NCBI GenBank assembly: GCA_018396775.1
Contig: JAGTRF010000007.1
Coordinates: 22,179-86,178 of the forward strand
DNA length: 64,000 bases
Source: Candidatus Bathyarchaeota archaeon
Lineage (GTDB): Archaea > Thermoproteota > Bathyarchaeia > 40CM-2-53-6 > DTDX01
Direction of reading: 5' to 3'
How positions within the stretch are numbered: the stretch's first letter is position 1; every line of letters starts with the position of its first letter. Below the pieces are notes generated by a model. The model made no database searches. It was not told the origin of the DNA and was given only the letters and a program-made list of their open reading frames with translations. The position numbers and the translations under genes are program-made. Positions 1-64,000 of this stretch are shown piece after piece.

Positions 1-623
1 TTAAATCCTAAAAGCTCTGTTATTCTTAATCTATTTATTGGGAATCTTGTTCCGGCAATAGCGCACGATCCTAAAGGATTTAAATTCACTCTTTTATAGC
101 ATTCGCTTAACCTTTCAAAATCTCTAAAAAACGCTTCAGTATAAGCCATTAAATAATGCGAGAAAAGACCTAACTGTGCTTGTTGCATATGCGTATAAAG
201 AATTATAGGTGCGTCAAGCTCTTTAAAAGCTAAATTTATTAAAGCCTCGATAAGCCTTAATAAACTGCTTGAAACATCATTTATTAAAAAACGAATCTTC
301 ATTCTAATATCTAAAGCTACTTGATCATTTCTTGACCTAGCTGTATGAAGTTTTCCCCCCACTTCAACCCCAATCTTCTCTATAACCTTGCTTTCTAAAA
401 ACTCATGAACATCTTCATAACCTTCTTGAATCTTAATTCTTCCCTCCTCAAAATCTTTTTTAAATTCCTCTAAAGCCTTAAGAATCTTCTTTAAATCAGT
501 TAAACTTATTATTCCCTGTTCATAAAGCATTATATTATGAGCTTCAGTCCCAATTATATCTTCAATTAATATTTCTTCATCTTCCTTAAGAGATGAAATA
601 AATTGAGCAGCTTCTTTACTCAT
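1..623 (-). CDS. argH: argininosuccinate lyase, N-terminal ~207 codons (3' end runs off the window)
   Basis: Not in the ORF track because there is no stop in the window. Minus-strand ATG at 623..621. My translation is MSKEAAQFISSLKEDEEILIEDIIGTEAHNIML...HTARSRNDQVALDIRM...LYTHMQQAQ...ITELLGF. It shows the SRNDQV fumarate-lyase/ASL signature and the DI.G..AH..ML N-terminal block. Confidence 0.8.
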   Translation of the reverse strand, partial: MSKEAAQFISSLKEDEEILIEDIIGTEAHNIMLYEQGIISLTDLKKILKALEEFKKDFEEGRIKIQEGYEDVHEFLESKVIEKIGVEVGGKLHTARSRNDQVALDIRMKIRFLINDVSSSLLRLIEALINLAFKELDAPIILYTHMQQAQLGLFSHYLMAYTEAFFRDFERLSECYKRVNLNPLGSCAIAGTRFPINRLRITELLGF

Positions 624-690
624 GGGTTTACTTAATCTCGCTCTATATATTCCCTTCTTCAAAATCTTCCCCTTTTTTTAATTTTATGCT

Positions 691-1533
691 TTACAAGCTT
701 CCAGCAATAAAAGCTATTAAACCTATAAGCATAAATAAAAGAATTTTATTTTTTATTAATTTAGCTTTCTCTATTGAGGGGTTTTTTATTAATTTAAAAG
801 ATAAATAAGCAAAGCCTAAATTTGAAAAAGCAACTATTGGAACATATATTATTGAAACAAGCTTTAAAGCAGCTGGAATAATGCTTAAAGCAATTGCAGC
901 TGAAAAAAAAGATGCTGCTATAATAGAAGCTTTAAAGCTCCCTATAGTTGCAGCTAAAGTTTTTACGCCTTTAATTTTATCGCCTTTAACATCAACTATC
1001 CCCTTAACGATTTCTCTTCCTGTATTCGCTAAAAAAGCCATTAAAGCGAAAATCCAAAGCGTTAAATTCATTTTATTCATCGCGTAACCGCCATAAATAA
1101 ATGGTAAAGCTACGCAACTGCTTACAATAAAATTTCCTAATAAACCTGTTTTTTTACCTTTAACATTATAGTAAACCATTAAAAATAAAGAGGTTAACGC
1201 TATAATAAAGGTGATTAAATTAAGCATAATTGAAGTTAAAATTCCGATTAAAACACAGGTAAACGCGCATGCTAAAGCCTCTTTAGGTTTAACAACTCCT
1301 GAAGGAATAGGTCTATTAGGTTCATTTATTAAATCTATTTCTAAATCATAATAATCGTTAAAAGCCATCGTTCCAGCAGTTAATGAAAAAGCTGTTAAAA
1401 AACCTAAGAAAGACGGCTTTAAAGTTAATAAACCTTTTGAAGCTATCGCCTCTCCAATAATTACAGCTAAACCCATCATAAAACAGTTAATTGGTCTAAT
1501 TAACTTTATTAACCCAACTATTTTTCTAATCAA
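691..1533 (-). CDS. UbiA-family prenyltransferase, likely digeranylgeranylglyceryl phosphate (DGGGP) synthase
   Basis: 280 aa polytopic membrane protein. It has the Asp-rich motif NDYYDLEIDLINEPNRPIPSG typical of UbiA/DGGGPS. Its size and divergent pairing with a geranylgeranyl reductase fit archaeal ether-lipid synthesis. Confidence 0.8.
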   Translation of the reverse strand: MIRKIVGLIKLIRPINCFMMGLAVIIGEAIASKGLLTLKPSFLGFLTAFSLTAGTMAFNDYYDLEIDLINEPNRPIPSGVVKPKEALACAFTCVLIGILTSIMLNLITFIIALTSLFLMVYYNVKGKKTGLLGNFIVSSCVALPFIYGGYAMNKMNLTLWIFALMAFLANTGREIVKGIVDVKGDKIKGVKTLAATIGSFKASIIAASFFSAAIALSIIPAALKLVSIIYVPIVAFSNLGFAYLSFKLIKNPSIEKAKLIKNKILLFMLIGLIAFIAGSL

Positions 1534-1652
1534 TTTTTTATGCCCCTCTTTTAAATCCAGTAAAATTTTTAAAGCTTATATACTTTTAGAAATAGCCAAT
1601 TAAAAAATGAAGTTGTTAATAAATTAGTGAAAGATTGTAGAAAGGTGAAAAA

Positions 1653-2828
1653 ATGAAAGTTTACGATGCTATAGTTGTAGGAGCTGGGCCAGCTGGGCTT
1701 TTAGCAGCTAGAAAGCTTGCTGAAAACAATGTTGAAGTTTTACTGCTTGAAAAAGATTTAGAGCTTGGAAAAAAACCTTGCGCTGAAGCTATTTCAGAAA
1801 GAGGGTTGCTTGACGCTGAAATACCAATTGAATCAAACTTTATTATTAATAAAATTTTTAAAGCTAAAGTTTACCCTCCTAATGAAGAAAAATTTATTGA
1901 AATTTCAAAAAGCGGAGAACACTCTTGGGAAGGCTACATTATTGATAAACCGAAATTTTTAAAAAAGCTTTTAGATGCAGCCACCTCTAAAGGTGTTGAA
2001 GCAAGATTTAGAAATAAAGTTGTAGATGTTAAACGAGAAAATAATCTCATGAAAGTTTTTGTTAAAGAAAATGAGGAAATAGAAAATTTAATGGCTAAAA
2101 TTGTTTTAGGATGCGATGGTTACGCATCATTAATAACTAAAAAATTTTTTAATTCAACAAAAATTGAGTATATCTCATGTTTTCAATACACTTTGTCAAG
2201 ATGCGATATTGAAGATGAGCATGCTTTAAGCTTTTATTTAGGTTATTCCACAGCGCCTCTAGGCTACTTATGGATTTTCCCTAAAGGCAATGGCGTAGCT
2301 AATGTTGGCGTTGGCGTAAGAAAAGGTTCACCAAAATTTTACTTAGATAACTTTATTCAAAAGCATCAAAGTATTTTTCAAAAATCTGAAATTTTAAGTT
2401 TCGGCGGTGCACCTGTAATTGTTAGCGGGCAACTACCAAAAGTAACAAACGATAATTTAATGATTTGCGGGGAAGCTGCTGGTCAAGTAATTCCATTTAC
2501 TGGAGCGGGAATTCATACAGGTATTGTAGCTGGAAAAATTGCTGGTGTTATAGCAGCTGAAGCTATTAAAAACAATGATTTAAGCGATAAAGCTTTAATG
2601 GTTTATAAAAAAATGTTTGATGAAGTTTTTGGAAGAAATATTGAAAAAAGCTTAAAAGCTATGAGGGTTTTTGAAAAGCTTTCAGATGAAGATTTAAATC
2701 AGCTAGCTGAAATTTTATCTGGGGAAGATGTAATAGATTTAGCGAATGGATTAAATATTGAGAAAGTTGCTAAGAAACTTTTCTCTCACCCAATTTTAGC
2801 TGTAAAAATAGCTAAAGCCTTACTTTAA
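1653..2828 (+). CDS. geranylgeranyl reductase family flavoprotein (digeranylgeranylglycerophospholipid reductase)
   Basis: 391 aa. FAD Rossmann N-terminus YDAIVVGAGPAGLLAARKLAE, with GCDG and CGEAAG blocks. GGTGA lies just upstream of the ATG. Confidence 0.85.
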   Translation: MKVYDAIVVGAGPAGLLAARKLAENNVEVLLLEKDLELGKKPCAEAISERGLLDAEIPIESNFIINKIFKAKVYPPNEEKFIEISKSGEHSWEGYIIDKPKFLKKLLDAATSKGVEARFRNKVVDVKRENNLMKVFVKENEEIENLMAKIVLGCDGYASLITKKFFNSTKIEYISCFQYTLSRCDIEDEHALSFYLGYSTAPLGYLWIFPKGNGVANVGVGVRKGSPKFYLDNFIQKHQSIFQKSEILSFGGAPVIVSGQLPKVTNDNLMICGEAAGQVIPFTGAGIHTGIVAGKIAGVIAAEAIKNNDLSDKALMVYKKMFDEVFGRNIEKSLKAMRVFEKLSDEDLNQLAEILSGEDVIDLANGLNIEKVAKKLFSHPILAVKIAKALL

Positions 2829-2859
2829 CATAATTAATGCAGGAGAAATAGCTTATAAA

Positions 2860-4644
2860 ATGAGTGTTAATAGCAACCATTTTAAGTTAAAGGAGGTTGC
2901 ACCTTACTATAATGTTTTAAAGAAGATTGCTTTTCCATCATTGCGTAAAATTTTATTTTGGAATATTTCTTTTACTATTTTAGCTTCAATTTTTATTTTT
3001 CGAAATTTGACTCAAAGCTTTATTTTAGCTTTAAGCTTTATAGCTTCATCTTTAATCTCAGACTTTTCCTCTAGCTTTATACTTTTAAAAAATGATTCTT
3101 TAATGGATTTAAGGCGAAATATGGCTTCCTCCTTCTTTACTAACGCTGTTTGGTTAACTTTTTTATTGTTAAGCTTTATTTTTAAAGCAAGCTTGCAAAC
3201 AATGTTTTATTTAGGTTTCCCAATAGCTTTAACTCTTAGGCTTCTCGCACTCTCATCTTTATCTTCATCAAAACCTTTTAATATAGTTGCAGCTGCTCTT
3301 CTTGAACCAGTTTTATGCTTTATTTTCGTTTTTCAAATTTTAAATTTAAGCTTTCTAAAATCTGCTTTAACATTTTTAATCGTTATACCTTTAACTTTTA
3401 GCTATGTGTTTTTAACTTTAAAAAATGTTGAAGAAAAAGGGTTAAAGAATGTCGGTTTTTCAACGCTTGAGTTTTTCAGAAGTTTTTTAAAAAGCTGGTT
3501 TAATAATGAAAACTCTTCTCTTGAAGAATATTTAGATAAAATCGGTGTTTATAAAGATATTAAAGTGGCAACGATATCTTTTAGACGAAAAACTGATAAA
3601 AAACTTAAGGGTGTAATGGTTGTTTCAAACTTTCATCCAGGGCCAATTTTAGAGGTTGGCAGCAGTAATTTACCTTATTTAATTCAAAAAGAGCTTGAAT
3701 CAAAATTTAATATAGTTGCAGCTGTTCCTCATGGAGTTTCAGGTCATGAAACAAATTTAGTTTCATTTAAAGAAAATAAAAAAATTATTGAAAGCGTAAT
3801 TAAACTTTTAAGTGAAAGCGTTTATTTTGATAAAGCAAGCCAGTTTTTAAGAGTTGAATATGGAAAAGCTAAAGCTAGCTGCCAAGTATTTGGTGATTCT
3901 TCTCTAGAAACTTTAACGCTTTCTCCAGAGAATATGGAGGATATTCCCTTAATGTTAAATTATGAATTAACTGAGTTTGGAAAAAATTATTTTAAAGATA
4001 TAGCTATTATTGATGCGCATAATTCTATAAACGCTATAATTGAATTAAGCGATTTTGATATAAAACTTCTATTTAATACAGGTGTGGCAGCTATCGAAAA
4101 AGCCTCTAAAGAACCAGAATTCCCATTTAAATTTGGTAAAGCTAAAGTTGAATTCAATTATACTCCAAAGCAAGGTTTAGGTTACGGCGGCGCAACAATA
4201 TTTTTAATTCAAGTAAAAAATCAATTATGTAGCTATATAACTATTGATGGAAATAATATGAAATCTGGTTTAAGAGAGAAGATTTTAAATAAAATAAAAG
4301 AGTTAAATGTTGAAGATGGAGAAATAATGACTACTGACACTCATGTGGTTAACGGTTTAATTTCAGCTAAGCTAGGTTACTATCCTATTGGAGAAGGCTT
4401 TAATGAAGAGGAATTTATAGAAAAAATTTTGAAAGGAGTTAATGAAGCTTTAAAAGATCTTGAAGAATGTGAAGCTGCGTTTAACTCTAATTTTGTTAAA
4501 GTTAAAGTTTTTGGAAGAAACTCTATGGAGAATCTAGTTAACTCAATTTATAGCTTCGCTAAAAGAATCTCAATCTCCTTTATTGCAACAATGTTTTTAA
4601 TTGAAGCAGCTTTAATATTCGCTTTAAAAACTTTTTCCTTTTAA
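2860..4644 (+). CDS. large archaeal membrane protein, DUF2070-like (function unknown)
   Basis: 594 aa. The N-terminal ~190 aa has several hydrophobic helices, followed by a long soluble region and a C-terminal TM. Size and architecture resemble the archaeal DUF2070 family. The family call is from memory only. Confidence 0.5.
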   Translation: MSVNSNHFKLKEVAPYYNVLKKIAFPSLRKILFWNISFTILASIFIFRNLTQSFILALSFIASSLISDFSSSFILLKNDSLMDLRRNMASSFFTNAVWLTFLLLSFIFKASLQTMFYLGFPIALTLRLLALSSLSSSKPFNIVAAALLEPVLCFIFVFQILNLSFLKSALTFLIVIPLTFSYVFLTLKNVEEKGLKNVGFSTLEFFRSFLKSWFNNENSSLEEYLDKIGVYKDIKVATISFRRKTDKKLKGVMVVSNFHPGPILEVGSSNLPYLIQKELESKFNIVAAVPHGVSGHETNLVSFKENKKIIESVIKLLSESVYFDKASQFLRVEYGKAKASCQVFGDSSLETLTLSPENMEDIPLMLNYELTEFGKNYFKDIAIIDAHNSINAIIELSDFDIKLLFNTGVAAIEKASKEPEFPFKFGKAKVEFNYTPKQGLGYGGATIFLIQVKNQLCSYITIDGNNMKSGLREKILNKIKELNVEDGEIMTTDTHVVNGLISAKLGYYPIGEGFNEEEFIEKILKGVNEALKDLEECEAAFNSNFVKVKVFGRNSMENLVNSIYSFAKRISISFIATMFLIEAALIFALKTFSF

Positions 4645-4659
4645 ATTGAGCGTGAAAAA

Positions 4660-6402
4660 TTGGAGAAAACTGAATTTAAAGAGTTAATTGAAAAATTCGC
4701 TTTATTAAACGCTGTAAAACATAATGGAAAAGCTGAATTTAAATCTGTTTTAGGAAAAGTTTTAAGCGAAAAACCTGAGTTTAAACCATTTATTAAAGAG
4801 TTAACTAGTTTAATAGCGTCTATAATTAATGAAGTTAACAAGCTTTCCTTAGATGCTCAAATTAAAATTGTCGAGGAGAAATGGCCAAATCTTCTTTTAA
4901 AAGAGAAAATTAAAGAAGAAAAAGCGCTTCCACCATTATCTAACGCTGAAAAATACTCTATTATTGTTACAAGGTTTTCACCTAACCCAGATTGCGTTCT
5001 TCACTTAGGCTCTTTAAGAGCTATAATTCTCTCTCATGATTACGCTAGAATGTATAAAGGGAAATTTATTTTAAGATTTGAAGATACAGATCCAAGGCTT
5101 AAAAGATCATCTTTAAGATTTTATGAAGATATAAAAGAGGATTTACTTTGGTTAAATTGTAAATGGGATGAGGAATATATTCAAAGCGATAGGCTTCCAA
5201 TATATTATGAGTATGCTGAAAAACTTATTAAGCTTGGAGGAGGCTATGTATGCACTTGCACTAAAGAAGAGTTTTTAAAAAAAGTTTCTTTAAGCGAAGC
5301 TTGTGCTTGCAGAAGCTTACCTATAGAAGATCAGTTAGATAGATGGAGTAAAATGCTTAATGGAACATTTAAAGAAGGAGAAGCTATTGTTAGGGTTAAA
5401 ACTGATTTAACACATCCGAACCCAGCTGTAAGAGATTGGCCTGCTCTTAGAATAATCGATCCTGATAAACATCCGCATCCTAGAATCGGCGAAAAATACA
5501 GGGTTTGGCCTCTATACAATTTTGCTTGCGGTTTAGATGACCATTTAATGAATATAACTCATGTAATAAGAGGTAAAGAACATTACACTAATATGATTAG
5601 ACAAAAATATTTATACGCGTATTTTGGTTGGAATTACCCTGAAGCCACTCATTATGGAAGATTAAAAATAGTTGGCGCTGAATTAAGCAAATCGAAAATT
5701 ATTGAAAAAGTTTTAAAAGGGTTAGTTAAAGGGTTTGATGACCCAAGGTTAGCCACCTTGAAAGCTTTAAAAAGAAGAGGAATTACGCCTGAATGCTTAA
5801 GAAAGCTTGTTTTAGATATAGGTCCAAAACCTGTTGATGTAACCTTAAGCTGGGAAAATATTTATGCTATAAATAGAAAAATTATAGATCCAATTTGTAA
5901 CAGATATTTTTGCGTGTTAAACCCTGCTTTAATGATTGTTAAAGGCGTAAAAGAAAAGTTATTTGCTAAAATTCCATTTCACCCAAGCTACCTTGAAAGA
6001 GGAGAAAGAATAATTGAAATTGAACCAGTGAATAATTCTATTGAATTACTTATTTCTAGAGATGATTTACCTCTTTTAAAAGAAAACAAGTTTATTAGGT
6101 TAATGGAGCTTTTTAACGTTGAAATTGAGAATATTAATGAAAGCAAAGTTTACTGTAAGCTTCATAGCAAAAGCTATGAAGAAGCTAAAAAGCTTAAAGC
6201 ACCCTTAATTCATTGGGTTTTACGATTAAAAAACTTGGACGTTGAAATCGTAATGGATAATGGGGAAAAGCGTAATGGAAAAGTTGAAACCGCTCTTCTT
6301 CAAGAGAATGTTGGAAGCATTATTCAATTAGTTAGAGTTGGCTTCGCTAAAATAGATGAAAAACTAGAAAATAAGATAATTTTATATTATACCCATAAAT
6401 GA
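4660..6402 (+). CDS. gltX: glutamyl-tRNA synthetase (archaeal/eukaryal type)
   Basis: 580 aa. Class I HIGH-like HLGSLR and KMSKS-like ELSKSK motifs, with the archaeal GluRS N-terminal block ALLNAVKHNGKA. TTG start at 4660; the in-frame stop is at 4642-4644. Confidence 0.9.
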   Translation: MEKTEFKELIEKFALLNAVKHNGKAEFKSVLGKVLSEKPEFKPFIKELTSLIASIINEVNKLSLDAQIKIVEEKWPNLLLKEKIKEEKALPPLSNAEKYSIIVTRFSPNPDCVLHLGSLRAIILSHDYARMYKGKFILRFEDTDPRLKRSSLRFYEDIKEDLLWLNCKWDEEYIQSDRLPIYYEYAEKLIKLGGGYVCTCTKEEFLKKVSLSEACACRSLPIEDQLDRWSKMLNGTFKEGEAIVRVKTDLTHPNPAVRDWPALRIIDPDKHPHPRIGEKYRVWPLYNFACGLDDHLMNITHVIRGKEHYTNMIRQKYLYAYFGWNYPEATHYGRLKIVGAELSKSKIIEKVLKGLVKGFDDPRLATLKALKRRGITPECLRKLVLDIGPKPVDVTLSWENIYAINRKIIDPICNRYFCVLNPALMIVKGVKEKLFAKIPFHPSYLERGERIIEIEPVNNSIELLISRDDLPLLKENKFIRLMELFNVEIENINESKVYCKLHSKSYEEAKKLKAPLIHWVLRLKNLDVEIVMDNGEKRNGKVETALLQENVGSIIQLVRVGFAKIDEKLENKIILYYTHK

Positions 6403-6460
6403 TTAAAAAGGGTTTACGAAAAATTCATAAAGGAAGTTGCACAAAATGGTGTTGAAAAGG

Positions 6461-6475
6461 CTGATGAGGGTGAAG
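6461..6475 (+). promoter_or_regulatory. C-box-like CUGAUGA plus SD (GGGUGAAG) in the L7Ae leader; candidate K-turn/autoregulatory site
   Basis: CTGATGA at 6461-6467 sits directly 5' of GGTGA and the TTG start at 6480. AAAAGG (6455-6460) can pair with CCTTTT (6489-6494). No clean opposing GA strand was found, so the fold is unproven. Confidence 0.25.
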
Positions 6476-6479
6476 CATA

Positions 6480-6866
6480 TTGTCTAAACCTTTTTACGTA
6501 AAGTTTAATGTTCCGAAAGAGGTAGCTGACAAAGCCTATCAACTAATTCAAGTTTCTAGAGGAACAGGGAAAATTAAAAAGGGAACTAATGAAGCTACAA
6601 AATCTGTTGAAAGAGGCTTAGCAAAGCTTGTTTTAATAGCTGAAGATGTTGATCCACCGCAAATAGTAGCTCATTTACCATTATTATGCGAAGAAAGAAA
6701 AATTCCGTATCTTTATGTTCCAAAGAAAAATGAATTAGGGAAAGCTTCAGGCTTAGATGTAGATTGCGCTGCTGTAGCTATTTTAGATTCTGGGGAAGCC
6801 TCTGAAACTTTAGAAGAGCTTTCTAAACTAGCTAATGAATTAAAGGAGGGTAAAACCGCTAAATGA
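6480..6866 (+). CDS. rpl7ae: 50S ribosomal protein L7Ae
   Basis: 128 aa. [22 protein letters not shown]...[38 protein letters not shown] is the classic L7Ae/L30e K-turn binder. TTG start; ATGA overlap with the next gene. Confidence 0.9.
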
Positions 6867-7087
6867 GCAGCTCTAAAGCTAAAACTGAAGAAGCGCCTAC
6901 ACCAGCTGAAGTTATGCAAATTATCGGTCGCACAGGAATAACTGGTGAAGTCACTCAAGTTAGAGTTAGAATTCTTGAAGGGAAAGATAAAGGAAGAATA
7001 TTAACTAGAAACGTTAAAGGTCCAGTAAGGCTTGGCGATATTTTAATGCTTAGAGAAACAGAAAGAGAAGCTAAAAAAATTGTATAA
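6863..7087 (+). CDS. rps28e: 30S ribosomal protein S28e
   Basis: 74 aa. [53 protein letters not shown] matches the S28e core. Confidence 0.9.
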
Positions 7088-7114
7088 AATCTTAAAGAAA
7101 AGGGAAAAGCAAAT

Positions 7115-7309
7115 ATGCCTAAAAGCTTTAAATGCTCTTTTTGCGGTAAACCTTTTCCGCCTGCTAGAGGATTAATGTTTATTAAAAATGACGGTTCACT
7201 CTTTTATTTTTGCTCTAGAAAATGCAGAAGAAGCTTGCTTGATATGAAACGGGATTCTAGAAAGCTTAAATGGACAGTTTATTATGGGAAAAAGGAGCGA
7301 GGCAAGTAA
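7115..7309 (+). CDS. rpl24e: 50S ribosomal protein L24e
   Basis: 64 aa. Zinc-ribbon pattern CSFCGKPF...FCSRKC, in the conserved L7Ae-S28e-L24e context. Confidence 0.9.
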   Translation: MPKSFKCSFCGKPFPPARGLMFIKNDGSLFYFCSRKCRRSLLDMKRDSRKLKWTVYYGKKERGK

Positions 7310-7349
7310 ACTTCACACATCGTTTTAATAAGCTTAAAGGTGCTTTTTA

Positions 7350-9116
7350 ATGTCTTTAAGACAACCGATTGTAGTTGTGCTTGGGCATGTAGACCATGGG
7401 AAAACAAGCTTGCTAGATAAAATAAGAGGGACTTCAGTTGCAAGCAGAGAGCCAGGCGCAATAACTCAATGGATAGGCGCAAGCTTAGTTCCAAAAGAAA
7501 CTCTTAAAGAAATTTGCGGCCCATTATTAAAGAAATTTAATTTTCAAATATTGATTCCAGGCTTGCTTTTTATAGATACTCCAGGCCATGAAACTTTTTC
7601 TAATTTAAGAAGAAGAGGCGGGTCAGCTTCAGACATCGCTATATTAGTTGTTGATGTAACAAAAGGTTTTGAACCTCAAACCATAGAATCGATAGAGATT
7701 CTGAAAGCTAGAAAAACACCGTTTATGGTTGCAGCTAATAAAATAGATGTTATTTCAGGTTGGAGATCAAATATTAATCTTTCATTTCTAGAATCTTTAG
7801 AAAAACAATCTGAAGAAGTAAAGCTTGATCTTGAAAATAGAATTTACTCTTTAATAGGAGAACTTTCTAAATTCAATTTTAAATCGGATAGGTTTGATAG
7901 AATTAAAGATTTTAGAACGCATGTAGCTATAGTTCCAACAAGCGCTAAAACAGGTGAAGGAATTCCTGAGCTTTTAGCAGTGCTTTTAGGCTTAACTCAA
8001 GCGTTTATGAAAGAAATTCTTAAAGTAACTTCTGGAGCAGGTAAAGGAGCGGTTATTGAAGTAAAAGAAGAAGTTGGGTTAGGGGTAACTTTAAATGCAG
8101 TAATATATGATGGCGTGATTAAAATAGGCGATAAAATAGTTGTAGGCGGGAAAGAAGGAGTAATAGAAACTCATGTAAAAGCATTACTTTTACCTAAACC
8201 TCTTGATGAAATCAGGGATCCTAGAGATAAATTTATCACCATGCCTCAAGTAAATGCTGCAGCTGGAGTTAAAATATCAGCGCCCAATCTTGAATCTGCT
8301 TTAGCAGGATCGCCATTATATGTTATTCCTGAAAATGAAGATAAACAAAAATATGTTAAATTAATTGAAGAGGAAATTGGGAAACTTAGAATAAACACTG
8401 ATATTACAGGGGTTGTTTTAAAAGCTGATACTTTAGGTTCTTTAGAAGCTTTAACTGAAGCTTTAAAGCGTTTAAACATTCCTGTAAGAATGGCTGATGT
8501 AGGCGACGTTTCAAAAAGAGATGTTGTTGAAGCTTTAGCTGTTAAACAAAAAGATAAGTTTTTAGGCGTAGTTTTAGCATTTAATATTAAAGTTTTCCTT
8601 GACGCTGAGGAGGAAGCTGAAAAAAACGATGTACCAATATTTAAATCCAACATAATCTATAAGCTGATTGAAGATTATGTTGAATGGGTTAAAAAAGAGA
8701 AAGCAGCTGGAAAAGAAGCTGAGCTTTCAAAACTAATTAAACCAGGGAAACTTAAGATTCTTGAAGGCTATATATTTAGAAGAAGCAAACCAGCAATTGT
8801 TGGAGTAGAAGTGTTAGAGGGAACAATCAAGCCTAAATACCCGCTTATCAATAAAGATGGGAAAGCTATAGGGGAAATTTTAAGAATTCAAGATAAAGGG
8901 AAAGATGTTAATGAGGCTAAAACAGGAATGCAGGTAGCAATATCTATAGATAAAGGAGTTATTGGAAGAAATATTAATGAAGGAGATTTGCTTTATATAG
9001 CGATTCCAGAAGAGCATGCTCAAACTTTTTTAATTAAATTTAAGGATGAGTTAACTCCTGAAGAATTAAACTTAATAAATGAGATTTTAGAGGTAAAATC
9101 CAAAAAATTTGCTTAA
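7350..9116 (+). CDS. infB: translation initiation factor aIF5B (IF2-type GTPase)
   Basis: 588 aa. RQPIVVVLGHVDHGKTSLLDKIRGT (G1), DTPGHE (G3), NKID (G4). Length is typical of aIF5B. Confidence 0.9.
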   Translation: MSLRQPIVVVLGHVDHGKTSLLDKIRGTSVASREPGAITQWIGASLVPKETLKEICGPLLKKFNFQILIPGLLFIDTPGHETFSNLRRRGGSASDIAILVVDVTKGFEPQTIESIEILKARKTPFMVAANKIDVISGWRSNINLSFLESLEKQSEEVKLDLENRIYSLIGELSKFNFKSDRFDRIKDFRTHVAIVPTSAKTGEGIPELLAVLLGLTQAFMKEILKVTSGAGKGAVIEVKEEVGLGVTLNAVIYDGVIKIGDKIVVGGKEGVIETHVKALLLPKPLDEIRDPRDKFITMPQVNAAAGVKISAPNLESALAGSPLYVIPENEDKQKYVKLIEEEIGKLRINTDITGVVLKADTLGSLEALTEALKRLNIPVRMADVGDVSKRDVVEALAVKQKDKFLGVVLAFNIKVFLDAEEEAEKNDVPIFKSNIIYKLIEDYVEWVKKEKAAGKEAELSKLIKPGKLKILEGYIFRRSKPAIVGVEVLEGTIKPKYPLINKDGKAIGEILRIQDKGKDVNEAKTGMQVAISIDKGVIGRNINEGDLLYIAIPEEHAQTFLIKFKDELTPEELNLINEILEVKSKKFA

Positions 9117-9192
9117 ACCCGATAAATTTAAGAATAAGAGTTAACATCCAAAAACTATCTTAAATCATAAAACTAGAAAAGGAAAAGGAGAA

Positions 9193-9546
9193 ATGGTGAA
9201 GTTTAAAATCAATATTTCAGATCCGAAAACAGGTAAAACAAGCTCTATAGAGCTTGAAGGGCTTAAAGCTCAACCTTTAATAGGCCATGAAATAGGCGAT
9301 GTAATCGACGGTTCCACCGTTAATTTAACAGGTAAAAAATTAAAGATTACTGGAGGAAGTGATAAAAACGGTTTCCCCATGAAAAACACTGTTCATGGAG
9401 GCGGAAAAAAACAAATAATTATCTCTGATGGAGCAGGATTTAACCCAAAAAAACCAGGCGAAAGAAGAAGAAAAATTGTTAGAGGCCGCATGATTACTGA
9501 AGAAACTTATCAAATAAACATGAAGATAATTGAAGAAGAAAATTAA
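9193..9546 (+). CDS. rps6e: 30S ribosomal protein S6e
   Basis: 117 aa. FKINISDPKTGKT...GGSDKNGFPM...RRRKIVRG pattern of S6e. AGGAGA SD present. Confidence 0.85.
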   Translation: MVKFKINISDPKTGKTSSIELEGLKAQPLIGHEIGDVIDGSTVNLTGKKLKITGGSDKNGFPMKNTVHGGGKKQIIISDGAGFNPKKPGERRRKIVRGRMITEETYQINMKIIEEEN

Positions 9547-9564
9547 TGTTGGTAGGAGACGCTT

Positions 9565-9918
9565 ATGAATTTTAAAATCATAAATGAAGTTTACAACCCT
9601 TTAATGAAACGAAAAGAAATTAAAGCTGAAGTTATTCATCAAACAGCTGGAACCCCGGATAGATTCTCTATAAGAAAGGAACTGGCTTCAAAATTTAATG
9701 AAGAATTAGAAAAAGTCTATATTGTTAAAATGGTTACTAAAACTGGAACAAATAAAACTATATGTGATATAGAAGTTTATAATGAGAAAGAAGCTGCTAA
9801 ATTAACGGTTCCAGAGCATATTTTAATTAGAAACCTTCCTCCAGAAGAAAGAAAAAAAGCTTTAGAGGAAAAAGAAAAAAAGAAGAAAGCTAAAGTTGAG
9901 GAGTCTAAAAAGAAATGA
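9565..9918 (+). CDS. rps24e: 30S ribosomal protein S24e
   Basis: 117 aa. NPLMKRKEIKAEVIH...TPDRFSIRKELASKF matches the S24e N-terminal block. It has a Lys-rich tail and an ATGA overlap with S27ae. Confidence 0.85.
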   Translation: MNFKIINEVYNPLMKRKEIKAEVIHQTAGTPDRFSIRKELASKFNEELEKVYIVKMVTKTGTNKTICDIEVYNEKEAAKLTVPEHILIRNLPPEERKKALEEKEKKKKAKVEESKKK

Positions 9919-10100
9919 GCGAGAAAAAACAAGTTATCAGCCTGCTTTATGAATATGATTATAAAGAAGGAAAAATAAAACTTAAAAACAGGAAATGCCC
10001 TAGATGCGGAAACATAATGGCTTTACATAAAAACCCTATTAAAAGATGGACATGCGGCTCCTGCAATTACACAGAGTATGTAAAAGAGAAGGAAACGTAA
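9915..10100 (+). CDS. rps27ae: 30S ribosomal protein S27ae
   Basis: 61 aa. C4 zinc ribbon CPRCG...CGSCNYTEY. Conserved S24e-S27ae pairing. Confidence 0.85.
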   Translation: MSEKKQVISLLYEYDYKEGKIKLKNRKCPRCGNIMALHKNPIKRWTCGSCNYTEYVKEKET

Positions 10101-10521
10101 ATTTAAATCTTAACTTCCTCCAGTTATTTCTTATTCTTTTTTACGTGATTTAACTGCTTAACAAGCTTATAATTTTCTTTATGTTTTCAATTTGCTATAA
10201 GCTTCACTATTTTCTAATAATTTTTAAGGCGCTTAAATTCTTATTAACTTTTAAATTGCAAATAGTAAAACGAAGATTCGCAATACCTTTTGATATTTGC
10301 ATTTTATCCGGATCGTCAGGCTCAGGTAAATCTATTTTCTATTGAGAATTTGCAGCTTTAAGCTTAAAGGAAGAAATTCACGTTATAATCATGCTAATAG
10401 ATGAATTGCCACAACAATTTTCTAAAAAACCTTAAAAGTCACAGTGTTAATGAAGTAATTTTAAGCTTATTGCTTAAAATTATAGATGCTAACTCTTACA
10501 GTTATATAGCATAGCAATCTA

Positions 10522-11325
10522 TTAGAAAAATAATTGAGGTAAAACTAGAAGCAGCCATGTTGGAATAGTTATTAACACCCAAACAGCTGGACTCCAAGAA
10601 AAAACTTTTCTTCCATCCATCATTCCAAATGGAAGTAAATTAAATGCTGCTAGCCAAAGGTTTATTTCAAACCCTGATAAACCTATGGCTTCAACTATTC
10701 CGCCAAGTTTAGTTAAGGGAAGAAATATTAAAGCTGCAAGAATGTTAGCTAATGGTCCGGATAAGGAGATTATTCCATTTTCCCTTTTTGTAACCCCATA
10801 ACCAAAACCAAGATATCTTGGAATTATGTATACTGCTCCTGGAGCGGCGAAAATTACTCTTCCACCTGAAATTAAAGCAAAAATTAAAGCCATAAATAAA
10901 CCTAAAGGCCAAAGCCTGAACTCTGCCCAACATCCGTAAGCACGTGCAACATATCTATGAGTTAATTCATGAATTATAAACCCAAAGCCTAGCGTAATTA
11001 ACGAAATAAAAAATTTTATTGGGAAATAAGTTGGGGTAAATAAAGCGCTAGTTGAAAAACAAAAAGCTAAAACCAACCAAGCAATAAGCAATTGTTTAAG
11101 TTCTGATGTTAACTTAATAGGCGATTTAAGAGATAAACGTTTCGCTTTAACCTGTTGCGTTAGAACCTCTGGTATATTTTTAATTGAAGCTTTAGCTGAG
11201 CTTAAACCAGGACATGAATGAGCTTCAGGCAACCTATGAAGCATGCAATAAGGTTTTCCGCAATAGTTGCATATAAAAGGAAGCGTTACACTTACTCCAC
11301 ATGCTTCACACTTCTTCATCAACAA
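10522..11325 (-). CDS. AN1-type zinc finger fused to site-2-protease (M50) family intramembrane metalloprotease
   Basis: 267 aa. The N-terminus fits the AN1 pattern exactly: C-x2-C-x9-C-x2-C-x4-C-x2-H-x5-H-x-C (CEACGVSVTLPFICNYCGKPYCMLHRLPEAHSC). It is then polytopic, with HELTH (HExxH) and NLLPFGMMDG (NxxPxxxxDG), the S2P hallmarks. Confidence 0.8.
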   Translation of the reverse strand: MLMKKCEACGVSVTLPFICNYCGKPYCMLHRLPEAHSCPGLSSAKASIKNIPEVLTQQVKAKRLSLKSPIKLTSELKQLLIAWLVLAFCFSTSALFTPTYFPIKFFISLITLGFGFIIHELTHRYVARAYGCWAEFRLWPLGLFMALIFALISGGRVIFAAPGAVYIIPRYLGFGYGVTKRENGIISLSGPLANILAALIFLPLTKLGGIVEAIGLSGFEINLWLAAFNLLPFGMMDGRKVFSWSPAVWVLITIPTWLLLVLPQLFF

Positions 11326-11742
11326 TCCCCTATAATAAACGGTTTTAGCAGCAAATTAACTCTTAAAATATAAGGTTTAAAAGCTTTTTAATACTTCATT
11401 TATTAATTCGCTTGTTTCTTTAATAAGGCTTCTCTCAATTTTACCTTTATAGTTTTTTTAATAAAAACGGATATAGCCTAAAGCTTCTAAAACCCTTCAT
11501 TTTTCAACTTTCTTAACTGAAGCTGCGTACTATCATTTACAGTAATGACGTTTTTGAGAGATCCGCCTTCCTGCGTAAAACCTCAATTTTTTGATTTTCA
11601 CTTAAAAATCAAAAAAAGTACCTAAAACGCATTATTTTAAAAAGTAACTTTACTAGTAAAACTGCAGCAGTTAACTATAATAGCCAAAAATAAATGTTTC
11701 TTGAAAACATGTTAGAAAATGAAGCTAATTCCTTAACTCATT

Positions 11743-11820
11743 TGGTGCGGCCGCCGGGATTTGAACCCGGGTCGTTGGCTTGGAAGGCCAATGTCCTAGA
11801 CCAGGCTAGACTACGGCCGC
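11743..11820 (-). tRNA. tRNA-Gly (anticodon UCC), CCA encoded
   Basis: The reverse complement is GCGGCCGTAGTCTAGCCTGGTCTAGGACATTGGCCTTCCAAGCCAACGACCCGGGTTCAAATCCCGGCGGCCGCACCA. Acceptor stem GCGGCCG/CGGCCGC of 7 bp; D stem GUCU/GGAC. Anticodon stem TTGGC/GCCAA with loop CUUCCAA; T arm CCGGG-TTCAAAT-CCCGG. It is the only GC-rich island in an AT-rich spacer. Confidence 0.9.
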
Positions 11821-11842
11821 TCCTTATTTTTCCTTTAAACTC

Positions 11843-11852
11843 TAATTAATAA
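11843..11852 (-). promoter_or_regulatory. TATA-like box upstream of tRNA-Gly
   Basis: On the minus strand TTATTAATTA lies about 23-32 nt upstream of the tRNA 5' end, the usual archaeal TATA spacing. The AT-rich background makes this weak evidence. Confidence 0.25.
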
Positions 11853-11917
11853 AACTTTTCTCTTAAATATCGTTTTAAACCTTTAATTTTAAATTAATAT
11901 TTTTCAATTAATTTCAT

Positions 11918-13312
11918 GTGGTTTTCATGAATATAAACATAAGAAATAAGGATGCTTTAATAACTAATGGATTAACTGTAGAAACTCAAGAAGCTAGAAG
12001 ATTGATTTTAAATGGGTTGGAGGAAGCTTTAAGTTTTGCTAATCCATACTCTTTCTTGTCATCTCATGTTTCTAGAGTAGATGATAACCTTAAAATTGAT
12101 GAATGGATTTTTAATTTAAATCGTTTTAAAAGAATTTTTTTGGTTGGTGCTGGAAAAGCTTGCGAAAGCATGGCTGCTTTTATAGAATCTATTTTAAACG
12201 ATAAACTGGTTGAAGGTTGGGTTAACATTCCTAAAGGTTCTAGAAAAGGGTTTTCTTTAAATAAGGTTAAGATTCATGAGTCTTCTCACCCCATTCCAGA
12301 TGAATCCAGTTCAACTGGAGCTTTGAAAATAATTGAAATAATTGAAAAAGCTGAAGCGGAAGATTTAATTATTTGCGTTTTATCTGGTGGCGGCTCAGCT
12401 CTTATGACTGCCCCAAGAAAAAGTTTATCTCTTAAAGATAAACAAGAAGTTACGAAAAAACTTATGCTTGCAGGCGCTGATATAAAGGAGTTAAATTGCA
12501 TTAGAAAGCATTTATCAGCTATTAAAGGTGGATGGTTAGCTAAAAAAGCCTATCCAGCCACAGTTATTTCATTAATTTTATCTGATGTTGTTGGTGATGA
12601 TTTAAGCGTTATAGCATCAGGTCCCACTTCCCCTGATAATTCTACATTTAAGGAGGCTATAGAAATTCTTATGAAATATGATGTTTGGGACAATATTTCG
12701 CAATCTATTAAAAGCTTTCTTTTGGATGGAGAAAAAGGGTTAATGGAGGAAACTCCTAAAGAAGGGGATGAATGCTTTCAAAAAACTTATAATTTTATAA
12801 TTGGAAGCAATAGAGAGGTTTGCTTTAAGCTTCTTGAGTTTTATGAAGAGAAGGGGCTAAACTCTATTTTTTTAACATCTCAATTAACGGGTGAAGCTAA
12901 AGAAGCTGGGAAATTTTATGCGTCAATATTGCGCGAAATTGAATCTTCAAATAATCCTGTTAAAAAACCTTGTGCTGTAATTTTAGGCGGGGAAACTACT
13001 GTTACAGTGAAGGGTAAAGGGGTTGGTGGAAGAAATCAAGAAAGCATGGCTTCTGCTTGCATTGAAATTGATGGAATAAATGGTGCAGCGATAGCTTCTA
13101 TAGGAACTGATGGAATAGATGGTGTTACAGATGCTGCAGGAGCAATTATCGATGGTTTTACTTTGCAAAGATCTAAAAAAATAGGCTTAAATTTAAAGAA
13201 AATTCTTCAAAATAATGATTCTTATTATTTCTTTAAAGCATTAAATGATTTAATATTTACTGGTCCTACAGGAACAAATGTTAATGATATTACAATATTA
13301 GTTAAAATATAA
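11918..13312 (+). CDS. glycerate 2-kinase / hydroxypyruvate reductase-like (DUF4147 + MOFRL family)
   Basis: 464 aa. LVGAGKA, VLSGGGSALM, KHLSAIKGG, GGETTVTVKG.GVGGRNQE and GTDGIDG blocks are typical of TtuD/MOFRL glycerate 2-kinases. GTG at 11918, or ATG at 11927. Confidence 0.75.
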   Translation: MVFMNINIRNKDALITNGLTVETQEARRLILNGLEEALSFANPYSFLSSHVSRVDDNLKIDEWIFNLNRFKRIFLVGAGKACESMAAFIESILNDKLVEGWVNIPKGSRKGFSLNKVKIHESSHPIPDESSSTGALKIIEIIEKAEAEDLIICVLSGGGSALMTAPRKSLSLKDKQEVTKKLMLAGADIKELNCIRKHLSAIKGGWLAKKAYPATVISLILSDVVGDDLSVIASGPTSPDNSTFKEAIEILMKYDVWDNISQSIKSFLLDGEKGLMEETPKEGDECFQKTYNFIIGSNREVCFKLLEFYEEKGLNSIFLTSQLTGEAKEAGKFYASILREIESSNNPVKKPCAVILGGETTVTVKGKGVGGRNQESMASACIEIDGINGAAIASIGTDGIDGVTDAAGAIIDGFTLQRSKKIGLNLKKILQNNDSYYFFKALNDLIFTGPTGTNVNDITILVKI

Positions 13313-13392
13313 TATAGCGAAAGTTGCAAAAAATTTATGAGGAGAATAAAGAAAATATTTTTTAAAAAAGAGGAAGGAGTTGGAAAGCTTTA

Positions 13393-13872
13393 TTGAATGA
13401 TAATAAAGCAAGATTTAAAGTGAAAATTGGGGAATTTGAATTTGAGTTGGAAGGCGATGAAGCTTACGTTAAAAGCAAGCTTGAAGAACTTTTAAAGATT
13501 ATTCCTTTAGAAAAGCTTTTAAAAGGAGAAAGCAGAGAAACGCATGTTTCTTCAAGCTTAAAGGAGCTTGAAGGTGTAATTGAATATACGCCTGAAGGAA
13601 AATTATATTTAACTGTTCCCGCAGATTCTTTAACCTCTAAAGAAGCTTTAGGCATTATTCTTTACGCTGTTTATCCAAATAAGCTGTCTGATGAAGAGTT
13701 AAGCAATATGCTTAGCTTAAGCTGGAAACCCACTCGAAAAGAAGCTGTTAGAGCTAGAGCAAGCGAGCTTAAAAAAGAAGGAAAAATAATAGCTGATGAA
13801 GGGAAATATGGGCTTTCAGGCGTAGGTTTTCAATGGATTAAAAATGAAGTGTTAGCAAGGTTAAAGCGTTAA
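13393..13872 (+). CDS. hypothetical protein (possible C-terminal winged-helix)
   Basis: 159 aa ORF with a TTG start and no recognisable motif. The coding-like composition and its position filling the gap between two genes are the only support. Confidence 0.45.
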   Translation: MNDNKARFKVKIGEFEFELEGDEAYVKSKLEELLKIIPLEKLLKGESRETHVSSSLKELEGVIEYTPEGKLYLTVPADSLTSKEALGIILYAVYPNKLSDEELSNMLSLSWKPTRKEAVRARASELKKEGKIIADEGKYGLSGVGFQWIKNEVLARLKR

Positions 13873-13938
13873 AAATCATTTAAACAGAAAATAGTTTTAT
13901 TAATGTTTTATCTTTAAATTAATGGTGGTTGAAGTGTT

Positions 13939-15066
13939 TTGAGGGAAGCGATTAAAATTAACGAAGTTTGCTTTGATAAAGAAGAAGTTAGGCTTATAGA
14001 AGAAGTTTTGAAAAGCGGTATATTAACGAATAAAAATGGTATGGGCCCAAAAGTTTTAGAGTTTGAAAGAGCTTTCGCTGATTATATTGGGGTTAAATAT
14101 TCTGTAGCTGTATCAAGTGGAACAGCAGCTCTTCATGCAGCTTTAATGGCTTTAGATTTAAAACATAAAGATGAAGTGATTTTACCTTCATTAACTTTTC
14201 CAGCTGCTGCTGAAGCAGTTGTTTTAACAGGGGCTATCCCTATTTTCGCTGATGTAAGTGAAGAAACTTATTGTATAGATGTGGAAAGCATTGAAGATTC
14301 ATTAAGCAAAAATACTAAAGTGATTATTCCAGTTCATCTTTACGGTTTACCAGCGGACATGGATCCGATTATGAAGTTAGCTGAAGATAATGATATAGCT
14401 GTAATAGAGGATGGCGCTCAAGCTCATGGAGCTTTATATAAAGCTAGAAAAGTTGGGTCAATAGGGGATATGGGTTGCTTCAGCTTTTACGCAACAAAAA
14501 ACATGACTACTGGAGAGGGAGGAATAGTAACTTCAAATAATAAAGAATATGTTGAAGCTTTAAGAGCTATTAGAAATCATGGTGAATCTAGAGAAAATTG
14601 GAATACTAGGCTTGGACACAATTATAGAATGAGCGAAATTCAAGCTGCTTTAGGAATAGCTCAATTAAAAAAGCTTCCTGAATTTATTGAGAAAAGAAGA
14701 AATAATGCTAAAAGATTAAGTGAAGAATTAAATGATGTAAATAATTTAATTCTTCCAAAAGAACCTGAAGGTTTTACTCATGCATGGAACCTTTATACAG
14801 TAAGAGTAAAGGGAGTAAATGCGACTAGAAGAAATAAAATTGTAGCAAAGCTTAGAGAGAAGGGGATTTATGCAACTGTTTATTATGAAACGCCCACTCA
14901 TTTACTCCCCTTTTATATGGGGATAGATGATCGTAGAAAAAAAGATTTAACTAAAACAGAAAAGATTGTTCACCAAATTTTTTCTCTTCCAATTCACCCA
15001 AAAGTTTCTCCTGAAGATATAGAGTATATGAGTAAAACCTTAAAGAAAATCATGAATAAACTTTAA
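13939..15066 (+). CDS. DegT/DnrJ/EryC1/StrS-family PLP-dependent (sugar) aminotransferase
   Basis: 375 aa. VSSGTAALHAAL, DGAQAHGA and FSFYATKNMTTGEGG (PLP lysine context) are typical of the family. Confidence 0.85.
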   Translation: MREAIKINEVCFDKEEVRLIEEVLKSGILTNKNGMGPKVLEFERAFADYIGVKYSVAVSSGTAALHAALMALDLKHKDEVILPSLTFPAAAEAVVLTGAIPIFADVSEETYCIDVESIEDSLSKNTKVIIPVHLYGLPADMDPIMKLAEDNDIAVIEDGAQAHGALYKARKVGSIGDMGCFSFYATKNMTTGEGGIVTSNNKEYVEALRAIRNHGESRENWNTRLGHNYRMSEIQAALGIAQLKKLPEFIEKRRNNAKRLSEELNDVNNLILPKEPEGFTHAWNLYTVRVKGVNATRRNKIVAKLREKGIYATVYYETPTHLLPFYMGIDDRRKKDLTKTEKIVHQIFSLPIHPKVSPEDIEYMSKTLKKIMNKL

Positions 15067-15073
15067 ATTTATT

Positions 15074-16237
15074 TTATAAAATTTTACGCACTCTTTCGCA
15101 AGCTTCTTTAATTCTTTCTAGAGGTATTGTTAAAGCAAATCTAATATAGCTTTCACCGTATTTTCCAAACCCTACTCCAGGTGTGGTTACAACATTCACT
15201 TCAAGCAGCTTCTTCACGAAATCTATTGACTTTCCAAAGCATTTAGCCCAAATGTAAAAGGTTCCTTTAGGTTTATAGCATTTTAACCCCATAGCGTTTA
15301 ACTCTTCAACAAGATAATCTCGTCTTTTCCTGTAAATCTCATTTCTTTCTTTAATATATGGAGGAGGCTGATTAGATGTGTAGCTTTCAAGAGCTTTAAC
15401 AGCTGCTTTTTGAATGTAAACTTGTGGTCCAGAATCTATTTGAGATTTAACTTTAACTAAGCCTTCTATAAGCTCAGCGTTGCCAACTGCAAACCCTATT
15501 CTATCCCCTGTCATACTGAATGTTTTAGAGCATGAATGAAACTCTATAGCGTATTCTTTAGAATCACCTACTTGAAGTATGCTTGGCGCTTTATAATCAT
15601 CGAAAGTCAACTCTGAATAAGCATTATCATAACAAATTATTAAATTATTTTCTTTAGCAAACTCTACAACTTCTTCAAGCTTTTCTTTATTTATAACAGC
15701 TCCAGTTGGGTTATTTGGATAATTTAAAAACATCATTTTAACGTTTTCTACATTTAATTTATTTAGTTTAGGTAGAAAATTGTTTTCTTCAAGAAGAGGC
15801 ATAAAAACAGGTATATTATCATTAAGTAAGGTAGCGCCGTTTAAGTAAACGGGGTAAGCTGGATCAGGAACCAAAACTTTTTCTCCAGGATTTAAAAAAG
15901 CTCTTGAAATATTTGCTAAGCCTTCTTTAGACCCTATTAAAGCTGTTACTTCAGTTTCCGGATTTAAATCTACATTAAACCTTTTTTTATACCATTCAGC
16001 TACTGCTCTTTTAAATTCTTCTTCTCCTTGACTAAAAGAGTAGTTATGGTTTTTAGGGTTTAAAGCTTCTCTAGCTAAACTTTCAAGGATAAATTTTGGT
16101 GGAGGAACATCTGGGTCTCCAACTCCAAAAGAAATTAAATCTTTCCCTTCTTTTCTTTTTTGAGTTATGATTTTTTCTATTTCAGCAAATAAGTATGGTG
16201 GAAGCTTATCTAACCTGTTTGATTTTCTCCAACGCAT
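15074..16237 (-). CDS. dapL: LL-diaminopimelate aminotransferase (class I aminotransferase)
   Basis: 387 aa. LPPYLFAEI N-terminal block, NYPNNPTG and SCSKTFSMTGDRIG (PLP Lys). It sits as the last gene of a dapA-dapB-lysA-dapF cluster. Confidence 0.75.
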   Translation of the reverse strand: MRWRKSNRLDKLPPYLFAEIEKIITQKRKEGKDLISFGVGDPDVPPPKFILESLAREALNPKNHNYSFSQGEEEFKRAVAEWYKKRFNVDLNPETEVTALIGSKEGLANISRAFLNPGEKVLVPDPAYPVYLNGATLLNDNIPVFMPLLEENNFLPKLNKLNVENVKMMFLNYPNNPTGAVINKEKLEEVVEFAKENNLIICYDNAYSELTFDDYKAPSILQVGDSKEYAIEFHSCSKTFSMTGDRIGFAVGNAELIEGLVKVKSQIDSGPQVYIQKAAVKALESYTSNQPPPYIKERNEIYRKRRDYLVEELNAMGLKCYKPKGTFYIWAKCFGKSIDFVKKLLEVNVVTTPGVGFGKYGESYIRFALTIPLERIKEACERVRKIL

Positions 16238-16265
16238 TTTAACCGTTTTTGCCCTCCTTTAATTT

Positions 16266-17102
16266 TTAAAGTTTTATTTCCCCTTCAAAAACTTTAATAG
16301 CTGGCCCACTTAATAAAACTTCATCGTTAATTTTAATTTTTAATTCTCCACCCCTAAGTTTAACTAAAACATTTTCTCCAGTTTTCTTTAGTAAATTGCT
16401 AACTACAGCGCTAGCGCATGCACCTGTTCCGCAAGCTAAAGTTTCTCCACAACCTCTTTCCCAGACTCTAACCTTTAAAGCATCCTTATTTAAAACTTCA
16501 ACGAATTCAACATTCACTCTATTTGGAAATAATGGATGAGTCTCTATTTTTGATCCAAACCTTTTTACTGGAAAATCTTCCAAGTTATTAACAAATATTA
16601 CGCAATGAGGGTTTCCCATAGATAAACATGTGGCTTTAAAAAGCTCATTTTCTACTCTTATTTCTTCATTTATAAATGTGCCTTCACCAAGCATTGGAAT
16701 TAATTTTCTTTCAAAAATAGGTTTACCCATGTTAACTTTAACTTTTTTAACTTTTTCATCTTCAATTTTTAACCAAACCTTTTTTAATCCAGCTTTAGTT
16801 TCTATAATTAATTCTTTTCTTCTTGATATAGCTGTCTCATAATAAAATTTAGCTGCGCATCTTATTCCATTACCGCACATTTCAGCTTCGCTACCATCCT
16901 TGTTAAATATTCTCATTTTAAAATCAGCTTTATTGCAAACTGGTTTTTGCAGTAAAATAAGGCCATCTGCCCCTATAGAAAATCTTCTTCGACAAAGCTT
17001 TCTCGCTTTTTCTTCAGGGTTTTTAATTAAGTCTTCTCTATCATCAATAATTATGTAATCGTTTCCTAATCCATGCATTTTCCAAAATTTTGCTTTAACC
17101 AA
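16266..17102 (-). CDS. dapF: diaminopimelate epimerase
   Basis: 278 aa. KMHGLGNDY, MCGNGIRC and ACGTGACA, the two catalytic Cys motifs. Confidence 0.9.
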   Translation of the reverse strand: MVKAKFWKMHGLGNDYIIIDDREDLIKNPEEKARKLCRRRFSIGADGLILLQKPVCNKADFKMRIFNKDGSEAEMCGNGIRCAAKFYYETAISRRKELIIETKAGLKKVWLKIEDEKVKKVKVNMGKPIFERKLIPMLGEGTFINEEIRVENELFKATCLSMGNPHCVIFVNNLEDFPVKRFGSKIETHPLFPNRVNVEFVEVLNKDALKVRVWERGCGETLACGTGACASAVVSNLLKKTGENVLVKLRGGELKIKINDEVLLSGPAIKVFEGEIKL

Positions 17103-18376
17103 GTTGCAATCCTCTGCCCAATCAAAAGAGTATTAAAATTCTCTCTTTCTCTAATTAATTCAAATCTTCCTTTATTAACTAAAACTTCAGCTGGTCTAGG
17201 CCTAGCGTTATATTGAGAGCTCATTGAGAAACCGTAAGCTCCAGTGTTAAGCACAGCTAACACGTCTCCTTCATCAACTTTAGGCATAATTCTTTTTTTA
17301 GCTAAGAAATCAGCGCTTTCGCATATTGGTCCAACAACATCATATTCTTCTAGCTTTTCTTCATTAAGTTTATTAGCAACTAATATATGATGATAGGCAT
17401 TATACATTGCTGGTCTTATTAAAACGTTTAATCCTGCATCAACTCCAATAAACTTTTTTGTTGGCGTAACCTTAATTGAAACTGCTTTAGTCAATAAAAT
17501 TCCAGCATCACAAACTATATATCTGCCAGGCTCTATAGCAAAGAAAGGTTCAGAATTTAAATCTTTAATTTTCCTTTTAAAAATTGATATTATAGATTCA
17601 GCATACTTTTCAATGCTTAATTCTGTTTCTTCAGGTTTATATGGAACACCTAGCCCGCCGCCAAAATTAATAAAATCGAAAGTTAAACCGCAGTTTTCCT
17701 TAATTTCCTTAACTATATTCAAAAACACTTCTGCCGCTTGTGTAAAAACGTTTATATTTAATATTCCTGAACCTATGTGCATATGTATTCCAAACTTTTT
17801 TACTCCAGCTTTTTCAGCTTCTTTATAAGCTTTTTCAGCTTCATTTTGCCATAAACCAAATTTAGATTCTTCTCCCCCAGTTATGCAATAATTGTGATGA
17901 CCAAACCCTATACCTGGATTTACTCTAACAGATAAAACTTCTGGAACAGTTATTTTAAGAAGCTTTTTTAATTGAGAAAGCGAATCTATATTTATTGTTG
18001 CTCCAACTTCAACAGCGTATTTCACTTCCTCCTCACTAACACTTGTTCCAGTAAACAAAATTTTATCTGCTGGAAAACCAGCTTTTAAACCAAGAAATAT
18101 TTCTCCTGGAGAAACAGCGTCTAGCCATGCACCTTCTTTTAAAAGAATTTTTAAAACTGAAATATTAGAGTTTGCCTTAGCTGAATAATAAATTCTAATT
18201 TTATTATAATGCTTTTTTAATGCTGAGTTTAATCTTCTAAAGTTTTCCTCTATTCTTGATTGGCTTAAAACATAAAGGGGTGTTTTAAATTTTTCAGTCA
18301 ACTCTAATGTTGAAACGCCATCAATATAAAGCGTACCATTTTTATTTTCTAAATAGTTTAGCTGAAGCGGATTCAA
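17066..18376 (-). CDS. lysA: diaminopimelate decarboxylase
   Basis: 436 aa. YSAKAN (PLP Lys), HMHIGSG, GGGLGVPY, EPGR and CESADF motifs of group IV decarboxylases. Confidence 0.9.
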   Translation of the reverse strand: MNPLQLNYLENKNGTLYIDGVSTLELTEKFKTPLYVLSQSRIEENFRRLNSALKKHYNKIRIYYSAKANSNISVLKILLKEGAWLDAVSPGEIFLGLKAGFPADKILFTGTSVSEEEVKYAVEVGATINIDSLSQLKKLLKITVPEVLSVRVNPGIGFGHHNYCITGGEESKFGLWQNEAEKAYKEAEKAGVKKFGIHMHIGSGILNINVFTQAAEVFLNIVKEIKENCGLTFDFINFGGGLGVPYKPEETELSIEKYAESIISIFKRKIKDLNSEPFFAIEPGRYIVCDAGILLTKAVSIKVTPTKKFIGVDAGLNVLIRPAMYNAYHHILVANKLNEEKLEEYDVVGPICESADFLAKKRIMPKVDEGDVLAVLNTGAYGFSMSSQYNARPRPAEVLVNKGRFELIRERENFNTLLIGQRIATWLKQNFGKCMD

Positions 18377-18381
18377 AATAT

Positions 18382-19188
18382 TTAACGCTCCAATCCTAAA
18401 ACATCATTCATATCATAAATTTTAGGTTCCTTCCGGTTCATTAACCATTTAGCTGCATATAAAGCTCCTCTAGCAAAAACGCTTCTAGAAAAAGCTATAT
18501 GCTCAATTCTTATTAACTCATGTTGACCTGCTATAAAAATCTCATGAATTCCTGGAACACCGCCGCCTCTTGCAGATAAAACTTCTAATTCATTCTCGCT
18601 TCTTTTAGATAAGCCTTCTCTTCCATAAACTGTTTTTGAGTATCCTTTAAAGGAAGCTATTGCTTCAGCAATTTTTTTAGCAGTTCCGCTGGGCGCATCT
18701 ATTTTCCCTAAATGATGCATTTCAAAAATTGAAAAATCGTAATCTTTGGGAAGCGTTTTATAAAATTTTATTGAATTAAGCATTACGTTTAATCCTATAG
18801 AGAAATTTGGGGAAAAAACAGCTGGAACTTTACTTTTAACAGCTTTTTCAAGAATTTTTTTTTGCTCCTCTGTAAACCCAGTTGTTCCCATAACTATTCT
18901 TTTATTTAAATTAGCTACTTTAGGTAAATTTTCCAGCTCTGCTTTAGGAGTTGTGAAAGATATATATACATCAGCGTTTTTTAAAGCTATTTCTAAGTTT
19001 TGAGGCGTTAAAATTTCAACTTCTTTAGGCGTTAAACCTATTTCTCCAAGAGTTTTACCTGCATTCTCGCTTTCTAAAGCTGTGACTGCTCCAACGATCT
19101 TAAATTCCTCTATAGCAGCAGCCTCTTTAATTATGGTGCTTCCCATTTTCCCGTCAGCGCCTGCAACGCAAATTTTAATAGGCTTCAT
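18382..19188 (-). CDS. dapB: 4-hydroxy-tetrahydrodipicolinate reductase
   Basis: 268 aa. N-terminal Rossmann KICVAGADGKMG, then EMHHLGKIDAPSGTA (the E.HH..K.DAPSGTA signature). Confidence 0.85.
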   Translation of the reverse strand: MKPIKICVAGADGKMGSTIIKEAAAIEEFKIVGAVTALESENAGKTLGEIGLTPKEVEILTPQNLEIALKNADVYISFTTPKAELENLPKVANLNKRIVMGTTGFTEEQKKILEKAVKSKVPAVFSPNFSIGLNVMLNSIKFYKTLPKDYDFSIFEMHHLGKIDAPSGTAKKIAEAIASFKGYSKTVYGREGLSKRSENELEVLSARGGGVPGIHEIFIAGQHELIRIEHIAFSRSVFARGALYAAKWLMNRKEPKIYDMNDVLGLER

Positions 19189-20227
19189 AAAATAATCCCT
19201 CTAAATATTTTTCTTTATATAATCTTTCGCTTAAATCAACATCAAAAAACTCTTCTATAGAAGCTAGAAATTCAGGGTTTTCTTCATAAACTTCTCTAGC
19301 TTTGTTTATAAGAAAAGCAATAGCTTTTTTAGTCATTTTACCTAACGGTGGCCTGCATGGACCTGAGGGCATCCCTAAAATATTCATTAAAGTTTTATAC
19401 GGAAGAGGGTTTCTTGCTTTGCATGAAACTTGACCATATTCTGTTTCTTCTTGAGTTAAAACGGTTACTACTTCAAATAAAGGTTTAAGCCCTTTAGCTA
19501 TTGCTTCTGCTTTCTCTAAATCTCCTGAAGTTAATGATTTAACCATTTCTTGAACAGCGCTTGGAGCAATGTTCGAGGTAACTGAAATTACTCCATTAGC
19601 TTTTACTTTAGGGTCTGTCATTAAAACAAATGTTTTATCATCATCTCCAGATAAAATGCTGAAGTGTTCTCCGCATAAAGCTCTAGTAACTCTTGCATTT
19701 TCTAAATCTCCAGTAGCTTCCTTCACAGCTTTTACATTCTTGAAGTTTTTATGGAGAATTGCTAAATCTTGAGGAAGAAGCTTTGTTCCGGTTCTCCCTG
19801 GAATAACATAGGGAATTATCTCTACTTCTGGAAATTTTGCAGCTATAGGCTCTAAATATTCTCTTCTTATTTCTAAAGAGCTTGGTCCATTATAATATGG
19901 GTCAACAAGCAAAACTGCTTTAACCCCTAAATCATAGCTTTCTTTTGTAGCTTCTATAGCTTCTTTACTGCTATTGCTTCCTGTACCAGCAATAACTTCG
20001 CATCTTTCATCTACTTCCTCTAAGGTTTTCTTTATAACTTCTATATGCTCTTCCCAAGTTAATGTAGGAGATTCACCTGTTGTTCCAACAGCTAAAACAC
20101 CGTCTACTCCTTCATCAATTTGGAATTCAATCAATTTTTTTAGTCCTTCGTAATCAACTTCAAAATTTTTTTTCATGGGAGTTATTAACGCGGTATAGCA
20201 TCCTTTAAACATTTTATCTCTCCTCAA
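19175..20227 (-). CDS. dapA: 4-hydroxy-tetrahydrodipicolinate synthase (longer than typical, C-terminal extension)
   Basis: 350 aa. VGTTGESPTLT and VKAVKEATGD (Schiff-base Lys context). 14-nt overlap with dapB. Confidence 0.8.
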   Translation of the reverse strand: MRRDKMFKGCYTALITPMKKNFEVDYEGLKKLIEFQIDEGVDGVLAVGTTGESPTLTWEEHIEVIKKTLEEVDERCEVIAGTGSNSSKEAIEATKESYDLGVKAVLLVDPYYNGPSSLEIRREYLEPIAAKFPEVEIIPYVIPGRTGTKLLPQDLAILHKNFKNVKAVKEATGDLENARVTRALCGEHFSILSGDDDKTFVLMTDPKVKANGVISVTSNIAPSAVQEMVKSLTSGDLEKAEAIAKGLKPLFEVVTVLTQEETEYGQVSCKARNPLPYKTLMNILGMPSGPCRPPLGKMTKKAIAFLINKAREVYEENPEFLASIEEFFDVDLSERLYKEKYLEGLFYEAY

Positions 20228-20305
20228 TAAATCGTATTATAATATACGAAGAAAGTAATAAAGGTTTATTATATATAAATTTTTCGAAATTAAAATTACG
20301 AAAAA

Positions 20306-20551
20306 TTAATGTTTTTCCTCAATAAATAAAGCTTTAACTATAATGTCTCGATTAAAACCAACAATTATTTTTCCATTAGCCTCAATTACTGGTACTCCAG
20401 CTTGATTTGATTTAAAAATTAATTCAGTAACAGCTTTAGGTTCTTTAGAAACATCCAGCTCCTCAAAAGGAACTCTATTTTCTTCAAGAAACTTTTTTAA
20501 AGCTTTGCAATAAGGGCAGTTGGGCGTTGTATAAATTTTAACCTTAACCAT
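20306..20551 (-). CDS. glutaredoxin-like small redox protein (CPYC)
   Basis: 81 aa. VKIYTTPNCPYCKALKKFLEE...GVPVI matches the thioredoxin-fold Grx/NrdH pattern. Confidence 0.75.
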   Translation of the reverse strand: MVKVKIYTTPNCPYCKALKKFLEENRVPFEELDVSKEPKAVTELIFKSNQAGVPVIEANGKIIVGFNRDIIVKALFIEEKH

Positions 20552-20786
20552 TTTAAAAGCACCAAAAATCTTTTTTTACCTTTTTACTTAAACTAAAAAA
20601 CTTCTAAACAATCTCTTTTAAATTATGAAAAAAACTGATGTTTGCTTATTGCTTTAAATTAATTCAGGGTAAATTATTTAACTTAATGAAATTTCAGTTT
20701 TATCGCTATCTTTTAAATGCTTAATAAAAAGAAAGTGAGATTTAAATAAGAAAAATACCTTTAAACTATGTTTTAGCTACAAAAAT

Positions 20787-20840
20787 TTACTTCGCTTTCT
20801 TCTTCTTTTTTGAAACACCTTTTTTTGATCCGCATGACAT
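20787..20840 (-). CDS. candidate 17-aa Lys-rich micro-ORF (MSCGSKKGVSKKKKKAK)
   Basis: My translation; the ORF is below the track cut-off. The ATG is preceded by GAGGAGA with a 5-nt spacer, like bona fide genes here. There is no other support. Confidence 0.25.
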   Translation of the reverse strand: MSCGSKKGVSKKKKKAK

Positions 20841-21023
20841 TTTTATCTCCTCTATAAGGAGAACTGCATTAAAACCTATTTAAAATTTTTTGTTTAAAAT
20901 TTTTAATTAAGTAAGTTAATTATGTGACTAGATTTTAGTTAAGATATAAAGTTTAATAAAGTTTATTATTAATTATTTAAGATTATAACATTAACATTTA
21001 AAAGTTTTAATGAGGATAATTTA

Positions 21024-22004
21024 ATGCTTGAAGAAAAAAATTTTAGGTTAAAATTATATAGTGATCCTTCAATTCAAGCCCTGCTCAGCAGCGCAATAGA
21101 GGAAATAAGCGAGTTTACTCCCGTTTTTGATAAAAATCGAATGCCTAGATATTTTATGATCGAAAATATTGCAAGTAAAAACCCAATAGAAGCCTTAAGT
21201 TTCCTAGAGGAATTAGCTTCATCAAAAATTTTAAGAAAAGAATTTTATGAAAAACTAATTTGCTGTCCTAAATGCAGTAAACCTTCCTCAATTTTTCTAA
21301 GATATAAATGTCCTAAATGTGGATCTTTAGAAATAAATGTTAAACGGATGATTGAGCATTCTACTTGCGGTGCTATAAAGGAGGAAAAAGAGTTTAAAAT
21401 TGATAAAAATAAAGTTGCCTGTCCAATATGCAGAGAAGAAGCTAAAGATTTTGAAGTTAACTTTAAATTAATAGGCGTGACTTGTATATGCGCGTTATGC
21501 AACTCAAGTTTTGAAGAACCAATCCACGTCCTTTTTTGCAGAAACTGTAATTATGAATTCAACTTTAAAAATGCATCATTCATAAATGTTTATAAATATT
21601 ATTTGAATAAAGAGTTGCTTGATGAAATTATAAGCGCGATAGATTTACCTATGCTTAAATTAGCTGCTGAAAACGCTGGTTTTAAAGCTCAAATTCCAGG
21701 TTTAGCTCTTGGAAATTCAGGTGTAACGCATGAATTTACAATTACATGCATTAAAAATAAGCTTTCAATAGCCATAGATTTAATTAGATCAGAAAAAAGC
21801 GAAGTTAAGGTTAATGAAATATTGGCAAGTTGCGCAAAATTTTCAGATGTTAAACCTCCATTAGCGCTTCTTATAGTTGTTCCAAAATTAAATGAAAAAG
21901 CTAAATCCCTCGCTAAATCAAATAACATTACATGCATAGAAAGCGCTTCTATAAGGGAAGCTTCTAAAAAATTAGAAGAGCTTCTTAAAAAATGGCAAAA
22001 ATAA
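21024..22004 (+). CDS. multi-zinc-ribbon protein, possibly TackOD1-type metal-binding domain, with uncharacterised C-terminal domain
   Basis: 326 aa. Successive Cys pairs: CCPKC...CPKCGS, CG...CPIC, CALC...CRNC. C-terminal region GVTHEFTITC...IAIDLIRSEKSEVK. The family name is recalled from memory, not searched. Confidence 0.55.
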   Translation: MLEEKNFRLKLYSDPSIQALLSSAIEEISEFTPVFDKNRMPRYFMIENIASKNPIEALSFLEELASSKILRKEFYEKLICCPKCSKPSSIFLRYKCPKCGSLEINVKRMIEHSTCGAIKEEKEFKIDKNKVACPICREEAKDFEVNFKLIGVTCICALCNSSFEEPIHVLFCRNCNYEFNFKNASFINVYKYYLNKELLDEIISAIDLPMLKLAAENAGFKAQIPGLALGNSGVTHEFTITCIKNKLSIAIDLIRSEKSEVKVNEILASCAKFSDVKPPLALLIVVPKLNEKAKSLAKSNNITCIESASIREASKKLEELLKKWQK

Positions 22005-22019
22005 AAAACTTATTCTTCC

Positions 22020-22451
22020 TTACCGCTTCTCCCCCTTTTCTTTCCTAACTTTTCTTTTACCCCCTCTACTTAAAAGAACCCCTTCTATTAAAGATGCTAA
22101 AGTTAAGGTTGAAGCTCCTAAAAACTGCGAGAAAAAATATTTCCATTCCTCATTTAAACTCCAAAAATAAATTAGGGAAAAGCTTAGCTTCTCTATAAAT
22201 TTAGTTAATTGCGGAGCTTTAATAATTAAACTAGTTAAAATCGATCCAAACCAATTTGAAGTCAAAATATATGGTAAATAAAGAGCTGCTGCTGTTATAA
22301 CGAAAAGAAAAAGCATAAGCTTTAACGATTTAACTAAAACCTTTTTAGAAGATGTTTTAAACTCTAAAATTTTTTGAAGAATAAAACTCCAAGAAGAAAG
22401 TGAAATAGCTATAAAACCTAAAACTGGAAAGTAAACAGGTTGAATAGGCAA
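22020..22451 (-). CDS. small membrane protein (N-terminus probably longer, see findings)
   Basis: 143 aa from a TTG start, with 3-4 hydrophobic helices and a basic tail GGKRKVRKEKGEKR. The frame stays open 43 codons further upstream and encodes another TM-like helix. Confidence 0.5.
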   Translation of the reverse strand: MPIQPVYFPVLGFIAISLSSWSFILQKILEFKTSSKKVLVKSLKLMLFLFVITAAALYLPYILTSNWFGSILTSLIIKAPQLTKFIEKLSFSLIYFWSLNEEWKYFFSQFLGASTLTLASLIEGVLLSRGGKRKVRKEKGEKR

Positions 22452-22666
22452 GTTAAAAGTTGAGTTTATCGTTAATCCTTGAGAAACAGCGTAATTTACG
22501 AAAAATACTTGAAGAATAATTATTAAGCCTGCAAAAACCAGAATAGTTGCTTTTCCTGCTTTAATTCTTAAACCCTCCCATTAAAAAATTTAAATTGTTT
22601 TTTAAAGGTTTAAAAAGGTTTTTATTCTTTTAAAATTTTTCAGTTTAATTTTTATTATTTTCATTA

Positions 22667-23266
22667 TTATCTTTTGATTATGCTTAGAAAATTCTCAAAA
22701 ATTCTTCTTCCATTAACTGTATGATAAACTTCAGGATGAAATTGAACCCCAAAAACAGGTTTATTTTCATGCTTTACTGCTTGAATTAAACATTTTTTTG
22801 ATTTAGCTAAAAGCTTAAATTGTTTAGAAAGTTTTTTTACTTCATCATTATGAGAGCTCCATGCTATAAAAGAAGGCTTTAAACCCTTTAAAATTTCATC
22901 TTCATCTATAACTTCTATTTCAACTGGTCCAAACTCTGGATAAATCGCTGGTCCCACTTCACCGTCGTAAATTAAAGCTAACAATTGATGAGCTGCGCAT
23001 ATGCATAAGCATGGAACATTAATTTTTATAATAATTTCATGCAATGAATTAAATGCTCCTTTTTTAAAATCCTCGTAAACTCTTTGAGGTCCACCACCAA
23101 AAACTAATCCATCAACATTTGCTTCGATTATTTGGTTTAAATTTGTAGTCGCAGGTATTATTGGGCTTTCAACCTTAAGTTCAGAAAGCATTCTAGAAAT
23201 TAAATGGTTATATTGTCCTTCTAAACTAACTACTGGAATTTTCAAGTTAACTCTTTCTTTATTCAT
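22667..23266 (-). CDS. guaAA: GMP synthase subunit A (class I glutamine amidotransferase)
   Basis: GATase triad context CICAAHQLL (Cys) and VQFHPEV (His). I place the start at the ATG at 23266 (MNKERVNLKIPVV). It overlaps the upstream stop as ATGAATAA. The track ORF extends to 23302. Confidence 0.85.
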   Translation of the reverse strand: MNKERVNLKIPVVSLEGQYNHLISRMLSELKVESPIIPATTNLNQIIEANVDGLVFGGGPQRVYEDFKKGAFNSLHEIIIKINVPCLCICAAHQLLALIYDGEVGPAIYPEFGPVEIEVIDEDEILKGLKPSFIAWSSHNDEVKKLSKQFKLLAKSKKCLIQAVKHENKPVFGVQFHPEVYHTVNGRRIFENFLSIIKR

Positions 23267-24428
23267 ATTCAATTGTTGCTGGGGGTTTAGGGGTAACATC
23301 ATAATAAACTTCCTTTACTTCTAAACATTTAAACAATATTTCTTGGCTAATCTCCTTAATGGTTTCCCAATCGATTTGCGCTACATCAGCTGTCATATAA
23401 TCTCTAGTTTTTATGGCTCTTATTGAAACAGCATATTTTCCCTCGTTTTTTTCATCTATTAAGTATAAAACACGGGTAAAATCTTTCTTTTCAGAAATAA
23501 TTTTTGATTGGAGAAAAATTAATTTTTCAAAATTACTCCAAATCTTTCTTCTAAACTCCTCTTCAACTTTAATGCTTGCTATTTTCCCATAAGCTCTTTC
23601 ATCACCTTTAACTCCTGTCGCTAAATTTTTGAAAATTTTAATCTCATAGTTTAAACCCAGCTCTGGAAAAAGTTGGTTTTCAATAAATTCTTCATCTAAA
23701 ACTGCTGCAAAATACTGTTGTATTCCTTTATCCATTAGTTTTTCTTCAACAACTTCAGCGGCTTTCTTTAACTCTCTCAACTTCTCTTTTTTAACTTCTC
23801 CCACGCATCTAACCATTAATCCTGGCCCTGGAAATGGCTGTCTCTCCGAAATCTCCTTTGGAATATTTAAAGCTTTGGCTGTAACCCTTACTTGATCTTT
23901 ATATAGGTTAACTAAAGGCTCAAGAACTGTAAACCCATATTTCTCCTCTGTTTTTATGCCGATTTGCGTTAAAACGTTATGTTGAGTTTTTATTCCGCCT
24001 TTAGTTTCTATCCAATCTGGAGCGATAGTTCCTTGAATTAAAAATTTGCAATTTTCCCTCTTGGCTGTAACGCTTAAAACCTTATAAAATTCCTCTCTAA
24101 AAATTCTTCTTTTTTCTTCAGCATCTTTTACTCCTATTAAACTTTTAATAAAGTCTTCTTCAGCTCTTATGATTTGAACAGGTAGATTAAGTGGAGGTTT
24201 GCTTAACGTCCTCTTCACCCATTCAGGCTCATTAATTCGCATAAACCCTGTATCTATCAAAACGCAAACTAAATTTTCTTTAGCAGCTTTATAAGCTAAA
24301 GCAGCGCAAGTAGTGCTATCAACTCCACCAGAAACTGCTACTAAAGCCTTCTCTCCTTTAACTTCTCTTCTTAAGTTTTTTATTTGAGCTTTAATAAATT
24401 CTTCAGCATTAAACTCTGAAGTTAACAA
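23259..24428 (-). CDS. guaAB: GMP synthase subunit B (ATP pyrophosphatase)
   Basis: 389 aa. PP-loop VAVSGGVDSTT, RQPFPGPGL and the C-terminal YDVTPKPPATIEYE block. Confidence 0.85.
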   Translation of the reverse strand: MLTSEFNAEEFIKAQIKNLRREVKGEKALVAVSGGVDSTTCAALAYKAAKENLVCVLIDTGFMRINEPEWVKRTLSKPPLNLPVQIIRAEEDFIKSLIGVKDAEEKRRIFREEFYKVLSVTAKRENCKFLIQGTIAPDWIETKGGIKTQHNVLTQIGIKTEEKYGFTVLEPLVNLYKDQVRVTAKALNIPKEISERQPFPGPGLMVRCVGEVKKEKLRELKKAAEVVEEKLMDKGIQQYFAAVLDEEFIENQLFPELGLNYEIKIFKNLATGVKGDERAYGKIASIKVEEEFRRKIWSNFEKLIFLQSKIISEKKDFTRVLYLIDEKNEGKYAVSIRAIKTRDYMTADVAQIDWETIKEISQEILFKCLEVKEVYYDVTPKPPATIEYE

Positions 24429-24508
24429 AATTTAACTCTCCATGAAAGTTTAGGAAAATATTTTTGACCGATGTAAAGAAAAAGAGAAACAGTTTATATT
24501 AAGTTTTA

Positions 24509-24796
24509 CTAAATAACTTCTCCCTTACAGTAAACTATTCCCTTAATTCTTCTCACAAAATTTTTACAACAAAAACACTCTATAAAAGATACAGTTTTAC
24601 TTTTAACTATACAGTTTACTGCTTCCCTTTTCATTTTATTAATTTGTTTTTGTCCTAAAACACCTTTTAAAGATTCAATATATTCCTTTTGAGTTGGAAC
24701 AGGCTTATTTACAGGTTCTATTTTTAATTCATATTTAACTTCGCATACTTTCTCCATTTTATCAACCCCTTTCCCTTTTAACCAGAAACCTTGCAA
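24509..24796 (-). CDS. hypothetical Cys-rich small protein
   Basis: 95 aa ORF. The likely real start is MEKVCEV (GGGG/GAT upstream). C-terminal CFCCKNF...YCKG. No family recognised. Confidence 0.4.
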   Translation of the reverse strand: MQGFWLKGKGVDKMEKVCEVKYELKIEPVNKPVPTQKEYIESLKGVLGQKQINKMKREAVNCIVKSKTVSFIECFCCKNFVRRIKGIVYCKGEVI

Positions 24797-24899
24797 TTAA
24801 ATGGTTTATTGAATTAAACATTAAAATTCAAGCTTTACCGCTTCTTTTTTAATAAGGAAGAAATTTAAAAAATGTTCTTGCAATAAATGTGGAATTGTT

Positions 24900-25385
24900 T
24901 TAAGGTGTTTGCGTTGAATTCAACTTTTCTTCTATAGCCTTCATTAATGGATCTATTTTATTTCTTTTTGTAGTTTCATAAACCATTAACGTTTCAGTTT
25001 TTTTTACAGCTGGTAAACTTTGAATTTTATTTAATACGCTTCTAAACTCCTCCATATCCTTTACAATAACTTCCGCTATTACATCAAATCTGCCTAGAAT
25101 GTAATGAATTTGCGAAACCTCTTTAAACTCTTTTATTAAATTATCTGTTTCTCTTCTAAACTCTTTATGAGGGTCAGCAACTATTAAAACATAAGCTGTT
25201 AAATGTAATCCTACATTTTTTGGATCTAAATCAATCGTAAATTTTATGCCTTTATTCGTAAATTCTTTAATTTTCTCGTAAACGCTTTGTCGAGTTAAAC
25301 TGCATTTAACCGCTAAATCAGTTATTTTCTGTCTACTATCTTTTATTAACTCTTTTAAAAGCAAGAGATCTTTCTTGTTGAGCAT
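24900..25385 (-). CDS. Lrp/AsnC-family transcriptional regulator
   Basis: 161 aa. N-terminal HTH LLKELIKDSRQKITDLAVKCSLTRQSVYEKIKEF, then a RAM/ACT-like C-terminal domain (ILGRFDVIAEVIVKDMEEF). Confidence 0.85.
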   Translation of the reverse strand: MLNKKDLLLLKELIKDSRQKITDLAVKCSLTRQSVYEKIKEFTNKGIKFTIDLDPKNVGLHLTAYVLIVADPHKEFRRETDNLIKEFKEVSQIHYILGRFDVIAEVIVKDMEEFRSVLNKIQSLPAVKKTETLMVYETTKRNKIDPLMKAIEEKLNSTQTP

Positions 25386-25603
25386 GATTTAATTTATGGT
25401 TAAACGAAACCTTTAAAGTTTTCCATTTTGATTCAAAATTTAAATTTAAAATTGCAATTCGTCATTTTATCATTGAAAAAACTTATATTTTTGTTTTTAA
25501 AACTTTAATGATTGCAACCTTTAGGTTTTGTAAGCCCTAAATTTGAGTAAAGGTGGAAGGAGAAGCTTAGCATTGTGAAATCTAAAAAGGTGAATAATAT
25601 AGA

Positions 25604-27487
25604 ATGCTAAAACAGCTTAAAGCTTTAAAAGCAAAGATGAGCGAAAAAGATTATTTAAAGTTTTCTGCAATACCTAACTCTGGAATCCATCAATTTATTG
25701 CTGAAGCTGCAGAGCTTTGCAATCCAAATAAAATTTTTATTTGCACCGAGTCACCAGAAGATATAGCTTATGTCCGTCAGCAAGCAATAGCTGCAGGAGA
25801 AGAGGCGCCTTTAGCGACACCTGGGCACACTTACCATTTTGATAATCCTCAAGATCAAGGTAGAGATAGAGAAGTTACTAAGTATCTTGTGCCTAAATGG
25901 GATTCTCTTAACAAAGCTCTTAACCAAATTGAGCGAGAAGAAGGCTTAGCTGAGGTAAAAGAACTGCTTAAAAATTCGATGGAAGGGCGTACGATGATTG
26001 TTCTATTTCTTTCATTAGGTCCGGTAAACTCTATATTCAGCATTCCTTGCATGGAATGCACGGATTCCTGGTATGTAGCTCATTCAGCTAATCTACTTTA
26101 TCGCCCTGCTTACAAAGTGTTTCAACAAAAAGAAATTAAAGCATGCGATCTTTTCAAAGTTTTGCATTCAGCTGGGGAAATGAATGAGAAAATGGTAAGC
26201 ATAAATATGGGAAAAAAACGGATTTATATTGATTACATTAAAAATACGATATATAGCGTTAACACTCAATATGCTGGCAACAGCTTAGGCTTTAAAAAGC
26301 TTGCTCTCCGCCTAGCTATTCGTAAAGCTGACAAAGAAGGATGGTTAGCTGAGCATATGATGTTAACAGGCGTATATGGATTGAATGGCCGTAAAACTTA
26401 TTTCGCAGGTGCTTTTCCAAGTGCATGCGGTAAAACTTCTACAGCTATGATTCCGGGAAACACTATTTTAGGTGATGATATAGCTTATCTTCGCGATATT
26501 AATGGTGTTTGCCACGCGGTAAACGCTGAAGCAGGTGTCTTCGGGATTATTAAGGATGTAAACCCAATAGATGATCCATTAATTTGGGAAGCGATTACAA
26601 CTCCTGGAGAAGTTATTTTCTCTAACATATTAGTAAAGGATGGTGAACCTTATTGGCTTGGCATGAGGCGGGAACTCCCTGAAGATGGCATAAATTACGC
26701 AGGGTATTGGCATAAAGGTAAAGTTGGCGAAAATGGAGAAGAAATTTTACCATCTCATAAAAATGCTCGGTACACGATATCGCTAAAAGCGCTAAAAAAT
26801 TGCGATTCTGAATTAGATAACCCTATGGGAGTTGAGGTTGAAGGGATAATATATGGGTGTAGAGATCCTAGAGCTTACGTGCCTGTTCAACAAAGCTTTA
26901 ATTGGGAGCATGGAGTTATCGCTTACGGGGCTTCACTTGAAACTGAAACAACTTTCGCGCTTGTAGAAGAAGAAGGTAGATATGAAATAAACTTAATGAG
27001 CATTCAAGACTTCGTTTCCATTCCCTTAGGTAAATATATTTATAATTATTTAGAGTTTGGTAGGAAACTTAAAAAACAGCCTGTTATTTTTGGAGTTAAC
27101 TATTTTCTTCGAGATAGAGAAACAAATAAATTTGTAACTGATAAACGTGATAAAAGAGTATGGGTGAAATGGATGGAGCTTCGCGTACATAATGATGTTG
27201 ATGCTTTACGATCTCCAACAGGATTGATTCCTAAATATGAAGATCTTAAAAAACTCTTTCATGAAGTATTAGGCAAAAGCTATAGTAAAGAAGAGTATAT
27301 TAAGCAATTTACGATTCGAGTTCGCGAGAATTTAGCTAAAATTAACCGTGTAGAAAAGTTTTATCGAGAGAACGCTACTGAAACACCGCAAGAACTTTTT
27401 AAGACGCTTGAACAGCAAAGAAACCTTTTAATAAAAGCTCAAAAAGAATTCGGCGATTATATTTCACCTGAAAGCTTAATCCTATAA
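25604..27487 (+). CDS. pckG: phosphoenolpyruvate carboxykinase (GTP)
   Basis: 627 aa. GAFPSACGKTS kinase-1a loop, YAGNSLGFKKLALR and NARYT motifs of GTP-PEPCK. Confidence 0.9.
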   Translation: MLKQLKALKAKMSEKDYLKFSAIPNSGIHQFIAEAAELCNPNKIFICTESPEDIAYVRQQAIAAGEEAPLATPGHTYHFDNPQDQGRDREVTKYLVPKWDSLNKALNQIEREEGLAEVKELLKNSMEGRTMIVLFLSLGPVNSIFSIPCMECTDSWYVAHSANLLYRPAYKVFQQKEIKACDLFKVLHSAGEMNEKMVSINMGKKRIYIDYIKNTIYSVNTQYAGNSLGFKKLALRLAIRKADKEGWLAEHMMLTGVYGLNGRKTYFAGAFPSACGKTSTAMIPGNTILGDDIAYLRDINGVCHAVNAEAGVFGIIKDVNPIDDPLIWEAITTPGEVIFSNILVKDGEPYWLGMRRELPEDGINYAGYWHKGKVGENGEEILPSHKNARYTISLKALKNCDSELDNPMGVEVEGIIYGCRDPRAYVPVQQSFNWEHGVIAYGASLETETTFALVEEEGRYEINLMSIQDFVSIPLGKYIYNYLEFGRKLKKQPVIFGVNYFLRDRETNKFVTDKRDKRVWVKWMELRVHNDVDALRSPTGLIPKYEDLKKLFHEVLGKSYSKEEYIKQFTIRVRENLAKINRVEKFYRENATETPQELFKTLEQQRNLLIKAQKEFGDYISPESLIL

Positions 27488-27589
27488 ACTCTTTTAAGCA
27501 TACTTTTATTTATTAAAACTTTAGAGATTTAAAGCATCCTTCACTTATTTTTTAAATATATTCATATCCATGAACCATGCTACTTCTTT

Positions 27590-27970
27590 TTGGAAGAATT
27601 AAAAATGAGCGTTTTGACTGAATCTTGTATTAATAAGATTGATGATAACGATGTTTACACTAAATCCTGCGTAGAAAGAAAAATATTAATTGAGTTAATT
27701 AAATTTTATGGAAAAACCTTTAACCAAGAAAAATTACGTTTTGAAGATGTTTTTATAAATGCTATTGAATCTAAGTTAAGGGAAACACTTGGAGATGCTG
27801 TGGTAACTGTGATAAAAAATTATCTTGAGAAAAAATTCTCTTTAAGATTAAGGGATGCTATTGAAAAACCTGAGGAATTTTTTATTGCTTTAGAAAAAAT
27901 ATTTGGTAAAAATATCCGCACACTTGAGCGGTTAATTCTTAATGAAATTCAAGAAAAAATAAAAATTTAA
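27590..27970 (+). CDS. hypothetical protein
   Basis: 126 aa ORF (TTG at 27590; ATG at 27605 also possible). Helical and charged; no recognised motif. Confidence 0.4.
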   Translation: MEELKMSVLTESCINKIDDNDVYTKSCVERKILIELIKFYGKTFNQEKLRFEDVFINAIESKLRETLGDAVVTVIKNYLEKKFSLRLRDAIEKPEEFFIALEKIFGKNIRTLERLILNEIQEKIKI

Positions 27971-28139
27971 GATCAGAGTTTATTAATTATTATCTAAATT
28001 AGCTTTAAAATCTAAGTTTTTGGTTAAATAATAGAGTAAACTCTTCAGATATCGATGAAGATAACCTTTTTAAATAAAACCTTATTATATTCTATTTCTT
28101 AATAGTTTAATCATAGATTTAACGTAAGGTGAAGAAGAA

Positions 28140-28454
28140 TTGCCTGCTAAAAAAAGTAAAAAAGCATTAAAGAAAACTGTTAAACCTAAAGCTGTTAAAA
28201 AAGCTAAGCCTAAGCCCGCCTCATTAAAAGAGATTGAAAAGTTAAAAAATCAAGTAGCAAGATTAAATACTGAATTATCTAAATCTGTTCCAATAAATAG
28301 GTTTAACGCTTTAAGATCAAGATTGCTAGCTAAAATTAAAATGCTTAACATTAAACGGTTTGAAGCTGAAGCTTTGCGGAGAAGAGTGCTAACTCTTCAA
28401 TCAACAGTTGAAGCTCTTAAAAAAGAGCTTGAAGCAAGTAAGCAAACAGCGTAA
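28140..28454 (+). CDS. hypothetical Lys/Ala/Pro-rich N-tail + coiled-coil protein
   Basis: 104 aa. TTG start with GGTGA 7 nt upstream. The N-terminus is PAKKSKKALKKTVKPKAVKKAKPKPA, followed by a heptad-like helix (LKEIEKLKNQVARLNTEL...LQSTVEALKKELEA). Confidence 0.5.
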   Translation: MPAKKSKKALKKTVKPKAVKKAKPKPASLKEIEKLKNQVARLNTELSKSVPINRFNALRSRLLAKIKMLNIKRFEAEALRRRVLTLQSTVEALKKELEASKQTA

Positions 28455-28527
28455 ACTTGGTTTTCGCAAACTTTTTATTTTACCTTTTATTTTTTAAATC
28501 GGTTAAACCAACTAAAGGCGAGTTTAA

Positions 28528-30594
28528 ATGTTGATTCCATTAATAGTTTTGGTTTGCGCAATAGCTTTAGGTTTAGTTGCTTATCTTTCAAGATATATCA
28601 TGGTTCAAGATTCTGGGACTGAAAAAATGCGTGAAATAGCTTCAGCAATAAAATCTGGAGCTGAAGCCTATCTTAAAAGACAATATAAATCTATAACAGT
28701 TATAGCAGTTATATTCGCTTTTTTATTTGCTTTAGCTATTAGAGCTCCCTCTAATCCTTGGCTTGGGGTTCAAACTTCCTTCAGCTTTATTTTAGGCGCT
28801 TTATGCTCTAATCTAGCTGGTTACATAGCTATGCGAGTTGCTGTATCAGCTAATGTTCGAACGGCTTCAGCCGTTAGAAAAAGCTTTGATAAAGCCTTAA
28901 AAATAGCTTTTAGAGGAGGCTTAGTTTTTGGTTTAGCTGTAGTTTCAATGAGCCTTCTAGGAATAACCGGGTTATATCTTTTATTTAACAAGGATCCAAG
29001 GTTGATTGTAGGCTTTGGGTTTGGAGCAAGCTTTGCAGCTTTATTTGCTCAGCTTGGGGGAGGAATATATACTAAAGCAGCTGATATGAGCGCAGATTTA
29101 GTTGGTAAAGTTGAAGCTGGAATCCCTGAAGATGATCCTCGAAACCCAGCGGTTATCGCGGATAATGTAGGCGATAATGTAGGTGACATCGCGGGTAGAG
29201 GAGCTGATTTATTTGAGTCTATAACCGCTGAAAATATTGGCGCCATGATTCTTGGTTTAGCTCCAGCAATATTCGCTTTATATAGCGTAAATGGAGTTCT
29301 TTTCCCATTAATAGCTAGAGCTTTTGGGTTAATTGCAACGATGATTGGAATGTGCTTTGTTTACGCAAAAAAAGAGGATGAAGACCCGTTTAAACCTTTA
29401 GTTAAAAGCTTAATGGTTGTCTCTGGTTTATGCATAATATTCTTTTATATTTTAGTTAGAGTTCTTTTAAATAACGCTTTAAACTTGTTTTTAGCTGCTG
29501 TAATTGGTGTGGCAACAGCTGCATTAATCGCATTAATCACTAACTATTATACCTCCTATAATAAAAGACCTGTTTTAGAGATTGTTGACTCAGCTAAAGG
29601 TGGAGCTGGCCCAGGAATAGCTACCGGTTTAGCTGTTGGAATGGAATCTACAGGCATATTTATAGCTATTGTAGCTATAGCTATTTTATCTTCCTTCGCT
29701 TTAGGAGGGGGTTTACCAGTTTTAGTTGGTAAAGCTTCTTGGGAAGCTGTTCAAAAGGGAATTTATGGAACTGCTATAGCTACGATGGGTATGCTTTCCG
29801 TCACGCCAATAATATTAGCTTTAGACGGTTTCGGTCCTATAGTAGATAATAGCAGCGGAATACTTGAAATGTCTGGTTTATCAGGTGAAGGTAAAGAAAC
29901 TTCTGAAAAAATGGATGCTATAGGCAACACAACTAAAGCTTTAACTAAAGGTTACGCTGTAGGCTCAGCGTTGCTTTCAGCTTTTCTACTTTTCTTCGCG
30001 TTTCTAGAAGTTGTTGAATTAAAAAGCGTAGATTTAAGCAAGCCCGCAGTCTTCATTGGCGCTTCTTTAGGTGCAATGCTAATTTTCCTTTTCAGCGCTT
30101 TAGCTATTAAAGCGGTTGGTAAAACTTCAGCGAAAATGATTGAGGAAATAAGAAGGCAATTTAAAGAGATTCCTGGAATTCTTGAAGGTAAAGCTAAACC
30201 TGATTATGCTAAATGCATTGATATAAGCGCGAAAGCAGCTTTAAAAAACATGGTTGCTCCAGGGATTTTAATAATTGTTCTACCTGTAATTGTAGGTTTA
30301 ATTTTAGGAGCTGAAGCTCTTGGAGCTTTACAAATGGTTGGAATAATAGTTGGCGTAGTGATGGCTTTATTCATGAATAATGGTGGCGCAGCCATGGATA
30401 ACTCTAAAAAATATATTGAAGCAGGTAATTTAGGTGGTAAAGGATCGCCAATTCATGCCGCTACTGTTATAGGTGATACGCTTGGAGACCCATTAAAAGA
30501 TACCGCCGGCCCATCAATTCATGTTGTAATTAAGCTTTTAAATACTATAGCTTTAGCTTTAGCGCCTTTATTCATTTTATATGCTTTAATGTAA
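28528..30594 (+). CDS. hppA: membrane-bound proton/sodium-translocating pyrophosphatase
   Basis: 688 aa, polytopic. GGGIYTKAADMSADLVGKVE, DNVGDNVGDIAGRGADLFES and DNSKKYIE...GDTLGDPLKDTAGPS signature blocks. Confidence 0.9.
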   Translation: MLIPLIVLVCAIALGLVAYLSRYIMVQDSGTEKMREIASAIKSGAEAYLKRQYKSITVIAVIFAFLFALAIRAPSNPWLGVQTSFSFILGALCSNLAGYIAMRVAVSANVRTASAVRKSFDKALKIAFRGGLVFGLAVVSMSLLGITGLYLLFNKDPRLIVGFGFGASFAALFAQLGGGIYTKAADMSADLVGKVEAGIPEDDPRNPAVIADNVGDNVGDIAGRGADLFESITAENIGAMILGLAPAIFALYSVNGVLFPLIARAFGLIATMIGMCFVYAKKEDEDPFKPLVKSLMVVSGLCIIFFYILVRVLLNNALNLFLAAVIGVATAALIALITNYYTSYNKRPVLEIVDSAKGGAGPGIATGLAVGMESTGIFIAIVAIAILSSFALGGGLPVLVGKASWEAVQKGIYGTAIATMGMLSVTPIILALDGFGPIVDNSSGILEMSGLSGEGKETSEKMDAIGNTTKALTKGYAVGSALLSAFLLFFAFLEVVELKSVDLSKPAVFIGASLGAMLIFLFSALAIKAVGKTSAKMIEEIRRQFKEIPGILEGKAKPDYAKCIDISAKAALKNMVAPGILIIVLPVIVGLILGAEALGALQMVGIIVGVVMALFMNNGGAAMDNSKKYIEAGNLGGKGSPIHAATVIGDTLGDPLKDTAGPSIHVVIKLLNTIALALAPLFILYALM

Positions 30595-30640
30595 ACCTTA
30601 AATAAGCAATTTTTATTATTAATTTTTAAGAGGGAGAAAA

Positions 30641-31123
30641 ATGGAGTTAAAAGTTGTTAAGCTAGAAATACCTAAAGAATGCAATATTATCGTTGGAACA
30701 ACTCACTTCATAAAATCTATTGAAGATTTATATGAAGCTTTAGTTAATTCTGTTCCGGAAATTAAGTTTGGAGCAGCTTTTTGTGAAGCTTCAGGCCCAT
30801 GCTTAATTCGTCATGCTGGAACAGATAAGGAATTAGAGAATGCTGCTATTAAAAATGCTTTAAATATAGGGGCAGGGCACTCCTTTGTAATTTTATTAAA
30901 AAACGCTTATCCATTAAATGTTTTAAACGCTATTAAAAATGTTCCTGAAGTTTGCACAATTCATTGCGCTACAGCTAATCCAGTTGAAGTTATATTAGCT
31001 GAAACAGATCAAGGTAGAGGAATATTAGGTGTAATCGATGGGTTTAAAGTTAAAGGTGTTGAAAACGAAGCTGAAATAAAAGAGCGAAAAGAATTTCTTA
31101 GAAAAATTGGGTATAAACTTTAA
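30641..31123 (+). CDS. adenosine-specific kinase family protein (PF04008-like)
   Basis: 160 aa. [14 protein letters not shown]...[16 protein letters not shown]...[10 protein letters not shown]...[18 protein letters not shown] resembles the archaeal Adenosine_kin family. The call is from memory. Confidence 0.55.
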
Positions 31124-31157
31124 TTTTTTAAATTAAGCTAGTTTAAGGCGTTTTTGA

Positions 31158-32570
31158 TTGCCTCTAAACATTTATGATACTTTAACTAAAGAGAAAAGAG
31201 AGTTTAAACCTTTAAAAAATAATAGAGTTTCTATGTTTGTTTGCGGCCCAACAGTTTATGATTTATCTCATATAGGTCACGCTAGAACTTATATAGCTTA
31301 CGATATTATAGCTAGGTTTCTAAAAGCCCTAGGATACAGCGTATTTTTCTTAATGAATATTACTGATGTTGATGATAAAATCATTAATAAAGCTAGAGAA
31401 CTTGATGCATCCCCTTTTGAATTATCTAAAAGAATGACTGAAGAATTTTTTAAGGATATGAACGCGTTAAATATTTCAAGCGTAAATTTATATGCTAAAG
31501 CTTCAGAGCATATTCCAGAAATAATTCAGCAAATCAAAATTTTAATTGATAAAGGCTACGCTTATAAGGTTAATGGCGATGTATACTTTGATATTTCAAA
31601 GTTTCCTGAATACGGGAAACTATCTCACCAGAAACCTGAGGAATTAATTAAGCATAGAATTGAACCTGACCCTAGAAAAAGAAATCCTGGAGATTTTGCT
31701 CTTTGGAAAAATATGAAGCCTAATGAACCTTTTTGGGAAAGCCCTTGGGGTAAAGGAAGACCTGGATGGCATATTGAAGATACAGCCATAACTTACACGT
31801 ACTTCGGACCGCAGTATGATATTCATGGAGGTGCTATAGAGCTTGTTTTTCCGCATCATGAAGCTGAAATAGCTCAAGGAGAATCTTTAAGCGGATTTAA
31901 GCCTATGGTTAACTTTTGGGTTCATACAGGTGTATTAACTATTAAAGGACAAAAAATGTCTAAATCCTTAAAAAATTATATAACTATTAGAGAAGCTTTA
32001 AAAAATTTTAGCGTAGATGGGTTGAGAATTTTTTTTGCTTTAAGCCATTATAGAAGTCCAGTAGATTTTAACGAGGAAAACTTGAAGCAAGCTGAAGCTA
32101 TAGCTGAAAACCTTTACAGAGTTTATGGAAAAGCATTAAGTTTACTAAAGAAAAACCTTAAAAACGAAAGCAGCGTTGAAATAACACGTGAAATCGAAGC
32201 TGCTAGAGAAAGCTTTTATGAAGCTATGAAAGATGACTTTAATACGCCTCAAGCTTTAGCTGTTTTAATAAATTTCTCAAAGAAAGTTGACTCTTATATT
32301 TTAAAGGAAATTGACAGAAAAGATTTAGAAAATATAATAAATCTTTTTAAGGAATTATTTTATATTCTAGGGCTTTTCGAGAAAGAGGAGAAAGCTGAAA
32401 GCGAAGATGCTGTCTCCAGCTTAATGGATTTAATTTTAAAAGTTAGAGAAGAAATTAGAAAAAGGAAAGATTGGAAGCTTTCAGATGAAATTAGAGAAAA
32501 ACTAAATGAATTAGGTTTTATTATAGAGGATACGCCTCAAGGAGCGAAATGGATTAAAATTAAACCTTGA
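31158..32570 (+). CDS. cysS: cysteinyl-tRNA synthetase
   Basis: 470 aa. LNIYDTLTKEKREFKP N-terminus, HIGHARTY (HIGH) and KMSKSL (KMSKS). TTG start with no in-frame ATG upstream. Confidence 0.9.
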   Translation: MPLNIYDTLTKEKREFKPLKNNRVSMFVCGPTVYDLSHIGHARTYIAYDIIARFLKALGYSVFFLMNITDVDDKIINKARELDASPFELSKRMTEEFFKDMNALNISSVNLYAKASEHIPEIIQQIKILIDKGYAYKVNGDVYFDISKFPEYGKLSHQKPEELIKHRIEPDPRKRNPGDFALWKNMKPNEPFWESPWGKGRPGWHIEDTAITYTYFGPQYDIHGGAIELVFPHHEAEIAQGESLSGFKPMVNFWVHTGVLTIKGQKMSKSLKNYITIREALKNFSVDGLRIFFALSHYRSPVDFNEENLKQAEAIAENLYRVYGKALSLLKKNLKNESSVEITREIEAARESFYEAMKDDFNTPQALAVLINFSKKVDSYILKEIDRKDLENIINLFKELFYILGLFEKEEKAESEDAVSSLMDLILKVREEIRKRKDWKLSDEIREKLNELGFIIEDTPQGAKWIKIKP

Positions 32571-33403
32571 ATCCTCAAAGCAAAGTAGCTTTAGTTAAAG
32601 GGGAAAGATCCGTAGAAACAGTTGTTAAAGCTATTCAATTAGCTGAAGCGCCAAAGTTTAAAGATAAACCTATAATTATAAAGGTTAATTTGATAAGCAA
32701 TAAAGATTGGCGTTCAGGCGCTACAACAGATCCGATTATAGTTGAAGGATTAATAAGTTACTTTAAATCTATAAACAATAATATTATTGTTGCAGATTCA
32801 GATGCGACCATGACTAATGCTGATAAGGCTGCTAAAACCTCAGGAATAAAGTTTATTTGTGATAAACATAATATTCCATTTATAAATTTGAGGAAAATTA
32901 AGGAAAAAATTAAAGTTAAAATATTGAATGGAGAAGTCTTATCAAAAGTTACTCTTCCAAAAATTGTTTTTGAAAGCTATGTTATTAGCGCGGCAAAATT
33001 GAAAACTCATACAGAAACATTGGTAACTTTAGGTTTAAAAAACATGTTTGGTTTAATTCCTGAAAAATTTAAGGCGAAATATCACTTCCTTGGAATAGGG
33101 AAAGTTGTAGTTGATGTTAACTCAGTTAAAAAACCGGATTTCACAATTATAGATGGGTTTATAGGTATGGAAGGAAACGGTCCTGTTAACGGTCAACCTG
33201 TAAAAATGGATTTAATTATAACAGGTTTAGATCCTGTAGCTACAGATGCTGTAGGAGCGTTAGTGATGGGTTTTAACCCAAATGAAATATTTCATATAAA
33301 AAAAGCTTCAGAAAAGGGTTTAGGAAGCATAAATAACATAAATATTGTAGGCTTAAACTTAAATGATGTGAAGCGACAGTTTAAACCTCCTAAACTATTT
33401 TAA
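32567..33403 (+). CDS. DUF362 domain protein
   Basis: 278 aa. IIIKVNLIS...GATTDPIIVEGL, AKLKTH and DGFIGMEGNGP blocks resemble DUF362. TTGA overlap with cysS. Confidence 0.5.
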   Translation: MNPQSKVALVKGERSVETVVKAIQLAEAPKFKDKPIIIKVNLISNKDWRSGATTDPIIVEGLISYFKSINNNIIVADSDATMTNADKAAKTSGIKFICDKHNIPFINLRKIKEKIKVKILNGEVLSKVTLPKIVFESYVISAAKLKTHTETLVTLGLKNMFGLIPEKFKAKYHFLGIGKVVVDVNSVKKPDFTIIDGFIGMEGNGPVNGQPVKMDLIITGLDPVATDAVGALVMGFNPNEIFHIKKASEKGLGSINNINIVGLNLNDVKRQFKPPKLF

Positions 33404-34105
33404 CTATTGTCTTGCTTGTTTAATTATAAACTTCTTATAGAAAGGGCATGAAAAATCATTTTCTGGACAAATGCCTTTAAAAATGCATGAAGGCCCAGCT
33501 TTCTCAAAAAGCTTTGGAGCTGCTTCTCGAGCTTTTTTAAGCATTTCCCAAGCCGCTTCTCTAATTTCCCATTGAGCATGAAGACAGCATCTTAACTCAA
33601 AAAAATGAAAAAGCTCTCTAGCATTCATTGTAACAACAATATTTGTTAAAGCAGCGTTAGGTAAAATATATCTTGCATCCTCTAATGGAATATTCATTTT
33701 TATTAAAGCGTTATAAGCTTCATTAATGGCTTTTAAAGCTTTTTTAAAAACTTTTAACGCTTCACCACTTTTTAATATTGATGGAGGCGTTGCATAATCA
33801 AGATTGCTTAATTGAACATATCTTTGGCTTTGTTGAGAATAGGAGGCTATTCTATGCCTAACAAGCTGGTGGCTGCAAGCTCTAGATATGCCTTCAAGAC
33901 TAAAAGTAAAGCTTGCATGCTCAATAACAGATTGATGCCCTTTACTTAAAGCTTTATTTAACGTTTCATTTAATTTTTCTTCAGGTAAATCAGTTAATTC
34001 GCTTGGGGGTTTCCTAGAAACACATGAACGTGCGGCAACTCCACATAATTTTTCAGGTTGAGGTGTATAAGCTAGCAATTTAACTTTAATTTTAAACCCC
34101 TCCAA
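33404..34105 (-). CDS. thyX: FAD-dependent thymidylate synthase
   Basis: 233 aa. ThyX motif RHRIASYSQQSQRY (RHRxxSxxxxSxR). Confidence 0.9.
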   Translation of the reverse strand: MEGFKIKVKLLAYTPQPEKLCGVAARSCVSRKPPSELTDLPEEKLNETLNKALSKGHQSVIEHASFTFSLEGISRACSHQLVRHRIASYSQQSQRYVQLSNLDYATPPSILKSGEALKVFKKALKAINEAYNALIKMNIPLEDARYILPNAALTNIVVTMNARELFHFFELRCCLHAQWEIREAAWEMLKKAREAAPKLFEKAGPSCIFKGICPENDFSCPFYKKFIIKQARQ

Positions 34106-34217
34106 TAAAAGACTACATAAAAACTTATTTTAAAATAGAATAAAAGTATATTTAGCATTTTTAAATTAAATAAGCCTTCAATATTTTAAGCAATTAAATT
34201 ACAGTAAAAATCAAATA

Positions 34218-36296
34218 TTAACTTTTATTGTTTCTTAAGCGGTTAATAAAGCATTTTGGGCAAGAAATCATCGGTCTTCTACCTGATATTTTTACTTGAA
34301 TCATTTGAAATCCGCATTCAGAGCAAGTTTTATCTAATAAAGATAGTTTTCCTTTTTGAGGTAAAGGAAGCGAGAAATGGCATTTATTGCTCCATAAACC
34401 TGAGCATCCAATAAATCTTTTCCCAGTCTTCCTGCTTTTAATTATTAATAGCTGAGAGCCACAGCTTGGACACGGCGTTTTAATCATAAACTCTAAAGCT
34501 TTAACTTGTTTTATAACCTTGCTTAACTCTTCACCTATCTCATTTTCTTTAAGCTTAAGCTCCATTATAGCTGGCTTTAAATAGTTAACTGCCTCTAAAA
34601 CTACTTTCTCTCTTTCTTCTTCTCCAAACTCTATTTTCCTCATCATTTCTTCAAGCTCTCTAGTGAATTCTATGCTAACCACTTTTGGACAATATTTTAA
34701 CATAAGATTAATAATTTTAAAAGATAATGGTGTGGCAACTATCCTTTCATCTTTAACGTAACCTCTTTTATATAAAATATCTATTATTTCAGCTCTAGTT
34801 GCTTTTGTTCCTATTCCCTGCTCTTCCATAAGCTTTAAAAGGCTTGTCGGATTAAATCTTGATGGAGGTTGCGTATACTTTAACTCAGGTTTAACCTCTT
34901 CAAAGAAAACTTTTTGTCCAATAAAAATTGGCGGAAGCAAATTTTCTTCTAAGCTTGAGTAAGGCGCGTAAAGCTTCATCCAACCAGGCTTTAAAATTCT
35001 TGAGCCTTTCAAGTAAAAAATATGATTGCTCACCTTAATTGTTGCTTTTTCGCTTTTCTTTAAGCATGAAGCGCCGAAAGTAGCCATAAATCTTTTAACT
35101 ATTAAATCATAAATTTTCTTTTCTCTTATTGATAACTCTTCTTTAGGTTGAACTCCAGTTGGGTAAATAGCTGGATGCGCAGGGTCAGTCTTTTTTCCTT
35201 CATTAGGCTTTAACTCTTTAATAGCATAAAGCTCATCAACCATATTTTTATACTCAGAATTCTCCTTTAAAGAATTTAAAATTTCTTGATACCCTATTGT
35301 TGAAGGAAGTTTTTGGCTTGAAGTTCTAGGATAAGAGATTAAAGCATTAAGGTATAAACGCTCAGCAATATCAAGAGTTTGCTTTGGAGTAAACTTGAAA
35401 TATCTATAAGCTTCAAGCTGAAGTTGAGTTAAATCAAATGGTGTGGGTGGAAGCAATTTATATTCTTTACTTTGCACATTAATAATTTCCCCCTCTTTTT
35501 TAAAGCAGCTTTCAGCAACTTCATCAGCAATCTTTTTCTCTTCAATTTTAGAGATTTTATATTCAGCCTCAAATTTTTCTCCATTTAAATTTACTATGGA
35601 TTTAATTATCCAGTATGGTTTTGGAACAAAAGTTTGAACCTCTTTTTCTCTTTCAACTATAAATTTTAATGTTGGACCTTGAACTCTTCCAATGCTTAAA
35701 GTTGAGTATTTACCACTATATTTACGAGCAGATTCAGTTAAAGCTCTAGATAAATTTACTCCATACAACCAATCAACTTCATGCCGGCACATTCCAGCTT
35801 TAATTAATGGATAATCTAACGTTGACATCAAATTTCTATAAGCTTCCCTTAACTCTTTAATAGTTAAAGTGCTAAACTTCATTCTTCTCGCTTTAGCTTC
35901 CGCTCCTTTACACGCATATTTAAGAATCATGTATCCTATTAATGAACCTTCAATATCATAATCGCATGCATTAATGAAGAAATCAGCTTCTTCAGCTAAC
36001 TCAGTTATAGCTTTAATACACTTTTCTTGTCTTTTTTGCCCTCTCTCAACTAAATGCTTAGGTTTCCATGAGAAATCCCAAACAGGATACTCGCTTCTTT
36101 TTCCATCTCCTTTAACATCAACTTCATATAAATGACCTATAGCACTGCAAACAATCAATTTTTCAGATTTATTGTTAACTTCAAAGTAAGGTATCCCATG
36201 CTTCATTAATTTTTTAACTTCTCCATTTTCGCTTAAGGCTTCAGCTACATGCAAAGCAGCATCAGGTTTCTCGCAGATAATTAATGTTGTTCTCAC
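34218..36296 (-). CDS. topA: type IA DNA topoisomerase (Topo I/III-like) with C-terminal zinc ribbons
   Basis: 692 aa. Toprim LIICEKPDAA...DYDIEG, active-site ISYPRTSSQKL, and C-terminal CPSCGS...CSG..C / CSECG...CPKC ribbons. Confidence 0.9.
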   Translation of the reverse strand: MRTTLIICEKPDAALHVAEALSENGEVKKLMKHGIPYFEVNNKSEKLIVCSAIGHLYEVDVKGDGKRSEYPVWDFSWKPKHLVERGQKRQEKCIKAITELAEEADFFINACDYDIEGSLIGYMILKYACKGAEAKARRMKFSTLTIKELREAYRNLMSTLDYPLIKAGMCRHEVDWLYGVNLSRALTESARKYSGKYSTLSIGRVQGPTLKFIVEREKEVQTFVPKPYWIIKSIVNLNGEKFEAEYKISKIEEKKIADEVAESCFKKEGEIINVQSKEYKLLPPTPFDLTQLQLEAYRYFKFTPKQTLDIAERLYLNALISYPRTSSQKLPSTIGYQEILNSLKENSEYKNMVDELYAIKELKPNEGKKTDPAHPAIYPTGVQPKEELSIREKKIYDLIVKRFMATFGASCLKKSEKATIKVSNHIFYLKGSRILKPGWMKLYAPYSSLEENLLPPIFIGQKVFFEEVKPELKYTQPPSRFNPTSLLKLMEEQGIGTKATRAEIIDILYKRGYVKDERIVATPLSFKIINLMLKYCPKVVSIEFTRELEEMMRKIEFGEEEREKVVLEAVNYLKPAIMELKLKENEIGEELSKVIKQVKALEFMIKTPCPSCGSQLLIIKSRKTGKRFIGCSGLWSNKCHFSLPLPQKGKLSLLDKTCSECGFQMIQVKISGRRPMISCPKCFINRLRNNKS

Positions 36297-36556
36297 ATTT
36301 CTTCCCCTACATTTATTTTTGAATGATTCTTCGTCATGTAAAATGCAACCTCTTTAACAGCTTCTCCACTTTCTTTTGCTTCAATTATTTTTTCTAAAAA
36401 ATCTTTAAAGGAAACTTCACCATAAGCTTTTTTCCATTCACTATAAGCTTTAATTATATTTAAGTAAGCAAGTTTATGAAGTTCGCAAAAATCTTCGTTT
36501 TCTTCAACTTCATTAAAACAGATTACACATTTTTTACTCATATGAAACCTATTCAA
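36293..36556 (-). CDS. small hypothetical protein, 4-nt overlap with topA start
   Basis: 87 aa ORF; the likely start is MSKKCVICF. It has a CxxC...C.LH metal-binding-like N-terminus and a helical remainder. Confidence 0.45.
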   Translation of the reverse strand: MNRFHMSKKCVICFNEVEENEDFCELHKLAYLNIIKAYSEWKKAYGEVSFKDFLEKIIEAKESGEAVKEVAFYMTKNHSKINVGEEM

Positions 36557-36676
36557 TTAAATGGCTAGCTTATAAACTCTTCTTTAAATTTAAACCAAAA
36601 TTTTATAAATTATTATGCAATCACTTTAAAACAAAATATTTTATTGAAAATTTACTTTTAAGGAAAAGGAGGAGAA

Positions 36677-37729
36677 ATGGTAAAGGAAAAATATTTGAAA
36701 GAGCGAATAAAACATTTAAATCTTGAGGAAGCTTCTTCAATAGGGAAATTGGTTGAAGCGATGGCTTATACTTCTTATCAAAGCAGAAACTTAGCTTATT
36801 GCTATCATGTTTTTAAAAACATGCTCATCGACTTAGATAGACCAACAATTTTTCTCGGGTTAGCTGGCGCCATGGTTCCTGGAGGGATGAGAAAAATTGT
36901 TAGAGATATGATTGCTTATACAATGGTGGATGTTTCAGACTCTACAGGGGCAAATCTTTACCATGATTTTTGCGAAGCTGTAGGAGTACCGCATTATTTA
37001 GGAACAGAGCATGTAAACGATTTAGAGCTTAGAGAGCTTCATATAGACCGTGTTTATGATACTTTCTTAGATGAAGATGATTTAAGAAAGGTTGATGAGT
37101 TAATTTATAAGATTACAGAGCAGCTTGAACCTAAAGTTTACTCCACTAGAGAATATCTTTATAAGCTTGGATTATGCTTAAGCGATGAAAACTCAATTTT
37201 ATACTCTGCTAGCAAATTTGATGTTCCAGTTTTTTGTCCAGCATTAAATGATAGCTCTATAGGGTTGACGTTATCAAAATATTATTTAGAGAGAAAAAAT
37301 TCTGGCAAACCTAAGCTTATTATAGATCCTATAAAAGACCTTGTTGAATTAACGCAAATTAAAATTAAATCTAAAAAAACTGGTGTGATATTTATCGGTG
37401 GAGGAACACCAAAAAATTATGTTCAACAATTAAGCGTTAACCTTGATATTCTTGGCGTTCCACATGAAGGTCACCATTATGCTATTCAAATTACAACTGA
37501 TGATCCAAAATGGGGTGGGCTTTCAGGATGCACTTTTAAAGAGGCTAAATCTTGGGGTAAATTTACGAAAACTGCTTATAACTCAACAGTTTATGCTGAT
37601 GCTACTATAGCTTTACCTTTACTTGCAGGTGCAATTCTGCAAAACTGTAGAAACGAGTTAAATCAAAGATCAAGATTAAAGTTTGTTTGGATAGGAGACG
37701 AATTGTTTGAAATTAAGCAATCACCTTAA
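36677..37729 (+). CDS. dys: deoxyhypusine synthase
   Basis: 350 aa. GLAGAMVPGGMRKI, GANLYHD, GGGTPKNY and DDPKWGGLSG..F.EAKSWGK blocks. GGAGGAG SD present. Confidence 0.9.
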   Translation: MVKEKYLKERIKHLNLEEASSIGKLVEAMAYTSYQSRNLAYCYHVFKNMLIDLDRPTIFLGLAGAMVPGGMRKIVRDMIAYTMVDVSDSTGANLYHDFCEAVGVPHYLGTEHVNDLELRELHIDRVYDTFLDEDDLRKVDELIYKITEQLEPKVYSTREYLYKLGLCLSDENSILYSASKFDVPVFCPALNDSSIGLTLSKYYLERKNSGKPKLIIDPIKDLVELTQIKIKSKKTGVIFIGGGTPKNYVQQLSVNLDILGVPHEGHHYAIQITTDDPKWGGLSGCTFKEAKSWGKFTKTAYNSTVYADATIALPLLAGAILQNCRNELNQRSRLKFVWIGDELFEIKQSP

Positions 37730-37792
37730 TCTATTTTTTTAGAGGCTTAAACTTAAGCTTAATTTTTCTTAAATTTAATAGTTGAAAGGGGG

Positions 37793-38062
37793 ATGAGGAT
37801 TTTGAGTTACTGTGTTAGTGAAATGGCGAAAACTAAACCTATGCAACCTCCAATTGTAAGTAATAGTAATTTAAATTATTGTTTTAACCCTTTTGCGCGA
37901 GTTTGTCAACAAGCAGCTTGGTATAAAATTTGGGTTGAAGAGCAAGAGAAGCATTTAAGAAGTCGGCTTGCAACTGAAAAAAGGTTCCTTTTATACATGT
38001 TGCAATGGGGTTTTCCAACAGGCCCATATTGGGAGAAACCTATCGATATAAGAATTTGCTAG
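37793..38062 (+). CDS. hypothetical small protein
   Basis: 89 aa ORF with a strong GGGGG SD immediately 5' of the ATG. Trp/Tyr/Cys-rich; the tail overlaps the convergent dehydrogenase gene by 4 nt. No family recognised. Confidence 0.35.
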
Positions 38063-39198
38063 ATTTCTTCACTTAATTCTTTCATCTTGCTTGCTATAGC
38101 ATTTCCCACTTCAAATGTTTTCGCTGAACCGCCTAAATCCACGGGTTTAACTTTTCCTCCTTTTAACACTTCTTTAGTAGCTTCCTCGATGAGGTTGGCT
38201 GCTTCTTCTTCTCCTAAAAACTCAAGCATAAGCTTCCCAGCAAGAATAGTTGCTATTGGATTAGCTTTATTTAACCCTTTATATTTTGGAGCTGAACCAT
38301 GAATAGGTTCAAACATCGAGGTGCCTTCAGGGTTAATGTTAGCTCCAGCAGCCATTCCTAATCCACCTTGAATTATAGCTCCTAGATCAGTTAAAATATC
38401 GCCGAACATGTTTGGTGTTACAACAATTTGGAATGCTTCTGGATTTTTAACAAACCACATAGCCGCAGCGTCTACATAAGCATATTCAACTTCAATATTA
38501 GGGTAATCTTTTTTAACTTCATTTAAAACTTCACGCCAAAGACCATAAGCGTAAGTAAGCACATTAGCTTTATCAACAGATGTAACTTTATTCTTCTTCT
38601 TTTTTTTAGCTAATTCAAATGCGTATTTAATAACTCTTTCTGCGCCTTTTCTGCTTATAACCATTAATTGATAAGCCACTTCATCTAGGTCGCTTTCTAT
38701 ATCTAACTCAAATTTCACGCTGTAAATTCTTCTATAAAGGTTTAATTCTTCTTTAGCCTTTTTCTTCACTCTACCGCCTAAACTAACATATAAGTCTTCA
38801 GTATTTTCTCTAATTACATCAAAGTTTACATCTTTAGGTGATTTACCTGCTAATGGAGTTGGGACACCTTCAAAAAGTTGAATAGGTCTTAAATTAATGT
38901 ATTCATCAAAATAAAACCTTAAATTTAAAAGTATGCCTTTCTCAAGAATTCCAGGTGGAACACGTGGGTCTCCAACAGCACCCATATAAATTGCTTTATA
39001 TTTTTCAAGCTCTTTTAAAGACTCTTCAGAAAGCAATTCTCCAGTAGCTAAATAATAATCAGCGCTAAAAGGATATTTAACCCACTCAACTTCGAAATTG
39101 CAAGCTTCTGAAGCAGCATCTATAACTTTAATTCCCTCTGCTATAACTTCTGGTCCTATTCCATCCCCTGGTATAACTGAAATCTTATAAGTAACCAT
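38059..39198 (-). CDS. isocitrate/isopropylmalate dehydrogenase family enzyme (tartrate/D-malate/3-IPM dehydrogenase-like)
   Basis: 379 aa. [36 protein letters not shown] and [12 protein letters not shown] motifs. The substrate cannot be assigned by eye. Confidence 0.8.
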
Positions 39199-39322
39199 TT
39201 TTCTTCACCAGCTTAAGGCATAGCCTAACTTACGTTTTTAGCATTTAAAAAGAAATAAAAAGAGAGAAGATAAATTTAAAGGTTTAGAAAAATTTAAAAA
39301 TTAAAGAATGGGAAAAGATTTT

Positions 39323-39787
39323 TTAAAAAGGCATTTTATCCATTGGCCTTAAATTTATAAATGCTTGAGAAACGCTTCTTTTTGTAGGTTTTAACGTAAT
39401 TATGAATTTGCACCATTCATGCCCTGCAGCTTTACATTCAACTTCAAATGCGACAAAATCTTTTTGCAACATAGCTTTTAATGCACCTGCTATGTAACCT
39501 GCATCAAACCAGCAGTGAAGCTCTCCATTTTTTTCAGCTTCACTGCATGTAGCGCAATTGTAAACTTTCACTATAAGAAACTTTGAGTTTGCCCCATCAA
39601 CTTTTACCATCCCTATAGATTGTGAAGCATAAGCCTCAGATATTTTTTCTAAAGCTGCTTTAAAGCTTCTTAATGATGTGCCTGCGAAATCTTTTAAAGC
39701 TAGTTTTTCACCAGCATAATATAAAACCTCTTTTTTATTAAGCTTTAGAACAGCTTCGCTAATTGATGCTATTCGCCTTGAATACAC
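39323..39787 (-). CDS. V4R (4-vinyl reductase-type) domain protein
   Basis: 154 aa. CWFDAGYIAGALKAMLQKDFVAFEVECKAAGHEWCKFII matches the V4R C-terminal signature (C..aGyiaG......v.E.eC.a.Gd..C.F.i). GTG start with no nearby SD, so the start is uncertain. Confidence 0.75.
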   Translation of the reverse strand: MYSRRIASISEAVLKLNKKEVLYYAGEKLALKDFAGTSLRSFKAALEKISEAYASQSIGMVKVDGANSKFLIVKVYNCATCSEAEKNGELHCWFDAGYIAGALKAMLQKDFVAFEVECKAAGHEWCKFIITLKPTKRSVSQAFINLRPMDKMPF

Positions 39788-39820
39788 GTTTACTTCATTT
39801 ATTATTGTTTTAGATAAGTT

Positions 39821-39842
39821 TCTTCACCTCCTATGACTTTTT
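39821..39842 (-). repeat. copy B of a 22-nt direct repeat AAAAAG[C/T]CATAGGAGGTGAAGA
   Basis: Copy B lies between the repeat-peptide ORF and the V4R gene. The 15-mer CATAGGAGGTGAAGA is identical in both copies. Confidence 0.9.
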
Positions 39843-39859
39843 TAAATTTCAGTTATTAT

Positions 39860-39937
39860 TTAAAATGGCATTCCATCTCTAAATGGCATGCCATCTCTGA
39901 ATGGCATTCCATCACGAACTTTGATTTTCTTCACCAT
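39860..39937 (-). CDS. 25-aa ORF: MVKKIKV-(RDGMPF)x3
   Basis: My translation; the ORF is below the track cut-off. The ATG at 39937 is preceded by GGAGGTGA with an 8-nt spacer; the TAA is at 39862-39860. The three 18-nt units differ only at synonymous positions (CGT/AGA, GGA/GGC, TTC/TTT). Confidence 0.5.
   Translation of the reverse strand: MVKKIKVRDGMPFRDGMPFRDGMPF
39863..39916 (-). repeat. 3 x 18-nt tandem repeat (coding RDGMPF)
   Basis: Minus strand: cgtgatggaatgccattc / agagatggcatgccattt / agagatggaatgccattt. Confidence 0.95.
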
Positions 39938-39942
39938 TACCC

Positions 39943-39964
39943 TCTTCACCTCCTATGGCTTTTT
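39943..39964 (-). repeat. copy A of a 22-nt direct repeat AAAAAG[C/T]CATAGGAGGTGAAGA
   Basis: Copy A lies upstream of the repeat-peptide ORF and supplies its SD-like GGAGGTGA. It is preceded by the TATA-like TTTATTAAAAA. Confidence 0.9.
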
Positions 39965-40259
39965 AATAAATCTCCTTGAAAACTAGGTTGTTGTTAGCTT
40001 TTCTACTTGAATTTTTCTAAAGAACAAATTTTGAATCCATTTTCACGATATTTTTCAAAAAATAATGTAAATTAATCGTTTTTCGAAAAAATAAAATTAA
40101 AATAACAAAAAAAGAATTATTTAATTTTAATAAACAACTTTTCTAAAAAAACTTAAGTTTAAAGATTTCAACTAAAAATCAAATTTTTTTATCTTTTTTA
40201 AACTGGTTACTAGAAACCTTTAAATCAACAAGAATTCTTATTCATCGTTTAAACTTTAC

Positions 40260-41123
40260 TTGAGGCTCATAAAGTTGGTTGAAAAATACGTTGAATTGAT
40301 GGAAAAGCTTAAGAAACAAGAAGAAACACTTAAGTTAAGAATGAAAAAAGTAAAGCATAAAGTTGCAGTTATAAGCGGTAAAGGAGGCGTTGGAAAAAGC
40401 GTTGTTACAGCTAACATCGCTTTAATATTCGCTAAAAAAGGATATAAAGTTGGAATTTTAGATGCTGATTTACATGGCCCCTCTATCCCAAAAATTCTTG
40501 GAGTAAGAGGTAATAAACTTGAGGCTAACTCTTCAGGGATTCTTCCCGTATTTGGTCCATTAAACGTGAAAATTGTATCAATAGATTTTCTTTTACCTAA
40601 AGATGAAACTCCTGTAATTTGGCGTGGACCATTAAAAATGAATGCTATTAGACAGTTTTTATCTGAAGTTGTTTGGGGTGAGTTAGATGTGTTATTTATG
40701 GATTTACCTCCTGGAACAGGAGATGAACCTCTAAGCGTAATAAAGCTTCTTCCCGAAATGGATGGAGTAATAGTGGTAACTATTCCATCTGAAGTTTCCC
40801 AGTTAATTGTTAAAAAATCAATAGAATTCACTAAAGAATTAAATATTCCAGTAATAGGCGTAATTGAAAATATGAGTGGATTCACATGCCCTAACTGCGG
40901 TTTTCAAATAGATTTATTTAAATCTGGTGGTGGAGAAAAAATAGCTAAAGAATTAAATGTCCCGTTTTTAGGTAAAATACCGTTAGATATTGAAGTAACT
41001 CAAAGCTCAGATGAAGGGCAACCGCTTATAATGAAAAATTTAAATTCTAAAGCTTTAAAAAGCCTTATTAATATAGCTAATAAAATAGAAGATTTTCTTA
41101 AAGAGAAGCCAAATGTTTCTTAA
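40260..41123 (+). CDS. Mrp/NBP35/ApbC-family P-loop ATPase (Fe-S cluster carrier)
   Basis: 287 aa from a TTG start; later ATG starts are possible. Deviant Walker A VISGKGGVGKS, DLPPGTGDE and CPNCG (CxxC) motifs. Confidence 0.85.
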   Translation: MRLIKLVEKYVELMEKLKKQEETLKLRMKKVKHKVAVISGKGGVGKSVVTANIALIFAKKGYKVGILDADLHGPSIPKILGVRGNKLEANSSGILPVFGPLNVKIVSIDFLLPKDETPVIWRGPLKMNAIRQFLSEVVWGELDVLFMDLPPGTGDEPLSVIKLLPEMDGVIVVTIPSEVSQLIVKKSIEFTKELNIPVIGVIENMSGFTCPNCGFQIDLFKSGGGEKIAKELNVPFLGKIPLDIEVTQSSDEGQPLIMKNLNSKALKSLINIANKIEDFLKEKPNVS

Positions 41124-42579
41124 AGATTTTACATGCTCTAATTGCGGTGAAAAATACTTAATTAGAGATAAGCATTTAAAAACTTGTTTAAAATGTGGAG
41201 AGATTCTTTTAGCAAACTATAATATTGAAGAGATTCAAGAAAAATTAAGCAGAGAAGAATTAAACAAAAGAAGGCTTGGCGTATGGAAGTATCAAGAGCT
41301 TTTACCCCCAATAAAAGAAAATAATATTGTTTCTCTTGGAGAAGGAGGAACCTTTCTTCATAAATGCGAAAAACTTGCTGAAAAACTTGGCTTAAAGCTT
41401 CTTTATGTAAAAAATGAAACAACCAATCCTACAGGTTCATTTCTAGATAGAGGCTCTACTATTGAAGTTTCTAGAGCAGTTGAATTAAATGTTAACTCTG
41501 TTTATTGCGCTACTTCTTCAGGAAACTTTGCAGCTTCAATAGCGGCTTATGCTGCAAGAGGAGGCTTAAAATGCGATATTTTTATACCTTTAGAAAGAAT
41601 TAAAGAGTTGAATTTAGGAAAGCTTTATCAAGCAATAGCTTATGGCGCAAACCTAATAATAAAAAATAACCGGATTCATGAAAGCGAGTTAAATAACCTA
41701 AGCTATTCTATCTCTCCAATTGATCCATTTTTCGCTGAAGGAGAAAAAACCACCGCATATGAGTTATGCGAGCAATTAAATTGGATTCTTCCAAATAAAA
41801 TAGTTGTTCCTATGGGTCATGGTGAACATTTATCTATGATTTGGAAAGGAATAAACGAGTTCTTCACTTTAGGGTTAATAAAATCTATTGATGTAAACAT
41901 GACTGGCGTTCAAGCAGCTGAGTTTGCGCCTATAGTTAACGAACTTCAAGGAAAAAAAGCTAAGATTCAAACTCCTAAAACTATAGCTTTAGATTTAGTT
42001 ATGGAGAATCCTCTTTACGCTAAGCTAGCTTTAAAATCTATAAAAGAATCTAAAGGTATGGCTGTTAAAGTTTCTGATGATGAAATATTTAAAGCTATGG
42101 AAATGCTTGCAAAAATGGAGGGAGTATTCGCTGAACCTTCAGCTGCTTCAACAATAGCTTGTGTAAAAAAACTTTTAGATGAAGGAAAAATAGATAGAAG
42201 CGAAACTGTTGTATGCATAATAACCGGCGCTGGTCTTAAGGATCCAGCTTCAGCAAGAAAATTCGCTGAAAAAATAAGGAAAATTAATAGAATAATTGCT
42301 GGATTAGAATCGAAACGATTTACTAAAAAGCTTGGGGAAACAAAACTTAAACTTTTAAAAATTCTTTTAAATGAATCATATGGATATGAAATTTGGAAAG
42401 CGTTAAAAAATATAGGTGTAAACTTAGATATTTCAAGCATTTACCAGCATTTAGCTGAGCTTGAAGCTATGGGTTTAATAAAAAGAACTAAAGCTGAAAG
42501 AGTTTTAGGTAAACCTGCAAGATTCTATTATTCATTAACTAGTAAAGGGGAAGAACTATTAAGAAAAGCTGAATTTTAA
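41113..42579 (+). CDS. threonine-synthase-like protein lacking the PLP lysine, with N-terminal zinc ribbon and C-terminal PadR-like winged helix
   Basis: 488 aa. CSNCG...CLKCG ribbon. ThrC blocks NETTNPTGSFLDRG (Leu111, cta at 41443-41445, where the family has SFKDRG), TSSGNFAAS, AEPSAAST and ITGAGLKDP. C-terminal YGYEIWKAL...IYQHLAELEAMGLIKR...RFYYSLTSKGEELL. 11-nt overlap with the Mrp gene. Confidence 0.8.
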   Translation: MFLKDFTCSNCGEKYLIRDKHLKTCLKCGEILLANYNIEEIQEKLSREELNKRRLGVWKYQELLPPIKENNIVSLGEGGTFLHKCEKLAEKLGLKLLYVKNETTNPTGSFLDRGSTIEVSRAVELNVNSVYCATSSGNFAASIAAYAARGGLKCDIFIPLERIKELNLGKLYQAIAYGANLIIKNNRIHESELNNLSYSISPIDPFFAEGEKTTAYELCEQLNWILPNKIVVPMGHGEHLSMIWKGINEFFTLGLIKSIDVNMTGVQAAEFAPIVNELQGKKAKIQTPKTIALDLVMENPLYAKLALKSIKESKGMAVKVSDDEIFKAMEMLAKMEGVFAEPSAASTIACVKKLLDEGKIDRSETVVCIITGAGLKDPASARKFAEKIRKINRIIAGLESKRFTKKLGETKLKLLKILLNESYGYEIWKALKNIGVNLDISSIYQHLAELEAMGLIKRTKAERVLGKPARFYYSLTSKGEELLRKAEF

Positions 42580-42582
42580 TTT

Positions 42583-44922
42583 TTAAATGCTTATTGTTGC
42601 TTGAGAAGCTCCATCTTTTCCTCTTTCAACTTTAATTATGTTCGCCGCTTCTTCTTCACCTAACCCATAATGCGTAACAAGTATTACTTGAGAAACTTTT
42701 TTAGCTGCTTCAGCCATATGACTAAGCAATTGCGGAATATTATCTGAATCAACACCATAAGTTGGCTCATCTAAAATTAATAATGTTCCCCCTCCTAAAA
42801 TTTTAAGCATAGCAAGCCTCAATGATAAAGCTATAAGCGTTTGATGCCCTCCCCCAACTCTTACAGCTGGGATATATTCATCTAAATCAATTGGTTGAAC
42901 TTCAACAAGGTAGTTTTCAGGGTTAATTTTAAATGCTTTATAAACATGTTGATCTGTTAAAGAGTTATAAATTTTTAAAGCTTCATAACTTATATCTTTA
43001 AGCTTCACTTTTCTAATATCTTCAATTCCCCTCTTTAACTCTTCAATAAATTTCTCTATCACAATTGTTTTTTCTAATCTATTTTTTAAAATCTCAAGTT
43101 TTTTTTGAAGCTCTTCCTCTTCCTCTTTAAGCTTTTTAAGCTCATTATCTAAAGCCTTCAATTTCTCATTTTTATTTTTAAATTGATATCGTAAATCTTC
43201 AAGTTCATTAAGGTTTAATGGAAGCTTTTCAGCAATTTTAACTTTTAACTCTTCATCTTCAGGTTTAAATGGAAGCATTAGCTTATTAAGAAGAAAAGCT
43301 ATGTTTGTTAAGCATTCTTGAGTTTTCCTTAATTTTTCTTCAATTTTATTAAAAAGATTTTTTACATTTTCTAACGTACTCTTCATATTTAACAGTTTAT
43401 TTTTAGCTTCATTAAATTCAGTATTCAACTTTTCAATTTTTTGTTTAACTTCTTGATGCTGTTGTTCAAGCTTGAGATACGCTTCTTCAAGCTCTTCTAA
43501 CGTTAATTCACCTAAAGCATCTTTTATTAAAGAATATACACCTGTTAAAGTTTCTAATTCATTATCAATCTTAGCAATCTCACTCTTTAGCTTATCTATA
43601 TTATTTTTTTCCTCTTCATAAAGCTTTAATACATCTGCAATTTTTTGTTTAAATTTTTTTTCGCTTTCTTCCTTCTCTAAAATTATTTTTTTTAAGGCTT
43701 CAATTGTTATTTTTTGACCGCAAGTCGGGCAATTAAATCTATTTTCTTCTAAAAGTTTTTTATGCGCTTTTAACTCTTCTTCAATCGTTAAAAGCTTGCC
43801 TTCAAGTTTATTTTTTTCCCCTTCAATTTTTTTAAACTTCTCTTCAATTGAAGTTAAAGCTTCATTAAGCTTATTAAATTCTTCACGCTTTTGATTAATT
43901 AAATCTTTAAGCATGGTTAAGCTTAACGCGTTAACAGATTTTAAAAGCTCTTTAACTTTTATTGCTTTGTTTTTATAACTTTCTTTTCTTTCTTCAATTT
44001 TTTTTAATTCTTCATCTGCTTTCTCCAGCTTCTTTTTAAGCTCATCAACTTTAACTTCATTTTCATTAATTAAACTTTTAAGCTCAATAATGTCATATAC
44101 ATTCCATTGGTTAAGTAAAGCTTTAGCAATAGCCTCCTCTTCTCTACATTTTTTTAAAAAAACATCTCTATCATTTATATTTCTTAAAAGATTAATTAAT
44201 TCAGGTGATTCTGCCCTCTTAATTTTTTCTTGCAACTCTTCAACCTCAAACCTTAAAACTTCAATTTGCTCTTCTAAATTTTTAATTTGCTCTTTAACCT
44301 TAGGAAGAAGCGCATCACTTATGTTTTTAAATTCTGTTTCAACATCTTTCTCTTCATATTTTTCTAATTCTTTTTTAACCAAGTTAAGCTGCTCTAAAAG
44401 CTCTTTAAGAGTTGTTATTCCTAAAATAGAATCCATTTCATCTTTATTAGGTTTAAGAATTTTGGTTAATTCACCTTGCCTTACATATGCTAAATTAAGA
44501 AATCTCTTCATAGTTAACCCTAAAAGCTCAGTTATTTTTCTTCTTAACTCTTCCTCCCCAGACACATGGATTTCTTTCCCATTTACTAAAAGAATTAAAC
44601 GCTCAGTTTGATAACCTTCTTTACCGCGTTTTAAGCATAGCTTCCCCCATCTTTTAACTTCTACAACCTGCCATGTTTTAGGCGAGTTAAACTTTAAGCT
44701 TAAATAAAGATTTCTAGATGCTCCTTGAAGCCTTGTAACTAAGAGCCTTTTATCTACATCTGGAATTTCCCCATATAAAGCGAAAAATATAGCTTCTAAA
44801 ATAGTTGTTTTCCCTGTAGAATTTCTTCCAGTTATAAGGTTTAAACCTGATGTAAAAGTTATTTCAGCTTTTTTATATCCTTCAAATCCTTGAATCTCCA
44901 GCTGCTCAATAATCCCCTTCAA
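42583..44922 (-). CDS. rad50: Rad50 DNA double-strand-break repair ATPase
   Basis: 779 aa. Walker A GRNSTGKTT, a long K/E-rich coiled coil with the CPTCGQ zinc hook, signature-like GGGHQTLIALSLRLA, and Walker B LLILDEPT. Confidence 0.9.
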   Translation of the reverse strand: MKGIIEQLEIQGFEGYKKAEITFTSGLNLITGRNSTGKTTILEAIFFALYGEIPDVDKRLLVTRLQGASRNLYLSLKFNSPKTWQVVEVKRWGKLCLKRGKEGYQTERLILLVNGKEIHVSGEEELRRKITELLGLTMKRFLNLAYVRQGELTKILKPNKDEMDSILGITTLKELLEQLNLVKKELEKYEEKDVETEFKNISDALLPKVKEQIKNLEEQIEVLRFEVEELQEKIKRAESPELINLLRNINDRDVFLKKCREEEAIAKALLNQWNVYDIIELKSLINENEVKVDELKKKLEKADEELKKIEERKESYKNKAIKVKELLKSVNALSLTMLKDLINQKREEFNKLNEALTSIEEKFKKIEGEKNKLEGKLLTIEEELKAHKKLLEENRFNCPTCGQKITIEALKKIILEKEESEKKFKQKIADVLKLYEEEKNNIDKLKSEIAKIDNELETLTGVYSLIKDALGELTLEELEEAYLKLEQQHQEVKQKIEKLNTEFNEAKNKLLNMKSTLENVKNLFNKIEEKLRKTQECLTNIAFLLNKLMLPFKPEDEELKVKIAEKLPLNLNELEDLRYQFKNKNEKLKALDNELKKLKEEEEELQKKLEILKNRLEKTIVIEKFIEELKRGIEDIRKVKLKDISYEALKIYNSLTDQHVYKAFKINPENYLVEVQPIDLDEYIPAVRVGGGHQTLIALSLRLAMLKILGGGTLLILDEPTYGVDSDNIPQLLSHMAEAAKKVSQVILVTHYGLGEEEAANIIKVERGKDGASQATISI

Positions 44923-46172
44923 TCTTTAACCCCTAAGATTTCAAGCCATTTTTTAACAAATCTTCTTCGATCTAAATCTTTTAAAAGCCCAGATCTTTGG
45001 CTTCCAGCTTCCTCTAAACGTGCATCAACTTCTTCAGTAAGGTTTAAAGCTTCATTTAAAGCTTCCAACCCTAAAGGCTCAAATAAACCTTTAAGAAACT
45101 CTTCTCGAGTTGTTGTAGAGGATATTTGAAGCGGTTTAGTTAATTCTTCAACTTGATTTTCAAGCTCTAAATGAATAATTGATTCATGTTTAGAAAGTTT
45201 TTCTTTAAATTTGGCTTCCAACTCATATTTATCTTCGTTTACAATACCTTTTAACATAATTCTTAATATTCCTTTCTTACGCGCTTTCTCCAGCTTTTTT
45301 ACATAATTTTTAAATTCTATTAAAGCTTGATTTAAAAACCAATCTAAATTTTTTACAGCTTTCCCCCCGTCTATCTTAACAGTTTCCACAAAATAGGTTG
45401 GTTCAATAGCTTTAAATTTAAGATTCACTATATTATTAGTTAATTCTAAAATATATATACCATGAGGATCCTTTTCAGCTAAATCATAATATTCCGTGCT
45501 TCCAGGCGTTAAAAAAGTTAATTCCTCAAACTCTTCATCTTTTTTAGCATGATTATGCCCAGAAATAATAATGCTTGCCTCTAGATTTTTTAATTCTTTA
45601 ATTGAGATTTTTTGATGCTCTGGTACTCCAAACGGTAAATCATGATGCCCATCAATAAACGTGTGAAGAAGAAGAATTTTACAAGAAGCTTTTGAAGCTT
45701 TTAAAGCTTTTTTAATATTTTCTTGCACGCTTTTAAACTTGTATGCCACATAAGGTGTATAACCCATTCCTACTAAAGCGAAATTTGTTTCTTCATAAAA
45801 TTCAATTTTGCCTTCTAAAGTTTCTTCTCCAATAAGCTTAAAGTACTTAGCTAACGGATGCTCAATATAATTTAAAGCGTTATTTACAATTGTGCCATCA
45901 TGATTCCCACGTAAAACAAATATTTTTATTTCTTTGCTTAAATTATCTATAAGCCTTTGAAATTCGTTTTTAACAAATATAGAATCGCTGGGGGTCATGC
46001 TTTCTCTTTCAAAAACATCGCCACAATGAATTACATAGTCAACTTTCTCTTGAATAAACATGTTTATTGCTTGGGTAAAAGCATTTTTGAAAGCTTCTCT
46101 TCTTAACTCACCTATAGCCTTAGGAACGCTTCTTCCAATATGTGTATCACTGAAAACGCCTATTTTCACCAT
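44919..46172 (-). CDS. mre11: Mre11 nuclease
   Basis: 417 aa. Calcineurin-like phosphoesterase motifs SDTHIG, GDVFE, GNHD and SGHNH. 4-nt overlap with rad50. Confidence 0.9.
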   Translation of the reverse strand: MVKIGVFSDTHIGRSVPKAIGELRREAFKNAFTQAINMFIQEKVDYVIHCGDVFERESMTPSDSIFVKNEFQRLIDNLSKEIKIFVLRGNHDGTIVNNALNYIEHPLAKYFKLIGEETLEGKIEFYEETNFALVGMGYTPYVAYKFKSVQENIKKALKASKASCKILLLHTFIDGHHDLPFGVPEHQKISIKELKNLEASIIISGHNHAKKDEEFEELTFLTPGSTEYYDLAEKDPHGIYILELTNNIVNLKFKAIEPTYFVETVKIDGGKAVKNLDWFLNQALIEFKNYVKKLEKARKKGILRIMLKGIVNEDKYELEAKFKEKLSKHESIIHLELENQVEELTKPLQISSTTTREEFLKGLFEPLGLEALNEALNLTEEVDARLEEAGSQRSGLLKDLDRRRFVKKWLEILGVKD

Positions 46173-47698
46173 CTCTCTCTTTCCCTCTTCTTAATCTCGT
46201 TAATAATTTTATTTTGAATTTCTAAAAGGTTTGGGGTTGCACCAAAATGTATAGTTTTTCTTTTTTGAGTTTTTATAACAGCTGGAATTGGAACATATGG
46301 TCCAACTAATACGGCTTCACCTTGATTTAAAGCAGGTAAATCTTCCACCAATCTGTGGCTAAAGCTTTCGCTTGCAGATTCTATAATGCTTTGATCTTGA
46401 TTATTTGTTATTCTTAAAACAGCGTAATTCCCTACATTAGCCATAATTTCAGGGCTTATGCTTCTTGGACGCTGGCTTATTAAACAAAGATATAAACCAA
46501 ATTTAGCGCCCTCCCTTATAGCTGTTGATAAAGCTTTTACAGCGTAACGACTTGACTCTTTAGAAGCAACTCTATGAGCTTCTTCTATAAAAAGGAATGT
46601 TGGAGGCGCTTTTAAGGGCTCTTTCCCAAAATATTTAACTTGATTGTTAAAAATTAAATCAACAATTATTGCTGTATAAGCATCTTGAACTTTAGATCTT
46701 AACCCTCTTAAACATATTATGCTTAATGTTTTTGGTTGAAGAAGCTCTTGAAGACTTAAGCCTTCAGCTGGGAGCTTAACATCTCTTTCAGCATCCTTTA
46801 TTCTAGCATATAAAGATTTAAATCTTCTTCTATCCTCAGCTTCACTATCTTCTCTTTCGCTTTTTTCTTTCACTTTATCCATTAAATCACCAAACCCGAA
46901 AGGTTTACCTGATTCTTTAAGCTCCTCAAGAATTTCTCTTAAAGCCGCTTCTTGCAACTCTCCTATTCTACCAAGCATATCCATGAAAGCTTCATTTTCA
47001 ACTTGATTTAAGCTTATTTTAAGTTCTTTAACTTCCGCTGTAACCCCTGGGACTTCAGGTGCTCCAGGTGGATAATAAAGAGTTACATTAAAGTCATTAT
47101 GTTTTTGATTTGTTTCCGCAAATCTGTCCATCATTACATAATCTCCATGCACATCAATAACTATGGTTGGAAAATAAGTTTTTGTTAAAATCTCCTCAAT
47201 TAAAACCCCTGCTAAATACGATTTTCCCCCTCTAGTTTGAGCGAAAACTCCTAGATGAAAACTTAAATCCTGAAGGAAAACAGGAACTTTAACGCTTGAT
47301 CTATGAAGAAGAGTTCCAATAAAAATTGGAATTCTTTTTTCATCACATGAATAAAACTTTTGAAGCTCATCATCTGAAGCTTTATAAACAATTGTATTTG
47401 GTTTTGGAGCTATTTTAGGTTTTGATATTTTTCCATCCTCATCCAAATAACCTAAAACTTCAACTGTAGCAATTTCATAGCTGTAAACATCGCTTATAAA
47501 TGCTTCTCCAGCAGGTTTTTCTAAAGCTAAAGGATTTTTAGAACCAACATTTACAACTTCAGCTAAAACCTTTTTTCTTTCACCCACTTCAACTACAACA
47601 TATTCATGAAGGGGCATCGTTAAACCCTTCTCAACTTTAAAACTGAATTGAAGAGGTGTAGCTCCGTCAAGAACAAAACCCACGTTTTCTCTAGTCAT
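46166..47698 (-). CDS. herA: HerA hexameric DNA helicase/translocase
   Basis: 510 aa. HAS-barrel-like N-terminus, Walker A FAQTRGGKSY, Walker B FLFIEEAH. Operon context with nurA, mre11 and rad50. Confidence 0.85.
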   Translation of the reverse strand: MTRENVGFVLDGATPLQFSFKVEKGLTMPLHEYVVVEVGERKKVLAEVVNVGSKNPLALEKPAGEAFISDVYSYEIATVEVLGYLDEDGKISKPKIAPKPNTIVYKASDDELQKFYSCDEKRIPIFIGTLLHRSSVKVPVFLQDLSFHLGVFAQTRGGKSYLAGVLIEEILTKTYFPTIVIDVHGDYVMMDRFAETNQKHNDFNVTLYYPPGAPEVPGVTAEVKELKISLNQVENEAFMDMLGRIGELQEAALREILEELKESGKPFGFGDLMDKVKEKSEREDSEAEDRRRFKSLYARIKDAERDVKLPAEGLSLQELLQPKTLSIICLRGLRSKVQDAYTAIIVDLIFNNQVKYFGKEPLKAPPTFLFIEEAHRVASKESSRYAVKALSTAIREGAKFGLYLCLISQRPRSISPEIMANVGNYAVLRITNNQDQSIIESASESFSHRLVEDLPALNQGEAVLVGPYVPIPAVIKTQKRKTIHFGATPNLLEIQNKIINEIKKRERERW

Positions 47699-47699
47699 T

Positions 47700-48995
47700 T
47701 TAACGCATCCTTCTTAACAATATTTCTCTAAGCCTTCTTCTTCTTAACTTAGCTTTCAAACCAGTTTTTTTAAGTGTATTGATGAGAATCGGTTCATAAA
47801 CATCTCTATAAACAGAGTTATCAATTCTAACAAGCGTGTCAACATCAGTTAGAGGCCCTATAATTGTTGGGGTTAAGCTTAAAGCATTAAGTTTTTCAAC
47901 AATTTCTTTACAGCAATTAATAAACGCCTTCTCTTTAATAAATATGTTTTCCTTTAAATCTCCCCACTTCATTTTAACACCTAAGCTCCACCCTGATAAA
48001 TCTACTCTATGAACTTCAAGACCATGATGAGGTTTCCAGCAAATTGTAGCTAAAGGTGGTAAACTATAAACTTCATCCAGTAACTTAACAATTTCATAAA
48101 GTTCTGGTTTTAATTTACTTGTTTTCTCTCTAAAAATAGAGTTCCACCAATCTCTCTTTTTCTCGTAAGCAGCTTCTAAATATAAAGGTTGAGGAGCTAA
48201 AATTAAAGGTGTTGTAAACCCAGGATTTAAGCTTAAATTACTGAAAACTTCTTCATCTGAAGTTTTTAATTCAAACTCATAGCAATAACTTTCTAAAAGC
48301 TTTTTTTCTCTTTCGCTTGCTTCTTCTTTAAGCTTTTTTAATTTTTTAGCTATTCTAGATGGATACATTTGCCTTGAAACTTCTTCGCCTATACGAGGGG
48401 CCTCAATTTTTAAGCAGTCTATTAACACTTTAGCTCTAATATAGCTTACGTTGCTATCTTTACAAAACCCTATTAAAACTTGGTTTTCATCATAAGCTTG
48501 CTTATAAACTGCTGCTAAAGCTTTAAACTCTTCTGTTTTAGCTTTAGCTATTTTCTCGTTATTTAAAGCGGATAAAGGGAAAGTGGGATAAAGCGATCCA
48601 TCATAAATTGCTAAAGCTTCATCAACTTTTTCTAAAGCTTTTTTAAGCGCATTTAACTCAACAGCCTTCATATATGAATCTTCTTTTTGAAGAAGATAAT
48701 CCACAAAAACTTTAGTTTCCGCTATTCTATCAATGAATTCTTTACCTTTAAAAGAGTGAACTAAAGCTCTTGCATATAAAGCTTTAATGCCGCCTTGAAA
48801 TTCAGTTAAACCTCGGCTTCCATCGCAAACCATAAAATTAAAGTTTAAAGGCGCAACGAAATTGTGTTCTATCCATAACTCTTCGTAAATTTTTCTAAAT
48901 TTTTCTTGAGGATCAATTTTTAAACTTAAACTTGAAATTTTTTTCATTTCACTCATAAAGCTTGGGAGAAATATATCCTCCGTCAAACTCATCAT
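47700..48995 (-). CDS. nurA: NurA 5'-3' nuclease
   Basis: 431 aa. N-terminal MVCDGSRG (the DGS motif of the NurA domain). It sits immediately upstream of herA with a 1-nt gap. Confidence 0.7.
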   Translation of the reverse strand: MMSLTEDIFLPSFMSEMKKISSLSLKIDPQEKFRKIYEELWIEHNFVAPLNFNFMVCDGSRGLTEFQGGIKALYARALVHSFKGKEFIDRIAETKVFVDYLLQKEDSYMKAVELNALKKALEKVDEALAIYDGSLYPTFPLSALNNEKIAKAKTEEFKALAAVYKQAYDENQVLIGFCKDSNVSYIRAKVLIDCLKIEAPRIGEEVSRQMYPSRIAKKLKKLKEEASEREKKLLESYCYEFELKTSDEEVFSNLSLNPGFTTPLILAPQPLYLEAAYEKKRDWWNSIFREKTSKLKPELYEIVKLLDEVYSLPPLATICWKPHHGLEVHRVDLSGWSLGVKMKWGDLKENIFIKEKAFINCCKEIVEKLNALSLTPTIIGPLTDVDTLVRIDNSVYRDVYEPILINTLKKTGLKAKLRRRRLREILLRRMR

Positions 48996-49888
48996 TCTCC
49001 TTTATGAATGCAGGTTAATTTACCATAAACTTTACATTTTAAGTTGTAAATTTGATGAAAAACCTTTTTTACGTATTCAGTTTTATTGTGGTGAGTAAAA
49101 ATCTCAAAGACAGCTGTTATTGAGTAAATCATAACCGCTAACATAATGAGTATTAAAAGAAAAGAGATAAGGTATAAAATTCCTTGCATTTGCGTTACAA
49201 TCCCTAAGCTTCTAAGCCATTTTGGTACTTCTTGAATTTTGCTAATTTTCCAAAGAAGTTGAAGCAGATTCAACGTAATAAATGGACATAAGATTATGGT
49301 TGCTAATAAAATCCATAATTTTTTATTTTTCAATTTACTTTTCTTCCATTTACTTTGCTTAACAATAGGCTTCATTTTTAATTCAACTTTAAGCTTTGGT
49401 GAAGGAAAAATTAAATCGTTTAAATCGTTTAAAACTTCTTTAAAAAATTTAGCAGTTTCCTGCTTAGGCGTTAAAGCTAAAGTTATTAAAATGAAAATTA
49501 AAATGCCTAAACCAATTAATGCCGGTTCAATGTTAAAATTAAAATGGAAAATGCAAAAGTAACGAATACTTATCAATATTTTAATAGTTAATAAAACTGA
49601 GAAAAAGCTTAATAAAAAGTATTTAACCCGTCCATTTAAATAGTTTATTAGAAGAAAAAATAGAGTCACGATTAGAAACCCTGTAATTACATTTATAATC
49701 AACCATAGTTTACTTAACCCTAACTTGAATAAAAATAAAGCAAATGGATTTTTCTCGCCGAAAACTCCATACCTGCTTATTGAAATCATTGTGTAATAAG
49801 AATCAATCAAACTAAAAAACGTCATTAAAAAAGCTGAAATAACAAATTTTTTATTGAAAACTTGATGAAAACCAAATTTAATCTTCAT
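48992..49888 (-). CDS. polytopic membrane protein (DUF5658-like N-terminus), first gene of the nurA-herA-mre11-rad50 string
   Basis: 298 aa. LIDSYYTMISISRYGVFGEKNPF resembles DUF5658. Several TM helices are split by a Lys-rich loop (KQSKWKKSKLKNKK). ATGA overlap with the nurA start. Confidence 0.5.
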   Translation of the reverse strand: MKIKFGFHQVFNKKFVISAFLMTFFSLIDSYYTMISISRYGVFGEKNPFALFLFKLGLSKLWLIINVITGFLIVTLFFLLINYLNGRVKYFLLSFFSVLLTIKILISIRYFCIFHFNFNIEPALIGLGILIFILITLALTPKQETAKFFKEVLNDLNDLIFPSPKLKVELKMKPIVKQSKWKKSKLKNKKLWILLATIILCPFITLNLLQLLWKISKIQEVPKWLRSLGIVTQMQGILYLISFLLILIMLAVMIYSITAVFEIFTHHNKTEYVKKVFHQIYNLKCKVYGKLTCIHKGE

Positions 49889-50012
49889 TGCGCTTATCTA
49901 GATTAACGTTAAACGCCAATTTATTTTTATTGCTTTCACTTTGAAAAAGCTTATATATTATTTGCGAAATAAACATTTGCAAAGAAAAACATCTTAAATA
50001 GAGGGGAAAAAT

Positions 50013-51935
50013 ATGGGTGAATCTTCTAAAAAAGGTGTAAGCGCAAAACTTATTATCGCAATTGTGCTTATAATCATAGTGATTGCTGCAGGTGTAGGCG
50101 GATACTATTATTATTATTTACCAAGCTTAAAACCTAAAGTGCCTAATCCTGAGACTTTCATTTACCAAACTTTTGGGGACGCTGATTCTTTAGATCCTGC
50201 TTGGGATTACGAAACTGCTGGAGGTGAAGTATTAGAGCTTGTATATGAAAGGCTTGTTTACTATAATAGGGATAAATTAGAAATTGTTCCTGAGCTAGCT
50301 GAAAGCTGGGAAGTTTCTCCAGACGGCTCAGTATATACTTTTCATATTAGGAAAGGAATTAAATTTCATGATGGAACACCATTAAACGCTTCGGCTGTTA
50401 AATTTTCGCTAGATAGAGTTATCCTGATGAATGATCCTGATGGCCCAGCTTGGATATTAGCACAAATAATTAAAGGTGGACCAGCCTATATGGAAGCTAA
50501 CACATGGGAAAATGAAAATGAAATGGAAATGAAAGAATATGTTAAAGAATACTTAGCAGCAGAGGGAATAAAAGTTATAGATGATTATACCGTGCAAATA
50601 ACTCTTGAATATCCTTCAGCTGCATTCCTGTCTATGCTATGCTATGGTGGACCAGGCGCTATAGTTTCACCATCATTTGTTTTAGCTCATTCAGAGAAAG
50701 GTTGGTGGAGCGATCCAAAAGAGTTTCCCCCCTTCGGACTTGATAAACCTGGTTTTCATAATGAATACATGAACACTCATACATGCGGAACAGGAGCATA
50801 CAAAGTTGTTGAATGGACACCTAAAACTAGAATAGTTCTTGAAGCTAATGAAAACTATTGGAGAGAATCTCCAAAAATTAAAAGAGTAATTTTCCAGCAG
50901 ATTGATGAGGCTGGAACAAGGCTTTTAGCTTTATTCTCTGGAGAAGCAGATAGCGTAATTGTTCCATCATCTAACCTATTCGATATAATTGAAAAGGATC
51001 CATGGCTTAACGAGCGGAAAATAGTTCCATTAAAGAAAGGGATAGTTGTAGAAGTTTACGATTCACTAGCGATTGGAGGTTTTGAAATAAACTTAAATCC
51101 ACCTGACCCTATATTAAAAAGAGCTTTAAACAATAAAAACTTTAGATATGGTTTATCATATATATTCGATTATGATACTTACATAAATACTGTAACTTAT
51201 GGATTAGCTGAGCAGGGTAGAGGACCTGTACCTAAAGGCTTGCTTGGTTACGATGAAACATTATTCCAGTTTAAATATAACCCGGATAAAGCTAAAGAAC
51301 ACTTTTTAAAAGCTAAAGCTGAAGGAGCATATGAAGATGGGCTTAAAATAACACTTTACTATAACGCTGGAAATGAAGCTAGACGAAGAGCATGCCTCTT
51401 ATTTAAAGATGGAATTGAAAACCTTAATGTTGGCATTTCTATAGATGTTCAAGAGCTTGATTGGCCAACATATCTTGCTAAAATGAGAGCTAGCGAATTG
51501 CCTATCTTCTTTATTGGTTGGCAGCCAGATTACGCGGATCCAGATAATTATGTAGCCACCTATGCTCATTCAGAAATGGGCGTCTTCGCTAAAAGAATAG
51601 GTTATGCAAATGAAACTATCGATGCGCTTGTTGAGCAAGCTGCTAAAGAGCAAGATCCAGGTAAACGCGTAGAACTTTATCGTGAAATTCAACGCGAATT
51701 AATAGAAGAAGCCGTTTATCTTTGGGTTTCTCAAGCCAAATCGCTTCATGTTGCTAGAGATTGGGTTAAAGGGTACTTCTATAATCCGATGTGGTCTGGT
51801 TGGGATACAGGATGCATGCGCTTTATGTGGAAAGAAGAAACCACAGAGCAAGTAGCTGTAAATATAAATGGTTTTACACCTTTATTAATAGTAGCAACCA
51901 TGTTAAGCCCTGAAATTATTAAAAAAACTTTTTAA
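50013..51935 (+). CDS. ABC transporter substrate-binding protein, peptide/nickel (family 5) type
   Basis: 640 aa. N-terminal signal-anchor helix (LIIAIVLIIIVIAAGVGG), SBP_bac_5-like core (DPA..YE..G..V..LVYE.L, LAESWEVSPDG..YTF.IRKGIKFHDG) and a C-terminal hydrophobic segment. Confidence 0.85.
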   Translation: MGESSKKGVSAKLIIAIVLIIIVIAAGVGGYYYYYLPSLKPKVPNPETFIYQTFGDADSLDPAWDYETAGGEVLELVYERLVYYNRDKLEIVPELAESWEVSPDGSVYTFHIRKGIKFHDGTPLNASAVKFSLDRVILMNDPDGPAWILAQIIKGGPAYMEANTWENENEMEMKEYVKEYLAAEGIKVIDDYTVQITLEYPSAAFLSMLCYGGPGAIVSPSFVLAHSEKGWWSDPKEFPPFGLDKPGFHNEYMNTHTCGTGAYKVVEWTPKTRIVLEANENYWRESPKIKRVIFQQIDEAGTRLLALFSGEADSVIVPSSNLFDIIEKDPWLNERKIVPLKKGIVVEVYDSLAIGGFEINLNPPDPILKRALNNKNFRYGLSYIFDYDTYINTVTYGLAEQGRGPVPKGLLGYDETLFQFKYNPDKAKEHFLKAKAEGAYEDGLKITLYYNAGNEARRRACLLFKDGIENLNVGISIDVQELDWPTYLAKMRASELPIFFIGWQPDYADPDNYVATYAHSEMGVFAKRIGYANETIDALVEQAAKEQDPGKRVELYREIQRELIEEAVYLWVSQAKSLHVARDWVKGYFYNPMWSGWDTGCMRFMWKEETTEQVAVNINGFTPLLIVATMLSPEIIKKTF

Positions 51936-52024
51936 ACCTTTCTTTTTTTAACTTATTTCATAATTTCTTGAAACCAATAAACATATATTTTACGATATCT
52001 TCTTTTTGTTAAGGAGAATCTTCA

Positions 52025-53065
52025 ATGAGAATGCAAGATTATATTATTAGGAGATTGCTTCTTTTGCTTCCTGTTTTGCTTGGTGTTTCAATGTTAACTT
52101 TTACGCTTTCTCATTTAATTGGCGATCCTGTGGCAGCTTACGTGACTAGCGAGAAAATTTCTGAAGAAAGAATTCAATTAATAGTTAAAGCGCATGGTTT
52201 AGATAAACCTGTTTATATTCAATACCTTTATTATTTAAGGGATTTGCTTCGTGGAGATTGGGGGATTTCTAGATCAGACTCTAATAGGCCTGTGGTTGAA
52301 TCTATTCGAAATTATTTTCCAGCTACTCTTGAGTTAACGATTGTAGCTATGAGTTTAAGCCTTTTAATGGGTATTCCCATAGGAATAATTTCAGCTACAA
52401 AAAAAGATAAGCCTGTAGATCATGCTGTTAGAGTTTTCGCTTTAACTGGAGTTTCAATGCCTATTTTCTGGCTTGGTTTACTTCTTCAATATGTTTTTTA
52501 TTACCAATTTAAGGTTCATGGTTTACCTTTCCTTCCCTTATCTCAAAGAATAGATCCTTTTATAGCTATTCAGCATCCAGTTAAACAAGTGACTGGTTTG
52601 CTTTTGCTTGACAGCTTAATAAATTTAAACCCATATGCTTTTAAAAGTGCTTTAGAGCATATTATAATGCCTGCTTTCTGCCTCTCATATGTTACTTTAG
52701 CTTTAATAGCTAGAATGATGCGGGCAAGCATGCTTGAAGTTTTAAGGCAAGATTACATTACTTTAGCTAGATCAAAAGGTTTACCTGAAAAAATTATTAT
52801 TTATAAGCATGCTTTAAGAAACGCTATGATCCCTACTATAACAGTTGCAGGTTTAGCTTTTGGAGGATTGCTTGCTGGAGCTGTTTTAACTGAAACAGTT
52901 TTCGCTTGGCCTGGCGTTGGAAGATGGTCTACTCAAGCTATTTTAACTTCAGATATGGGTGGAATAATGGGCTTCACGCTTCTTGTAGCTATAATTTATG
53001 TTTTAGCTAATTTAATTGTTGATGTGTTATACGCGATTCTTGATCCAAGAATAAGATTAGGGTGA
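52025..53065 (+). CDS. ABC transporter permease (DppB/OppB-like)
   Basis: 346 aa. N-terminal YIIRRLLLLLPVLLGVSMLTF and the EAA-loop region YITLARSKGLPEKIIIYKHALRNA. Confidence 0.9.
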   Translation: MRMQDYIIRRLLLLLPVLLGVSMLTFTLSHLIGDPVAAYVTSEKISEERIQLIVKAHGLDKPVYIQYLYYLRDLLRGDWGISRSDSNRPVVESIRNYFPATLELTIVAMSLSLLMGIPIGIISATKKDKPVDHAVRVFALTGVSMPIFWLGLLLQYVFYYQFKVHGLPFLPLSQRIDPFIAIQHPVKQVTGLLLLDSLINLNPYAFKSALEHIIMPAFCLSYVTLALIARMMRASMLEVLRQDYITLARSKGLPEKIIIYKHALRNAMIPTITVAGLAFGGLLAGAVLTETVFAWPGVGRWSTQAILTSDMGGIMGFTLLVAIIYVLANLIVDVLYAILDPRIRLG

Positions 53066-53069
53066 ATTT

Positions 53070-53963
53070 TTGAATATGAATAGAAGCATTTTAAATTCTT
53101 GGATTAAAGATTTAGAGCCTCAATGGCGAGAATTCAAGTTTACAATTTACCTTTTAAAGCAAAGCCCCTTAGTAGTAGCTGGGTTTATAATAATTTCTAT
53201 CTTTATTATTGCAGCTATACTTGCGCCTTGGATAGCGCCTTATGGTCCTGAAGAAAGAATTTGGGCTGAACAACAGCAGCCTCCAAGCTTAAAGCATTTA
53301 TTTGGAACAGATGAAAATGGCGGTGATATTTTCAGCAGAGTTATTTGGGGTGCTCGGATAGATCTTTCAATAGCTTTAGCGGTTGTTGGCTCAGCTTCTT
53401 TAATAGGTTCTATTATAGGTGCTGTTTCAGGTTTTATGGGTGGTAAAATTGATGAAGCTTTAATGAGAGTAACAGATGTTTTTCTAGCTTTTCCAGGGTT
53501 AATTTTAGCTATGGCTATTGCTGCAGCGCTTGGAAGAAATCTTATAAACTTAACTATAGCGCTTACAGTTGTTTGGTGGCCAAGCTACGCTAGGCTTATT
53601 CGCGGGGTTGTGCTTTCTGAAAGAGAAAAGCTTTATGTTGAAGCTGCTAAAGCTATAGGCGCTAAAAACACGCGTATAATATTTAGGCATATTCTTCCAA
53701 ACGTTATTTACCCGCTTTTAGTTAATGCTACTTTGGATTTAGGCTCAGTTATTTTAACAGCTGCTGGATTAAGCTTTATAGGATTTGGGGCTGGAGCTGG
53801 GATAGCTGAATGGGGTAGAATGATATCAGATGGAAGAAACTATTTGTTTCAAGCGCCGTGGATGGCTACTTTCCCAGGGTTAGCGATTCTATTAAGCTCA
53901 TTAGCTTTAAATTTGGTTGGAGATGGTTTAAGAGATGTTCTCGATCCAAGGCTTAGAAGATGA
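53070..53963 (+). CDS. ABC transporter permease (DppC/OppC-like)
   Basis: 297 aa. HLFGTDENGGDIFSRVIWGAR and YVEAAKAIGAKNTRIIFRHILPN blocks. TTG at 53070 or ATG at 53076. Confidence 0.9.
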   Translation: MNMNRSILNSWIKDLEPQWREFKFTIYLLKQSPLVVAGFIIISIFIIAAILAPWIAPYGPEERIWAEQQQPPSLKHLFGTDENGGDIFSRVIWGARIDLSIALAVVGSASLIGSIIGAVSGFMGGKIDEALMRVTDVFLAFPGLILAMAIAAALGRNLINLTIALTVVWWPSYARLIRGVVLSEREKLYVEAAKAIGAKNTRIIFRHILPNVIYPLLVNATLDLGSVILTAAGLSFIGFGAGAGIAEWGRMISDGRNYLFQAPWMATFPGLAILLSSLALNLVGDGLRDVLDPRLRR

Positions 53964-53990
53964 AATAAACAGGTATGGAGATCTAGTGGA

Positions 53991-55091
53991 ATGCTTGAAC
54001 CTTTATTAAAAATAAGAAATTTAAAAACATATTTTTTTACTTACGCTGGTGTAGTTAAAGCTTTAGATGGCGTTAATATTGATGTTTATAAAGGCGAAAC
54101 AATGGCTCTTGTTGGGGAAACTGGATGCGGAAAATCAGTTACATCCCTATCAATTTTAAGGCTTATTCAACCTCCAGGAAAAATAGTAGAAGGGGAAATA
54201 TGGTTTAAAGGTAAAGATTTATTAAAGTTAACAGATGAAGAGATGCGGAAGATTAGAGGAAAAGAAATAGCTATGGTTTTTCAAGATCCAGCCACATATA
54301 TAAATCCTGTTTTAACTATAGGCGATCAAATAGCTGAAGTTATAATGCTTCATCAAGATTTAAGAAAAGAAGCTTTAGAAATGAAGATTGAAGAGTTAAC
54401 AGAAAAGCTTGAGAGAAAACCGAGTGAAAAATTAAAAAATAAAATTGAAGAGTTTAAAGAAGCTTTAAAAAATCCCATATCCCTTTCTAAACGAGAAATT
54501 AAAAAAGCAGCTTTAAAAAAAGCTATAGAAGTTTTAAGGCTTGTTAAAATGCCTTCTCCAGAGAAAATTATAACGCAATATCCTCATGAATTAAGCGGGG
54601 GCATGAGGCAAAGAGCTATGATAGCTATGGCTCTTTCATGCAAACCTGATTTGCTTATAGCCGATGAAGCTACAACAGCTTTAGACGTCACTATTCAAGC
54701 TCAAATCCTTAAGTTAATAAATGAAGTTAAAAAAGAAGTTGAAACATCAATTCTTATAATAACTCATGATTTAGGGGTTGTCGCTGAAACATGCGATAGA
54801 ATTGCTGTAATGTATGCGGGGCTTATTATTGAAGAAGCTGACACACTCTCGTTATTTAAAAATCCTTTGCATCCATATACAAAAGGGCTTTTAAACGCTA
54901 TTCCAAAACTTCACGGCAGTTCTTCAAGATTGAAAATTATCCCAGGTGCAGTTCCAAACTTGATTAATCCCCCTTCAGGTTGCAGGTTTCACCCTAGATG
55001 CGAATACGCTATGAATATATGTAAAGAAAAAGAACCTAAACTTAACGAAATTGAATTTAACCATAAGGTTTCATGTCATCTTTATAGGTGA
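53991..55091 (+). CDS. ABC transporter ATP-binding protein (DppD/OppD-like)
   Basis: 366 aa. Walker A GETGCGKS, signature LSGGMRQR, Walker B LLIADEATTALD. C-terminal oligo_HPY-type Cys motif GCRFHPRC...C. A helical insertion of about 35 aa precedes the signature motif. Confidence 0.9.
   Translation: MLEPLLKIRNLKTYFFTYAGVVKALDGVNIDVYKGETMALVGETGCGKSVTSLSILRLIQPPGKIVEGEIWFKGKDLLKLTDEEMRKIRGKEIAMVFQDPATYINPVLTIGDQIAEVIMLHQDLRKEALEMKIEELTEKLERKPSEKLKNKIEEFKEALKNPISLSKREIKKAALKKAIEVLRLVKMPSPEKIITQYPHELSGGMRQRAMIAMALSCKPDLLIADEATTALDVTIQAQILKLINEVKKEVETSILIITHDLGVVAETCDRIAVMYAGLIIEEADTLSLFKNPLHPYTKGLLNAIPKLHGSSSRLKIIPGAVPNLINPPSGCRFHPRCEYAMNICKEKEPKLNEIEFNHKVSCHLYR
54964..55046 (+). repeat. 83-nt segment identical to 55947-56029 (3' ends of the two ATPase paralogues)
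   Basis: Compared base by base: attaatcccccttcaggttgcaggtttcaccctagatgcgaatacgctatgaatatatgtaaagaaaaagaacctaaacttaa occurs in both genes. Confidence 0.95.
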
Positions 55092-55097
55092 ACCATT

Positions 55098-56075
55098 TTG
55101 ATTAACAATGCTATTTTAGAAGTTAAAGGTTTAAGAAAGCTTTTCCCAATTAAAGAAGGTGTTTTAGGGAAAATTAAAGGTTACGTTTATGCTGTTGATG
55201 GTGTTAGCTTTAAATTAAAAAAAGGGGAGACGTTAGGTTTAGTTGGTGAATCAGGCTGCGGAAAAACAACTGTGGGAAGATGCATTTTAAGGTTAATAGA
55301 GCCTACAGAAGGCGAAATAATATTTAATAACGTTAACATAACTAATTTATCGCCTTCTGAATTAAGAAAGTATAGGCGTGAAATGCAAATTGTTTTCCAA
55401 GATCCTTATGCTTCGCTTAACCCTAGATGGACAATAAAAAACATTATAGGTGAACCTCTTTTAATTCATGGTTTAACTAAAAAAAGAGATTTGCATAAGC
55501 ATGTTCTTGAGCTTCTTTTAAAAGTTGGTTTAAGCGAAGATCATTTAAATAGGTTTCCTCACGAGTTTAGCGGAGGCCAAAGGCAAAGAATATGCATAGC
55601 TAAAGCTTTAGCTCTTAAACCAAAATTTATAGTTTTAGATGAGCCTACATCATCTTTAGATGTTTCAGTTCAAGCTCAAATCCTTAATTTATTAATGGAT
55701 TTACAGCAAGAGCTTAAGCTTACATACCTTTTTATATCTCATAACTTAAGCGTAATAAAGCATGTAAGCAATAGAATAGCCGTAATGTATCTTGGTAAAA
55801 TTGTTGAAATAGCTGATAAAGAAGATTTGTTTAATGCTCAAATTCACCCTTACACTAAAGCTTTATTTTCAGCCATTCCAATTCCAGATCCAGAGTTAAC
55901 TAGAAAAAGGAATAAAATAATTTTAAAGGGTGATGTTCCAAGCCCAATTAATCCCCCTTCAGGTTGCAGGTTTCACCCTAGATGCGAATACGCTATGAAT
56001 ATATGTAAAGAAAAAGAACCTAAACTTAATGAAGCTAAAAAAAACCATTTTGCAGCTTGCTATTTAACAGCGTGA
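55098..56075 (+). CDS. ABC transporter ATP-binding protein (DppF/OppF-like)
   Basis: 325 aa. Walker [10 protein letters not shown], signature FSGGQRQR, Walker [13 protein letters not shown]. The C-terminal Cys motif is the same as in the preceding gene. TTG start with AGGTGA upstream. Confidence 0.9.
55947..56029 (+). repeat. 83-nt segment identical to 54964-55046
   Basis: Second copy of the repeat at 54964-55046. Identity ends at a C/T mismatch and then resumes for GAA. Confidence 0.95.
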
Positions 56076-56272
56076 AAATTTTTGAATGAAGAAGAGAAAA
56101 AATTAACTTGGAAAGATTACCTAGCCATAATTTTAGCAGCTTTACAAACAACGCTTTTACCATTTATTTTATTGCTTATCGCTATGCTAATCATAATGTT
56201 AATATTTATTAAAATCTAGTTAAAAAATTAAATTTTCAATTTAAAACTAAGCGAAACAGGTGAAAGCTGAAT

Positions 56273-57052
56273 ATGGAAATAGGCATATCAAACCATCCGT
56301 TATTTAATTTAAACCCAATAGAATTCTTTAAGTTAGCGAAGAAACTTGAAGTAAACAGGGTTGAAATTAAACTAGACGATTTAAGATTTAAAAACTTTCT
56401 TTTAAACGAAAGAAAACTTAACGATTTTAATTTTAAATTAAATTTTCACCTGCCTGTTGTCGATGTTAATCTTGGAACGCCACATAAAGATTTACGGGGA
56501 AGCTTTGAAAAAATTTTGTTCAAATCAATGTTTTTAGTTAAAAAAGTTAACGCTGAAATAGTTGTATGCCATGCTGGAAGGCTTAACAGAGTTTACCCTA
56601 AAGCTTTATTGCCTAAAGTTAAAAATGAAACAATAGAATCTTTAAAAAAGCTTTTTAAAACTTCAGAAAACTTAGGAGTTACGTTTACTCTTGAAAATGA
56701 TAGAAAAGCCTTCAGTCCATCTTTAGCTGGAGATTTAAACTCTTTTCAAGAAATGCTTAATAAAATTGAATGCAAAGCAACATTAGATATTGGTCACGCT
56801 AACACTTTCAGCAACCCAATAGAATTCATAAAAAACATTAACCATAAAATAATTAACATTCACATTCATGATAATAACGGCGATAAAGATGAGCATTTAC
56901 CATTAGGAAAAGGAAAAATAAACTTTAAAGAAATATTAGCTTCATTAAAAGAAGTTGATTGGAGCGGCTCATTAATTATTGAAGCCCATAACCCTAACGA
57001 TATGATTGAAAGCCTCAATAACTTACGCAATTTAATAAAAACTTTTCAATAA
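56273..57052 (+). CDS. sugar phosphate isomerase/epimerase (xylose-isomerase-like TIM barrel)
   Basis: 259 aa. VVCHAGR, TLENDR, LDIGHAN and IHIHDNNGDKDEHLPLGKGKINF are typical of the AP_endonuc_2/TIM-barrel family. Confidence 0.7.
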   Translation: MEIGISNHPLFNLNPIEFFKLAKKLEVNRVEIKLDDLRFKNFLLNERKLNDFNFKLNFHLPVVDVNLGTPHKDLRGSFEKILFKSMFLVKKVNAEIVVCHAGRLNRVYPKALLPKVKNETIESLKKLFKTSENLGVTFTLENDRKAFSPSLAGDLNSFQEMLNKIECKATLDIGHANTFSNPIEFIKNINHKIINIHIHDNNGDKDEHLPLGKGKINFKEILASLKEVDWSGSLIIEAHNPNDMIESLNNLRNLIKTFQ

Positions 57053-57768
57053 TTTTTTAAACTACTCTCAACATTTTGAAGCTTTAATTAAAGCTTGATA
57101 ATTGGTAATTCTCCCATTTTCTTGAAAAATGCAAAGAAAAAATAGCACACATAGATCTTATATGGTATAGAAAACAAAAAAGTAGTGTAATCCATATGTT
57201 CAATGAGTTAAGGTACGGCCTTAATGAGCAGGTACGTTTATTTGCTGCAATTCTAAAGATATATTTGAAAATCCAGTTTAAGAATCATATAGATGCATTT
57301 TTCGATAAAAGGTTGAAATCTGTCATACAATTGATTTTAGAGGTCTTGAATTAGATTACCTTACGATTACCGTAAGTGACCTTTTTAGAAAAATGTAGAT
57401 CATTAAAATGAATAAGAAAGATGGTGAAGATATTATTAGTTTTACTTAGAGAACATGATATAGGAGAGGAAGATAAAGAAATGATTAATCATAATTATAT
57501 CTCTAAATTATTATCTAAAGATTAGGGCTTCTATTATACAGTAATAATGAACATGGATAAAGTTAAAGCTTTTCTTTCTCGTTATGAAGTATTATCTTTG
57601 GAAGATAGAAATGATGTTAACTCAAAGCTTGATATGCTTTAAGATTCTATAGAAAAAGCTGAAAAATTAAGTTTGAAGATGCGAGCAAAAATAGGTGCAA
57701 GAAAAATGTTATAGAGAGGTTGAGGAAACTGGGATTTAAATAATTTAACGAGTATCTTTAGCTTGTTT

Positions 57769-58450
57769 TCATTTACTATAACTGTATTTTTCGCCTATCC
57801 TTAATATAATTGTTTTTATTTTATATTTTCGTAGCTTTACTTCCCGTTCCACAAGATTCGGATTTTCTAATGAAAAGCTCCAAAGATCCCAATGCATTGG
57901 AATTAAAATTTTTGCGCCAAGATCTCTAGCTATTTGAACCACTTCACCTGGGTTGTTATAAATTTTTTGTCCAGGGGGATGTTTCCTAAACTTATAAGAG
58001 CGATATCCACTTCATATTTTCTTCCCACCTCATAGTATCCTTCAAAGAACAGCGAATCACCTGAATGAAACACTTTCACTCCATCCACTTCTAAAATATA
58101 TGTGTTTGCAGTTTTTGGAATAGGATCATAAGATGGAAGCGCAATAACTTTAATGTCTTTAACTTTTGTTTCTTCATATTCTTTAAGGGTAACTATCCTT
58201 TCTTCATTTATTCCCCAACTTTTTAAGAGCTCAGAAACACTAGGTGATCCAATAAATAAACATTTTGTATTTTTACTTACTGAAAAAACGAAGTCTTCAT
58301 TTAAATGGTCTAAATCTTCATGTGTAATTATAGTTGCATCAATTTTTTTACATGAAGTGCTACGAAAAATGGAAAAAGATATATGAGTACGCTCTTAAAC
58401 TAGTTGAAGCTGATTTAGTAAAACCTATGTGGAGTCCACCCACGTATTAA
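57769..58450 (-). pseudogene. degraded MBL-fold metal-dependent hydrolase (UlaG/COG2220-like)
   Basis: The minus-strand translation gives KIDATIITHEDLDHL...VKVFHSGDSLFFEGYYEVGRKYEVDIALISLGNIP. It then needs a 1-nt frame shift at the G5 run (57974-57978) to continue GQKIYNNPGEVVQIARDLGAKILIPMHWD...stop at 57769-57771. The N-terminal part (NTWVDST*VLLNQLQLV*) carries in-frame TAG (58425-58427) and TAA (58395-58397). Confidence 0.6.
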
Positions 58451-58672
58451 ATACAGAATTCTAAATTGGAAATTAGCGAAAACTTTTTAAATTATTTCAT
58501 ATCATTCCACTAAAAACTCATATCTTTTATATTTCCCCAGAATTACATGATAAGAACGATAATCCCCCTCGTCTGGAAGATAAGCTTTTTTAAGAAAAAT
58601 TTTAATATTCATTGATTCAATAATCATATTGTTTATTCAAATAGAAAAGCATATGTAAAAAAGGGGAAAAAA

Positions 58673-59680
58673 ATGATTAAGGAAATAAGCGTTTCACCTA
58701 AAGATTATTTAAAGCTTGGTTTAAGCAAAGATAAGCTTGTTTTAATGCTTAAAAAAATGATGGAGATAAGGTTTTTTGAGGAGAAGGTTGAAGAACTTTA
58801 TTTAATGAAGGGTTTGATAACTGGGCCCGCGCATCTTTATTTCGGTGAGGAAGCTGTAGCGGTGGGTGTGGCTTCAGCTTTAAAGGAAGGTGATTTAATT
58901 ATAAGCAATCATAGGGGGCATGGGCATGCTTTAGCTAAAGATATACCTATGAAGGAGGTTATGGCAGAGCTGTTTGGTAAAGCTACAGGAACATGTAAAG
59001 GTTTAGGCGGTTCGATGCATGTTGCTATATCGCCTGAAAGGGGAAGCCTTTTCGCTTCAGCTATAGTGGGAAGCGGGATTCCAATAGCTGTAGGCGTAGC
59101 TTTAGCTTTTAAATATGAAAAATCTGATAGGGTTATAGCTGTGTTTTTTGGGGATGGCGCTGTTAACACTGGAGCTTTTCATGAAGCTGTAAACATGGCT
59201 GCTATTTGGAATCTTCCTGTAATACTTGTTTGCGAAAATAACATGTATGCTATAGGAATGAAAGCTGAGAAAGCTGTAGCTTTAAAGAATCTTGCTGAAA
59301 GAGCTTTAGGTTATGGTATACCAGGCGTAATAGTTGATGGAAATAACCCTATAGCTGTATGGTTAGCAACGAAGGAAGTTGTTGAAAAAGCTAGAAAAGG
59401 CTGTGGCCCAACTTTTCTTGAATGCAAAACCTATAGGCTTAAAGGTCATGGAATTTATGATCAAGCTAGATATAGGTTAAGGGATGAAGTTGAAGCTTGG
59501 CTTAAAAAAGATCCAATTATCAACTTTAAGAAAAACCTTATTGGGCTTAATGTTTTATCTGAGTCTGATGTGAAAGCTATAGAGGAGGAAATTAAAAGTG
59601 AATTAGAGGAGGCTGTAGCTTTCGCTCAAAATAGCCCGATTCTCCCATTTGAAGAATTAAAAAATTATGTTTATGCTTGA
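58673..59680 (+). CDS. 2-oxoacid (pyruvate/branched-chain) dehydrogenase E1 alpha subunit
   Basis: 335 aa. TPP-binding GDGAVNTGAFHEAVNMAAIWNLPVILVCENNMYA, HRGHGHA, and the E1alpha YRLKGHG loop. Confidence 0.9.
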   Translation: MIKEISVSPKDYLKLGLSKDKLVLMLKKMMEIRFFEEKVEELYLMKGLITGPAHLYFGEEAVAVGVASALKEGDLIISNHRGHGHALAKDIPMKEVMAELFGKATGTCKGLGGSMHVAISPERGSLFASAIVGSGIPIAVGVALAFKYEKSDRVIAVFFGDGAVNTGAFHEAVNMAAIWNLPVILVCENNMYAIGMKAEKAVALKNLAERALGYGIPGVIVDGNNPIAVWLATKEVVEKARKGCGPTFLECKTYRLKGHGIYDQARYRLRDEVEAWLKKDPIINFKKNLIGLNVLSESDVKAIEEEIKSELEEAVAFAQNSPILPFEELKNYVYA

Positions 59681-59703
59681 ATGAAAAATGGAGTTGAAAA
59701 AGC

Positions 59704-60681
59704 TTGAGAGAGTTAACTTATGGTGAAGCTATAAGAGAAGCTTTAAGAAATGCTTTAATTAAAAACCCTAAGGTTTTTCTTATAGGTGAAGATATAGGAG
59801 CTTATGGTGGGGCTTTCAAAATTACTAACAGCTTTCTTGAAGAGTTTGGGGCTGAAAGAGTGAAAGACACACCTATATCTGAAGCAGCCATCGTTGGAGC
59901 TGCTATCGGCGCAGCTTTAATGGGTTTAAAACCTATCGCTGAAATAATGTATATGGATTTTATTCCTATTTGCTTAGAGCAGTTAGCTAATCAAGCTGCT
60001 AAAATAAGGTTTATGAGCGGGGGAAAACTTAAGGTTCCAATAATTGTTAGAACTCAATATAGCCTTGGAAGAGCTCATGGAGCTCAGCATTCGCAATTTA
60101 TTCCATCCTGGTTTCTTCAAGTTCCAGGTTTAAAGGTTGCTCTTCCATCAACTCCATATGATGCTAAAGGCTTATTTAATCAAGCTTTAAAAGATGATAA
60201 CCCTGTGCTTTATGTTGAATGCAGCCTCCTTTATAGAGTTAAAGGTCCAGTTCCTGAAGAAGATTACACTATACCTTTCGGAAAAGCTGATGTAAAAAAA
60301 GAGGGAGAAGATGTTACGGTTGTGGCTATTTCAAGAATGGTTCATGAAGCTTTAGCTGCAGCTAACATTCTTGAAGAAAAGGGGTTAAGCATAGAAGTTA
60401 TTGATCCAAGAACAATTCAACCATTAGATATAGAGGCTATAATTGATTCAGTTAAGAAAACAGGTAGAGTTATAATAGCTGAGGATGATTGTAAGACGGG
60501 GGGAGTAGGCGCTGAAATAGCTGCTTTAATAGTGGAAAAAGCTTTTGATTATCTTGATGCTCCAATAACTCGAGTAGCTGCACCAGATATTCCTATTCCT
60601 TTTTCACCTAAACTTGAATTAGAGTATATGCCTAATAAAGATAAAATAATTCAAGCTGTAAACTCGCTTTTAAAAGGTTGA
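59704..60681 (+). CDS. 2-oxoacid dehydrogenase E1 beta subunit
   Basis: 325 aa. LTYGEAIREAL...VFLIGEDIGAYGGAFKIT...RVKDTPISEAAIVG and the transketolase C-terminal domain. TTG start with GGAG upstream. Confidence 0.9.
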   Translation: MRELTYGEAIREALRNALIKNPKVFLIGEDIGAYGGAFKITNSFLEEFGAERVKDTPISEAAIVGAAIGAALMGLKPIAEIMYMDFIPICLEQLANQAAKIRFMSGGKLKVPIIVRTQYSLGRAHGAQHSQFIPSWFLQVPGLKVALPSTPYDAKGLFNQALKDDNPVLYVECSLLYRVKGPVPEEDYTIPFGKADVKKEGEDVTVVAISRMVHEALAAANILEEKGLSIEVIDPRTIQPLDIEAIIDSVKKTGRVIIAEDDCKTGGVGAEIAALIVEKAFDYLDAPITRVAAPDIPIPFSPKLELEYMPNKDKIIQAVNSLLKG

Positions 60682-60687
60682 GGTAAA

Positions 60688-61869
60688 ATGCATCAAGTTA
60701 TAATTCCAAGGTTTGATCCAGCTATGAAAACTGGAAGAATAATTAAATGGTTAAAGAATGAAGGTGAAGCTGTAAATAAAGGAGAACCAATAGTGGTTGT
60801 TGAAGGAGAAAAAACAGTTTTTGAAGTTGAAGCACCTGAAAAAGGTTTTTTAAGAAAAATTTTTTACCCTACCGGTTCTGAAATTGAAGTTTTAAAGCCT
60901 ATAGCTTTAATCGGCGAGCTTAATGAAAATGTTCCTCAAGAGTTAATTGAGAAAGCTGAAGTTGTTGAAACTGAAAAGCTTAAAGAAGAAAAGCCTTTTA
61001 TAAAACATGTTAAAGCCAGCCCATTAGCTAAAAAGCTTGCTGAAGAGTATGGAGTAAATTTAGAAGAAATAGAAGGAACTGGACCTGATGGAAGAATAAC
61101 TAAAGAAGATGTTTTAAATGCGGTTAAAAAAGTTTCTTTAACAATTAAACCCTCTTTAACTGAAGCTTCTGTCACCGGTTTAAAGCCTCCTTTAATAGCT
61201 AAAATTATTCCATTATCTAGAACAAGAAAAACAATTGCTGAAAGATTGCTTTACAGCCTTCATGAAGCAGCTTCAACAACAATAATTACCTCAGTTAATT
61301 TAGAAAACCTTATTGAATATAGAGAGAAAATTAAAGCTTCTTTAGGTGAAGTTAGCTTAACAGCTTTTATAGTTAAAGCTGCAGCTAAAGCTTTAGAAAC
61401 GCATCCAATATTTAACTCAACCTTAGAGAAAGATGAAATTAAAATTTTTGAGGAAATAAATATAGCTTTAGCAATTAATACAGAAGATGGATTAGTTACA
61501 CCAGTTATTAAAAACTCAAATAAAAAATCTATAATAGAAATTTCAAATGCTATTAAAGAGCTTACAAATAAAGCTTTTCAACGTAAATTATCGATTGAAG
61601 ATCTTACAGGTGGAACATTTACAATTACAAATCTAGGTGCTTATGACGTGGAAATCTTTATTCCAATAATTAATCCACCTCAAACAGCTATATTAGGAGT
61701 TGGAAAAATAGAAAATAAGCCTATACCAGTAAATGGAGATAAAATATTAATTAAGCCAATAGCTGTTTTAACACTTGTATTTGATCATAGAGTGGTGGAC
61801 GGTGTTCCAGCTGCGAAATTCCTTCAAGAAATAAAGCGTTTACTTGAAAATCCAACCGAGCTTTCCTAA
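60688..61869 (+). CDS. dihydrolipoamide acyltransferase (E2) component
   Basis: 393 aa. Lipoyl domain (VVVEGEKTVFEVEAP), E3/E1-binding domain (ASPLAKKLAEEYGVNLEEIEGTGPDGRITKEDV) and catalytic domain with DHRVVDG. Confidence 0.9.
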   Translation: MHQVIIPRFDPAMKTGRIIKWLKNEGEAVNKGEPIVVVEGEKTVFEVEAPEKGFLRKIFYPTGSEIEVLKPIALIGELNENVPQELIEKAEVVETEKLKEEKPFIKHVKASPLAKKLAEEYGVNLEEIEGTGPDGRITKEDVLNAVKKVSLTIKPSLTEASVTGLKPPLIAKIIPLSRTRKTIAERLLYSLHEAASTTIITSVNLENLIEYREKIKASLGEVSLTAFIVKAAAKALETHPIFNSTLEKDEIKIFEEINIALAINTEDGLVTPVIKNSNKKSIIEISNAIKELTNKAFQRKLSIEDLTGGTFTITNLGAYDVEIFIPIINPPQTAILGVGKIENKPIPVNGDKILIKPIAVLTLVFDHRVVDGVPAAKFLQEIKRLLENPTELS

Positions 61870-61961
61870 TTTTATTTAATTATTCAATAAAATTCACAGT
61901 TATTTTTAAAGCATAAACTTTAAATTGATTGAAGCGTTAAACAATCCTTAGGGGATAAGGT

Positions 61962-62768
61962 TTGTGGAATATTTTATTTCAAATAGGTTTGCTAGATGTT
62001 TTCTTAGGTTTAATCGCCTTCATAATATTGGTTTCAATTTTATCTTCAGCTATTAAAGTTGTTAGAGAATATGAAAGAGGTGTAATTTTCAGGCTTGGTA
62101 GATTAATAGGTGCTAAAGGGCCTGGGCTTTTCCTTATTATTCCAATAGTTGATAAATTCATTAAGATTGATCTTAGAGTTGTAGCTTTTGATGTTCCAAA
62201 ACAAAGAGTAATAACTAAAGATAATGTTAGCGTTGATGTTGATGCAGCTGTTTATTATAGAGTTTTCGACCCAGCTAAAGCAGTTGTTCAAGTTGAAGAT
62301 TACTATAGAGCAACCAATCTTTTAGCTCAAACAACTCTTAGAGATGTTTTAGGACAAGTGGAGCTTGATGAATTATTAACTAAAAGAGAAGAGTTAAGCA
62401 AGAAGGTTGGTGAAATTCTAGATGCTTACACAGATCCATGGGGGATAAAAGTTGTGGCTGTAGCTATAAAAGATGTTAGCATGCCTGAAACTATGCTTAG
62501 AGCTATAGCTAAGCAAGCTGAAGCTGAAAGAGAAAAAAGATCTAGAATAATTGTAGCTGAAGGCGAGTATATAGCAGCTGAAAAAATTGCTGCAGCAGCT
62601 AAACGTTATATGGAAAGCCCGCTTGCATTAAGATTAAGAGAGCTTCAAACTTTAACTGAAATAGCTAGAGAGAAAAATTTAGTTGTTGTAACAACAACTA
62701 CAGAAGCAACTGATTTAGGTAAATTAACAGCGATGGTTAAAGCGTTTCAGGAGAAAGAAACTAAGTGA
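61962..62768 (+). CDS. SPFH/stomatin-family protein
   Basis: 268 aa. N-terminal TM, SPFH core (VVREYERGVIFRLGR...ITKDNVSVDVDAAVYYRV) and a coiled-coil AEAEREKR tail. Confidence 0.9.
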   Translation: MWNILFQIGLLDVFLGLIAFIILVSILSSAIKVVREYERGVIFRLGRLIGAKGPGLFLIIPIVDKFIKIDLRVVAFDVPKQRVITKDNVSVDVDAAVYYRVFDPAKAVVQVEDYYRATNLLAQTTLRDVLGQVELDELLTKREELSKKVGEILDAYTDPWGIKVVAVAIKDVSMPETMLRAIAKQAEAEREKRSRIIVAEGEYIAAEKIAAAAKRYMESPLALRLRELQTLTEIAREKNLVVVTTTTEATDLGKLTAMVKAFQEKETK

Positions 62769-64000
62769 AAAAACCGTTTACCTTTTTATTATTTATATTA
62801 ATCGCTTTAACTCAATTAAGCTTAACTTTCAGTTTTAAAGCTAACCAAATCACTATTATTAAGCTTGAAGATGCTATAACTCCAGCCACTAAAGAGTTTA
62901 TTCAAGAAGCTTATGATTTTAGCTTAAGCAGTAATGCTCAAGCAATAATTATTTTGCTTAATACGCCTGGCGGTCAATTAGATGCTACAATGAAAATAAT
63001 TGAGATTATGGATAGATCTGAAATTCCATGGATTGTTTATGTTTATCCTGAAGGAAGCAAAGCTTGGTCAGCTGGCGCATTTATTTTAATAGCTTCTCAT
63101 ATAGCTGTTATGGCGCCTTACACAATTGTTGGCTCAGCTCAACCAGTTTCATATACGCCTTTTGAAGGTTCAACCCCAATAGAAGATGAGAAAATTATTA
63201 ATGCTTTATCAGCTTTTATAGCTGAAGAAGCTAGAATGTATAATAGAAATGCGACTGCAGCTGAACTTTTTATTAGAAAAAACCTGAATTTAAATGCTGA
63301 TGAAGCTTTAAAATTTAAAGTTATAGATGCTATAGCCTCTGATATAAATGAGCTTTTAAAAATTTTAAATGGTAAAACCATTAAAACAACCAGAGGCTTA
63401 ATTACTTTAAAAACTGAAGATGCTGTTTTAATTGAGTTTTCCCCAAGCATTAAAGTAACATTTTTATCAACAGTTTCAAACCCTCTTCTCGCTTACATTC
63501 TCTTTACTTTAGGGCTTTATGGTTTAATTTTTGGTTTAGTAAGCCCAGGTTATGGCGCTGAATTAGCTGGAGGAATCGCTTTAATATTAGGTTTAATAGG
63601 TTTAGGGTTTAATGTTGATTTAGCCTCGTTAATTTTAATTGGTTTAGGTGTAATTTTAATGTTGATTGAAGCTCATACACCTGGGTTTGGTGTTTTAGGA
63701 GGCGCTGGGTTGATATGCTTAATTATTGGAGGGTTGCTTTTAATTCCATTTAGAAGCGGTGAATGGTTGATTTCATCAGCTTGGTATCAAAGCTTTATAG
63801 CAGCAGCGTTGCTTTTTGCAGCTTTTACAGGTGGATTCATGATTTTCTCAGTTTATAAAGTTTTAAAAGCTAAGCGAATGAAACCTTTAATAGGCGAGTT
63901 TATAGGGGAAGCAGTGGATGTAATAGAGGATTTAACACCTGAAAAAACAGGTTTTGTAATTTATAAAGGCGAATACTGGCGAGCTAAATCTAAAATCTTT
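62765..64000 (+). CDS. NfeD-type membrane-bound serine protease (stomatin operon partner), 3' end off window
   Basis: Not in the track because there is no stop in the window. GTG at 62765 overlaps the stomatin stop (GTGA), and the frame is open for 412 codons to the window edge. ClpP-class N-domain (IIILLNTPGGQLDAT...AWSAGAFILIAS), several TM helices, and the beginning of the C-terminal OB/NfeD domain (GFVIYKGEYWRAKS). Confidence 0.85.
   Translation, partial: MKKPFTFLLFILIALTQLSLTFSFKANQITIIKLEDAITPATKEFIQEAYDFSLSSNAQAIIILLNTPGGQLDATMKIIEIMDRSEIPWIVYVYPEGSKAWSAGAFILIASHIAVMAPYTIVGSAQPVSYTPFEGSTPIEDEKIINALSAFIAEEARMYNRNATAAELFIRKNLNLNADEALKFKVIDAIASDINELLKILNGKTIKTTRGLITLKTEDAVLIEFSPSIKVTFLSTVSNPLLAYILFTLGLYGLIFGLVSPGYGAELAGGIALILGLIGLGFNVDLASLILIGLGVILMLIEAHTPGFGVLGGAGLICLIIGGLLLIPFRSGEWLISSAWYQSFIAAALLFAAFTGGFMIFSVYKVLKAKRMKPLIGEFIGEAVDVIEDLTPEKTGFVIYKGEYWRAKSKIF

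Follow-up and report, generated by a model that had tools for sequence, protein, structure and literature searches.

The question raised by this locus is whether an open reading frame of only 25 codons, missed by annotation, encodes a peptide with a function of its own, and what that peptide would have to do with the gene that follows it. The window, i.e. the whole 64-kb stretch of DNA that was analysed, carries on its minus strand a short open reading frame (sORF, 39860..39937) opening with ATG at 39935-39937 and closing with TAA at 39860-39862. Direct reading gives MVKKIKV-(RDGMPF)x3, a basic head of seven residues followed by three identical hexapeptide units. The three 18-nt units (39899-39916, 39881-39898 and 39863-39880, spanning 39863..39916 on the minus strand) were recovered by TRF (period 18, 2.8 copies, score 88) and by a repeat search. 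They differ at four positions, with one to four nucleotides separating each pair, and all differences are synonymous (CGT/AGA, GGA/GGC, TTC/TTT). A Shine-Dalgarno (SD) sequence, GGAGGTGA, stands 8 nt 5' of the ATG (39946..39953, minus strand). Downstream, on the same strand, lies the gene of a V4R-domain protein of 164 aa plus stop (39323..39817), assigned to Pfam PF02830 with 54.5 bits for a cut-off of 31 (E = 1.2e-14). A preliminary description of this DNA had reported the sORF with its head and units, the four synonymous differences between units and the V4R neighbour downstream, and all of these proved accurate by direct reading, TRF, repeat search, unit comparison and Pfam. Each of the two genes is moreover preceded by one copy of a 22-nt direct repeat on the minus strand. 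Copy 1 (AAAAAGCCATAGGAGGTGAAGA, 39943..39964) spans the SD of the sORF and the A/T-rich stretch before it, and copy 2 (39821..39842) contains that of the V4R gene. The copies are identical at 21 of 22 positions, and in lineage L010 the same variant, CACAGGAGGTGAATAA, is present in both.

The V4R gene was annotated from a GTG at 39785-39787. The preliminary description had stated that this gene lacks an SD of its own, which is wrong: GGAGGTGA recurs at 39824-39831 (minus strand), 6 nt before a TTA codon at 39815-39817. The distance of 72 nt that it gave between the two genes is valid up to the annotated GTG, and with a true start 30 nt further upstream the real gap amounts to 42 nt. The TTA codon occupies the same position, 6 nt past the SD, in the window and in seven other lineages of the closest group (group A, see below), while CTG is found there in L007, L011, L056 and L062 and ATA in L058. 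Three codons before the TTA the frame is closed by a stop, and the first canonical start is met 10 to 64 codons after it. The protein is conserved immediately after the start codon (LSK[T/I]I....YS[K/R]RIA), and the LSK..YSRR of the window aligns with distant relatives beginning MSK..YSRR (ATG) or VSK..YSRR (GTG). With a canonical start, the V4R proteins of L010, L012 and L056 would lose up to half of the domain, and the products proposed by gene callers are truncated, at 97-118 aa. Judged from this alignment, V4R translation begins at the conserved position, which is TTA in the window. Neither this non-canonical start, nor the second SD, nor the tail resemblance described below had been noted in the preliminary description. 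The conservation of TTA raises a separate question on start-codon use in this archaeal lineage.

Close relatives of the V4R protein of the window were found among Bathyarchaeia only. In group A, to which the window belongs and which is characterized by the V4R tail PMDKMPF, a mini-ORF was located directly upstream of V4R in every orthologous locus fetched. The encoded peptide consists of two or three RDGMPF units behind a head of the type M-A/V-K/R-K/R-I/A-K-V. Its start codon, ATG or in one lineage TTG, is preceded in every locus by the SD GGAGGTG(A/G) at 7-8 nt. The 20 RDGMPF units collected from eight lineages represented 16 DNA versions and one single peptide, with zero non-synonymous changes; once pooled, 12 of their 18 positions were invariant and the six variable ones were all synonymous sites. 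The preliminary description had proposed that selection acts on the peptide rather than on the DNA repeat, and this all-synonymous pattern strongly supports it. It had also suggested examining orthologous loci and repeat numbers: the sORF was kept next to each orthologous V4R gene examined, and the number of units varied in frame (two or three in group A, one in distant groups). In lineage L007, with DNA of higher GC content and a V4R protein of only 55% identity, the mini-ORF reads ..GMPF RDGMPF RDGMPF* with different codons (CCG, CCC, CGC, GAC and GGG). In L044, each of the three units has Arg instead of Gly at its position 3, and the Arg codons used are different. This concerted replacement, together with the divergence of up to 7 nt out of 18 between units that encode the same peptide, indicates that unit identity is kept by selection at the peptide level, as expected if each unit meets the same co-evolving site. 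As a background control, SD-led ORFs of 5-30 aa ending in P-[F/L/Y] were counted: there was one among 51 in the window, the sORF itself, and there were two among 117 in unrelated loci. On these sequence comparisons, the pattern is far beyond chance, and the sORF is a real micro-protein gene under peptide-level selection and linked to V4R.

A metagenome scan with the V4R alignment yielded 26 further loci (37-67% identity), which were grouped according to their V4R tail and inspected for their upstream DNA. Group B, with tail RFE[T/K/S]SPM, has TTG-started peptides composed of M[Q/T/K] and (REGGPF)x3, (RDGGPF)x3 or (RDRGPF)x3. Group B heads comprise 1-3 residues, whereas that of group A is conserved, basic and seven residues long. 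In group B the mini-ORF often occurs a second time or with a single unit (MMRDGGPF, MLREGGPF), and two sORF copies are present in some loci. Group C1, with tail ..RGMMP[V/I], encodes MRYARPRRSPMPF or a version in ..MPY. The last residue of the peptide is Phe, or Tyr in L056. Group C2, with tail PFELMPI, has its mini-ORF (MRYSRPRRSPMPF) located 1.3 kb downstream of V4R. This C2 mini-ORF is identical to the C1 version at 12 of 13 residues and has its own SD; it comes after an unrelated gene of 181 aa, and no further gene follows on its strand before convergent genes begin. Group D displays no V4R tail and has a mini-ORF of the type M..GPGDPRP(F/L). Outside C2, in groups A, B, C1 and D, the sORF precedes V4R in the same orientation by 14-50 nt; the distance is 14-19 nt in group D and 36-50 nt in the others. 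A strong SD at optimal spacing precedes the sORF in every lineage.

Occurrence of the peptide was also assessed independently of V4R. A DNA scan of 185,579 species genomes with the pattern DxMPFxDxMPF gave 22 matches, among which one relative was recognized (L014, a member of Bathyarchaeia, adjoining V4R). The LDYMPF-type repeats of Methanosarcinales, the HDTMPF repeats of Tumebacillus and matches inside long ORFs, which came from the same scan, were considered unrelated to the sORF. A protein-database search with the peptide returned 137 word-sharing candidates, none of them scoreable, the query being too short and repetitive to inform. Ten versions of the mini-protein were looked for among 15 billion predicted proteins and none was present; the RDGMPF motif was absent from the searched literature. 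The preliminary description, which had called the ORF unannotated and without a described family, agrees with these results. From the sequence data we conclude that the sORF represents a genuine, undescribed family of micro-proteins tied to a V4R subfamily of Bathyarchaeia.

The nature of this tie is suggested by the V4R protein itself. Its C-terminal tail, MDKMPF-COOH (39326..39343, minus strand), is a look-alike of RDGMPF and ends a disordered linker of about 18 residues; among the ORFs of the 64-kb window, only the sORF and V4R end in MPF. Seven orthologous V4R proteins terminate in ..PMDKMPF (PMDKMPM in one), M-D-K-M-P being invariant. A profile search over 1.84 billion cluster representatives displayed a sharp cliff: only three matched end to end (E < 1e-30), and these terminate in PMDKMPL, FETSPM and CMMPI. 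A C-terminal Pro-hydrophobic ending was found in 22 of 27 members of the V4R subfamily and in none of 148 other V4R proteins. These comparisons establish the tail motif as a feature peculiar to this V4R subfamily. In the AF2 model, the last 18 residues (linker and MDKMPF) are disordered and undocked, with pLDDT < 50, as is usual for short linear motifs borne by a flexible linker. Common to peptides and tails are an acidic residue ([D/E]) at position -5, Pro at -2 and, in last position (-1), a hydrophobic one. The register is R-D-G-M-P-F for the unit and M-D-K-M-P-F for the tail in group A, R-[D/E]-G-G-P-F and F-E-T-S-P-M in group B, and in group C R-S-P-M-P-F for the sORF with R-G-M-M-P-V and F-E-L-M-P-I for the tails. 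Position -3 is occupied by Met in both partners of groups A and C and by a small residue (Gly/Ser) in both partners of group B, a co-variation that is suggestive and corresponds to about one evolutionary event.

An AF2 model of the V4R protein based on seven sequences reached a pLDDT of 61; modelling was repeated with a 27-sequence alignment and gave a mean pLDDT of 78.9, with a core > 90. Foldseek related this second model with probability 1.0 to 5kbg, 2osd, 5fru, 6iy8 and 1wc8, i.e. to a fold common to MJ1460, to the sensor domains of MopR/PoxR/DmpR and to Bet3/TRAPPC3, and a sequence profile search of PDB matched the protein with 2osd and 5fru. The alignment revealed invariant residues C103, E126, C129 and C137, as well as an invariant Trp after the first Cys, and the protein appears to carry a conserved, putative Cys3(+Glu) metal site. 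No HTH was found by Pfam in the V4R protein of the window. The gene pair is neighboured by ParA/Mrp, Iso_dh and deoxyhypusine synthase in group A, and by a winged-HTH protein, an Opp transporter and MazE/PIN in groups B-D. In the latter, V4R is flanked by a divergent gene for a conserved protein of about 725-760 aa that has two winged-HTH domains; the 64-kb window contains no homologue of this protein of about 730 aa.

These observations can be accommodated by a two-gene unit in which the product of the sORF would act in trans, at the protein level. The peptide would present one to three copies of a [D/E]-x-x-P-aromatic/hydrophobic motif, the last copy with a free carboxylate, and would bind by mimicry the same site as the V4R tail, competing with the tail, replacing it or, as a multivalent molecule, bridging several sites. 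Such binding would alter the sensor state of V4R. The site would most plausibly be the V4R domain's own hydrophobic pocket for aromatic ligands, in which case the tail could be regarded as a tethered pseudo-ligand and the peptide as a free ligand; a third protein reading the motif would be equally allowed. That a trans-acting micro-protein with the V4R-tail motif ([D/E]-x-x-P-hydrophobic-COOH) competes for or occupies the same site is our preferred reading and stands slightly below an even chance; the site competed for may be the pocket of V4R for aromatic ligands. A pocket receiving aromatic rings would be a plausible receptor for a Phe/Tyr-ended peptide, and the tail, with its hydrophobic last residue, would then be a competitor tethered to the protein. 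The more elaborate version, in which the sORF encodes the V4R ligand, the tail is its tethered pseudo-ligand and a peptide-gated switch is tuned by repeat number and by the weak TTA/CTG/ATA start, seems doubtful. More generally, sORF and V4R probably form a new peptide/partner module.

The most direct evidence for such a trans function comes from group C2, where the sORF is conserved with no co-oriented gene downstream, a situation in which a function in trans is needed. Amino-acid replacements that affect all units of a peptide at once suggest, moreover, a receptor with which the units co-evolve and not the ribosome tunnel, which is invariant. The preliminary description had listed a partner or ligand of the V4R protein among three readings, and this one now has the best support of the three by virtue of the tail look-alike and the C2 arrangement; we infer binding, identity of the site and regulatory outcome from these patterns. 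Several data speak against mimicry. The V4R protein of group D is tail-less and still has an upstream mini-ORF (..GPGDPRP(F)), which implies that the sORF is not strictly dependent on the tail. The AF2 model displays no docking of the tail on the V4R domain, and the group B tail FETSPM is only loosely similar to the unit REGGPF. Internal units have no free carboxylate, and multivalency would consequently need carboxylate-independent binding or proteolytic processing. Finally, the tight spacing between sORF and V4R and the Arg/Asp/Gly/Pro-rich end before the stop would equally fit a nascent-peptide element acting in cis.

This cis-acting explanation is the one that survives best among the alternatives, and we consider it unlikely. 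The sORF would be an upstream ORF (ribosome arrest, termination stalling or leader) tuning translation or transcription of V4R, possibly in response to a metabolite in the manner of the bacterial TnaC and SpeFL, and its Arg/Asp/Gly/Pro-rich chain, with Pro at -2 or -1 before the stop, would slow elongation or release. Co-orientation and short distance in groups A, B, C1 and D are as expected for a leader, as is conservation at the amino-acid level, and a peptide of 8-25 residues would still be within the exit tunnel at termination. Group D peptides end in ..DPRP-stop or ..DPRPF-stop, to be compared with ..DHRP-stop in TnaC. Bacteria are well known to have peptides of 14-24 aa that cause arrest at termination (PMC11890864). 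In addition, the V4R start is often a weak non-canonical codon (TTA, CTG, ATA), suggesting unusual translational control. To our knowledge, no arrest peptide has been described from archaea. The conserved C2 sORF, which is upstream of neither V4R nor any co-oriented gene, is difficult to reconcile with a leader, and the same motif on the C-terminus of V4R would be left unexplained. In groups A-C, V4R has a strong SD separated from the sORF stop by at least 28 nt, beyond the reach of a terminating ribosome, whereas the 14-19-nt gap of group D could permit occlusion of the start site. Folding and the 8-lineage alignment of group A revealed no conserved RNA structure touching or sequestering the V4R SD. 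The sole hairpin (z = -3.0 versus shuffled sequences) lies inside the repeat and results from the self-complementarity of GGN-AUG-CCN. The stop codon of the sORF is not conserved (TAA, TAG, TGA), and all units change together between lineages although the ribosome tunnel is invariant. The cis-acting leader had also been put forward in the preliminary description, partly on the premise of a missing V4R SD; with this premise wrong, no SD-sequestering structure detected and an incompatible C2 arrangement, the proposal is weakened. As for an amino-acid attenuator, no single amino acid was enriched beyond the composition of the unit, codons vary freely, the downstream gene is of the sensor type rather than a biosynthetic operon, and folding gave no alternative hairpins; this type of leader was rejected.

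Another explanation, which we regard as very unlikely, is that of a multi-copy precursor cut after Phe or at Arg into hexapeptides serving as ligands or signals, with V4R as a possible receptor and with or without modification, in the manner of RiPPs or of neuropeptide and pheromone precursors. Units are identical within a peptide and each is bounded by Arg and Phe; their number ranges from one to three and the frame is never lost. Cutting would give each unit a V4R-like P-F-COOH end and so solve the problem of the internal free carboxylates, and in L007 a gene weakly matching M14 carboxypeptidases in Pfam lies two genes away. On the other hand, no gene for a protease, radical-SAM enzyme, YcaO, cyclase or exporter is conserved beside the pair in any group. 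The preliminary description, which had considered a RiPP-like or processed precursor, had likewise noted that no modifying enzyme is adjacent. No signal peptide was seen and a leader is not clearly recognisable, the head being conserved and of seven residues in group A but of just 1-3 residues in group B, and the one-unit versions (MMRDGGPF, MLREGGPF, MRYARPRRSPMPF) require no processing.

That the repeat acts as DNA or RNA (operator array, structured RNA or slippage product) with an incidental or untranslated ORF has a negligible probability and is effectively refuted by the substitution pattern: a near-palindrome (ATGGCATGCCAT) does occur in the unit, RNA folding surpasses that of shuffled sequences and the 22-nt DNA repeat flanks the ORF, but the variable positions of the 20 units are all synonymous, identical or related peptides are written with other nucleotides in L007 and group B, every copy has an SD, a well-spaced start and a stop directly after Phe, and the hairpin is a by-product of Gly-Met-Pro codons that cannot form likewise in 2-unit or GGPF variants. 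Further candidates were also rejected. A read-through or frameshift fusion of sORF and V4R is contradicted by gaps of 36, 37, 40, 41 or 42 nt according to lineage, the relation of frames not being conserved, and three stop codons separate the two genes in the window. Initiation at a GTG that lies within the V4R SD, with a subsequent +1 frameshift, was discarded because the -1-frame ORF is not conserved (L001 does not have its stop), the slip codon varies (CTT, TTT, GTT, ATT) and this GTG has no SD of its own. Identity with an SSB-type tip was not retained either: the carrier of the tail is V4R, and the OB_Ssb-like neighbour found in group D (L067) ends in ..RRSRR.

V4R proteins of the stand-alone type, found widely in archaea, are related to the eukaryotic TRAPP subunit Bet3. 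A co-encoded peptide copying the tail of such a protein provides a concrete and cheaply testable hypothesis on V4R function. If true, it would be the first peptide ligand of a V4R domain, a class so far known for small aromatic or hydrophobic molecules, and an archaeal example of a tandem-repeat micro-protein regulating by mimicry of a terminal motif. The sORF also illustrates that a gene of 19-25 residues under very strong purifying selection can be invisible to current annotation. Searching for mini-ORFs that repeat the terminal motif of a neighbour could reveal further micro-proteins.

Comparison with known systems indicates partial likeness in each case. TnaC, SpeFL and PepNL are, like the sORF, short ORFs located just upstream of a gene, conserved as peptides and with Pro near the stop (PMC11890864). 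The sORF differs from them by its tandem identical units, by the presence of its motif on the C-terminus of the downstream protein, by the lack of a visible RNA switch and by its conservation in C2, where it is upstream of no gene. MsvR, a redox regulator with a V4R domain that is specific to methanogens, is the best NCBIfam match of the V4R protein (NF053755), which resembles its V4R half (model positions 129-236), with 53 bits for a cut-off of 220 bits. The large winged-HTH protein encoded divergently beside V4R in groups B-D adds to the likeness. The V4R cysteines have the same spacing as C206/C232/C240 of MaMsvR, and the three conserved cysteines of MsvR are redox-relevant (PMC3729527). 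Membership in the MsvR family was rejected, the N-terminal HTH being absent and the score being below the equivalog cut-off of 220. Unlike MsvR, the V4R protein has no DNA-binding domain and belongs to Bathyarchaeia, not to methanogens; MsvR for its part has neither a P-hydrophobic C-terminal tail nor an associated mini-ORF.

The best structural matches were the phenol-sensor domains of MopR/PoxR/DmpR (Foldseek probability 1.0, TM about 0.55-0.66), whose structures contain aromatic ligands inside a closed hydrophobic cavity. In DmpR, the enclosed hydrophobic cavity that binds phenol adjoins a Zn site of Cys151, Glu172, Cys177 and Cys185, and Trp128 stands between cavity and metal (PMC7264223). 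The Cys-x26-Cys-x8-Cys pattern of V4R corresponds to the Zn ligands Cys151/Cys177/Cys185, with a Trp beside the first Cys (PMC7264223). The MopR/PoxR/DmpR domains are N-terminal modules of sigma-54 activators sensing free small molecules, whereas the V4R protein of the window is stand-alone, has a disordered tail and would have as candidate ligand an encoded peptide ending in Phe/Tyr.

With regard to the tail, the tip of bacterial SSB (..D-D-D-I-P-F-COOH) docks in hydrophobic pockets of its partners, and the free peptide competes. It shares with the V4R tail an acidic residue, x, Ile/Met-Pro-Phe, a free carboxylate and its place at the end of a disordered tail. This likeness is to be taken as an analogy only, V4R being no OB-fold and stemming from an archaeal lineage. 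Plant and animal microProteins are small proteins that copy part of a target and compete with it. We know of no described example of a micro-protein arranged as tandem copies of a terminal motif. Like micro-proteins, the sORF product is short (25 residues at most), is encoded beside its likely partner and was missed by annotation; in contrast to microProteins, what it copies is not a folded interaction domain but a six-residue terminal motif, in tandem.

The V4R-domain gene adjoining the short repeat-encoding open reading frame (sORF; window 39860-39937, minus strand) apparently has a non-canonical start codon, at window 39815-39817 (minus strand) and at the equivalent position in relatives. 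A strong Shine-Dalgarno sequence lies 6-8 nt ahead of this putative start. The codon is TTA in eight group A lineages (the window, L001, L008, L010, L012, L014, L036 and L038), CTG in L007, L011, L056 and L062, and ATA in L058; other relatives carry ATG, GTG or TTG there. TTA would be a very unusual initiator because it differs from AUG at two positions. An in-frame stop lies three codons upstream of the TTA and the first canonical start after the non-canonical codon is found 10-64 codons downstream; the V4R protein has been shortened by gene callers.

Both genes are preceded by a 22-nt direct repeat (window 39821-39842 and 39943-39964; 21 of 22 positions identical), which spans both Shine-Dalgarno sequences and the A/T-rich stretch before each. 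In L010, a close relative, the two copies carry an identical variant (CACAGGAGGTGAATAA). This shared variant suggests either gene conversion or a common protein- or ribosome-binding element ahead of the sORF and the V4R gene.

The surroundings of the pair differed among the V4R groups defined by C-terminal tail. Loci of groups B, C and D encode, in divergent orientation to the sORF-V4R pair, a conserved protein of about 725-760 aa (L062, 2503-4674; L064, 2432-4618; L067, 2496-4703; all minus strand). An uncharacterised N-terminal region of about 350 aa is followed in this protein by a pair of winged-HTH domains (roughly residues 360-408 and 552-600), and the protein is a candidate partner or regulator. 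At this place the group A loci, the window among them, instead carry a ParA/Mrp (NUBPL-type) gene, and no homologue of the winged-HTH protein was present in the 64-kb window. Adjoining ParA/Mrp in the window is a PALP gene (pyridoxal-phosphate, threonine-synthase-like; 41113-42579, plus strand), whose product has an N-terminal zinc-ribbon-like motif (Cys-x2-Cys..Cys-x2-Cys) and, by Pfam marks on orthologues, a C-terminal PadR-type winged-HTH domain; it is a predicted enzyme-regulator fusion. In subgroup C2, where the sORF lies downstream of V4R, an uncharacterised 181-aa gene confined to C2 loci is intercalated between the two (L070, 1393-1938, plus strand), and nearby, in convergent orientation, lies the gene (2858-3433, minus strand) for another, generic V4R/XylR_N-like protein, 191 aa long and lacking a P-hydrophobic tail.

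Tandem repeats with x-D-x-M-P-F units were also encountered in Methanosarcinales (L015, 4373-4579; L018, 709-822; L031, 366-617; L033, 155-376) and Tumebacillus avium (L034, 3098-3505), their translated units including LDYMPF, SDIMPF and HDTMPF (five times). These are unrelated to the sORF. No stop follows their Phe and no V4R gene lies next to them; non-coding or low-complexity sequence matching the pattern through chance of composition is the probable explanation.

Several T-runs occupy the final V4R codons and the following sequence (window 39300-39330, minus strand; CCT TTT TAA AAA ATC TTTT CC..TTTTT), suggesting that the sORF-V4R unit terminates there and that the Iso_dh gene (38059-39198) is transcribed separately. 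These runs resemble the type acting as archaeal terminators.

Follow-up and report, generated by a model that had tools for sequence, protein, structure and literature searches.

A threonine synthase homologue lacking the Schiff-base lysine and fused to a PadR domain: a candidate vitamin B6 regulator in archaea

Introduction

Can a protein with the fold of threonine synthase (ThrC), but no catalytic lysine, be an enzyme at all, and if it is a regulator, what does it sense and which genes does it control? The question is raised by a gene in a 64,000-nucleotide stretch of a Candidatus Bathyarchaeota genome (contig JAGTRF010000007.1), here called the window, to which all coordinates refer. A sequence-only reading of this DNA had proposed a pseudoenzyme transcription factor, in which a ThrC-fold sensor is joined to a PadR-type DNA-binding output. 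We examined the protein, its relatives, their gene neighbourhoods and the DNA upstream of their genes.

Results

Domain architecture

The ThrC-PadR gene is made up of the following features:

41113–42579, + strand: whole ThrC-PadR open reading frame, 488 aa plus stop, with Zn ribbon, Lys-less ThrC-like domain, linker helix and PadR winged helix-turn-helix (wHTH)
41128–41205, + strand: N-terminal Zn ribbon (C8, C11, C25, C28), common to ThrC of the PRK08197 type
41329–42228, + strand: fold-type II PLP-enzyme (PALP/ThrC) domain, residues 73–372 (Pfam PF00291, E = 2e-55)
41443–41445, + strand: codon cta for Leu111, which takes the place of the Schiff-base lysine (SFKDRG to SFLDRG), from HMMER alignment, homologue alignment and a codon check
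41815–41829, + strand: Gly-rich PLP-phosphate loop, G235-H-G237-E-H, with the two glycines retained and the rest variable
42244–42327, + strand: linker helix, residues 378–405, a low-confidence model (pLDDT <50 for 374–391 and 397–405)
42337–42570, + strand: PadR-type wHTH, residues 409–486 (Pfam PF03551, PDB PadR chains, AF2 topology)
42430–42468, + strand: predicted recognition helix (SSIYQHLAELEAM), with a D-I-S signature just before it (AF2 model and relatives)

The window protein is 35–38% identical to ThrC over ~340 residues and retains the ThrC motifs NPTGSF-DRG, SSGN, AEPSAAS and TGAGLKDP. Its top Foldseek matches in the PDB were the ThrC structures 2zsj, 6cgq, 2d1f and 1uin, with target-normalised TM-scores of ~0.82–0.85. 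The NCBIfam PRK08197 alignment starts at residue 2, the four cysteines of the Zn ribbon are unchanged across 104 family members, and β-strands are predicted in this part at residues 3–8 and 31–36. The protein also passes the TIGR00260 thrC cut-off (205 bits; cut-off 167), and threonine synthase is the name given to family members by NCBI, JGI and UniRef, as would be expected of a working synthase with an added DNA-binding domain, bifunctional like RbkR or BirA. However, it falls short of the two equivalog cut-offs, those of PRK08197, which includes the Zn ribbon (288.7 bits, under 303), and PRK05638, which spans the whole architecture (294.3 bits, under 421).

The C-terminal extension, previously put at about 85 residues, is really closer to 100, consisting of the linker helix and the wHTH; its assignment to PadR held up. 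The Pfam PadR match covers residues 415–484 with an E-value of 2.4e-12 and a score of 47.1 bits (cut-off 27), and the PadR chains 6abt, 6abq, 4ejo and 4esf were matched in the PDB, the first two with E ~1e-6. In the AF2 model, residues 409–486 form a helix-helix-helix-wing-helix arrangement (10-residue block pLDDT 75–92), with helices at 409–417, 424–433 and 440–452, wing strands at 456–462 and 470–475, and a final helix at 477–486.

The Schiff-base lysine and the pocket

In HMMER alignments, the SFLDRG of the window protein lies opposite the SFKDRG of the ThrC structures 2zsj, 6cgq and 2d1f, thus placing Leu111 at the Schiff-base lysine position, as the sequence-only reading had it. Among the query and its 120 closest homologues, this residue was Leu in 59, Ile in 51, Met and Val in four each, Thr in two and Ser in one. 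Lysine never occurred, which rules out a sequencing error, and the alignments mark the change as a trait of the family. Clustering at 50% identity gave a similar contrast: in the 150 representatives most similar to the query, 68 sequences (query counted) had a PadR region and neither Lys nor Arg, while all 61 PadR-free sequences had Lys.

In fold-type II PLP enzymes, the lysine is needed to form the internal aldimine and to act as the catalytic base. The Leu in the window protein and the hydrophobic residues found at this position in nearly all members of the main clade therefore argue against a working synthase, and at least one fusion-bearing genome has a separate canonical ThrC: a Heimdall MAG carries both a ThrC with an intact NPTSSFKDR and the PadR fusion (loci L068 and L043). 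Rare PadR-fused relatives that retain the lysine (P0192 and P0204) could be bifunctional, but for the window protein we consider threonine synthase activity extremely improbable.

Most other conserved ThrC positions are retained, among them N138, G235, G237, E341, T371 and G372. Apart from K111, the losses are a Ser at position 135 that 93% of canonical ThrC sequences carry and that is variable in the family, and the Arg/Gln at 207, replaced by hydrophobic residues; we take these two positions to bind the carboxylate and phosphate of the ThrC substrate. The cofactor side of the pocket is thus retained, whereas the presumed substrate side is degraded. The change of the phosphate loop to GHGEH had also been brought forward as a sign of lost function. 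We rejected it as a diagnostic feature, because this loop varies just as much among the closest ThrC relatives with Lys as in the PadR-fused family.

These observations bear on the alternative that the protein is a ThrC-derived transcription factor with a ligand other than B6, either a threonine-pathway metabolite or a pyrimidine or other vitamin precursor. (O-phosphohomoserine, threonine and homoserine were considered for the former; the latter would be taken up via the S component described below.) The ThrC descent of the sensor domain and its mostly retained pocket are compatible with such a ligand, but degradation on the side where the substrate presumably binds, with retention on the cofactor side, speaks against it.

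Origin, spread and selection

When the PLP domain by itself was used for a neighbour-joining tree, all PadR-fused representatives fell into one clan, indicating a single origin of the fusion. The catalytic lysine is never present in the main branch of this clan. Members were found in Bathyarchaeia, Nitrososphaerota, Asgard archaea, Thermoplasmata and further archaeal lineages. Members of NF004170 (PRK05638) make up a separate sub-clan of the same clan, whose wHTH is shorter and whose lysine position is taken by Arg, or seldom by Lys or Ser; P0216, a true NF004170 member scoring 800 bits, has Arg. No B6-gene neighbours were found for the Arg-type gene of Thermococcus chitonophagus; in Odin and Bathyarchaeota, genes of the sub-clan adjoin a PF07155 S-component gene.

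Comparison with the 83%-identical orthologue L084 gave dN/dS values of 0.19 (ThrC-like part) and 0.16 (PadR part), showing that both domains are under purifying selection. The single clan, the loss of the lysine, this selection and the palindromic operator described below support the proposal of a pseudoenzyme transcription factor, as does the Lys-containing ThrC that accompanies the fusion in the Heimdall MAG.

Gene neighbourhood and vitamin B6

A pdxS-pdxT pair or a gene for a PdxU2/HmpT-like ECF S component lay within 1.5 kb of the regulator gene in 32 of 47 PadR-type species-level loci, compared to none of 37 canonical ThrC loci (Fisher p = 8.9e-12). These neighbours are usually transcribed divergently from the regulator gene. 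The divergent neighbour is pdxS-pdxT at six of the 47 species loci (L001, L004, L005, L021, L041 and L045), which belong to Bathyarchaeia, Thermoplasmata and Nitrososphaerota, and a PF07155 S-component gene in 27 loci. In an untargeted survey of the neighbours, there was no annotated threonine-pathway gene among the most recurrent clusters.

Chain S of 4HZU was the sole solved structure that the S component matched (E from 1e-13 down to 5e-18). It represents HmpT/PdxU2, which takes pyridoxamine as its substrate (PMC4860826), and both PdxU and PdxU2 belong to PF07155 (PMC9997740). On this basis, the widespread archaeal S component is assigned a likely B6 substrate. Two points weigh against the B6 reading: the HmpT pocket is conserved only in part (E41D, W76F, Y120, N140 and Q143 match or nearly match, but H84K and Q87E differ), and PF07155 as a whole is multi-specific and includes riboflavin transporters.

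A non-B6 ligand draws some support from the history of HmpT, which was originally predicted to carry hydroxymethylpyrimidine (PMC4860826), and from the breadth of PF07155 together with NCBIfam, which gives no substrate specificity for the archaeal S components. Against it stand the repeated adjacency to pdxS-pdxT in three distant lineages and the lack of annotated threonine-pathway genes among the recurrent clusters, within the limits of that survey, and we regard it as unlikely. Because of the linkage to pdxST and the PdxU2/HmpT-like transporter, the ligands listed in the sequence-only reading can be narrowed: PLP or B6 vitamers are favoured, while O-phosphohomoserine and threonine are disfavoured.

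A palindromic operator

Most family genes are preceded, at a distance of 3–25 nt, by a bipartite operator, ATATATAAG-N6-CCTATATATAGG. The motif model yielded 33 loci above 25 bits (range 25–45), every one directly 5' of a regulator gene; the median distance was 10 nt from the start of the regulator gene and 31 nt from that of the divergent gene. When metagenome contigs were scanned with the motif only, 67 of the 120 matches were directly 5' of a ThrC-PadR gene, eight were 5' of an S-component gene (no regulator gene being detected downstream of the motif) and one was 5' of pdxS. The remaining 44 had no recognisable tie to the family; with dissimilar flanks (phage-like, NrdR, Thi4, stand-alone PadR), they were taken as chance or unrelated matches. 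At L019, the motif is 12 nt 5' of an S-component gene that stands 2.4 kb from the regulator. The operator is rich in A and T and shares sequence with core promoter elements, so that promoter function could account for part of its conservation. The canonical operator was not found at L208, a member of the Lys type.

Relatives with the D-I-S signature before the recognition helix carry the operator variant CCCATATATGG(G), a covariation drawn from few, related lineages. The window protein also has this signature, and the operator predicted for its subclade is CCCATATATGGG. (In bipartite form, the subclade-type candidate is ATATATGA-N7-CCCATATATGGG.)

The copy in the window

Two features upstream of the ThrC-PadR gene are relevant to its expression and targets:

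39938–40259, no strand: AT-rich intergenic region, presumed promoter of the Mrp-ThrC-PadR operon, with no copy of the family operator
40260–41123, + strand: gene for an Mrp/NUBPL-type P-loop ATPase, 5' of ThrC-PadR and overlapping its start by 11 nt

From this layout, the two genes probably form an operon, and the arrangement is retained in L084. The window contains no pdxS, pdxT, ECF S-component gene or second PALP gene by tblastn and blastp, and the context of L084 is equally free of B6 genes. Searches of the window with the family operator, as a consensus with two mismatches and as a position-weight matrix, returned only chance-level matches (best 7 bits), and there were no matches to the bathyarchaeial variant. 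The suggestion that the protein acts on the 39.9–40.26 kb region is thus unsupported, because the family operator is absent from that region and from the rest of the window. Footprinting of the same region against L084 and the 65%-identical L086 showed RBS- and TATA-like blocks alone, and no palindrome. A pseudo-palindrome at 41061–41076, within the 3'-terminal part of the Mrp gene, was rejected because it is not conserved in L084. A bacterial promoter and terminator scan was uninformative, since the host is an archaeon.

We considered the possibility that the family consists of B6 regulators, of which the sublineage in the window has been rewired to other targets. The operator has been lost here, the canonical form being absent 5' of the gene throughout the group of 64–91% identity; the Mrp operon arrangement is conserved in L084; and the divergent neighbour in L086 is a gene for a DGMPF-repeat peptide instead of pdxS or an S-component gene. 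Possible new targets would be, for example, Fe-S-related genes or the nearby operon for small peptides and V4R. However, the recognition helix and wing are near-identical to those of pdxST-linked relatives (DISS[IV]YQHL...GKP.R.YYSLT), the GHGEH loop is common to the ThrC-like pockets of the window protein and the pdxST-linked P0012, both domains are under purifying selection, and the three-way intergenic alignment offers no other conserved palindrome. Rewiring is therefore quite unlikely, and the window copy may still act on B6 genes elsewhere in the genome.

Discussion

Proposed function

It is probable, in our judgement, that the ThrC-PadR family consists of dead-enzyme sensors of ThrC descent, coupled to a PadR domain, that sense vitamin B6 and control its supply. 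The ligand would be PLP or another B6 vitamer, and its binding is expected to be reversible, because the Schiff-base lysine is gone. Predicted targets are the PLP synthase genes pdxS-pdxT and the PdxU2/HmpT-like ECF uptake component. The PadR domain would bind the palindromic operator CCTATATATAGG, 6 nt from a TATA-like box that is itself ~33 nt from each of the two divergent start codons. With this geometry, an occupied operator would cover the stretch between the TATA box and the point where transcription of the regulator gene starts, as well as the BRE side of the divergent promoter, which suggests that both genes are repressed when B6 is plentiful. By analogy, the family is best read as a putative archaeal B6/PLP-responsive repressor, similar to PdxR in its role.

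Searches of the openly accessible literature turned up no description of a ThrC-PadR protein as a regulator, and the literature searched contained neither an archaeal protein with a B6-sensing gene-switch role nor an account of how B6 supply is regulated in archaea. These searches also agree with the earlier remark that no fold-type II analogue of MocR has been characterised, and we know of no PLP riboswitch. With somewhat less assurance than for the B6 role itself, we lean towards the view that this is the missing archaeal B6 regulator, and also the first family of transcription factors to use the fold of a fold-type II PLP enzyme, which would hold its ligand non-covalently and repress pdxST and the PdxU2-like ECF importer. 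Repression would run through a single operator inside a shared bidirectional promoter. Members of the family come from TACK, Asgard and Thermoplasmata archaea, and all bear the threonine synthase label at present.

The family is thus a concrete candidate for an archaeal B6 regulator, with a defined operator and predicted targets, and its carriers include the ecologically dominant Bathyarchaeia, the ammonia-oxidising Nitrososphaerota and the Asgard relatives of eukaryotes. If the proposal is true, the principle of using a PLP-enzyme fold as a sensor widens from fold-type I (MocR) to fold-type II, and the family is a natural example of a sensor made reversible through loss of its covalent anchor. 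The analysis also exposes a systematic misannotation, since these proteins are labelled threonine synthase and one NCBIfam "equivalog" model was built on Arg-containing members; such labels can corrupt reconstructions of threonine biosynthesis in uncultured archaea.

Comparison with known systems

The window protein shares with ThrC (TIGR00260, PRK08197; 2zsj, 6cgq, 2d1f, 1uim) its fold, the PRK08197-type Zn ribbon and most cofactor-site motifs, but differs in L111, the degraded substrate side and the additional linker and PadR wHTH. Unlike ThrC, the PadR-fused family has an operator, and its genes show linkage to pdxST or to the gene of a B6-type transporter. NF004170 (PRK05638; T. chitonophagus WP_068578498.1) has the same architecture, its 442-position model spanning the ThrC-like and wHTH parts, but the window protein lies outside the Arg-type sub-clan, scoring 294 bits against the cut-off of 421.

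Typical PadR proteins are small (~100–180 aa) and have a C-terminal dimerisation helix or domain. The resemblance to PadR factors (PF03551) lies in a wHTH that scores above the Pfam threshold and in the palindromic family operator; the difference lies in the 400-residue enzyme-like sensor N-terminal to the wHTH.

There are also parallels to archaeal vitamin regulators. ThiR combines a ThiN-like domain with a DNA-binding domain, and RbkR is a riboflavin kinase with a wHTH (PMC5397151). In these regulators, as proposed for the family described here, a vitamin- or cofactor-binding enzyme domain is joined to a DNA-binding domain for control of synthesis and transporter genes, with operators near archaeal promoter elements. 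They differ from the ThrC-PadR family, however, in vitamin, enzyme fold and type of DNA-binding domain, and the kinase of RbkR is still active, whereas the window protein is missing its catalytic residue.

A parallel in gene logic is bacterial PdxR, which is divergently linked to pdxST and has regulons consisting of pdxST, pdxK and pdxU; MocR/PdxR regulators are reported to be absent from Archaea (PMC5320631). The divergent linkage to pdxST or uptake genes matches that of the ThrC-PadR family, and in MocR proteins (PdxR, GabR), as predicted for the window protein, a PLP-enzyme fold serves as the sensing part of a transcription factor with a wHTH. In MocR proteins, however, a GntR-type wHTH stands at the N-terminus, the sensor is a fold-type I aminotransferase-like domain and the PLP lysine is retained, whereas the window protein has a fold-type II ThrC-like sensor that lacks the lysine and is followed by a C-terminal PadR wHTH.

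Domain architecture and the missing lysine

The ThrC-like protein of the window is encoded by an intact ORF of 488 aa, with the following features:

41113–42579 (+), complete ORF
41443–41445 (+), codon cta for Leu111, at the Schiff-base lysine position
residues 73–372 (+), PALP domain (Pfam, E = 2e-55)
residues 415–484 (+), PadR domain (Pfam, 47.1 bits against a cut-off of 27)

In HMMER alignments, residues 57 to ~387 matched the solved threonine synthases 2zsj, 6cgq and 2d1f at 35–38% identity, and SFLDRG of the window protein faced SFKDRG in all three, placing Leu111 opposite the Schiff-base lysine. This bore out the substitution described in the sequence-only reading, and the other ThrC motifs listed there (Zn ribbon, SSGN, TGAGLKDP and so on) were all found. 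The four Zn-ribbon cysteines are invariant across the ThrC-PadR family, the archaeal fusions related to this protein. The GHGEH phosphate loop, which had also been taken as telling, has no diagnostic value, as the loop varies just as much in the nearest relatives that have the lysine; its two glycines are kept in both the lysine-containing and the PadR-fused groups.

An AlphaFold2 model, built from an alignment of 104 sequences, reached a mean pLDDT of 86 and showed the ThrC fold; the top Foldseek matches in the PDB were all ThrC (TM-score ~0.82–0.85, normalised to the target). A linker helix at residues 378–405 was modelled with low confidence, followed by a helix-helix-helix-wing-helix arrangement at residues 409–486 (pLDDT 75–92 by 10-residue block), a winged helix-turn-helix (wHTH) topology, as had been proposed from the PadR signature. 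Neither the profile alignment nor the structure prediction contradicted the sequence-only reading. Sequence and Foldseek comparison to the PDB found no solved structure combining ThrC with a wHTH.

Lysine loss, origin and selection across the family

The best 120 homologues share 45–91% identity with the window protein and come from Bathyarchaeia, Nitrososphaerales, Odin- and Thorarchaeota; all except one truncated sequence carry both PALP and PadR. Counting the window protein, position 111 is L in 59, I in 51, M in 4, V in 4, T in 2 and S in 1. K does not occur there, and NPTGSF-DRG on either side is nearly invariant. The lysine loss is thus a family trait, not an accident.

A wider sample comprised the 150 most similar representatives out of 1.84 billion clusters at 50% identity. 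Here, 68 sequences (the window protein included) had a PadR region and neither K nor R, 8 PadR-fused proteins had R (6) or K (2), and the 61 sequences without PadR all had K. Ten K-containing proteins of 610–633 aa bear a different C-terminal extension; the three that were scanned (P0179, P0201 and P0242) have the LeuA allosteric/dimerisation domain PF08502, which suggests feedback-regulated threonine-synthase-like enzymes. In a neighbour-joining tree of the PLP domain alone, all 75 PadR-fused sequences fell on one side of a single split, together with only two truncated, lysine-less fragments, and the fusion therefore probably arose once. The K/R/S group formed its own sub-clan.

When the 61 canonical and 68 fused sequences were compared, nearly every ThrC-conserved residue was kept, including N138, G235, G237, E341, T371 and G372. 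Three positions differed: K111 (100% K in canonical sequences) became hydrophobic, S135 (93% S) became variable, and R/Q at 207 became F/L/Y/I. By the pattern of fold-type II enzymes, the kept positions line the cofactor; among those lost are the catalytic base and contacts to the substrate's carboxylate and phosphate. Comparison with the 83%-identical orthologue at locus L084 gave dN/dS values of 0.19 (ThrC-like part) and 0.16 (linker plus PadR); selection maintains both domains.

In one Heimdallarchaeota MAG, a canonical ThrC of 421 aa with NPTSSFKDR (L068) occurs alongside a PadR fusion (L043). The fusion is therefore not the threonine synthase of that organism.

Linkage to pdxST and S-component genes

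The PLP synthase genes pdxS-pdxT are the divergent neighbours of the gene for P0012, a homologue with 55–56% identity to the window protein and the same GHGEH loop. Scanning a single genome for each GTDB species gave 80 loci, with 47 PadR-type genes and 37 canonical ThrC genes. The architecture proved to be widespread among archaea: the PadR-type loci come from Bathyarchaeia, Nitrososphaerota (including Nitrosopumilales), Caldarchaeales, Methanomethylicota, Brockarchaeota, Culexarchaeia and Thermoplasmata, as well as Loki-, Thor-, Hermod-, Heimdall- and Odinarchaeota. The pdxS-pdxT pair is directly divergent in L001 and five species loci from three distant lineages, and the gene for an ECF-transporter S component (PF07155) is the divergent neighbour in 27. 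Either pdxST or an S-component gene lies within 1.5 kb of 32/47 PadR-type genes versus 0/37 canonical ThrC genes (Fisher p = 8.9e-12); 5 of the 15 exceptions have no upstream sequence. The K-retaining and R-type sub-clan likewise adjoins PF07155 genes (L048, L208).

PF07155 includes both B6-type S components, PdxU and PdxU2/HmpT (PMC9997740). The archaeal S components matched a single solved structure, 4HZU chain S (E 5e-18 to 5e-13), which is HmpT/PdxU2, shown to carry pyridoxamine (PMC4860826). In the HmpT pocket, Y120, N140 and Q143 are shared, the changes E41D and W76F are conservative, and H84K and Q87E differ. From this match and the partly kept pocket, a B6 form is a plausible substrate.

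Other genes accompany the S component. In Nitrososphaerota, an AIR-synthase-related (PurM/ThiL-like) gene adjoins the PdxU2-like gene (L033:8062–9549 (-), L019:5682–6731 (+) and 7 further loci), and a 471-aa protein without a Pfam match occupies the matching position in Asgard loci (L017:1555–2970 (-)). Both are candidate unrecognised B6 salvage enzymes, which would share the predicted operator.

A predicted operator in a proposed shared promoter

Most family genes have a bipartite element, ATATATAAG-N6-CCTATATATAGG, 3–25 nt upstream of the start codon, in genomes from ~30% to 60% G+C. With a weight matrix made from these sites, 33 loci had exactly one site each at 25–45 bits, always before the regulator gene; in L019 a weaker site (17.8 bits) precedes, by 12 nt, an S-component gene located 2.4 kb away from the regulator. 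In an independent test, metagenome contigs were searched with nothing but the DNA pattern ATATAA-N7-CCTATATATAGG. Of 120 matches, 67 immediately preceded a ThrC-PadR gene and were oriented as expected; 55 of these had a divergent S-component gene and 2 had pdxS. Eight preceded an S-component gene and showed no regulator gene downstream of the motif (one is truncated where the contig ends, and in one the regulator is rearranged), one was upstream of pdxS at a contig end, and 44 had no recognisable tie to the family. On an unrelated contig (L113:1361–1965), an exact match that precedes a stand-alone PadR-family gene by 8 nt may be fortuitous, or may reflect a related DNA specificity among PadR proteins. 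In L043, a pair of ECF-type ABC ATPase genes (12361–13997 (-)) lies ~2.6 kb past the end of the Heimdallarchaeota regulator gene, with a weaker operator-like palindrome, CCCTAAATATAGGG, ~125 nt upstream (L043:14121–14153); the ECF energising module may be part of the regulon there.

The second box, CCTATATATAGG, is a perfect palindrome, as would suit a dimeric wHTH protein. One Bathyarchaeial clade and one other lineage have a variant box, CCCATATATGG(G). The five proteins with this box have D-I-S before the recognition helix, versus K/R-I-P or T-T-A in the others. The window protein has D-I-S, so that its predicted operator is ATATATGA-N7-CCCATATATGGG, by a covariation drawn from few, related lineages.

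Median spacing was 10 nt from motif to regulator start and 31 nt from divergent start to motif, and the centre of the first, TATA-like box lies ~33 nt from both start codons. Since the archaeal TATA box is found ~26 nt upstream of the transcription start, we infer that the divergent genes share one near-leaderless bidirectional promoter.

The copy in the window

The regulator gene follows, and overlaps by 11 nt, the gene

40260–41123 (+), Mrp/NUBPL-type P-loop ATPase (PF10609, E = 2e-96)

and this arrangement recurs in L084. The wider synteny with L084 takes in a topoisomerase, deoxyhypusine synthase, isopropylmalate/isocitrate dehydrogenase and a V4R protein, and downstream the convergent Rad50-Mre11-HerA-NurA genes. 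In the window, the Rad50-Mre11-HerA cluster occupies 42583–47698 (-) and beyond, with NurA next in L084; it is an ordinary archaeal DNA-repair operon. A small ORF at 39860–39937 (-), preceded by a GGAGGTG ribosome-binding site, encodes MVKKIKVRDGMPFRDGMPFRDGMPF. The V4R-domain gene (39323–39787) follows closely on that strand, and its product likewise ends ...DKMPF. The peptide is kept in L084 with mostly third-position changes and is variant in L086, the locus of a 65%-identity relative; it may be a repeat peptide or a leader peptide.

Sequence searches of the 64-kb window (32% G+C) found no pdxS, pdxT or S-component gene, and consensus and matrix scans found no operator-like site. The intergenic region at 39.9–40.26 kb, previously suggested as the DNA target, did not hold up as such: footprinting against L084 and L086 revealed only RBS- and TATA-like conserved blocks. 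With no such site in the window, this sublineage appears to have lost autoregulation through the family operator. The lack of operator and B6 genes is the main weakness in extending the family conclusion to this copy. Its recognition helix, wing and sensor pocket are conserved and under purifying selection, which we count in favour of the family function; should this copy have it, the targets are elsewhere in the genome.

Proposed function and comparison with known systems

The data show for the family a lysine-less ThrC-like domain, a PadR wHTH, selection on both domains and, probably, a single origin. The reading as a pseudoenzyme transcription factor is supported, and the ThrC-PadR protein is very probably a non-catalytic DNA-binding regulator. 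Also shown are the linkage to pdxST and the PdxU2-like S-component gene and the conserved palindrome, a predicted operator that would lie within the shared promoter. It is rather likely that the signal is B6, with pdxST and the S-component gene as family targets. The role proposed by the analysis, B6 homeostasis, is specific and testable.

Other fold-type II enzymes in which this lysine is mutated to alanine or threonine keep PLP, in many cases as the external aldimine of an amino acid. The ThrC-like pocket would bind PLP or another B6 vitamer reversibly, and the ligand would shift the relative position of the dimer's two wHTH domains via the linker helix. The liganded form on the operator would repress the genes for B6 synthesis and uptake as well as, in most lineages, its own. 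A regulator of opposite sign, activating at low B6, is possible; the palindrome would lie between the TATA box and the regulator's transcription start and, relative to the divergent promoter, on its BRE side, a placement usual for archaeal repressors.

The window protein passes the TIGR00260 thrC cut-off and falls below those of PRK08197 and PRK05638; since it fails these two and lacks the defining lysine, it is very unlikely to be a threonine synthase. Among the names examined, all source names for the family were "threonine synthase" except in one NCBI record for P0216 (Thermococcus chitonophagus WP_068578498.1), where it is a pyridoxal-phosphate dependent enzyme; P0216 scores 800 bits against PRK05638. 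This curated equivalog (NCBIfam NF004170), named "threonine synthase", is modelled on the Arg-type sub-clan, whose proteins have Arg in place of the Schiff-base lysine and a C-terminal wHTH, and the naming is probably a systematic misannotation.

No description of a ThrC-wHTH regulator was found in the openly accessible full-text literature. By analogy, the functionally nearest system would be bacterial PdxR of the MocR family. PdxR controls pdxST and pdxU, and MocR regulators are reported to be absent from Archaea (PMC5320631). MocR proteins combine a fold-type I sensor with a GntR wHTH at the N-terminus and keep the lysine, whereas ThrC-PadR has a ThrC-type sensor, a C-terminal PadR domain and a lost lysine. 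Archaeal RbkR (PMC5397151) is parallel in design. The reuse of a cofactor-enzyme fold as a transcription-factor sensor is a known principle, of which the ThrC-PadR family would be a new instance.
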